From positions 1 to 33,742 of the forward strand of contig CAUJEF010000152.1 in assembly GCA_963169515.1 (NCBI GenBank): 33,742 nucleotides of DNA, in the 5' to 3' direction. The first letter of the stretch is position 1. Every line of letters starts with the position of its first letter. The notes beneath the pieces are model-generated. The model saw only the letters and a program-made list of their open reading frames with translations. It did no database searches and was not told the DNA's origin. The position numbers and the translations under genes are program-made. This DNA is from Bdellovibrionota bacterium. GTDB taxonomy: Bacteria > Bdellovibrionota > Bdellovibrionia > Bdellovibrionales > JAEYZS01. Positions 1-33,742 of the stretch are shown one piece after another.

Positions 1-522
1 GCGCACGTTATCGATGGATCCCTATTGCCTTCAAATGAATATATCGCTCTACCGAGCAAAAAAAGAATTGTAATACACTCAATCCGAAACCATAAACACA
101 TTTTAAAAAGCGCAAGCAAGGGCGAGGCTGTTACGCTATCAATTAACACAAATTTGGATCGAGGGGATCTGCTCGTCCCCTTAAAAAATAAAATACGACA
201 TTCAAAGAGGCTAGACGCCATCATAATTTGGTTTTCACATACGCCACTAAAGGCCGGAATTGACGTTACGCTTCAGAGGATGGCTTCCACTCAACCCGCA
301 ACAATTGAACATGTACACACTAAATTTGACCTAGAAGTCTTTGGGAAACAAATTGCCACGGACAAGCTCGAAATAAATGATACTGGGATTGTCACTATCA
401 TGTCCTCTAATGACATTTATTTTGATGACTACCAAAATTGTAAGAAGATGGGAGCTGGAACAATTACAGACAGAAACAATGGAAAGGTCTTAGGGGCCTT
501 TCTTCTTAAAGGAAACGTTTAA
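1..522 (+). CDS. cysN: Sulfate adenylyltransferase subunit 1 (CysN)-like, 3' part only; frame open from the window edge
   Basis: The frame has no stop from base 1 (AHVIDGSLLPS...). EF-Tu-like domain II/III motifs typical of CysN: ALPS, A.KGEAVTL, LDRGDLL, LEIND.G.V, FDDY, MGAG...D. The stop overlaps the cysC start (TAATG). Confidence 0.8.
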   Translation, partial: AHVIDGSLLPSNEYIALPSKKRIVIHSIRNHKHILKSASKGEAVTLSINTNLDRGDLLVPLKNKIRHSKRLDAIIIWFSHTPLKAGIDVTLQRMASTQPATIEHVHTKFDLEVFGKQIATDKLEINDTGIVTIMSSNDIYFDDYQNCKKMGAGTITDRNNGKVLGAFLLKGNV

Positions 523-1055
523 TGGTTATTTGGATCACGGGCCTCCCCAGCTCAGGAAAAACTACCCTAGCACAACAGTTAGTAATTTTGTTCGAAAAAA
601 ATAGAATCCCGTGCGAGCATATCGATAGTGATCAAATTCGGAAGGTTTTTTCAAATACTGGATATTCGAAGTCCGCACGAAACGAACACACTAAAATGGT
701 CGGATATTGGGCAAGCAGGCTTGAGCATTTTGGAGTTGTGCCCATTGTCTCATTAATTTCGCCCTATGAAGAGTCTCGCAACTACGCCCGGCGTGCTTGT
801 TCTGATTTTTTTGAAATCCATTTAACTACTGCTTTGACAGTATGCGAGTCTCGAGATCCAAAGGGTTTATATAAAAAAGCACGGAATGGGGAAATTCGAG
901 AGTTCACCGGCATAAGTGCTCCGTACGAAGCCCCAACCAATGCAGAACTTGAGCTGGATACTGGCACTCTATCCATCTGCGATTCTACACGCCTGATAGT
1001 AAACCACCTGAATACCCGAAGTGGAAAATATTTATGGAATTCATGTCTGAAATAG
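522..1055 (+). CDS. cysC: Adenylyl-sulfate (APS) kinase
   Basis: VIWITGLPSSGKTT P-loop, D.D.IR, SLISPY, CESRDPKGLYKKARNGEIREFTGISAPYEAP hallmark motifs. Confidence 0.97.
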   Translation: MVIWITGLPSSGKTTLAQQLVILFEKNRIPCEHIDSDQIRKVFSNTGYSKSARNEHTKMVGYWASRLEHFGVVPIVSLISPYEESRNYARRACSDFFEIHLTTALTVCESRDPKGLYKKARNGEIREFTGISAPYEAPTNAELELDTGTLSICDSTRLIVNHLNTRSGKYLWNSCLK

Positions 1056-1402
1056 ATTTCCAACGCCTGAAAGCAAAAATCCACCAGCGCGGCTACATTC
1101 GAACTGACCTCCGCGGAACATCGATGTTGCCCCTATTGAAAGATGGCCAGGAAGTTTTAATACAAAAACTGACAGCGGAATTGAAGACTTTTGATTCTAT
1201 TGTTTTCTGGAATGGTAAAGTCTTAATTTGTCACGTAATTAAACATATAAATTCAATTTCAAAAAGCTATGTAACGACCGGCCTACTCCTTCAAAAAGAA
1301 GACACTCCCGTCATGGAACATCAGATTCTTGGACAAGCCACAATTAAAATTCCATTCTTTTTAAAAGTGTATTTAACAATTAAATGGAAACTCAAGGATT
1401 GA
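1034..1402 (+). CDS. S24/S26-family (signal peptidase-like) peptidase, candidate leader peptidase
   Basis: GTSMLPLLKDG catalytic-Ser box, then D.IVF...LICH (His at the general-base position). Small, with no N-terminal TM helix. The start may be 1043. Confidence 0.75.
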   Translation: MEFMSEIDFQRLKAKIHQRGYIRTDLRGTSMLPLLKDGQEVLIQKLTAELKTFDSIVFWNGKVLICHVIKHINSISKSYVTTGLLLQKEDTPVMEHQILGQATIKIPFFLKVYLTIKWKLKD

Positions 1403-1688
1403 TCAGCGTGATTAACCCCAGCTTTTTTAATTCGTCCGCAAATTTTTTCAACTGGCTTTTAACAGCGTGCTTAGATCTGCCTGCGTCGACCAAGCGACTC
1501 GAAATGTGCTTTAAGGAACTTTTGCCATCGATCAAGACCCAAGCTTTGGCCGCTAAACCATCTATTGTGTAGCATATGGACATTTCCTTCAGATCAATAA
1601 CTGTTACACTGCCATCTTGGTTCGATTTCGTCAAAACCGATCGCCTTTTCCTAAGCATAGAGCGTAAACTGGCCGACTTCATATCCAT
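1392..1688 (-). CDS. PqqD-family / RiPP recognition element (RRE) protein 1
   Basis: About 98 aa from ATG 1688 (the track extends to 1766). YTIDGLAAKAWVLIDGKSSLKHI and C-terminal FADELKKLGLI match the PqqD pattern. Confidence 0.85.
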   Translation of the reverse strand: MDMKSASLRSMLRKRRSVLTKSNQDGSVTVIDLKEMSICYTIDGLAAKAWVLIDGKSSLKHISSRLVDAGRSKHAVKSQLKKFADELKKLGLITLINP

Positions 1689-1828
1689 TACACTAAGGCT
1701 AAACCACGGGCCCTGCAATGTACTAGTTAAATACCAAATGTAATGATACTGCCGCACCTTTTCCAAACTCTAATTTATTTGCCAGGCCAATAAAAAAATG
1801 GGACGCTTCAGGCTTACAGGGGCGGATT

Positions 1829-1999
1829 ATGTCGAATGACAAAAGAAGTAAAAAGGCCATCCAAAAAGGGACTGCCACTACCACTGCCCAAAGCAGCTCC
1901 GAAAAAAACTTTAAATTTGGTCAAATAAAAAAAATAGCCTCAACACGTAAACAACACAGGCCAATTATTCATGGCGGATCAGGTACCTGCACCTCATAA
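1829..1999 (+). CDS. Putative RiPP precursor peptide, 56 aa: MSNDKRSKKAIQKGTATTTAQSSSEKNFKFGQIKKIASTRKQHRPIIHGGSGTCTS
   Basis: Hand-translated ATG 1829 to TAA 1997-1999, with a purine-rich RBS-like AGGGGCGG just upstream. First ORF of the sulfotransferase-RRE-LanB run, with a Ser/Thr/Cys/Gly C-terminus. Below the track's length cutoff. Confidence 0.75.
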   Translation: MSNDKRSKKAIQKGTATTTAQSSSEKNFKFGQIKKIASTRKQHRPIIHGGSGTCTS

Positions 2000-2762
2000 G
2001 CAACCGAATATAAAGCCGTATGCGCTGCTAGGGACCGCACGCTCAGGATCGACGCCTTTTTTTCGCCTAACGTCACAATACATACAGCAGCATTCCAACC
2101 AACTCGATGCCCATGAATTTTTGATATATTTAGGTCAAAAATACAAAATAAATAAAGATTATTCCATAGAATATTGGGGTGCTGGAATCTCTGACCCAGC
2201 AAGATTGCCCGGCTTTGGGTCACCTCAGTTCCATAAACGCCTTAACTTTATCCGCAAAAACTATCACCGCTATTATCTGAAGTTCTTTGCATCTATGATG
2301 ACTCCCGATGTTCAACGCTGGGCCATGGACAGCTATCAATGGTTACTTATTGAACGACGAGACTTATTTCAACAACTTCTTAGCCGACTTATTAGTAAGC
2401 TAACAAATCATTGGTATAGCAATGAAGGGACAAACCTATTACAAAATTCTCTCATCGCCCCCTGCCGCGAGGATGGTCGATGTGTCTACATCGATTTTTT
2501 TGCAGAGGAAATGATCACCTACTTTCAAATAAAGAATTATTTGGGCGATCGAGCTCGAACAGTTTACTACGAAGACTTTGTGACCCAACCGGTTGAAATA
2601 ACTCTCGAAAAAATTGGCTTTTCTCAACCGTTTGATATAACCAAATTTGAATGGACGTGTCGGCAAAACCCCATGGATAAATCTTCGATTTTTAAGAATA
2701 TTGGTGAAATACAGCAATGTTACAGGGCCACCGTCTTGCAGAGCTTTTGTCCCATCAAATGA
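1971..2762 (+). CDS. PAPS-dependent sulfotransferase, Stf0-like
   Basis: 5'-PSB loop GTARSGST, 3'-PB region ERRDLFQQLLSRLIS...W and VYYEDF. Adjacent to cysNC. Confidence 0.75.
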   Translation: MADQVPAPHKQPNIKPYALLGTARSGSTPFFRLTSQYIQQHSNQLDAHEFLIYLGQKYKINKDYSIEYWGAGISDPARLPGFGSPQFHKRLNFIRKNYHRYYLKFFASMMTPDVQRWAMDSYQWLLIERRDLFQQLLSRLISKLTNHWYSNEGTNLLQNSLIAPCREDGRCVYIDFFAEEMITYFQIKNYLGDRARTVYYEDFVTQPVEITLEKIGFSQPFDITKFEWTCRQNPMDKSSIFKNIGEIQQCYRATVLQSFCPIK

Positions 2763-2787
2763 TTCCAGCCAAGAGGCCATAATAAAA

Positions 2788-3081
2788 ATGATCAACCAAA
2801 TATCAAAAAATAAGATTCCAACAAAACCCAGGGGGGTTTTGTCCAAGCGTGTAAACAAAAACAAAATAGTAATTCAACGCCTAGGCCTGCCTGACAGTTT
2901 TTTTTTCATCGACTTTGTTGCAGCTGAGGCTTGGGATTTAATGAATGGCTCAAACAGCTTCAGCCAAATAGTTGCATTACTTAAAGAAAAACACCCGGAA
3001 GCCACTGTTAATCAAGTAGAGAGCAAGTTGATGGACTTAGTCAATAGCCTTATTAAAAATAAACTTGTGCAAATGGCTTGA
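2788..3081 (+). CDS. PqqD-family / RRE protein 2
   Basis: Likely start is ATG 2788 after AAGAGG (the track start 2647 overlaps the upstream gene). FFFIDFVAAEAWDLMNGSNSFSQI...LVNSLIKNKLV. The stop directly abuts the LanB start. Confidence 0.85.
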   Translation: MINQISKNKIPTKPRGVLSKRVNKNKIVIQRLGLPDSFFFIDFVAAEAWDLMNGSNSFSQIVALLKEKHPEATVNQVESKLMDLVNSLIKNKLVQMA

Positions 3082-6018
3082 ATGACAAAAATTAAATGTA
3101 CTGATTTTTTTATAGTACGATATCCAACCTTACCCGCATCCATTTGCTGCGATCTAGACCGTAAAAAAACTGTCGCGCTCATGTCAAATCCCACTATATT
3201 AAAAGCGGTCCAGGTAGCCTCGCCCGTATTTATCGAACATTGGAACAGTAGAAAAGAAAATGATAAGTTGATAATAGATAAAGCCTATCAATATCTTGTA
3301 AGAATGTCATCGCGAACCTTGCCGTTCGGGGCTTTTACCTCTGCAATAACCGGTAAAATCCAAAACACAAATAGCTTAATTCCTCCCAAATTGGATGATC
3401 TTATTTTTAATTTTTATTCTGATGAAGTTGAAGTCGACAAGATTTACAAAGAACTGTTATCGGACGTCAAAACTCTTCAAAATGCAAAATTTTTTTTAAA
3501 TCCAACCATTCGTTTCTTGAACTCAACCACTATTCGCTTATGGTCGTGGAAATGGGAAAAAGGGCAAAGAGATTATCAAGAAGTTTTTCTTAAAATTCCA
3601 CGCCACACATTTTGCGCCATAAAACAAATTCAAAAAGATCTCTGTTATATCGATATAGCAAAAATTTTTACAAAAACAGGCGTCTCCTCAAAAAACCTCC
3701 ATGCATATGTAATGGACTTGCTTGAGCACAAAATTATTTTCCCAGACTTTCACCCTCGCAGCAGTGGGTTCAGTTCAAATCTTAACCGTTGGGCTAAGCT
3801 GCTACCCCATTCTTCAATAAAAAAGAAAATCGAAAAATACAGATCCAGCTTGGGCGCCTACACCAACAAAAACCTCGCCACAGCACCAAACAACAACGTA
3901 ACAGTAATGGTATCCGCAAGGACCGCGCAGAGCTTATCCCATACAACCGTCGAAAGCGTCAGGCTCACAGCACAAAATATGATTCGTGCTTTCGGGCGAA
4001 GGTCCTATGTTGCCAACCAAAACTCTACGGTCGGAGTTTACAAAAAAGAGTTCCTATTAAAATTTGGTACCTCTGCCGTACCGCTATTGGATGCCTTGAG
4101 CCTATTTAATGCTACAAACAACAACAATAATTCTTATCTCGCTGATGGGTTGCTCGAATGTTTTTGGCAGAAACGGTTTTTCACCACTCCCCCTCAGGAT
4201 GATTTGCCAGGATGGAACATTAATCTTACCCAACATGATTGGGTCGATTTGTTTGAAATAGACTCTGCCATAATGAATGCTTCTGACCCCACCCCAAGCT
4301 CTGGCACAATATATTTTTCTCTGTTCGACAACTCGACTGTGATTAATCGAATTCTCGGCTGGTCAGCGGCAAAAATGATTTCTCGCTACTGCCTAAATGA
4401 TTCTTTATTGGTGAAAGAATTGTCAAAATTTAATGAATTCGATCGGTCGCGTTATGATGAACTTGTTTTTGCTGAATTGGAAAATTTTGACACAGGATAC
4501 ACAGCAAATATCTCCAAACGCCCGCCCCTGTTAAGCCATGAAATAAGATTATTTTCCGGACCAGACGCGAAGCTCAAGAACATCAAATTAAACGATCTCT
4601 ATATCCTTCTTCGAAACAATAGGTTTGTCCTCTACTCCGATTCTTTAAAAAAAGAAATTGTACCTCAGTTAAGCGCTCCCATCTGGCCAGGGACGTCGAT
4701 AATACCCGCTGTGCTTTATCGGTTTTTAGCGCTGCTACGTTCTGATTTAGAGTGGCCATACGTTAAACTTATGTTTGGTAATCTCGAGCAGAATGAGCAT
4801 CTTCCAAGAATTACATTTGGTCCAGTGGTCTGTCGGCCTGAAAGTTGGCTTTTGGACCCAAAAAGGATTTTGGCTGCTCTAGAATCCAACAATCTTAACA
4901 CGCTTAAGTTGCCCGACAAGATAAACTGGATCGAATACGATCGAAAAACTCCTATTTTTTTCAAATCAGATCAAAGTGTGTCTGTATTTAAGAGGGGACT
5001 AAAGAAGCTTGCTGGCAAAAGCGCAACCGTTTATCTCGAAGAAATAATCTATGATTTCAATTCTCCCGCAGATGCTTTTAATGAAATTGTATTACCATTC
5101 TATAATGAGACCTATATCCGAAAACAATTCAAAATACCTGACCTTGCCTATTCCAACACTCGCCGCAGGGTAGAACCGGATTGTATCTACTTCCAGTTTT
5201 ATTGTAGCGCAGAAAACGACTACTTTTTAAGCTCAGAACTCGCTCCATTTTTAAAGAGTCAAAAAATTAACAACTATTTTTTTATTCGTTTTGATCAACC
5301 AGATTACCATCTTCGTTTGCGCATCTTTAGCTCCATTAAATCCCATCGTGATGTCCATAGTACCTTGTGGAAAAAGGCGTCTGGCTGGCTTGCAAATGGA
5401 ATCATTAGCGATTTCAAAGTATGTCCATATATTAAAGAGCTCGAAATTTATAGCGGCCCCCAAGGGGTAAATATCTTTGAAAAACTTAGCGTTATAGATA
5501 CGAGGCTTGCTTTAGGGTTCCTTAAGTCTTCTCCAGAGAACAGATTTAAAGATCACACCCTCGATGCCGAAACCTTCGATTTTTTGACAATGAGCGCGCT
5601 TAGCTATGCCCATTTGTTTTGGCCAAGTTATGGGGATCATATTTTAGAAATTAAAAATATTATAAAAAAACAAACACCCATCGCAAGTGTATCAGACAGA
5701 ATATCTAAAGCATCGTATCAAGATCTCAGACGCTCGCTTATGAAACGCACCTTGGACGCACGTAATGAATGTTGGGCTACGTATAAAAAGTGTTCGCACT
5801 TGCGCCGTGATGCAATTATTCAGTTTAGAAAAAATAAGAAAAACAAATCTATTCAGGTCGAAGTTTCTGTATTTTTTGAGAGAATGTTTCACCTTATGAA
5901 TAACCGTATATTCAGCCAGAACAGTGTCATCCATGAAACTCAATTATTACTTACAGTCCTCGCTCTCCTGGAGCGAGAACAGGCATTGGCAGCTCATCGA
6001 AATGAAAAAACTATTTAA
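3082..6018 (+). CDS. lanB: LanB-type lantibiotic dehydratase (glutamylation domain plus C-terminal elimination domain)
   Basis: 978 aa. Glutamylation domain: FFIVRYP, YLVRMSSRTLPFGAF, LNPT, LPRITFGPVVCRPESW. Elimination domain: YFFIRFDQPDYHLRLRIF, YIKELEIYSG, HLMNNRIF. Confidence 0.92.
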   Translation: MTKIKCTDFFIVRYPTLPASICCDLDRKKTVALMSNPTILKAVQVASPVFIEHWNSRKENDKLIIDKAYQYLVRMSSRTLPFGAFTSAITGKIQNTNSLIPPKLDDLIFNFYSDEVEVDKIYKELLSDVKTLQNAKFFLNPTIRFLNSTTIRLWSWKWEKGQRDYQEVFLKIPRHTFCAIKQIQKDLCYIDIAKIFTKTGVSSKNLHAYVMDLLEHKIIFPDFHPRSSGFSSNLNRWAKLLPHSSIKKKIEKYRSSLGAYTNKNLATAPNNNVTVMVSARTAQSLSHTTVESVRLTAQNMIRAFGRRSYVANQNSTVGVYKKEFLLKFGTSAVPLLDALSLFNATNNNNNSYLADGLLECFWQKRFFTTPPQDDLPGWNINLTQHDWVDLFEIDSAIMNASDPTPSSGTIYFSLFDNSTVINRILGWSAAKMISRYCLNDSLLVKELSKFNEFDRSRYDELVFAELENFDTGYTANISKRPPLLSHEIRLFSGPDAKLKNIKLNDLYILLRNNRFVLYSDSLKKEIVPQLSAPIWPGTSIIPAVLYRFLALLRSDLEWPYVKLMFGNLEQNEHLPRITFGPVVCRPESWLLDPKRILAALESNNLNTLKLPDKINWIEYDRKTPIFFKSDQSVSVFKRGLKKLAGKSATVYLEEIIYDFNSPADAFNEIVLPFYNETYIRKQFKIPDLAYSNTRRRVEPDCIYFQFYCSAENDYFLSSELAPFLKSQKINNYFFIRFDQPDYHLRLRIFSSIKSHRDVHSTLWKKASGWLANGIISDFKVCPYIKELEIYSGPQGVNIFEKLSVIDTRLALGFLKSSPENRFKDHTLDAETFDFLTMSALSYAHLFWPSYGDHILEIKNIIKKQTPIASVSDRISKASYQDLRRSLMKRTLDARNECWATYKKCSHLRRDAIIQFRKNKKNKSIQVEVSVFFERMFHLMNNRIFSQNSVIHETQLLLTVLALLEREQALAAHRNEKTI

Positions 6019-7411
6019 GCAAAATTGGTTCTTACTTCTGGTCGGTTCGTTTTTAGTTCTTTCCGCATGGGGCAGGATTAACTTGCCAGCTTTTTGGGAT
6101 GAAACTAAGGTGTATTTTAGGCCTCTTTTTTGGATGTATGAAAATAACGGGAACTTCTTTTCTCTTGCCCCTACAAAATTTGATCGCCCGCCGGGGCTGC
6201 ATTTATTTTATCTTCCATTCCTTTGGCTGTTTGGACCCCACGTTGTAGTTGTCCGCGTCCTGAATGTAATATTTTTCTATATTGGGCTATTTTTTTTCTA
6301 CAAAGTTCTAAGCAGGCAGAACGCCACAACTGCCCAGGTGACAACGGTATTTTTCCTGCTAACACCCATTGTTGAAGTTTATTTTGTACAATATATCGGC
6401 GATGCTCAGCTCTTCATCTTATACTCTGCTGTGCTATATGCCCTTACCTTTTATAAAGATAAATATGTAACCATTTTCATTCTAGGTTTTTTAAGCGGAC
6501 TCGCAAGGGAACCTGCAGTTTTTCTCACCCCTGCAGTTCTTTTTTATTATCGATATGAAAATAAGAAGTTAAAAAAAAATGAATGGCTGGCCTCTTTCGG
6601 GCCTTTTTTCGGTTTCTCGACGGCCATACTCATCACCTTTTTGAAAACCAGATTATTTTTTAATCATTTAACAATCGACTCTGGTCACATAAACTTTTTC
6701 CTAAACCTTTTTGAGAGACTAGACATTCTCAATCGAGCCTTCATAGTCCCTTATAGAATTCTGCCTTTGCTGGGGTTTGCTTCAATCATGTTTTTCTTGA
6801 ATCGGAAGGCGCTTCGAGTTTCTGCATCTGACGCTTACTGTTTGATTATTGGACTTGCAAATCTAACTCTATTTTCTAGTCACACACTTGCCCTGCCAAG
6901 GTACTTTTTTGCTGGTTTTCCATTTATATTATATCTTTTAATCAAAATCTGCTTTGCAGGCTCGACTTCAAAAAGGATGAAAGCCATAATAACAACACTT
7001 ATTTTAGTCCCTGCAATATTTATTGGCACCCCCAAAGTCAAAGACCAAAAAGGCTTTTATTTCATGACAGGCTATCAAGATACGATGGAATATATAAAAG
7101 TGTTAGGGGTCCATAAAAAGGTAATAGCTACAGTTAAGACGGAACTCAGAAGTGCGGACACAATTGCAACCTCCTGGCCTTTCATTTCGATTCTTGAATC
7201 CAAATATGCTGGATATGGACCTCCCGGTGAATTTAATATCACCGCTGATTTAGAAAAGCTCATTGTACCACCACGTGCTATTCTATGGACCAATTTCCCC
7301 GAACAAATACCTCGCGGAGAGATCGACAAAATTTTATCTCATGCACAATATAGAGAAACTGTATTCGATTATCCACCGATTAAAATTCGCCTTTTCCTGA
7401 AGCCCAATTAA
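6002..7411 (+). CDS. GT-C fold integral-membrane glycosyltransferase (ArnT/PMT-like)
   Basis: Likely start ATG 6002 (MKKLFKQ), overlapping the LanB end. Many TM helices, a WDE acidic motif after the first TM, DRPPG, PRY motif and a soluble C-terminal domain. Confidence 0.75.
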   Translation: MKKLFKQNWFLLLVGSFLVLSAWGRINLPAFWDETKVYFRPLFWMYENNGNFFSLAPTKFDRPPGLHLFYLPFLWLFGPHVVVVRVLNVIFFYIGLFFFYKVLSRQNATTAQVTTVFFLLTPIVEVYFVQYIGDAQLFILYSAVLYALTFYKDKYVTIFILGFLSGLAREPAVFLTPAVLFYYRYENKKLKKNEWLASFGPFFGFSTAILITFLKTRLFFNHLTIDSGHINFFLNLFERLDILNRAFIVPYRILPLLGFASIMFFLNRKALRVSASDAYCLIIGLANLTLFSSHTLALPRYFFAGFPFILYLLIKICFAGSTSKRMKAIITTLILVPAIFIGTPKVKDQKGFYFMTGYQDTMEYIKVLGVHKKVIATVKTELRSADTIATSWPFISILESKYAGYGPPGEFNITADLEKLIVPPRAILWTNFPEQIPRGEIDKILSHAQYRETVFDYPPIKIRLFLKPN

Positions 7412-7429
7412 TGGTAACTCTAAATACGT

Positions 7430-7735
7430 ATGAAAAGTAAACAACTCCCCGGTACTTTTAGATTTGCTGAAGGTATTTTTATTTGCAATTCACTGAACTC
7501 CCTCCAGTTGGTCAAGATACATCGCTCATCTGGCGTCTACGATCTGGATGGTTTGGTGGCTCAAATCGTAAGAAAAATTGACGGAAAAACTTCCCTACAG
7601 ACAATTGTAGAATATATTGCATCCCAAAATAATATAAATATTGATGATCTTGCCGCAGAAACCACACACTTAGTCGAATACTTACTGGCTGAAAACTTAA
7701 TTAAGATCCAATCAGACTACATCGATATGAATTGA
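7430..7735 (+). CDS. PqqD-family / RRE protein 3
   Basis: VYDLDGLVAQIVRKIDGKTSLQTIVEYI...LVEYLLAENLI, the same pattern as the other two copies. Confidence 0.85.
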   Translation: MKSKQLPGTFRFAEGIFICNSLNSLQLVKIHRSSGVYDLDGLVAQIVRKIDGKTSLQTIVEYIASQNNINIDDLAAETTHLVEYLLAENLIKIQSDYIDMN

Positions 7736-8826
7736 TCTTCCGTAGGCTGAAGCAATTTTACTTTCTTTAGCTCAACAATATTAGAGCGAAGCTGTTCGCA
7801 CGGGGCGGCAAGGTCCAGCACATTCATAGCCCCTCCAAACATTGAATAGAGATGTAATTTTTGATCAATACAAATCACACTAATATCTTCAGCTGGCCTA
7901 AAGCGTTTGCCATCTAGGCTCAATACAAATATTTTTCTCATACTCTCACTCAAATCTACATCAGTAATATTAGCGCTAGACGTGGGGCTGAACGCAACTC
8001 GCAACACTCCCAAAAGGCCTGCGACATTGCTTACGCGATGATAACATTTTTCAAAAAAAGAAAAGCCACTTAAATTTGTTGAAAAGAGTTCTTTTAATAT
8101 AACGCGATAAGCTTCCGAAGTTTTCATTCTGGAGGCCAATGCACAAAACCTTTGCGCACGGCCACAGTGGTAGAAACGCAGCAGATAATCCACTACCCCT
8201 CGATCAAAATAAACTTTGGCCATGGCTCGACGATCGGCGACTATATTTCCTCCAGAAAGAAACAACCTCGTTGATAAGTCAGTGTCCTCAAACCTTGCCA
8301 AAGATTCATCAAACCCTCCAATTGCAACAAAAAAATCTTTGCGATAAATACACGCTGCCGTATTGACGGCAGGGCCAACTCCATTGCGATGTACTACAGA
8401 AATGGCGGTTCCACAATATCGGGATTGATTGAGCTTCTTGCGATAGACATTCAAAAAATTTTTCTCACCGTCAGGAATGACCTGTCCCAACGCAATTCCG
8501 AAATGAGCTTCGTCCAATCTGCGACGCAGAATATCAAGCCACATTTTATCTAACACAACATCGCTATCGATAAATGCCAAAAACTTACCTTTTGCTGCTG
8601 CTACCCCAAAATTTCGAGCTGACCCGGCGCCCTTTTTTTTACAGCTCACGATTTGGATGTCAAATTTTCTCGCAATTTCTACAGTACGGTCGCAAGAGCC
8701 ATTATCAACTAAAATCACTTCGCAATGGCGCCCCCCTCTATAGAGGTTCAAAATGGATTCTATAGTTGCGCCAATAGTCTTTTCTGAGTTTAGCGCTGGT
8801 ATAATAAATGTGGTATCAACTGTCAT
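7717..8826 (-). CDS. GT2-family glycosyltransferase with a possible degenerate RRE-like C-terminal tail
   Basis: Likely start 8826 (MTVDTTFIIPALN). VDNGSCDRT, ARNFG, FIDSD (DxD), GGFDE...EDTDL. Confidence 0.9.
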   Translation of the reverse strand: MTVDTTFIIPALNSEKTIGATIESILNLYRGGRHCEVILVDNGSCDRTVEIARKFDIQIVSCKKKGAGSARNFGVAAAKGKFLAFIDSDVVLDKMWLDILRRRLDEAHFGIALGQVIPDGEKNFLNVYRKKLNQSRYCGTAISVVHRNGVGPAVNTAACIYRKDFFVAIGGFDESLARFEDTDLSTRLFLSGGNIVADRRAMAKVYFDRGVVDYLLRFYHCGRAQRFCALASRMKTSEAYRVILKELFSTNLSGFSFFEKCYHRVSNVAGLLGVLRVAFSPTSSANITDVDLSESMRKIFVLSLDGKRFRPAEDISVICIDQKLHLYSMFGGAMNVLDLAAPCEQLRSNIVELKKVKLLQPTEDQFISM

Positions 8827-8916
8827 ACTTGTGCTTTTATACCGAAATAGATTTTTAGACAATTACCTAAAATAATTCCTTGCCAAGTCATAGTCACATT
8901 GTCGTCTAATAATAAG

Positions 8917-9936
8917 ATGAAAACGTGGCTTATTACCGGTGGCGCCGGGTTTATTGGTAGCGCTTTGCTGCGCACAGCAATCGAGGGTGGGCATCGCTGC
9001 ATTGTTTTAGATAAACTCACCTACGCTGGCCAGATTCAAAATATCAAGTCAGTGATCAACGGCGAGTCGGCCGTTTTTATCAAAGGTGACATATGCGATT
9101 CCAATCTAGTCACGACACTCTTGAAAGAATATCAAGTCGATTACATTGTTAATTTAGCGGCAGAGACCCATGTCGACACTTCCATTTCTGATCCCGGGAA
9201 ATTTATTGACACAAATATTAGCGGTACCTATCGACTTTTAGAAGCCGCAAGAGAATATTGGGTAAACTTAAACCCCGAAAAAAAAAGATTCTTCCGATTT
9301 TTACATGTATCTACCGATGAGGTTTTTGGTGAGTTAAATGATTCTGGAATATTTAGCGAGACGACAGCCTATGCTCCTCGATCCCCCTACTCTGCCTCAA
9401 AGGCCGCTGCAGATCATCTTGTACAGTCCTGGCACCACACTTTTGGGTTACCAACAATTGTCACGTTAAGTTCAAATAATTATGGGCCCAGACAATTCCC
9501 AGAGAAATTAATCCCGCGAATGATAAGTTGCGCTATTCGAGAAGCTAATCTTCCTGTTTACGGTCAAGGGCTCAATATTCGCGATTGGATATATGTAGAT
9601 GATCACACCCGCGGCCTGAATCTTGCGCTTGAGTTTGGGAAACCTGGTGCCTCATACTGCTTCGGCGGTAAATCTGAACGTAAGAATATCGATGTGGTCA
9701 ATTCTATTGCGATGAATCTCAATACCCTAAAGCCTCGAAAAAATGGCGCCAACTACAAAGACCTGATATCTTTTGTAGAAGATCGACCTGGACACGATTA
9801 TCGCTATGCCATTGACTCAGCAAAAGCCGAACGAGACCTAGGCTTTACTCTTGTCACCAATTTTGAAGATGGCTTAAGAAAAACTATCATGTGGTACCTT
9901 AGCAATGCCGCTTGGCTAAAAGATATTGCAATATGA
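8917..9936 (+). CDS. rfbB: dTDP-glucose 4,6-dehydratase
   Basis: TGGAGFIGS, DKLTYAG, AAETHVD, HVSTDEVFG, YSASKA, NNYGPRQFPEKLIP, DRPGHD.RYA. ATG 8917 is preferred over TTG 8899. Confidence 0.97.
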   Translation: MKTWLITGGAGFIGSALLRTAIEGGHRCIVLDKLTYAGQIQNIKSVINGESAVFIKGDICDSNLVTTLLKEYQVDYIVNLAAETHVDTSISDPGKFIDTNISGTYRLLEAAREYWVNLNPEKKRFFRFLHVSTDEVFGELNDSGIFSETTAYAPRSPYSASKAAADHLVQSWHHTFGLPTIVTLSSNNYGPRQFPEKLIPRMISCAIREANLPVYGQGLNIRDWIYVDDHTRGLNLALEFGKPGASYCFGGKSERKNIDVVNSIAMNLNTLKPRKNGANYKDLISFVEDRPGHDYRYAIDSAKAERDLGFTLVTNFEDGLRKTIMWYLSNAAWLKDIAI

Positions 9937-10670
9937 TCAACTGCGATTTGCACATTGGTGCAATTTTTATCGCGTATAATGCAGAACAGACATTAGAAAA
10001 TTTCTATAAAAACTTTCCTAAGTCTGAAGTAAAAACGATGATCCTCGTCGATGACGCTTCAACAGATGGAACTTATGGTTTGGCGTTGAAATTAGGAATA
10101 CCCACGTACAGGAATGCCCATAACCTAGGTTACGGAGGGAATTTAAAAAGAGCTCTTGCTCTAGCTGAAAAACACGGGATGGATATAATAATAGATCTCC
10201 ATCCTGATGGCGAATATGACGCCTCTGCAATACCTGCAGCAATTGAAAAAATTAGAAATGGAGCCGATCTTGTAATCGGAAATAGATTTACAAAAATAAC
10301 TGACCAAATAAATAGCGGCATGTATTTATGGAAACTCATTCCAATATTACTGCTAAATACAATTGCAAGGTATACACTCAATTTAAAATTGAACGACATT
10401 CATCAAGGATTTCGTGTCTACACCCGGCATATGCTAAAGAGTATCAATTATAAAGAGAATTCAAATAACTATCTTTTTAGTTTTGAACTAATTGTACAGG
10501 CGGTGATGGCAAATCTAGATATTGCAGAGGTGCCCGTAAAAACCCACTACGTCGGTAATAAACGAGGTGCCACGCTAAAACAAAGCACCCTATACTCATT
10601 AGGTGTTATCAGGATCATTGCGCTTTTCATCCTGTCTAAACTCGGCGCAAAGTCGCGGCTGTTCAGATGA
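9933..10670 (+). CDS. GT2 polyprenol-phosphate glycosyltransferase (Ppm1/DPM1-like)
   Basis: ATG 9933 forms an ATGA overlap with the rfbB stop. VDDASTDGT, NLGYGGN, HPDGEY, V.GNRF, D.HQGFRVY, EVPV.T.Y. Confidence 0.88.
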   Translation: MINCDLHIGAIFIAYNAEQTLENFYKNFPKSEVKTMILVDDASTDGTYGLALKLGIPTYRNAHNLGYGGNLKRALALAEKHGMDIIIDLHPDGEYDASAIPAAIEKIRNGADLVIGNRFTKITDQINSGMYLWKLIPILLLNTIARYTLNLKLNDIHQGFRVYTRHMLKSINYKENSNNYLFSFELIVQAVMANLDIAEVPVKTHYVGNKRGATLKQSTLYSLGVIRIIALFILSKLGAKSRLFR

Positions 10671-11890
10671 AGACGTGTCGTATTTGTAATAGCAGAAAAC
10701 TCCGCACATTTTTGTCATTAGGTGATATGCCCCTTCCGAATGGATTTCTTTTAGAGGATGAGCTTAAGAAAACCGAAGCCAAATACGATCTGAGTGTCAG
10801 TATTTGCAAATCATGCTCCCTTGTTCAGTTGAATACAGTTGTACCACCCGAATTGATGTTTACAAATTATTTATATATCCCCTCGACTTCTTCAACGATG
10901 CTTAGCCATTTCGAAAAAATGGCTGATGATTTAATTGAAAAGCTTAGGCTTACCCATGATGACCTTGTCTTAGATATTGGTTGCAATGATGGGACATTTC
11001 TCAACTTTTTTCATAAAAGATCTCTTCCTGCACTTGGAGTTGATCCGGCAAAAAATCTTATCCCCCCCGTGCAAAAAAAAAATATCAACATAATTAGCGA
11101 TTTTTTTTCTAAAGTACTTGCAGAAACCCTAATCTTACAGGGCTACAAGCCTAAATTAATTACAGCAACAAATGTTTTAGCACATATTGATGATTTACAC
11201 GACTTTTGTTCTGGAGTGCATACCTTACTTCGTGGGTCTGGAGTCTTCGTGGCAGAGTTTCCATATCTCGTGGATCTCCTCGAAAAAACACAATTTGATA
11301 CAATTTATCATGAGCATCTCTCATACTTTTCCTTAACCCCTCTTGTTCGTCTGTTTGAAATGCACGATATGGAAATCTTTGATTTGAGCAGAATTCCCAT
11401 TCATGGTGGCTCAATTCGAATTTTCGTAGGAAAAACAGGTGATCATGTGGTTATGCCCTCTGTTGGCGCTTGTCTTCGCGAAGAGGAAAACCTCGAACTA
11501 AACGTAGATCATATTTATGATGAGTTCACAGCGAGAGTAAAATTTAATGCTCATTCTCTAACACAGTGCTTGAAAGACCTAAAGCGCTTAGGGAACCGCA
11601 TAGTCGGTTATGGAGCTCCAGCGAAAAGCAGCGTACTTTTGAATTACAGTGGTATTTCTAACGAACTCATCGAATATATTGTAGATTCAATTCCATGCAA
11701 ACAAGGACGTTACACTCCGGGGACAAGAATTCCTATCCATTCTGAAGAGAAACTGAATTTTGACAATCCTGACTATCTGGTGATATTTGCCTGGAATTTT
11801 AAAGATGAAATATTGAAAAAACAAGCTTCATTTTGCAAACGAGGGGGCCGCTTTATAGTCCCAAGCCCGTCCGTTATGATGTTGCCTTGA
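10667..11890 (+). CDS. NDP-hexose C-methyltransferase (TylCIII/NovU/TcaB9-like, Zn-binding)
   Basis: N-terminal CRIC...CKSC zinc site, DIGCNDG, NVLAH, DTIYHEHLSYF, IHGGS, YGAPAK, KQGRYTPG, AWNF. Confidence 0.92.
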   Translation: MKTCRICNSRKLRTFLSLGDMPLPNGFLLEDELKKTEAKYDLSVSICKSCSLVQLNTVVPPELMFTNYLYIPSTSSTMLSHFEKMADDLIEKLRLTHDDLVLDIGCNDGTFLNFFHKRSLPALGVDPAKNLIPPVQKKNINIISDFFSKVLAETLILQGYKPKLITATNVLAHIDDLHDFCSGVHTLLRGSGVFVAEFPYLVDLLEKTQFDTIYHEHLSYFSLTPLVRLFEMHDMEIFDLSRIPIHGGSIRIFVGKTGDHVVMPSVGACLREEENLELNVDHIYDEFTARVKFNAHSLTQCLKDLKRLGNRIVGYGAPAKSSVLLNYSGISNELIEYIVDSIPCKQGRYTPGTRIPIHSEEKLNFDNPDYLVIFAWNFKDEILKKQASFCKRGGRFIVPSPSVMMLP

Positions 11891-12644
11891 GATATTCAAC
11901 TGTTTCAAAAATTTCTCTCCCTAGAGGAGTTAGCTTGGATCGCACATCACCTAGAAACGCCCTCTCCACAAGTGACACTATACTTTCAACAGAAGTTAGT
12001 CTTTTCGAGCAGATATTAATTGTTCCAGTTTCATTGCTATCTTCTAAAACAGCTAACTTGTCAGCAACATTTCGCACATAAACAAAATCATGAGCAGGGT
12101 TCCGTGGGACAATGAGGGGGCGCTCCCCCATGGACAGTCTTTTAACAGTCGCTGAAATCAACTTTTCGGGCGGTTCATGGGGGCCAAACACATAGGATAT
12201 CCTTCCCCAAGCGCTGCTTAAGCCGCGAAAATCTGTTTCAAGAGCACTCTTTAATTTCAGCTTTGAAATCGAATAGTTTGATTTAGATAAAATCTCCGCT
12301 ATGGACCCTGCGATAACGGCTCTGCAACCTCCTGATTTTTTAAAAAAGTCTATCAACTTCAAACTTGCGTCTAACCAGAGAAAGTTTTGTTGTGCCATTG
12401 CATATTCTCCATGTTTCGTGTGCCAAGCTAAATGTAGCAAATGCGTCGGCTCAACTCTTTTTATTAAGTCGGCTACTTGTTGCTCATCCAGCAAATTGGC
12501 CTGATGCCAATTAATCTGTGGAGTGTTTGCCGGGACTGAAGCACGAGAAACCGCATGGATTTTAAAACCTTTTTTTATCAGAATCGGCAAACAATGACTT
12601 CCAATAAATCCTCTTGCCCCAGTTACGAGAATTTTTCTGTTCAT
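11874..12644 (-). CDS. NAD(P)-dependent sugar epimerase / 4-ketoreductase (extended SDR)
   Basis: ILVTGARGFIG, HLLHLAW, YSISK (YxxxK), VFGP.E. ATG 12644 forms an ATGA overlap with the rfbC stop. Confidence 0.88.
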   Translation of the reverse strand: MNRKILVTGARGFIGSHCLPILIKKGFKIHAVSRASVPANTPQINWHQANLLDEQQVADLIKRVEPTHLLHLAWHTKHGEYAMAQQNFLWLDASLKLIDFFKKSGGCRAVIAGSIAEILSKSNYSISKLKLKSALETDFRGLSSAWGRISYVFGPHEPPEKLISATVKRLSMGERPLIVPRNPAHDFVYVRNVADKLAVLEDSNETGTINICSKRLTSVESIVSLVERAFLGDVRSKLTPLGREIFETVEYLKATS

Positions 12645-13159
12645 TTGTGTGTGCATAATTGCTTCCACATTGGGAGCGCTTGGTCTCGCTCAGAAATGAT
12701 CGTGGCGCATGAAGGCCATTGAATAGCTAAATCCGAATCATTCCAACGAATCCCACTCTCAACCGCTGGATTATAAAAATCAGTTGTATGATAGAGAACA
12801 TCTGCAGGAGTATCGCCAAGCACACAAAATCCATTAGCAAAACCGGGAGGGATCCACAGTTCCAGACCATTTACCTCACTTAATTCTACAGAAAAATGCT
12901 TACCGCGAGTTGGTGATTCATTCCGAATATCTACGACCACATTCCATATGCTGCCGCGAACAACTCCGACAAGCTTTCCTTGACCAATTTGATAATGAAG
13001 ACCCCTCAAAGAATTGGGATAAGAGCGCGAATGATTTGTCTGAACAAAGTTTACATGAATATTCTGCTCACTAAACGTACGCTTATTCCAGAGCTCCTGG
13101 AAGAATCCTCGGCTATCTTGAATTTGATGATTCTTTAATATTTTCAAACCTTCAAACAT
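12641..13159 (-). CDS. rfbC: dTDP-4-dehydrorhamnose 3,5-epimerase
   Basis: DSRGFF.E, FVQ.NHSRS, LRGLHYQ, QGKLV, WIPPGFA, GIRWND. Confidence 0.95.
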   Translation of the reverse strand: MFEGLKILKNHQIQDSRGFFQELWNKRTFSEQNIHVNFVQTNHSRSYPNSLRGLHYQIGQGKLVGVVRGSIWNVVVDIRNESPTRGKHFSVELSEVNGLELWIPPGFANGFCVLGDTPADVLYHTTDFYNPAVESGIRWNDSDLAIQWPSCATIISERDQALPMWKQLCTHK

Positions 13160-13237
13160 TGTCCCCTACGCAACAACTGCACTAACATACTCTTAATATA
13201 CTTTTGATGCTATCACTTGTCGATAGGACTTAACATC

Positions 13238-14806
13238 TTACGGCTTAATGGCACCAACGGGAATCCATCCAGGGTTGCTGGATGCGCCGTCGGTTTCATA
13301 GGCGCCGACGTCAAATGGTGCAGCTCGCGTATGGCCGTTAAAATCTATGTCTGCCTTGTATGCGGGATCGGCGGTACCAATTAGTGGGGAGCCTGGGCGA
13401 GGGAAAAAATTCATGGCGGCAGCGTTGATAAATGCATTCGCCGCAGTGCCACCATTGAAAAATCGGTTATTATCAACTGAAGCGCCACTTCCTGTTAGGT
13501 AATTATTTTTTACTATGGCACTACCAAACGATGAACTGACATTGGAATAGACCGCATTATTTGCAAATACCATCCCAGGCAACCCGCTCCATTGCAGATA
13601 TAAATCCGAGTTATAAATTGTATTGTGGGTTACGATGACGTCCCGTCGGCCACTTACCTGCCCATGGTTATAGGACGCAATGCCATAGCCAGAATTAACA
13701 ACTATGTTGTTTCTCACTATCGTATTTGATGTCGCAACAATCCCTTCACCCGTATTCCAGCAAACATTGCCCTCTATAATATTAGCCGTGCTTGCCCCAT
13801 AAGACCAGATACATGGGTACTGCACGCCAGTTTGAGTGTGAATAACATTGTTTCTGACAATATTACCACCGCTACCAACCTTCATTTCAATACCGTCGTT
13901 ACCGCCGCTGTTATCCGAATTTAAATCATGAATATAATTATTTTCAAAAATACTATTCATTACACGGCATGTGTTATTGTTGCAGCCGATATACAATCCC
14001 TCACCTTCCGTGTCTGAACCGGATCGACCCGTATGATGGATATGATTTCTTCGAATAACAATCGAATCGGCATTTCCGCTATTCATTGGAATCGCATTAT
14101 TTAGAGTATTATAAATTTCATTGTCTTCGAAAATAATATTATTACCGCTCATAAATCGAACGCCTGAGCTTCCACCTTCAAATTTAATTCCCTGAATTAC
14201 CAGATAAGAACAGTTGTCGAGCTCAATATTATTTTGGTTGTTAGGGTCATTTTGTTTAAAAATAACTGTTTCGCCCGGTGCGGCCATGATCGTAATATAG
14301 TTTTGTGCATTTCCACGAAGCGACAGCGAGCGGCGTGTGCTTTGACAGTAGGTTCCTCCCCGGATAATCATCCGATCCCCAGGTAAAAGTGTCGAGGCTA
14401 AGTTCTCAAAATCCTCATTGCAAGCACCATTGGCTGGTGGATTCAATGTCACGGTTTTTCCTGTAACAGGCGGAACTGATGGGACCGGAGTTAGCGACGG
14501 GCGGGGTGTTGATGTTGGAGATGGAGGCACAGTTGCCGTAGGCGTAGGCGTAGGCGTAGGTGATGGCCGTGGCGTTGCAGACGGAGTTGCCGTCGGTGAC
14601 GGACGTGGTGTTGTGGATGGAGTTACGGATGGTATAGGCGTAGCACTCGGCACAGGTGTTGGGGTGCTTCCGGCGCAAAGCTCACCTGTGGGACAACTGC
14701 TTGAATTCAAACTCAAAGATTTAAAACCCTCGCCACAGTTATTGAAAAATACAAGAAGGCCCAGAACCACTAAAATTCTTGAAATTTTATGAAGCTTTTG
14801 TTTCAC
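13238..14806 (-). CDS. Lipoprotein with Pro/Thr-rich linker and right-handed parallel beta-helix domain (putative polysaccharide-acting)
   Basis: GTG start and a signal peptide ending FFNNC. PT linker, then PGD.M.IRGGTY, repeated N.I.H/N beta-helix turns and a C-terminal DVGAYE motif. Confidence 0.82.
14468..14665 (-). repeat. Low-complexity Pro/Thr/Ser linker including (CGTAGG)x4 at 14537-14560
   Basis: Encodes [10 protein letters not shown]...[12 protein letters not shown]...PSVPP. The hexamer tandem is read directly from the sequence. Confidence 0.9.
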
Positions 14807-14812
14807 AAGTTC

Positions 14813-14839
14813 TTATCGTCAGCTCTTATTGCGGACTAA
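14813..14839 (-). promoter_or_regulatory. Sigma28 (FliA)-like promoter for the beta-helix lipoprotein gene
   Basis: Minus strand TTAG-N15-GACGATAA versus consensus TAAA-N15-GCCGATAA. It ends 6 nt before the GTG start. Confidence 0.55.
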
Positions 14840-14854
14840 AGTCCTGTCTACCTG

Positions 14855-14880
14855 TTTGACAGTTTTAGCCAACTGTCAAA
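14855..14880. other. Perfect 10-bp inverted repeat with 6-nt loop downstream of the S8 gene (hairpin or operator)
   Basis: TTTGACAGTT-ttagcc-AACTGTCAAA, with no following U-tract. Confidence 0.6.
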
Positions 14881-14887
14881 TCCCTGG

Positions 14888-16327
14888 TTATTTCAAAATT
14901 TCTATATTCCGTGTACTGGCCACCTGCTCGCCATTCCCAGTTGCTGTCACAGTGATTTTGCCAGCAGCTTTTGCAACCAAGGTTCCTGTATCATCTATTG
15001 TCGCCAACGTGCTATTGTCCACGCTCCATTTTACGCCCCCACCAAAACCGTAGGCTGTAAATTGAATTGAACCGTTTTTAGCCAATCTAAACTGGCCAGG
15101 CCAAACCTGTGGGCCGCCTTGAAATTGTCGAAGCGCCATATCTGCATTCGCCAACCCACCCGTTGCAACCGGCAGTGAAGATCCACGAACAGCATTTAGA
15201 ACTGCGTTTTTCAAATCCAAAACACTAAGCCCTGGATGGACGGACAATATAAGAGCGGCAATTCCCGCCACTGCAGGGGTAGCCATCGAAGTGCCACTCA
15301 ACCGACCGTAGGCTTTATTGCTGTTATTTAATGCAGACATAATATTTAAACCAGGCGCGCAAATGTGTGTTGTTCGGCGTCCGTAGTTCGACCAAGATGA
15401 AACACTGCCTGAGTTCGTCGAAGCAGCGCTACATACCGAAATCAAATTAGGTAATTTGTAGCCCGATGGATAGTTTGGGTTTGAATCTGTATTTTGCCCA
15501 CTATTACCAGCGGCCGCAAAAAACAAAACCCCTTTAGATCCGGCATAGACAAGAGAATCATACATTGCCTGATTAAAACTATCACCACCCCAGCTTGCGT
15601 TGATAATCCTGGCGCCATTGTTTGCGGCATACAGAATAGTTTGGATTCCACCCTCTGTGCTACCCGAGCCTGATGCGCTTAAGAATTTCACTGGCATAAT
15701 CGTCACCGACCAGTTTACACCGGCCAAACCCTTACCGTTGTTTCCTTCAGCTCCAATAATTCCTGAAACGTGAGTTCCATGCTTGTTATCATCATTGGAT
15801 TGGTTGGTATTTTTATAGAAATTCCAGCCATGAACATCGTCAATAAATCCATTTCCGTCGTCATCTTTGCCATTGCCATCAATTTCGCCCTTATTGGTCC
15901 AAATATGATTCGCAAGATCTTCATGGGACCATTTGACGCCCGTATCGCTAACCGCTACGACAACATTTTTTGAACCCGTCGATATGTCCCATGCCGGCCG
16001 CAATCGAAGCGCGTCACCCGACCACGCTTTCGGATCGTTTGGTTTTGCATAGGCTTTGATTTTGTGGTTGGGCTCTACATAAAGAACCCTTACGTTTGCC
16101 TTTAATTCAATTAACTTTTCTGGAGTGAATTTATCTTCTGGCTTTCCGACATAAAGATTCAATTCAGGAATAATGTTCGTAATAATCATTCCTGCATCCA
16201 TAATTATTGCTTCAGCCTCAACACCAACCGTGTCTTCTGTAAAACGAACAAGCAACTTATCATCAAAGAGATCGTTCGCAATCGCAGGTAAGCCAAAAAA
16301 TAAGACAAGTATGATTATTTTCTTCAT
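14888..16327 (-). CDS. Secreted S8 subtilisin-like serine protease with C-terminal Ig-like (Big_2) domain
   Basis: Start 16327 after GGAGGA, with a signal peptide. Catalytic triad VSDTG, HGTHVSG, GTSMATP, DDDGNGFIDD insert, and WSVDNSTLATIDDTG Ig-like tail. Confidence 0.95.
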   Translation of the reverse strand: MKKIIILVLFFGLPAIANDLFDDKLLVRFTEDTVGVEAEAIIMDAGMIITNIIPELNLYVGKPEDKFTPEKLIELKANVRVLYVEPNHKIKAYAKPNDPKAWSGDALRLRPAWDISTGSKNVVVAVSDTGVKWSHEDLANHIWTNKGEIDGNGKDDDGNGFIDDVHGWNFYKNTNQSNDDNKHGTHVSGIIGAEGNNGKGLAGVNWSVTIMPVKFLSASGSGSTEGGIQTILYAANNGARIINASWGGDSFNQAMYDSLVYAGSKGVLFFAAAGNSGQNTDSNPNYPSGYKLPNLISVCSAASTNSGSVSSWSNYGRRTTHICAPGLNIMSALNNSNKAYGRLSGTSMATPAVAGIAALILSVHPGLSVLDLKNAVLNAVRGSSLPVATGGLANADMALRQFQGGPQVWPGQFRLAKNGSIQFTAYGFGGGVKWSVDNSTLATIDDTGTLVAKAAGKITVTATGNGEQVASTRNIEILK

Positions 16328-16552
16328 TTGTTCCTCCAGAATTTTGGTCACATTTAGGATGGCCGAAATTTTCTATACAGCCTAGCCCTTCCCCCGCATC
16401 GTTGTAAAACTTGGACTTTTTGCTGTAGAACTATTTATCAATATGAAACACATTATTCACCCTAACTACCTCAAACCCCAGTATTTCACAGCTCTGTGAA
16501 CTTCGACCCGGCAGTACATTTGCATTTTAAATAGAATATAAAGGGGGATCTT

Positions 16553-16750
16553 GTGGCAAAACACAGGCATACCAGCGAAGTCGAAAAAATGTATTACGAA
16601 CTAAAGCCATTCTTATTTCTGGCATTGGCCCTCTATGGTATTGCACGATCGTCGGGGTCGACGTTGCTCGGCGTGTCCAGCCTTCTGCTGATGACGTGTG
16701 CTGGTTTAATATTGCACGCCCGCCTCAGATATCGAACTACTCGTCGGTAA
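16553..16750 (+). CDS. Small two-TM hypothetical membrane protein
   Basis: GTG start after AAGGGGG. Two hydrophobic segments and a basic tail. Confidence 0.6.
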   Translation: MAKHRHTSEVEKMYYELKPFLFLALALYGIARSSGSTLLGVSSLLLMTCAGLILHARLRYRTTRR

Positions 16751-16802
16751 ATACTAAAAATTTGGCCTTATAAAAGAACTCTGATTTTCCGAATAATCCT
16801 AC

Positions 16803-17897
16803 ATGATTAAGCGTCCTGAAGCTTTGCAAATTCATATTGAGGACTGGACTAAAGACACAGGCCCTCTGCGGGTGTTTTTACTCGATCCCAGCATTACAGA
16901 AATCATGGTCAATAGCCCCACTGAAATTTTTGTAGAAAAAAATGGGGTGCTCATGGAAACGCAAGCCAAGTTTCCAGATGACGAGTCACTCTTAAAAGTG
17001 GTGCAAGCGCTTGTTATAACGTCAGGTCGAGAAGTTAACATTAAAAATCCATGCGTCGACACGAGTCTTCCAGATGGATCGCGCTTAAATTGCGTTATTC
17101 CGCCCGTTGCGGTCAACGGCGCCTCAATGACGATCCGAAAGTTTTCGCCACAGGCGATCACTTACAAACAGCTTCTAGCTACGAAAACGATTGATGACAA
17201 AATGTTGTATTTTATGAATCAGACTGTTCGCGCACAGCAAAACATGATTGTGTCCGGAGGAACTGGAAGTGGCAAGACAACGCTTTTGAATGTATTAAGC
17301 TCTTTCATCCCGACAAATGAAAGAATCATCACACTTGAAGATACTGCCGAACTTCAGCTTCAAGCAAAAAACATTGTACGCCTTGAATCCCGACAAGTTC
17401 GAATGGCCGGATCATCAGTCACAATTCAAGATCTTTTAAAAAATGCACTTCGGATGCGACCAAATCGCATTATCGTCGGCGAATGTCGTGGAGCCGAAGC
17501 GTGGGATATGCTTATGGCCATGAATACGGGTCATGCGGGAAGCATGACAACAATGCACGCCAATTCTTCTTTTGATGCCTTACGACGTCTTGAGGCCATG
17601 ATCATTCGCACGAATCCTGATGCGCCACTTTCAATGGTTCAGGAAGATATCGCAAGCTGTATCCATTTCGTATTTCAGGTAGAGCGATCTACGGACGGAA
17701 AACGACGAGTTATAGAAATCACCGAAGTCGATGGTCGCAACGAAAAGGGTTACATTCTAAATGATATATTTAAATGGGATGCTGCAAATGGATTTCATTC
17801 AACTGGAAATATCCCTCGTTTTGCACGAGAAAATTTAGATCCAAAAATAAAATTCCCACCCAATTTCTTTGATCCTGAATTCACTGTAACACTATAG
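16803..17897 (+). CDS. cpaF: CpaF/TadA-family pilus assembly ATPase
   Basis: ITEIMVN, LPDGSRLN, TIRKF, GGTGSGKTT, EDTAEL, LRMRPNRIIVGECRG.EA, MNTGH.GSM.T.HAN. Confidence 0.93.
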   Translation: MIKRPEALQIHIEDWTKDTGPLRVFLLDPSITEIMVNSPTEIFVEKNGVLMETQAKFPDDESLLKVVQALVITSGREVNIKNPCVDTSLPDGSRLNCVIPPVAVNGASMTIRKFSPQAITYKQLLATKTIDDKMLYFMNQTVRAQQNMIVSGGTGSGKTTLLNVLSSFIPTNERIITLEDTAELQLQAKNIVRLESRQVRMAGSSVTIQDLLKNALRMRPNRIIVGECRGAEAWDMLMAMNTGHAGSMTTMHANSSFDALRRLEAMIIRTNPDAPLSMVQEDIASCIHFVFQVERSTDGKRRVIEITEVDGRNEKGYILNDIFKWDAANGFHSTGNIPRFARENLDPKIKFPPNFFDPEFTVTL

Positions 17898-19764
17898 GTG
17901 GCATAGGGCAGTCCAAGAGGCTCGAAACCGTTCTGAGTAACTCATATTCATCAATGGTAATTTGATCATCTGCGCGCACAGAAATGCCAAGGGCATCGAT
18001 CACTTGTTGTTTAATTTTAGGGCTCGACTTTTTCAAATTTGAAATAGAATTTTCAAAGTTTTCCAATGAACAATCGGATCTCGGTCTTATTGTCGAACGC
18101 CCCAGCGGAACCATTGCACGATCAAAACTGAGCTGGGCCAAAGCCTCGTCTGTTGTGCCGTAATAGCTCACCGTCGAAACAACAATCTCAATATCCCTCC
18201 AAACGCTTTTTAGACTGAATGTCGGATGCGCTGTTTTTTGGGGGAAAAAATGTTGGTCTAGATAATGGCTTAACATTCTGGATATACAGAATTCGAACAG
18301 ATGGGTCTTTTTATCAGAGAGTATCAATCCGTATAGTACAGATTTAAACTTCTCGTACTGTTTTAATGACATATTTTTTAAAGCCGGGAATGACATTTTT
18401 ATCAATGTCAGACGTTCCGTTTTATTCACCTGAGCGACCTTTGCAATCGTCTTTACTGTTTCATCGTAGATAAATGGTTCTACATTTTTTTGTAGATAAT
18501 CAGAGCACGGCGATGGGTAGCTTTCAGCCGCAGCTTCGTAGATTAAAAAAGCAAAGACCAATGCCTGAGCCTGAACGGCATCCCTTGTCAGTAGAACTGT
18601 ATCTTCATTTATATTTTGAATCATTTGAGCCGACAACGCGAGGCTTACAGGGCTCAATTGCCCAACCATTTGTGATGGCTTTTTTTTCGCTGCGGCTGCC
18701 TTTTCAGGATAAATATCTCGAAGTGCTTTGGCGTGTTCTTTTGACAAAGTATAATCTATCGGCGTTGGTTCAACATACTGGCCGTTAAACTGCGGTTCGA
18801 TCGCTTGGATTCGCCTTGTTAACGGCGGATGCGTAGAAAATAAATTTAAGGCCGCAACAGAGTCAAAAAGCATGTGGCTTGCCTCGTCCGCATTGTGAGT
18901 AAATAAACTTCGTCCCTGATGACAGCCACCAATTTTTTTAAGGGCACCCGCTATTCCGCCTGGATTTCGTGTAAATTGAACAGCCGAAGCGTCGGCTAAA
19001 AATTCACGCTGCCTTGAGACCGCGCTTTTAATTAGGTTAGCAAAGAAAACACCGATATAGCCAATAACTAAAAATCCAAGGCCTAAAATTGCAATTTGCC
19101 CGCCGCCCCCTTTGCGTCCCCGTGATGACCGCCCCGTAGACCTCAGTATTCCCCGCCCAACTAGAGCAATAAATAAAATTCCGTTCAATAATCCCATTAA
19201 GCGAATATTGAGTTTCACATCACCGTTTACTATATGGGAAAATTCATGGGCAACGACCCCCTGAAGTTCATCACGATCCAAAAAGCCCAAGGTACCTTTG
19301 GTCACAGCAATTACAGAGTCTCCGGGGGTTAGCCCTGCTGCAAATGCATTGATCGTATTTTCATCATCAAGAACATAGACAGAGGGAACCGGGGTCCCCG
19401 ATGCGATTGCGACCTCTTCGACAATATTGAGAAGCTGCTTTTCTTCTGGATCAGAAGTACCTGGATCGACCTTTCTCCCCCCCATGTATTCGGCAATCCC
19501 TGCCCCGCCTCCATTGGCAAGCACTAGGATTTTGATCAGACTCGCAAGCCCAATTACCCCGCACAGACCTACCGCGACTTTATAAAAAATCTCTGGTCGC
19601 CACAGACTTTCGATGGTGAGAGCTAGCGGTTGCTCTTTTGAGTAGAAGGAAAACAAAATCAAAATATAAACGGCGGCTATGACACACGCGACGGCGAGAA
19701 CAAAAAGAAAAACCAAATATAAGGTCTTTGTTCTCGCACGATCCTGGTGTTCAAAAAAATTCAT
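17881..19764 (-). CDS. M48-family (HtpX-like) zinc metalloprotease with long C-terminal extension
   Basis: MNFFEHQ start, INAFAAG, VAHEFSH (HExxH), SRQREFLADA, STHPP. Paired with lemA. Confidence 0.93.
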   Translation of the reverse strand: MNFFEHQDRARTKTLYLVFLFVLAVACVIAAVYILILFSFYSKEQPLALTIESLWRPEIFYKVAVGLCGVIGLASLIKILVLANGGGAGIAEYMGGRKVDPGTSDPEEKQLLNIVEEVAIASGTPVPSVYVLDDENTINAFAAGLTPGDSVIAVTKGTLGFLDRDELQGVVAHEFSHIVNGDVKLNIRLMGLLNGILFIALVGRGILRSTGRSSRGRKGGGGQIAILGLGFLVIGYIGVFFANLIKSAVSRQREFLADASAVQFTRNPGGIAGALKKIGGCHQGRSLFTHNADEASHMLFDSVAALNLFSTHPPLTRRIQAIEPQFNGQYVEPTPIDYTLSKEHAKALRDIYPEKAAAAKKKPSQMVGQLSPVSLALSAQMIQNINEDTVLLTRDAVQAQALVFAFLIYEAAAESYPSPCSDYLQKNVEPFIYDETVKTIAKVAQVNKTERLTLIKMSFPALKNMSLKQYEKFKSVLYGLILSDKKTHLFEFCISRMLSHYLDQHFFPQKTAHPTFSLKSVWRDIEIVVSTVSYYGTTDEALAQLSFDRAMVPLGRSTIRPRSDCSLENFENSISNLKKSSPKIKQQVIDALGISVRADDQITIDEYELLRTVSSLLDCPMPPIVLQ

Positions 19765-19770
19765 TGGCGC

Positions 19771-20349
19771 CTAATTAAAACGAACTTGCGGAGCCTTTTT
19801 TTCTGCGACATTTTCAATCTCGTACATTGCTCCAGCTTGGAAATTAAACAGGTTTGCAATAAAAACATTGGGGAAAACTTCTCGCGCATTATTATAAGCC
19901 AAAACAGAATCATTGTAGGCCTGCCTTGAAAAGGCCACTTTGTTTTCAGTAGAGGTCAATTCTTCTTGAATTTGAAGCATATTTTGATTGGCTTTAAGGT
20001 CCGGATAATTTTCGGAAAGTGCGAACAAGCGACCCAAGACGCCGCCAACTTGCCCCTCAGCCTGTATCAAACTTTTCATAGCGTTGCTGTCTGTGGGATT
20101 CTGGGATGCCTTAACCCGTGCGCCTTCAGCGATATTTCGGGCTTGAATAACAGCTTCAAGGGTCGAGCGCTCATGGCTCATATAGCCCTTGGCAGTTTCG
20201 ACAAGATTTGGGATTAGGTCATAGCGCCGTTTTAGTTGTACATCGATTTGTGAAAATGCGTTTTTAAATCGGTTTCTGAGTTTAACCAAGTTGTTGTAAA
20301 TAGAAATTATAAAAATAGCTATGACAACGCCGGCAATTGCAAAAATCAT
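19771..20349 (-). CDS. lemA: LemA family protein
   Basis: YNNLV, IDVQLKRRYDLIPNLV, ENYPDLKANQN, ENKVAFSRQAYND, FPN. RBS GGAGGTGA. Confidence 0.96.
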   Translation of the reverse strand: MIFAIAGVVIAIFIISIYNNLVKLRNRFKNAFSQIDVQLKRRYDLIPNLVETAKGYMSHERSTLEAVIQARNIAEGARVKASQNPTDSNAMKSLIQAEGQVGGVLGRLFALSENYPDLKANQNMLQIQEELTSTENKVAFSRQAYNDSVLAYNNAREVFPNVFIANLFNFQAGAMYEIENVAEKKAPQVRFN

Positions 20350-20420
20350 TCGTCACCTCCGACGACCGTGTTAGAAGTTAATTATTGACCACACAGCGTA
20401 AATAGTAAAACATAAAATTC

Positions 20421-21221
20421 ATGAGAATTAGGCCGTGGCCCATAGTTATAATCGCCTTCGTCTGTATCCTCGCGCCGATATTTAACATTGTCTATAGCGC
20501 AAGCCTTGTTAACAAAGGATATGTTGATTACTTCCGTATAATTTTCGAATACCGACCACTCTGGGAAATTTGCATCTGGTTCTTGTTGCCAATTCTTGTT
20601 GGTATTTCAATTCTTGCCTTCAACAACTGGAGTTATTATCTGTTTTTGGGCTTTATGGCCGTGGTTCTTTTTTTCACTTATGACCAATGGCGAATGTTCC
20701 CTGAGAGATTTTCATTCAGTCTAATGTTACTTGCACAGTGCCTGAACCTTATTGCTATCGGGTACTTCCTTCACCCATCGGTACGGATGATTTATTTCAA
20801 ACCACAACTGCGATGGTGGCAGCAGAAACCACGCTTTATTTGCGATTTGGCGGCGGCATTTGCAGATCGAAACGGCCAACACGATTGCCGCATTAAAAAT
20901 GTTTCCGAAGGTGGTGTCCTGCTTAGCACGCAAAAAACAATTCAATCCGACGACATAATTACTGTTAAATTCAGTATCCCGGGTTGCGATGTGCAAGCCA
21001 TAGGCAAATCCGTGCACAAGGGGTTGGACGGATATGGAATTATGTTTCAAGAGATCAATTCGGATTTAAAAGCATTTAAACTTGCAATGAAGAGCCTTCC
21101 TGAAAAGGGGTTTAAGCCCCGAGTCGAGACCCTGCCCTGGACGTCGAGCTTGAAGGATTGGTTTTTTACCCTTGTTAAAACCGGTAAAGGGTTAATTCCG
21201 AAAACTGACAAAAAATCCTAG
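20421..21221 (+). CDS. Membrane protein with C-terminal PilZ domain
   Basis: About four TM helices, then RWWQQKPRF and NVSEGG (N/DxSxxG) PilZ motifs. Confidence 0.8.
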   Translation: MRIRPWPIVIIAFVCILAPIFNIVYSASLVNKGYVDYFRIIFEYRPLWEICIWFLLPILVGISILAFNNWSYYLFLGFMAVVLFFTYDQWRMFPERFSFSLMLLAQCLNLIAIGYFLHPSVRMIYFKPQLRWWQQKPRFICDLAAAFADRNGQHDCRIKNVSEGGVLLSTQKTIQSDDIITVKFSIPGCDVQAIGKSVHKGLDGYGIMFQEINSDLKAFKLAMKSLPEKGFKPRVETLPWTSSLKDWFFTLVKTGKGLIPKTDKKS

Positions 21222-21284
21222 TGCTAAAATCAAAAAGTTCGGGGATGATGACTGTTATTATCTATCACCATCGGAGATTTTTAT

Positions 21285-21539
21285 ATGAAATCGCAAGACG
21301 AATTGATGAAGGAATTGGAACAATTAAAAGCAGAAAACGAAAAGCTAAAAACCAAAGGCAAAGCCCCTCGTGGAGAAATCAGCTTTAAGGTGAGCGAAAA
21401 AGGAGCTGTTTCTGTTTATGGACTGGGCCGCTTTCCCGTTACTCTCTACAAAGAACAATGGGAAAAACTTCTAGGACGCACTGACGATCTTAAAGAATTC
21501 ATCAAAGAAAACGAAGGCGCCCTCAAAACAAAACACTAA
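21285..21539 (+). CDS. Small conserved hypothetical protein (N-terminal coiled coil)
   Basis: RBS GGAG. KVSEKGAVSVYGLGRFPVTLYKEQW looks like a conserved uncharacterised family. Confidence 0.8.
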   Translation: MKSQDELMKELEQLKAENEKLKTKGKAPRGEISFKVSEKGAVSVYGLGRFPVTLYKEQWEKLLGRTDDLKEFIKENEGALKTKH

Positions 21540-21568
21540 GGTACGCCGTACCCTTTCAGGAGACGGTG
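21537..21568 (+). repeat. REP-like hairpin, dispersed copy 1
   Basis: TAAGGTACGCCGTACCCTTTCAGGAGACGGTG matches the two RAYT-flanking copies. It lies between convergent genes. Confidence 0.85.
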
Positions 21569-21660
21569 CGAAAAATATCCGATATTCGGACACAATCCAT
21601 CGTTTTTTGGTGGGATATTTGACACGATAACGGCAGGAAAGCTCATCATAATTTTTAGCC

Positions 21661-23622
21661 TCAGCGATTTTTAATCAACTGATCAACAACACCTGGATCC
21701 GCAAGCGTTGTTATATCACCCAAGTTTTCAATCTCATTCGAAGCGATTTTTCGCAAAATCCTGCGCATGATTTTGCCCGATCGCGTTTTTGGTAGCCCAG
21801 GGGCCCAGTGAATAAATTCCGGAGCTGCGAACGCGCCAATTTCCTTTTTCACATGCGCAACCAGCACCTTTTTCAATTCGTCTGTTTGAGCTTGTCCCGC
21901 ACGAAGAGTGACATAGGCATAAATGCCCTGCCCTTTGATGTTGTGTTCAATCCCAACAACGGCAGCTTCCGCTACTGAAGTATGATTTACGAGCGAGCTT
22001 TCAATTTCTGCCGTCCCAATACGATGGCCCGATACATTGAGAACGTCATCTACCCGACCGGTAATCCAATAGTATCCGCCTTCATCGCGTTTGCATCCAT
22101 CACCCGTAAAATAATATCCTTTGTATTGGGTGAAATAGGTTTCCTCGAACCTCTTGTGATCACCGTATACGGTGCGCATTTGCCCAGGCCAGGTTTGTTT
22201 TAATGCAAGTACACCCTGGCATGGTCCTTCAATTTCAGTTCCTTTTTCCGGGTCAAGAATTACAGGTTCAACGCCAAAAAATGGAACTGTTGCCGAACCG
22301 GCTTTAAGATCGACCGCCCCCGGAAGCGGGGCAATTAAAATGCCTCCTGTTTCTGTCTGCCACCATGTATCCACAATAGGACAGCGACCATCACCAACCG
22401 TGCTGTAATACCATCGCCAAGCTTCAGGATTAATTGGTTCACCCACTGATCCCAAAAGTCTTAATGTTTTTCGCGAATATTTTTTAACAAAGGAATCGCC
22501 TTTAGCCATCAGCGCACGGAGTGCCGTTGGCGCAGTGTAAAACACGGTCACTTTATGTTTATCAATCACTTCCCAAAAGCGACCCGCATCCGGATACATG
22601 GGTATGCCTTCAAAAATGACTTGGGTTGCAGCATTCAATGTTGGCCCATACACAATGTAAGAATGTCCAGTGACCCAACCCACGTCTGCTGTACACCAAA
22701 AAATGTCAGATTCCTGATGATCAAATACATATTTAAATGTTGTTGCAACGTACACCATGTATCCGCCAACCGTGTGAAGTACGCCTTTAGGTTTTCCTGT
22801 GGAGCCAGAGGTGTACAGAATAAATAATGGATCTTCCGCATCCATCCACTCTGGCTCACAAGAGGCGCTTGCCGTTTCCACCAGTTCTTCCCAAATGACG
22901 TCGCGACCCGATTTCATATTTAAAGTTTTTGGATAAGCATTTTTTAGATTGTGTTGGACAATACAGGTTGTGACCGAAAATCCTTTTTTTGAGCATATAT
23001 CCATTGCTTCGTCGGAAATATCTTTGGTCGCAATCAATTTGTCGCCGCGGAAACAGCCGTCTGATGTGACCAAAATCCGGCACTGTGAATCTAAAATACG
23101 ATCCGCAAGAGAGTCGGCAGAAAACCCCCCGAAAACGACAGAGTGTACGGCACCGATGCGAGCACATGCCATAATCGCAACCACCGCTTCACAAATCATC
23201 GGCATATATATAGATACGCGATCCCCTTTTTTCACACCATTTGCCTTCAGTACGTTTGCGAACTTGCACACGTCTTGGTACAGCTCTTTGTATGTCAGTT
23301 TTCTGGTGTTTGCCGGGTCATTGCCCTCGAAAATTAAAGCAGTTTTTTCCCCGTGTTGCTCTAGGTGACGATCTAAGCAATTATAAGCGATATTTGTTTT
23401 TCCGCCCAAAAACCATTTGATATCTACTGGCCCCTTATTTAAATCGAAATTGAATTTACGAACCTTGGAAAAGGGTTGCTTCCAGTAAAATTGATTTGCG
23501 ATCTCCCCCCAAAAAATATCAGGATCGTTCAGAGATTTTTGATATTTTTCCTGGTACTCTTTAAAACTTGTTATGTGCGATTTTTTAGAAAACTCTTTTG
23601 TCGGTTTATAAAGAATTTCCAT
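21661..23622 (-). CDS. acs: Acetyl-CoA synthetase (acetate--CoA ligase)
   Basis: [44 protein letters not shown]. Likely start 23622 after AGGGGG. Confidence 0.97.
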
Positions 23623-23788
23623 AACTTGCCCCCTAATTGTATGTCTAAGACGAATATCGAAAATGATATGCAATGTCCAATTTTCCTCATAACAAGGTGT
23701 ATTAAAGTCTAGTCGTGAATATTATAGTACTGAGCTTGAAAAACTAGAGCCGCTAAGCTTTTGAATATAAAATTTAAAAGGTGCAGCT

Positions 23789-24535
23789 ATGACATACATT
23801 TTGGCGTTATTTATTTTGATACCCTCTCTTTCAGGTTTCGCCGCTGAAGGCGGCAAGGTCATTGATGATCCTGTGAAAAAAGCCGACAATCGCTATCGTG
23901 ATCGTTGGACCCTGGCAGATTGGTTTGAAACCCAGCGGAAAGTTCGATTACAAGATCAGTGGCTTTCTGTTCGCATGACATCAAACCCCTATGAGTTTTA
24001 TCTGGGTGGGGATACTGCAGGTTTTGACCGATTGAACCGAACGACAGACCTAACAGACACATTCCGAGTCACACGCGGATATCTGGGTGCGTTTGCTTCG
24101 ATTGTGGGTCTTGAAGGGCAATATATATCCACCGACGAAAAATCCAAGGGCTGGAACGGCCTATTTCACTTGCGTGTTTTCGGAACCTCTGTTCAATCAT
24201 CAAACATTACGTTACAATATGGGTTAAAAAATCGCGACGAAACCATTGAAACAACAAGATATGAATATCAAATTCAGTTTGCAGGGATCGCAGTGGATCT
24301 CTATATTACACAATTTTTTGGCATCGGCGGACTTTATCGAAAATATTTTGAAAACTCAGATAAGCAAAATTTACGTGTCGGTGGCGAACGCGTTGAAGGC
24401 ACTGCCTTTATCGATTATAGCTTCCTACGAATCTACGGCAGGTATTTCAACGAACCTACATGGTACGATAATCTCGTGGTCCGAACAAAGTACGAATCAA
24501 TAGGATTTTTAGTTGGTGGAACATTATTCTTCTAA
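23789..24535 (+). CDS. Secreted hypothetical protein, probable outer-membrane beta-barrel
   Basis: Signal peptide, alternating aromatic/Gly beta-strand pattern and C-terminal Phe. Confidence 0.65.
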   Translation: MTYILALFILIPSLSGFAAEGGKVIDDPVKKADNRYRDRWTLADWFETQRKVRLQDQWLSVRMTSNPYEFYLGGDTAGFDRLNRTTDLTDTFRVTRGYLGAFASIVGLEGQYISTDEKSKGWNGLFHLRVFGTSVQSSNITLQYGLKNRDETIETTRYEYQIQFAGIAVDLYITQFFGIGGLYRKYFENSDKQNLRVGGERVEGTAFIDYSFLRIYGRYFNEPTWYDNLVVRTKYESIGFLVGGTLFF

Positions 24536-24543
24536 GGTGAAAC

Positions 24544-25134
24544 ATGCTTGAAACATTTTTAGTCGCATTTATCCCATTATTTTTTGCCCTCGACGCACCC
24601 GGAATTCTTCCCTCGTTTATTTCCCTCACCTCAGACCTTTCAACAATGCGAAGAAAGACCATTGTCAACCAAGCAACTCTGACAGGCTTGTTGATTAGTC
24701 TATTTTTCATCTATGGTGGTAAGCTTATTTTTAAGCAACTTGGAATTACAGTTTCAGATTTTAAAATTGCCGGAGGGCTACTTCTTTTAATTTTATCAAT
24801 CCAAGATCTTTTATTCAGCAGCAACGGCCGTCGAACCGCAGGGTCTGACGAGCATATTGGAATTGTTCCTGTTGGAACTCCATTGATTATTGGTCCAGCC
24901 GCACTGACAACTCTTCTTCTTTTGGTGGACAAGGTCGGATACACCATGACGATCATTTCATTAACCTTAAATCTTTTTATCGTCTGGGCTGTTTTCTTTT
25001 TCTCTGAACAAATCATTGCCATCATCAGAAAACCGGGTGCGATTGCTATTGGGAAAGTATTTCAGCTATTTTTGGCAGCTATCGCTGTAATGATGATTCG
25101 AAATGGCGTGACAGAACTTATGAAGGCAAGCTAA
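24544..25134 (+). CDS. marC: MarC family inner-membrane protein
   Basis: LFFALDAPG, FKIAGGLLL, IVPVGTPLIIGPA, LAAIAVMMI. Six hydrophobic segments. Confidence 0.92.
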   Translation: MLETFLVAFIPLFFALDAPGILPSFISLTSDLSTMRRKTIVNQATLTGLLISLFFIYGGKLIFKQLGITVSDFKIAGGLLLLILSIQDLLFSSNGRRTAGSDEHIGIVPVGTPLIIGPAALTTLLLLVDKVGYTMTIISLTLNLFIVWAVFFFSEQIIAIIRKPGAIAIGKVFQLFLAAIAVMMIRNGVTELMKAS

Positions 25135-26267
25135 GCAGCCAGTTTAAATCCACAAGCCGCACAAAATTTGTGTGCGGCTTGGACCTCGACTCCACACTCA
25201 GGACACGCTGTCGGAGCTTCGGCAGCTGCCTTTTCGGCCTCTTCACGCATATTGATAAAACCCTGCGCGTTCCATTTGTCTATTTCATGTATGATCTGCC
25301 AATAGGTGTAAACCTTCATGAACTCTCTTTTATCAAATTGCAAAATGACGCCCGCATCTCGGGCTTTTCGATTCATAAATAAGCCCTTTTTTTCAAGCAT
25401 ATCAAAATGCATCGGCTTCAATTCCATCTTGTATTTTGATTTCATTTCATTAGCGAATGTTTCGTAGGGCATCTCTGAACCGCCCTTACGGTCGATCTCA
25501 AGATCTTTCGTAATTTCATTGGTATATTTTAAAATTTTCATCGCAGTTTCATCGACTTTGAGAATTTCGCCCGCCCCGCCCTTGTAGTAATTGTATTGAT
25601 AAAAATCGGCAAATTCGCGGATAAATTCGACGTTTGGTATTTTTATATCAGACAAAACGTCTTCGTCTTCGATTTCGTCGTGTTTGTATACCATCTCTGC
25701 GTGTTTCAATTTTGTTAAAAGTTCTACGGCTTGTAGCAATCGTACTGGAGACTCTAAAAACATACGTGTTGCAAACATTTTCATCGCGTTCCACGATACG
25801 GTGATGACATTTGCTTTTTCATCTTTTATTCCGGACTGTGCGGCATAAAACGCAATAACGCTGAATACGCGTGTCACCTGTCTTTCAGAACATGGGATTG
25901 TATCACCGTCCATTTTCCCGTTAATCATGGTTTTCTGCATCTCTTGAATACGATCGGATAAGCCTTTTAAAAGCATTTTCATCACAGGGTGGCCACTATC
26001 AAGATGCGGTTTCAAAATTGAAACTGGAACTTCGAGAATGCTGGACTCTTGAGATGCCATTACGCAAAACCCAACCCGGCCGCCGGCATACATCGCTTTG
26101 TCACCGATCACATGACCTGCAGTAACAAGGCCCAAGTCCACACGCTTCCCGCCCCGTTCGATGAAAACCGTAAGACGTCCGGACTTCACAAGAAAGACCT
26201 TATCCAAAACGTCTTTTTCATCGAAAAGCTTCTCACCTTTTTTGAGCACTCGTGGTTCCACGTACAT
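25131..26267 (-). CDS. Cyclic-nucleotide-binding domain protein with C-terminal zinc ribbon
   Basis: KKGEKLFDE.D...FLVKSG, G.VIGD cNMP fold, and terminal CPECG...KFCAACG. Confidence 0.8.
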   Translation of the reverse strand: MYVEPRVLKKGEKLFDEKDVLDKVFLVKSGRLTVFIERGGKRVDLGLVTAGHVIGDKAMYAGGRVGFCVMASQESSILEVPVSILKPHLDSGHPVMKMLLKGLSDRIQEMQKTMINGKMDGDTIPCSERQVTRVFSVIAFYAAQSGIKDEKANVITVSWNAMKMFATRMFLESPVRLLQAVELLTKLKHAEMVYKHDEIEDEDVLSDIKIPNVEFIREFADFYQYNYYKGGAGEILKVDETAMKILKYTNEITKDLEIDRKGGSEMPYETFANEMKSKYKMELKPMHFDMLEKKGLFMNRKARDAGVILQFDKREFMKVYTYWQIIHEIDKWNAQGFINMREEAEKAAAEAPTACPECGVEVQAAHKFCAACGFKLAA

Positions 26268-26295
26268 CCTTAAAAATTAGCCGTTAGACAATACA

Positions 26296-26322
26296 AAATC
26301 GGAATTTCCCTCCCCAAACTTA
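26296..26322 (-). promoter_or_regulatory. Sigma28 (FliA)-like promoter for the cNMP-binding gene
   Basis: Minus strand TAAG-N15-TCCGATTT. Confidence 0.45.
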
Positions 26323-27030
26323 AAAGGTACGCCGTTCCCTTTCAGGAAACGGCGCAAAATTTGCCCTATTGACGAGTTCCCCTTCAACTTTAAAGTTTCC
26401 AATAATGTTTTTAATTTCAAGCCCCCGCCTTTTGTCGGGATTGACTATGCTAAATTTGCCCTTTTTCAGGCCATTGCGAATCGCATTTTGTTGTTCTTCT
26501 GAGTACCCCTCATTGAGCCATCTTATGGTTTCCTCTATGTCATCAAATAAAACTGTATCTTCTTCCATCGGAATATGAATTTTTCGAAACCCCAAGAGGC
26601 CGGATAACGTACTAAACTCATACTCTTCTACATTCTTCACCAACCCAACCGCTACAGGATTGCGATAGAGATATTTATATGCTGTCAGAAAATACAGGTA
26701 ACTGTTAAGTTCACTTTTAAAATAGGGACTGCCCCAAATTTGATTTATCCTTCCTGCGCTCTGGGCGAAATTTCGACTGCACTCGCGCATAAAATAATTC
26801 ATCGCCGAACTCATATTCCCTTTGGGAAATTGCATGATCGCATGAAAGTGGTTTTGCATAAGAACAAAACTATAAATCCTGACGCCAAAACCATGGTGGA
26901 TGAAATATAAGTAATCGCTCATAATTTCCCACACTTCAGCCATTGGAATTGAAAACCATTCCTTATTTATGCAACGACCACAGATATGATAAAAGCTTTC
27001 GCTATTAGGTATAATTCTCTTCCGAGGCAT
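26320..27030 (-). mobile_element. REP-associated tyrosine transposase (RAYT / TnpA-REP, Y1 HUH family)
   Basis: MPRK.R, YHI..R, FVLMQNHFH (HUH), YLYRNPV..GLV, YEFST. Flanked by inverted hairpin repeats. Confidence 0.9.
26321..26354 (+). repeat. REP-like hairpin copy 2 (overlaps the RAYT 3' end)
   Basis: TAAAAGGTACGCCGTTCCCTTTCAGGAAACGGCG, stem CGCCGTT-c-CCT/ttc/AGG-a-AACGGCG. Confidence 0.9.
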
Positions 27031-27120
27031 ACTAACAGATTATGCAAAGTGACCATTCCACCTCAGCACACATTAAATTAAGCCTGGTGAACGAAGAGCC
27101 CGGTATCCGGACGCCTGACT

Positions 27121-27154
27121 CGTCGCTTCTTGAAAGGGAACGGCGTACCTTTTA
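27121..27154 (-). repeat. REP-like hairpin copy 3 (upstream of RAYT, inverted relative to copy 2)
   Basis: Minus strand TAAAAGGTACGCCGTTCCCTTTCAAGAAGCGACG, 31/34 identical to copy 2. Confidence 0.9.
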
Positions 27155-30139
27155 TGGGAGTTTCCAAGGGGAGGTTTCGCGGGGCTCGGTGAGAATCTTT
27201 GGTTCAAAATCACCATTGCCAAATGGCAATTGTTCTTGATGCTCCATCAAATAGAATTGAAATACGTAATTTTTATTTCGGCTTAATGGAACGGGCTGAC
27301 CCTTTTCATTAAGAAGATAAATTTTCGAAATTGGCCCCATATCCGCTGCAAATTGATACAAGCCCATTCGACCATCAATTGGTGAAAGGTCTTGAACTTC
27401 AAATGCTGTCGGATTTTTGTCAGCACGAATTGATCGGTATTCTTGTAAATACCCGCGCGCAGCTATTTTCTGACCACTGTTGGATTGCGCGACACTTGAT
27501 TCGAACAAAAGAATCAAATTCGGATCCGTAGGATTTTTCGATTTATCAAACTTGACCTTGTAATTAAAAAGACGTGGTAAACCCTTGGGAGGGTTTCCAA
27601 ACTCAGGACGTCCCACTGCGGTTATCATCTGTAATTTTTCTACCGCGCCGACCAATTCCTGGGTCATCTGCTCAAGTGGCTTAAAATCAGACGCCTCTGA
27701 ACGCATTCTCAATGCCAGATCACCGCTTTTGACCATTTCTGCAGCCACATCTTTTCCCAATACAAGCATTAAATATGAAAGATACGGTGGGCGGTTCCGT
27801 TCAGTGTACGCAGACAACATTTTCCCGATTTTACCATGATTGTTCAGTGCCTGAACCTCGCGGAACAACTGCAGCAGATTTGTCGCTAATAATTGTTTTG
27901 ATTCGCAATCAAAACCCATGCTAATGCCGTAGCTAGACTTAAAGTCACTACAGCTTCCGTGCGCATTCATCAATTGATCCCATGAATGACCGCCCGTGAT
28001 CATCTCTGCGACTACAGCCCTTACCTCTTCTGAGGACTTTGTCAAAATATGATTAGAAAATTTCCCTGACATATATACATCGCCAAGCACAGCCTGACGG
28101 GTGCCTTCGATCGGGTCTCGATCAGCCGCTCGAAGTTCGTCGATACGTTCTTTTAGTTTTTTCGCGTTTTCATCAGTCTCATAAAGCTCTGGCAAATTAT
28201 CTACCGCAAGTAACATCGCGGTGTTTCGCAATATCGCACGATTGTATTTATAATCTTCCATGCGGCGATCGGATGCTTCAGTCCAAAAATGCGTATTTAC
28301 CGATTGAAGCTCCTTATCTTCGCCATCTGCAGGCTTACCGCCATTGTATAATTTGTCTTGACCGTCTGCCCGGAATTCCACACCACGGAAACTCGCTTCA
28401 TTGTCTGAGTACATCTGAATATCTTTGATAAATAAACGCCACCAATATTTTAGTGCAAAACGAATTCGCAGCTTAGCGTCGTTTCTAATTCTGTGATACT
28501 CCTGACTGATCCCATTGGATTCACACATCTTTACAACCGGACGATTTTCTTTTTCGGCCAGTTCATAATTCACCATACAGCTTTCATACTGATCCTGACT
28601 CATTCTCCACTGATTTTTATAAAGAACAAGATCAAGCTTTCCATCATACTTCACAAAACAACCTCGACGCGGATCTGCACCTTTATCAACGGCCTTTTCA
28701 AGCTTTGAAAGAAGTTTGTCTGCCCTCATGCATGAGTCTTTATTAAATTTTGGATCCACTTGCTGTTCGTCAACTATGTCGGGATCTTTTCCTCTCCATC
28801 CAGCTGAAACAAGTTTCACATTTTCACTGCCTCGCAATGGGGTCATCTTATCCATTGTATCCCACTCTGGATCAAACTTATCTGTAATCTGATTGAATGC
28901 ATCGACGCCATCTTGTTCTGCCAAATTGATTCGATACACCCATTCCACTTCATAGAATTTTCCGGCTCTTCGCTTTGGAGTCAGGAATTTGAAACTTAAG
29001 CCAGCAAACAGATCTGCAGCAGCGCGAAGCTGGGTCCACTCCCATCCCGTCTGTGTTGATTTGCGGATTGTGACCAATACATCAGAGCATTCGTTTTTTC
29101 CGCCGATTTGTTTTTGTGACTTACACTCCGAAGACGGGGCAACGCGCTCAATTGTGCGCTCAGTAATACCATTGAGCATTGGAATAACGCCCGTTTTCAA
29201 TATTCCGGTTTTAAGCCCAGCTCCAAGGTATCCGAACTGCTTGTATCGAACGATACTTAGTGTCTCACCATAATTCAAATTTTTAAGGACGGTTTGATCA
29301 TTTACGTAAAACAGACGATTTTTCATGTCAACAGAAGCAAATGGATCTTGTGAGATCAGAGTCGTCAGCGTCGAGTCAGCAAAATTTCTGTAAATGCTTG
29401 CAAAGGCCTCACCTAACTTCAAATATCCCATTGTTAAAATATTAAACCCAGCCTTTAGCGCTGATATGAATTTAACTTTGAATTTGGGCTTTGATGTATC
29501 CATCGGCTTTGCACGAAGCGGGGCCAAACGGTCTCGCGTGTTTTCGATTTCTTTTCGGCTTGCCGTGGAATCCCGAACGATTGATGTTTTGCGAACGACT
29601 TCGATAGCATCGTAACTCAATGGGCGAATGCCACCACTCACACCGTCACCAATATCATTTGTTTTTACATTTCCGCTTGCAGATAAGCGCGTTTGAAATG
29701 TGTCCAATACCATGAAATAGGACTCTGCATCCGCAGACGGAACGCCATCCTTAACAGTTCCCGCATTTATATTAAAAACTCGTTTACGGGGACGAACATC
29801 AAATCCTAGTTTTACGTTCCCATCCTGGCCGATATCGTATTCGGCTAAATCAGTACCAACCCCGAGGTCTGTTACCCCATAAAGAACGTCTGTTTCTAGG
29901 CTATCCTGCTCGCCATGGAACAATCGTCCAACTTTGTTGCCGTTGCGACTGACTAGCGTCATGTTGTTTAACAAGCTCTTGTCCTTGATGGCTCGGCCGA
30001 CAATTACCGCTTCGGTGTTCGACCCCACAGCCAGTGTTGAGATCGACAATAACAAAGTCACTAAACCAAATTTTCTCAAAGCTTTCTTCGCGCCCACGAT
30101 TTTTCTCCTTAAAATAAAGGTATTCTTTTTTGTATACAC
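27152..30139 (-). CDS. Large secreted hypothetical protein (~995 aa)
   Basis: Long uninterrupted ORF with a signal-peptide-like segment (RKFGLVTLLLSISTLAVG). No family recognised; the true start may be ~20 codons downstream. Confidence 0.75.
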   Translation of the reverse strand: MYTKKNTFILRRKIVGAKKALRKFGLVTLLLSISTLAVGSNTEAVIVGRAIKDKSLLNNMTLVSRNGNKVGRLFHGEQDSLETDVLYGVTDLGVGTDLAEYDIGQDGNVKLGFDVRPRKRVFNINAGTVKDGVPSADAESYFMVLDTFQTRLSASGNVKTNDIGDGVSGGIRPLSYDAIEVVRKTSIVRDSTASRKEIENTRDRLAPLRAKPMDTSKPKFKVKFISALKAGFNILTMGYLKLGEAFASIYRNFADSTLTTLISQDPFASVDMKNRLFYVNDQTVLKNLNYGETLSIVRYKQFGYLGAGLKTGILKTGVIPMLNGITERTIERVAPSSECKSQKQIGGKNECSDVLVTIRKSTQTGWEWTQLRAAADLFAGLSFKFLTPKRRAGKFYEVEWVYRINLAEQDGVDAFNQITDKFDPEWDTMDKMTPLRGSENVKLVSAGWRGKDPDIVDEQQVDPKFNKDSCMRADKLLSKLEKAVDKGADPRRGCFVKYDGKLDLVLYKNQWRMSQDQYESCMVNYELAEKENRPVVKMCESNGISQEYHRIRNDAKLRIRFALKYWWRLFIKDIQMYSDNEASFRGVEFRADGQDKLYNGGKPADGEDKELQSVNTHFWTEASDRRMEDYKYNRAILRNTAMLLAVDNLPELYETDENAKKLKERIDELRAADRDPIEGTRQAVLGDVYMSGKFSNHILTKSSEEVRAVVAEMITGGHSWDQLMNAHGSCSDFKSSYGISMGFDCESKQLLATNLLQLFREVQALNNHGKIGKMLSAYTERNRPPYLSYLMLVLGKDVAAEMVKSGDLALRMRSEASDFKPLEQMTQELVGAVEKLQMITAVGRPEFGNPPKGLPRLFNYKVKFDKSKNPTDPNLILLFESSVAQSNSGQKIAARGYLQEYRSIRADKNPTAFEVQDLSPIDGRMGLYQFAADMGPISKIYLLNEKGQPVPLSRNKNYVFQFYLMEHQEQLPFGNGDFEPKILTEPRETSPWKLP

Positions 30140-30262
30140 AGGTACAATTGCATAGCTTGCAAAGAACAGACCCCGCCAGAATCCATAACATATTGATTTT
30201 ACACTTATTTTTTAAAAAAACAGAGGCCAGAAGCCATTAAAACAAAATTGTCACTACGGTGT

Positions 30263-31231
30263 TTAAAAGCTAAACGTCGCCTTTAAGTCAAGGTTCCAAT
30301 GGGGATCAATATCTATCGCCCAGTTCCTTTTACCGTAGTAGCTTTTAGATTCAAAAATCGTATTGTAATAGTCATAGTTCGCGCCCAACGTGATATAAGA
30401 CGTTCTTGAAAAAAGCATTTTTATCCCTGCGTTGATACCCTTTTCATCAAGGATAATTTTGTCATTATCATCAACCCGATCCGAAGCAAAATAATAGTGG
30501 TGATCCACATCCCAGCCTGCATAGGCAAGCAACGGTCCCCAAAATCGATAATTCACATCAAACTTAAAGATAACTGGCAAGATGGCCGTTGCTGAAATCA
30601 CAAGGTTATCCATTGGAACATAAAGTATGTAGTTGGCAGGAATACCTATTACTGAAAAAAGTTCTGGTTTGGGATTCCAAACGTATGCAAATCCAGGAAC
30701 CGGAATCCCCGATAGCACTGTACGATTATTCGTATATGCGATCAAAAACACAAGGTCTGTTGTGAGTGTTTTTTGAATCCTATAAATTGCAAAAATATCG
30801 ACGCTATTGTCTGCTGCTCGATCAAACGGTCGATTCGAGCGTGTACTAAAATTTACGTAGTACGCAACCGCCCGATCATTTTCCAGTTTTTTACGGTAGA
30901 AGGTTCCAAACTGGTAGGCCTCAAAACTATTTTTCATGTCGTTGCGCGCATCTGTTTCAAAATTGTAACCATGAAAATGTACGGCCTGGACATCTGTCGA
31001 AAAGCCAGCCGCCTCCCCACCTTCTTGGTAAATGGGAACATAAACAGATGTTTGGCTTCGATACTGGTCGAGCTTTGCACCCAGATAATTTGTGTTTGAT
31101 GCGGAACTTAGTCTGCTGTCAAAATCTATCTTTGTCTTAACGTCTGCGTTGCCAATGAGAGTCCCCAGAAATTCAAATGAGTGGGAATAAGATAGCGATA
31201 GAAATATTATGTACAGGCAAAGCTGAACCAT
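30263..31231 (-). CDS. Probable outer-membrane beta-barrel protein
   Basis: Signal peptide, aromatic-rich amphipathic strands, PVPGFAYVW...IGIP and C-terminal LKATFSF. Confidence 0.7.
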   Translation of the reverse strand: MVQLCLYIIFLSLSYSHSFEFLGTLIGNADVKTKIDFDSRLSSASNTNYLGAKLDQYRSQTSVYVPIYQEGGEAAGFSTDVQAVHFHGYNFETDARNDMKNSFEAYQFGTFYRKKLENDRAVAYYVNFSTRSNRPFDRAADNSVDIFAIYRIQKTLTTDLVFLIAYTNNRTVLSGIPVPGFAYVWNPKPELFSVIGIPANYILYVPMDNLVISATAILPVIFKFDVNYRFWGPLLAYAGWDVDHHYYFASDRVDDNDKIILDEKGINAGIKMLFSRTSYITLGANYDYYNTIFESKSYYGKRNWAIDIDPHWNLDLKATFSF

Positions 31232-31389
31232 GACCGCAAGGAATACCGCATTAAGACCTTTGAAGTAAATTAAAATTTTCTATAACGTACCAAATTATTT
31301 CTTTAAATCAGATTCAATTAAACCGATGAAATCATAACTAATTTAAAAGGGTGCTCGTGTCTGAGATACCTGAACCAGAAGGAGATATA

Positions 31390-31788
31390 ATGAGAAAAAA
31401 ATACTACAAGATTGGTGAATACAATTGCTATACGTATTTTACTAACGTGGGTAAAGGATATGAAATTGGCTTTTGCTTTGGCAAAAAAACTATCTTTGTC
31501 GGCAACTTCATTCACTCAAAAGAAGCCGTACAATACTGGGGATATATTAATCGCGAAATCCGTTCATTCGGCAAAAAGTATTGGATTGGCCAAAACGTGT
31601 CGACGACTTGGTACAACAAGTTTTTCACAAACTATTTGTACACAAATTATTATAAGTTCTTAGACAAATTGTTCTTTAAATATCAAAAAACGTACACGAC
31701 TCATTTCAAAAAAGATTATAACCGCTACATGAAAATGAGGAAGCATTGGGCACCTACCAATAAAATGAAATTCAAGGTCGCCGCCTAG
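31390..31788 (+). CDS. Basic, aromatic-rich hypothetical protein
   Basis: ATG 31390 after GAAGGAG. K/Y/F-rich, followed by a terminator. Confidence 0.75.
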   Translation: MRKKYYKIGEYNCYTYFTNVGKGYEIGFCFGKKTIFVGNFIHSKEAVQYWGYINREIRSFGKKYWIGQNVSTTWYNKFFTNYLYTNYYKFLDKLFFKYQKTYTTHFKKDYNRYMKMRKHWAPTNKMKFKVAA

Positions 31789-31796
31789 ATTGAAAC

Positions 31797-31831
31797 AAAA
31801 AGGCTGACTTTCACCAGCCAGCCTTTTCTTT
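31797..31831. terminator. Bidirectional rho-independent terminator
   Basis: AAAAAGGCTG...CAGCCTTTTCTTT between convergent genes. Confidence 0.8.
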
Positions 31832-33742
31832 TAGATCGCCTTATACAAACGATCGTAATCTTGCTTTGCCTTTTCGATAAACTTTCTAAATTGCATATCA
31901 TTCATTTGTTTGGGCTCTGCCGTGTTTTCATCCACAATAGTGCGAAACTCTGAACTTGTTGGCGGCAACGGTTGGTTTTCACTTACGATTGGCTCGTTAA
32001 TTTGCAGCAACATGACCGCCACACGTTTTCGAACATTTTCAAGATAGTTCAACAGAATATTAATATATCCATCGAACTTCGCATCAAGATTTTTAACTCT
32101 GCCTTGAATCTGCTGTGCAACAGTCGATGAGGTTGATGCATACAATACATTCAAAGTTGGATTTTCCACGTCAAAGCCGGGAACCATTTTCAATACACTT
32201 TTAAGCTCGTTCGGAAGATCAATCCCTGACGACGCAGCAATCATTAATCCCGCAATTGATAAGCCCTTTTCCTGTAAAATTGCCGGCGTGGGAATCACAG
32301 TATTAAGGTCAATCCCAGCCGCCGCGAACATTTTTGCGATTCGATTTGCTTTATAAGCAGCAAAGAAACGGTTTTCTTTCATCGCCTCGAATGTCTCGGC
32401 CCTCAAAGTACGCGGATCTAGGTTGCGAAATCCGACAAATTCCGTTTGACCTGTCATTGGATTTTTTAATTCCGTATCAACACGAACAATCTTGTAGGTC
32501 TTAATAAGCGTATTGATAAATTTACGATATTGACTAGCGAAGTTTGCGTCGCCTCGAATGATAAACGCATTATTCGAATCCATTGCAAAACTTCGGATGT
32601 CACCGTTTGCCGAACCAACAATCACATCGTCACCAATCAATGAAAGCTTTGTGTGAAGCGAAAACACCTGATCGAATTTTTCGCCATTTAACTCTACTTG
32701 TGTCGGTGCGTTTGAATATTGATAATATTCAATTTTTGCACGCTTGTTCATTTCAGCAATTTTATCTGCCTTGCGTTTTGCGTTTTTTTCTTTATCCACG
32801 GCTTTTTGGTCCGCTTGAATTCGCTTTTCCAAAGCCTGATAGAAAGAATACATCGCAAAGCTTGCGTACATATTCACGGGCGCTAGATCTGTTGATTTTA
32901 CAGAATTCGTGATGATTTTTACGGTAACATTGTGGCAGTCTAAATTTCTCCAGCCGCCTTGTTCGTCGATATCATTAGAATCTTTAAAGATGCGGCCCAT
33001 TTTTCCAAGCGCCATTAAAAGATTCGAAGACGGGAACCAGTACGCTGAATGCAAAATTACTTCTTGCGGACCTGGTTTTTTACAAATACTCAACAATTCA
33101 TCGACCCATAGTTTATGGATGTTTTTCCCCGAATACTGCTCACGGGCATATTCAGCTCCAAAATTACGTTTTTCGTATGTTGCCTTTGATACTTTGCCTG
33201 TTTTTTTATCAAGCCAAAACTTAGAAAATGGTAGATTTTCTAGGTAACCTGCCGCAAGGCCCGAGCTGACCGGAAACACACCATTAGTAATGGTGAATGA
33301 TGAATCCATACCCGCAGTTTGTTTTAATGCAATATCCACAAGGTTATGGGTCTCCTTTGCATTAGCATAGTTCCCTTTAAGAGGTGGGTTAACAACAGCA
33401 GAATCGGCCAGGGCTACATCTGGCGCTGGGCCGTAATCACGAACTTCGGCGTTATATTTTTCAGTTTGTTTATCTATGTTTGCTTTAATATCCGGAAAAC
33501 GCTGCTCAGACGTTTTGAAATTCTTAGTAAGGTACTCAAGCATGCATGCTACACCCTCTTCATCCCCGACGTTCAAATTAATCGCAGCTTCTTCCTCTGG
33601 CGTTAGAATATGATTCGCTTGGTCTTTATATTGGAACTTAATTATTTGTCCCTTAATATTGTGCACTGGGACCGGTGTAAGTTTATTTTGAGCTGCAATC
33701 TGTATTTTTGCAGTAGTGATTGATTGCTCACACGATTTTGCA
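31831..33742 (-). CDS. Phospholipase D-superfamily (cardiolipin synthase-like) protein, 5' end outside the window
   Basis: HKD motif LHTKLSLIGDDVIVGSAN.D.RS, plus SAYW.P and IITNS...TD. The frame stays open from 33666 to the window edge. Confidence 0.8.
   Translation of the reverse strand, partial: AKSCEQSITTAKIQIAAQNKLTPVPVHNIKGQIIKFQYKDQANHILTPEEEAAINLNVGDEEGVACMLEYLTKNFKTSEQRFPDIKANIDKQTEKYNAEVRDYGPAPDVALADSAVVNPPLKGNYANAKETHNLVDIALKQTAGMDSSFTITNGVFPVSSGLAAGYLENLPFSKFWLDKKTGKVSKATYEKRNFGAEYAREQYSGKNIHKLWVDELLSICKKPGPQEVILHSAYWFPSSNLLMALGKMGRIFKDSNDIDEQGGWRNLDCHNVTVKIITNSVKSTDLAPVNMYASFAMYSFYQALEKRIQADQKAVDKEKNAKRKADKIAEMNKRAKIEYYQYSNAPTQVELNGEKFDQVFSLHTKLSLIGDDVIVGSANGDIRSFAMDSNNAFIIRGDANFASQYRKFINTLIKTYKIVRVDTELKNPMTGQTEFVGFRNLDPRTLRAETFEAMKENRFFAAYKANRIAKMFAAAGIDLNTVIPTPAILQEKGLSIAGLMIAASSGIDLPNELKSVLKMVPGFDVENPTLNVLYASTSSTVAQQIQGRVKNLDAKFDGYINILLNYLENVRKRVAVMLLQINEPIVSENQPLPPTSSEFRTIVDENTAEPKQMNDMQFRKFIEKAKQDYDRLYKAI

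Follow-up and report, generated by a model that had tools for sequence, protein, structure and literature searches.

The window analysed here is the whole of a 33,742-nucleotide contig from a Bdellovibrionota bacterium whose genome, assembled in 173 contigs, is 96% complete; the labels of relatives from the same order and phylum assign it to Bdellovibrionales. It carries an intact reading frame of 56 amino acids, from an ATG to a TAA (positions 1829 to 1999, forward strand), which an earlier note had proposed to encode a precursor peptide. The gene order described in that note was borne out: a divergent PqqD-like gene, the frame, a sulfotransferase-like gene, a PqqD gene, a full LanB, a GT-C-like membrane protein and another PqqD gene. 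On the upstream side, the end of cysN (the C-terminal part of CysN, 1 to 522), the gene of the adenylylsulfate kinase CysC for PAPS supply (522 to 1055) and that of a soluble signal-peptidase-I-like (S26) protease (1034 to 1402) lie on the forward strand and are followed by the divergent, PqqD-like RRE1 (1392 to 1766, reverse strand), which likely starts at an ATG near 1688. Downstream, all on the forward strand, come an Stf0-like sulfotransferase (1971 to 2762), RRE2 of the PqqD family (2788 to 3081), a full-length LanB dehydratase of 978 residues (3082 to 6018), a GT-C/PMT-like membrane protein (5924 to 7411; a lead from language-model features only) and RRE3, again of the PqqD family (7430 to 7735). 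The glycan genes that follow RRE3 (7717 to 13159: two GT2, a dTDP-glucose 4,6-dehydratase, a sugar C-methyltransferase, an epimerase and RmlC) may be linked to the peptide. After them, positions 13238 to 16351 hold a beta-helix protein of the secreted type, which has a Pro/Thr-rich linker, and a subtilase carrying an Ig-like domain.

The only LanB of the genome and all three of its PqqD matches surround the frame. Searches of the genome for LanC (PF05147, above the cut-off) and YcaO (PF02624) gave no match, nor was a lasso cyclase or B2 cysteine protease found among the 29 window ORFs scanned, or a pyridine synthase among the annotated ones. Two further contigs bear on the locus. Contig C163, which carries wzm/wzt, terminates in cysD and the N-terminal part of cysN; because cysN is split between the two contigs, C163 probably abuts the window. 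Contig C124 carries an HprK-like gene, glycosyltransferases, a twitch radical SAM protein and an NTase-like neighbour judged by eye. No contig-end overlaps joining C124, C163 and the window were found.

The peptide reads as the earlier note had claimed: FKFGQIKKI occupies residues 28 to 36 (1910 to 1936, forward strand; a candidate RRE-recognition motif), the C-terminus is IIHGGSGTCTS, and two Ser, two Thr and the sole Cys of the peptide all fall within the final six residues. Its Lys-rich N-terminus turned out to be modest, with 5 K/R in the best 20-residue window before the motif. A Shine-Dalgarno-like AGGGG, corresponding to the RBS-like site of the note, lies at 1818 to 1822 (forward strand), 6 nt upstream of the ATG; its duplex with the anti-SD core has an energy of -6.1 kcal/mol, a value attained by 5% of 2000 random sites and by 30% of 597 long ATG ORFs. 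Over its last 29 nt the frame is shared with the sulfotransferase ORF, itself ATG-started at 1971. Contigs from other runs span the frame free of gaps (X10 over 1809 to 2029; X7 and X8, which look like a single data set, over 1788 to 1994); since they cover the A-run near 1925 to 1933 without indels, a frameshift artefact at this place is ruled out. The single listed variant, 1992 C>T, changes Thr55 to Ile in the peptide and Pro8 to Ser in the overlapping sulfotransferase, and this Thr55Ile/Pro8Ser version, which comes from another run, is also on record as protein; the exact 56-residue sequence is absent from a collection of 15 billion proteins.

Taken on its own, the frame stands weakly beyond chance. 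When the 312-nt region was resampled 2000 times with a Markov model, an ATG ORF of at least 56 residues arose in 6.3% of cases, so that the context must decide. The resampling figure fits a frame that arose by chance and stays untranslated in a divergent promoter region, the true substrate lying on another of the 173 contigs or having been lost. So does the fact that gene finders left the ORF uncalled, as the earlier note had observed, and that no RNA contig covers the region in the one RNA run, an absence which proves nothing. The Atlas recognition of the ORF, 1825, is likewise below the 2300 mark, and the best Atlas score of the peptide, 0.77, is at lead level only. Promoter and terminator signals around the frame were none above chance. 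Against a chance frame stand the strength of the Shine-Dalgarno site and three findings described below, namely the first rank of the motif in the genome, the position relative to the sulfotransferase, which is that seen in a relative, and the lack of any other rule-passing candidate among the small ORFs of the genome. With these weighed, we consider a chance frame quite improbable.

Direct similarity did not reveal relatives. The similar ORFs that the earlier note had expected from tBLASTn did not appear, tblastn with the peptide giving no sequence homolog in 158 loci; a direct search found no paralog in the genome, and the peptide has no Pfam or NCBIfam match. Searches by motif had a mixed outcome. 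A strict motif fixed in advance was found in 0 of 49 new RRE-baited loci; its K/R threshold is one that the frame itself fails to reach. A looser family rule, devised post hoc after this failure, picks out eight small ORFs of this kind close to RREs, distributed over six further genomes of the order (three in G432 and one each in G455, G354, G444, G453 and G588). All eight start Lys-rich, continue with a F/Y-G/A-x-[ILV]-x-[KQR]-[IVMH] stretch and end in a short tail. Support for conservation in the leader extends to the looser core, F/Y-G/A-x-[ILV]-x-[KQR]-[IV]; the leading F is variable. With the frame of the window, the family comprises nine peptides from seven genomes and six genera. One relative's peptide exists in two versions which differ only in the Lys-rich start, and a like motif occurs in a LanB/LanC precursor of G332, from another order.

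The looser rule was passed by 5 of 676 small ORFs in the 49 new RRE-baited loci and by 3 of 474 in 41 earlier ones, by 0 of 1757 in 80 generic LanB loci, and by 1 of 3198 in the genome, which is the frame itself. Its only later test, on 10 sulfotransferase-baited loci with neither RRE nor S26, gave 0 of 113 small ORFs. A motif profile built from the eight relatives placed the frame at rank 1 of 3198 (score 19.4 versus 15.0), a rank that is partly circular because the relatives were chosen by a rule fitted to it; similarly, five members were found by RRE bait, and their closeness to an RRE is therefore not independent. When ten family peptides were made into a profile, its six protein hits were all either members of the input or a close variant. 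Gene layout adds to the comparison: in G455 an RRE, sulfotransferases, a full LanB, an S26 protease and a 58-residue peptide recur (this genome, 99% complete, gave no LanC match), and in G588 the peptide gene immediately precedes a gene of the same sulfotransferase family, which is also the arrangement in the window. From these sequence comparisons, a precursor family of Bdellovibrionales is credible, and the precursor status claimed in the earlier note, whose interpretation holds in part, is supported by the context and by the eight similar ORFs in six genomes. That the frame encodes a precursor peptide has a good probability in our judgement, and precursor status pooled over readings that differ in chemistry is highly probable.

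Within the order, the RRE profile matched in 51 of 384 genomes, the S26 family in 29 of 384 (a few weakly) and LanB in 8 of 384 (6 of 401 genomes of the phylum). The ten loci of the family all hold a glycosyltransferase; a sulfotransferase-type gene is present in 6 of the 10, S26 in 4, LanB in 3 and wzm/wzt in 3. No S26 match was found in G444 or G453, though both carry the peptide; this and the count of 4 in 10 speak against a fixed part for S26.

Several other observations were made in these loci. A second precursor family, well conserved, occurs in 11 of the 49 new RRE loci (L215:4946-5146, L220, L223, L228, L229, L234, L236, L237, L238, L244 and L248): its peptides have a Lys-rich start, a Y-x-x-P-x-hydrophobic-x7-[FY]-G-A leader with the spacing of the LPP leader (aromatic at position 14) and a two-Cys core ending in K-L-x-S; 10 of the 11 loci have an S26 gene, and none overlaps with loci of the F-G motif type. 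Neither precursor type, F-G motif or YxxP, was present in 33 of the 49. Many stand-alone RREs also start with long, precursor-like Lys-rich tails (L201:6065-6403, L246:1877-2251, L200:5828-6289, L208:5851-6387, L115:327-689). Fusions of a phosphoribosyltransferase-like domain, a PQQ-type beta-propeller and a C-terminal RRE (L209:6070-8088, L212:3558-5576) directly adjoin the precursor gene in G444 and G453. The G455 cluster (L115:8279-15286) further contains asparagine synthetase-like, metallo-beta-lactamase-fold and MBOAT proteins, together with a carrier protein and a class II tRNA-synthetase-like protein beside its LanC-less LanB. Cys-rich lanthipeptide precursors, several with A-Y-A/G before the core, lie in the LanB/LanC loci of the phylum (L015:8674-8886, L017:7470-7661, L019:7613-7846, L018:1192-1479, L113:1025-1252, L161:8601-8840). 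In G332, G168 and G275, an S26 homolog is found on another contig.

The earlier note had assigned the FKFGQIKKI segment to binding by the RREs. According to the available part of PMC11002830, leaders bind RREs as a fourth strand. Among solved chains, TbiB1 is the one closest to the RRE profile of the window. The structural model suggested by the note was made for RRE2, as one prediction on a 14-row RRE2 alignment, and is weakly positive: the complex with the peptide scored 0.53, the best of three controls 0.01, with no interface given. Runs of this pair share at least 88% of contacts, with a partner pLDDT of at least 52. The score mark was passed by 116 of 157 solved pairs and by 2 of 215 mismatched pairs, yet the range up to 0.60 holds both of these mismatches and only 18 of the 157 solved pairs. 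The pass of the RRE2 model may also reflect memory or likeness, because RRE-leader complexes have already been solved. We consider it somewhat probable that FGQIKKI is the RRE-bound site; the stretch would then add to a stand-alone RRE as an extra beta-strand.

The S26 protein, which the earlier note does not mention, likely acts as the leader peptidase. Its S30 and H67 are present in 16 of 16 aligned homologs, as is D or E at position 90, and S30/H67/D90 matches the LppS triad S29/H68/D93; LppS cuts an LPP leader only with its RRE (PMC13381572, in the part available). The candidate peptidase site is the I-H-G triplet at 1967 to 1975 (forward strand), which matches [AVILK]-[YFH]-[AG]; this expression, written post hoc, finds such a triplet in front of the tail in 11 of 15 candidate precursors. 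Cleavage behind the triplet puts a small residue at -1 in all 11 peptides that have it, and signal peptidases prefer a small residue there. The preference of LppS for an aromatic residue at -3 would place the cut at GG/SGTCTS, but with mixed -1 residues in the relatives. We mildly favour a cut after I-H-G, which would give GSGTCTS, over one after H-G-G, which would give SGTCTS; the predicted core (1976 to 1996, forward strand) has 7 or 6 residues accordingly. The very short core that the earlier note foresaw agrees with the tails of the relatives; its GG/S register is one of two, and the relatives favour I-H-G. In 24 S26-baited loci, wzm was found in 10 and an adjoining HprK-like gene in 9; the soluble S26 gene often lies there in wzm/wzt or HprK-like loci with no precursor seen nearby.

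The chemistry on this core depends on the LanB, which has both PF04738 and PF14028, the domains for glutamylation and elimination. It falls into a small, divergent group with three others (E 1e-99 to 1e-125; the next homolog is at 6e-38), and all four keep the equivalents of Y80, R83, R87, R464, R784, R786 and H961. For the three closest homologs, no confirmed locus was found in genome contigs, and only generic LanBs appeared among the metagenome matches listed. The window LanB has no equivalents of R826, T89 and D299; the latter two vary within the group of four, and their change costs little in NisB, according to the available part of PMC4341554. The Arg826 column, checked against NisB, reads I, S, V and S in the window LanB and its three closest homologs, and R in 25 of 27 other LanBs. 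In the window protein it is Ile789, the His961 equivalent (H937) and the E823 equivalent are kept, and the syn-lyase Lys is also absent (F737). In the accessible portion of PMC9486935, Arg826 is described as activating elimination by anti-lyases, and all full-length LanBs as having been predicted to be of the anti type. Judged from the alignment, full-length LanBs with I, S or V in this column fit neither described lyase type. The same combination of an I/S/V Arg826 column, a kept His961 and no syn-lyase Lys occurs in window 3082-6018, P0008, P0009, P0010, L018 and L114.

The loss of Arg826 may leave elimination by this LanB in doubt, and together with the missing LanC and the missing syn-lyase Lys it speaks for a real precursor on which the enzyme eliminates poorly, so that glutamyl (aminoacyl) esters would stay on Ser/Thr or be passed to a different acceptor, the product being an acylated short peptide in place of a dehydropeptide. 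The retained H961, R784, R786 and E823 equivalents argue against such an outcome, as does the distribution of the substitution: it is found in G283 and G487, whose loci contain LanC, and G283 even groups with the window LanB clade (quick tree, SH-aLRT 95, long branch), whereas the LanC-less G455 keeps Arg826. These three genomes rule out that Arg826 loss explains the missing LanC. With the two traits thus varying independently, dehydration is still the more likely outcome; retained esters seem improbable to us, and dehydration of the peptide by LanB is a tentative proposal, just short of even. The enzyme would glutamylate Ser/Thr of the C-terminal tail, with Ser51 and Thr53 as targets (Thr55 appears dispensable in one variant), and probably eliminate to Dha/Dhb. 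As there is no LanC, any ring would be spontaneous, presumably a Dha51-Cys54 thioether, and the core would otherwise be linear; spontaneous lanthionine formation from Dha without NisC is described in the available part of PMC7609037.

The call of the sulfotransferase rests on an RSGST loop and a fold match to Stf0 (E 4e-4, TM about 0.43); its profile found no solved relative by sequence, the one match coming from the fold search alone. Residues 1 to 11, which overlap the peptide tail, are of low confidence in the model. The family also occurs in loci without RRE or peptide (10 sulfotransferase-baited loci), and for this reason the enzyme may serve glycan instead. With the glycosyltransferases, it may decorate the core or act only in the neighbouring glycan pathway, and we regard sulfate or sugar on the peptide as unlikely. 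Another possibility is that the peptide serves the surface-glycan pathway as a scaffold or primer: RRE-guided enzymes would build a sulfated or glycosylated unit on the short tail, S26 would free it, and it would leave the cell with the Wzm/Wzt polysaccharide instead of acting as a free signal or antibiotic. The glycosyltransferase, sulfotransferase-type and wzm/wzt genes in the family loci and the wzm genes in S26 loci are compatible with it, as are the widely varying tails, the absence of LanB from most loci and the position of LPP clusters, which also lie in capsule loci (PMC13381572, available part). This evidence, however, is co-location only, the link to C163 is deduced from the split cysN, C124 is unlinked and the sulfotransferase family also occurs where neither RRE nor peptide is present, so that we hold a scaffold role to be very improbable.

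Among known systems, the linear polyphosphorylated peptides (LPP) of Bacillota (Popov et al. 2026, PMC13381572; compared here from the available part), with polyphosphorylated Ser in the core, come closest. As in the window, a discrete RRE occurs together with an SpI leader peptidase of the archaeal type, whose triad is Ser/His/Asp, and both systems lie in polysaccharide loci; the LPP criterion of an SpI-like Ser/His/Asp peptidase beside a discrete RRE has its counterpart here in S30/H67/D90 and the adjoining RRE1. LPP clusters contain an HprK-like kinase and an NTP transferase; an HprK-like gene is present in the genome, but on C124, which has no end overlap with the window. Other features differ: the LPP leader is YxxPxVLxHQxIxFET, whereas Tyr is absent from the peptide, which has a single Pro, at residue 45; the predicted core is of 6 to 7 residues, and that of the LPP tested is of 45; genes for LanB, a sulfotransferase and PAPS supply are present here; and the only exporter seen here is of the Wzm/Wzt type (on C163), where LPP has an MsbA-like one. 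By analogy, the system of the window appears to work like LPP and not to be a member of it. The part of the LPP data set available contains one Bdellovibrionales SpI with two RREs, for which no precursor is listed.

Class I lanthipeptides of the NisB/NisC type share the full-length LanB and the Ser/Thr/Cys tail; they have LanC, an FxLD/FNLD leader and Arg826, all three absent here, and the window cluster in turn has three stand-alone RREs, an S26 protease and a very short core. On sequence grounds, membership of this class fails on LanC, FxLD and Arg826. Pearlins (TglB-type PEARLs) and pyritides share with the window a LanB-like enzyme unaccompanied by LanC, and a tail that is very short or scaffold-like; in the available part of PMC11002830 they have short LanBs without the elimination domain, or precursors without Cys, in contrast to the 978-residue LanB with PF14028 and the Cys-containing peptide found here. 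Paeninodin-type lasso clusters also have a discrete RRE near kinase, nucleotidyltransferase-like and glycan genes, but there is no YxxP in the peptide and its core is too short to thread. Thiopeptide or azole RiPPs need the YcaO that gave no match in the genome. No description of the precursor family was found in the literature searched, which includes parts of PMC7470986 and PMC12710340, the 13 figure motifs of the latter and most subscription journals being outside this scope.

Our preferred reading is that the frame is probably translated and gives the precursor of a Bdellovibrionales RiPP that depends on an RRE and an SpI peptidase, in which an RRE would present the end of the leader to the soluble S26 protease for a cut after I-H-G or H-G-G, and cleavage would free a core of 6 to 7 residues. 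A broader proposal, which we find rather unlikely, is an undescribed RiPP class of Bdellovibrionales with Lys-rich precursors, an F-G-x-hydrophobic-x-K-hydrophobic RRE motif, cores of 3 to 12 residues, soluble SpI-like cleavage and interchangeable tailoring in surface-glycan loci; here, a LanB without LanC or Arg826 would give a retained aminoacyl ester or a glycan-coupled dehydropeptide. If the frame were noise, the cluster would stay an orphan and the matter would be minor. Otherwise, it and its relatives would provide a new candidate RRE recognition motif and would equip the RRE/SpI clusters of a predatory phylum, in which the one case of the LPP survey had no assigned precursor, with candidate substrates. 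They would also bear on what a full-length LanB does without LanC or Arg826, and on why RRE/SpI RiPP genes lie inside polysaccharide loci.
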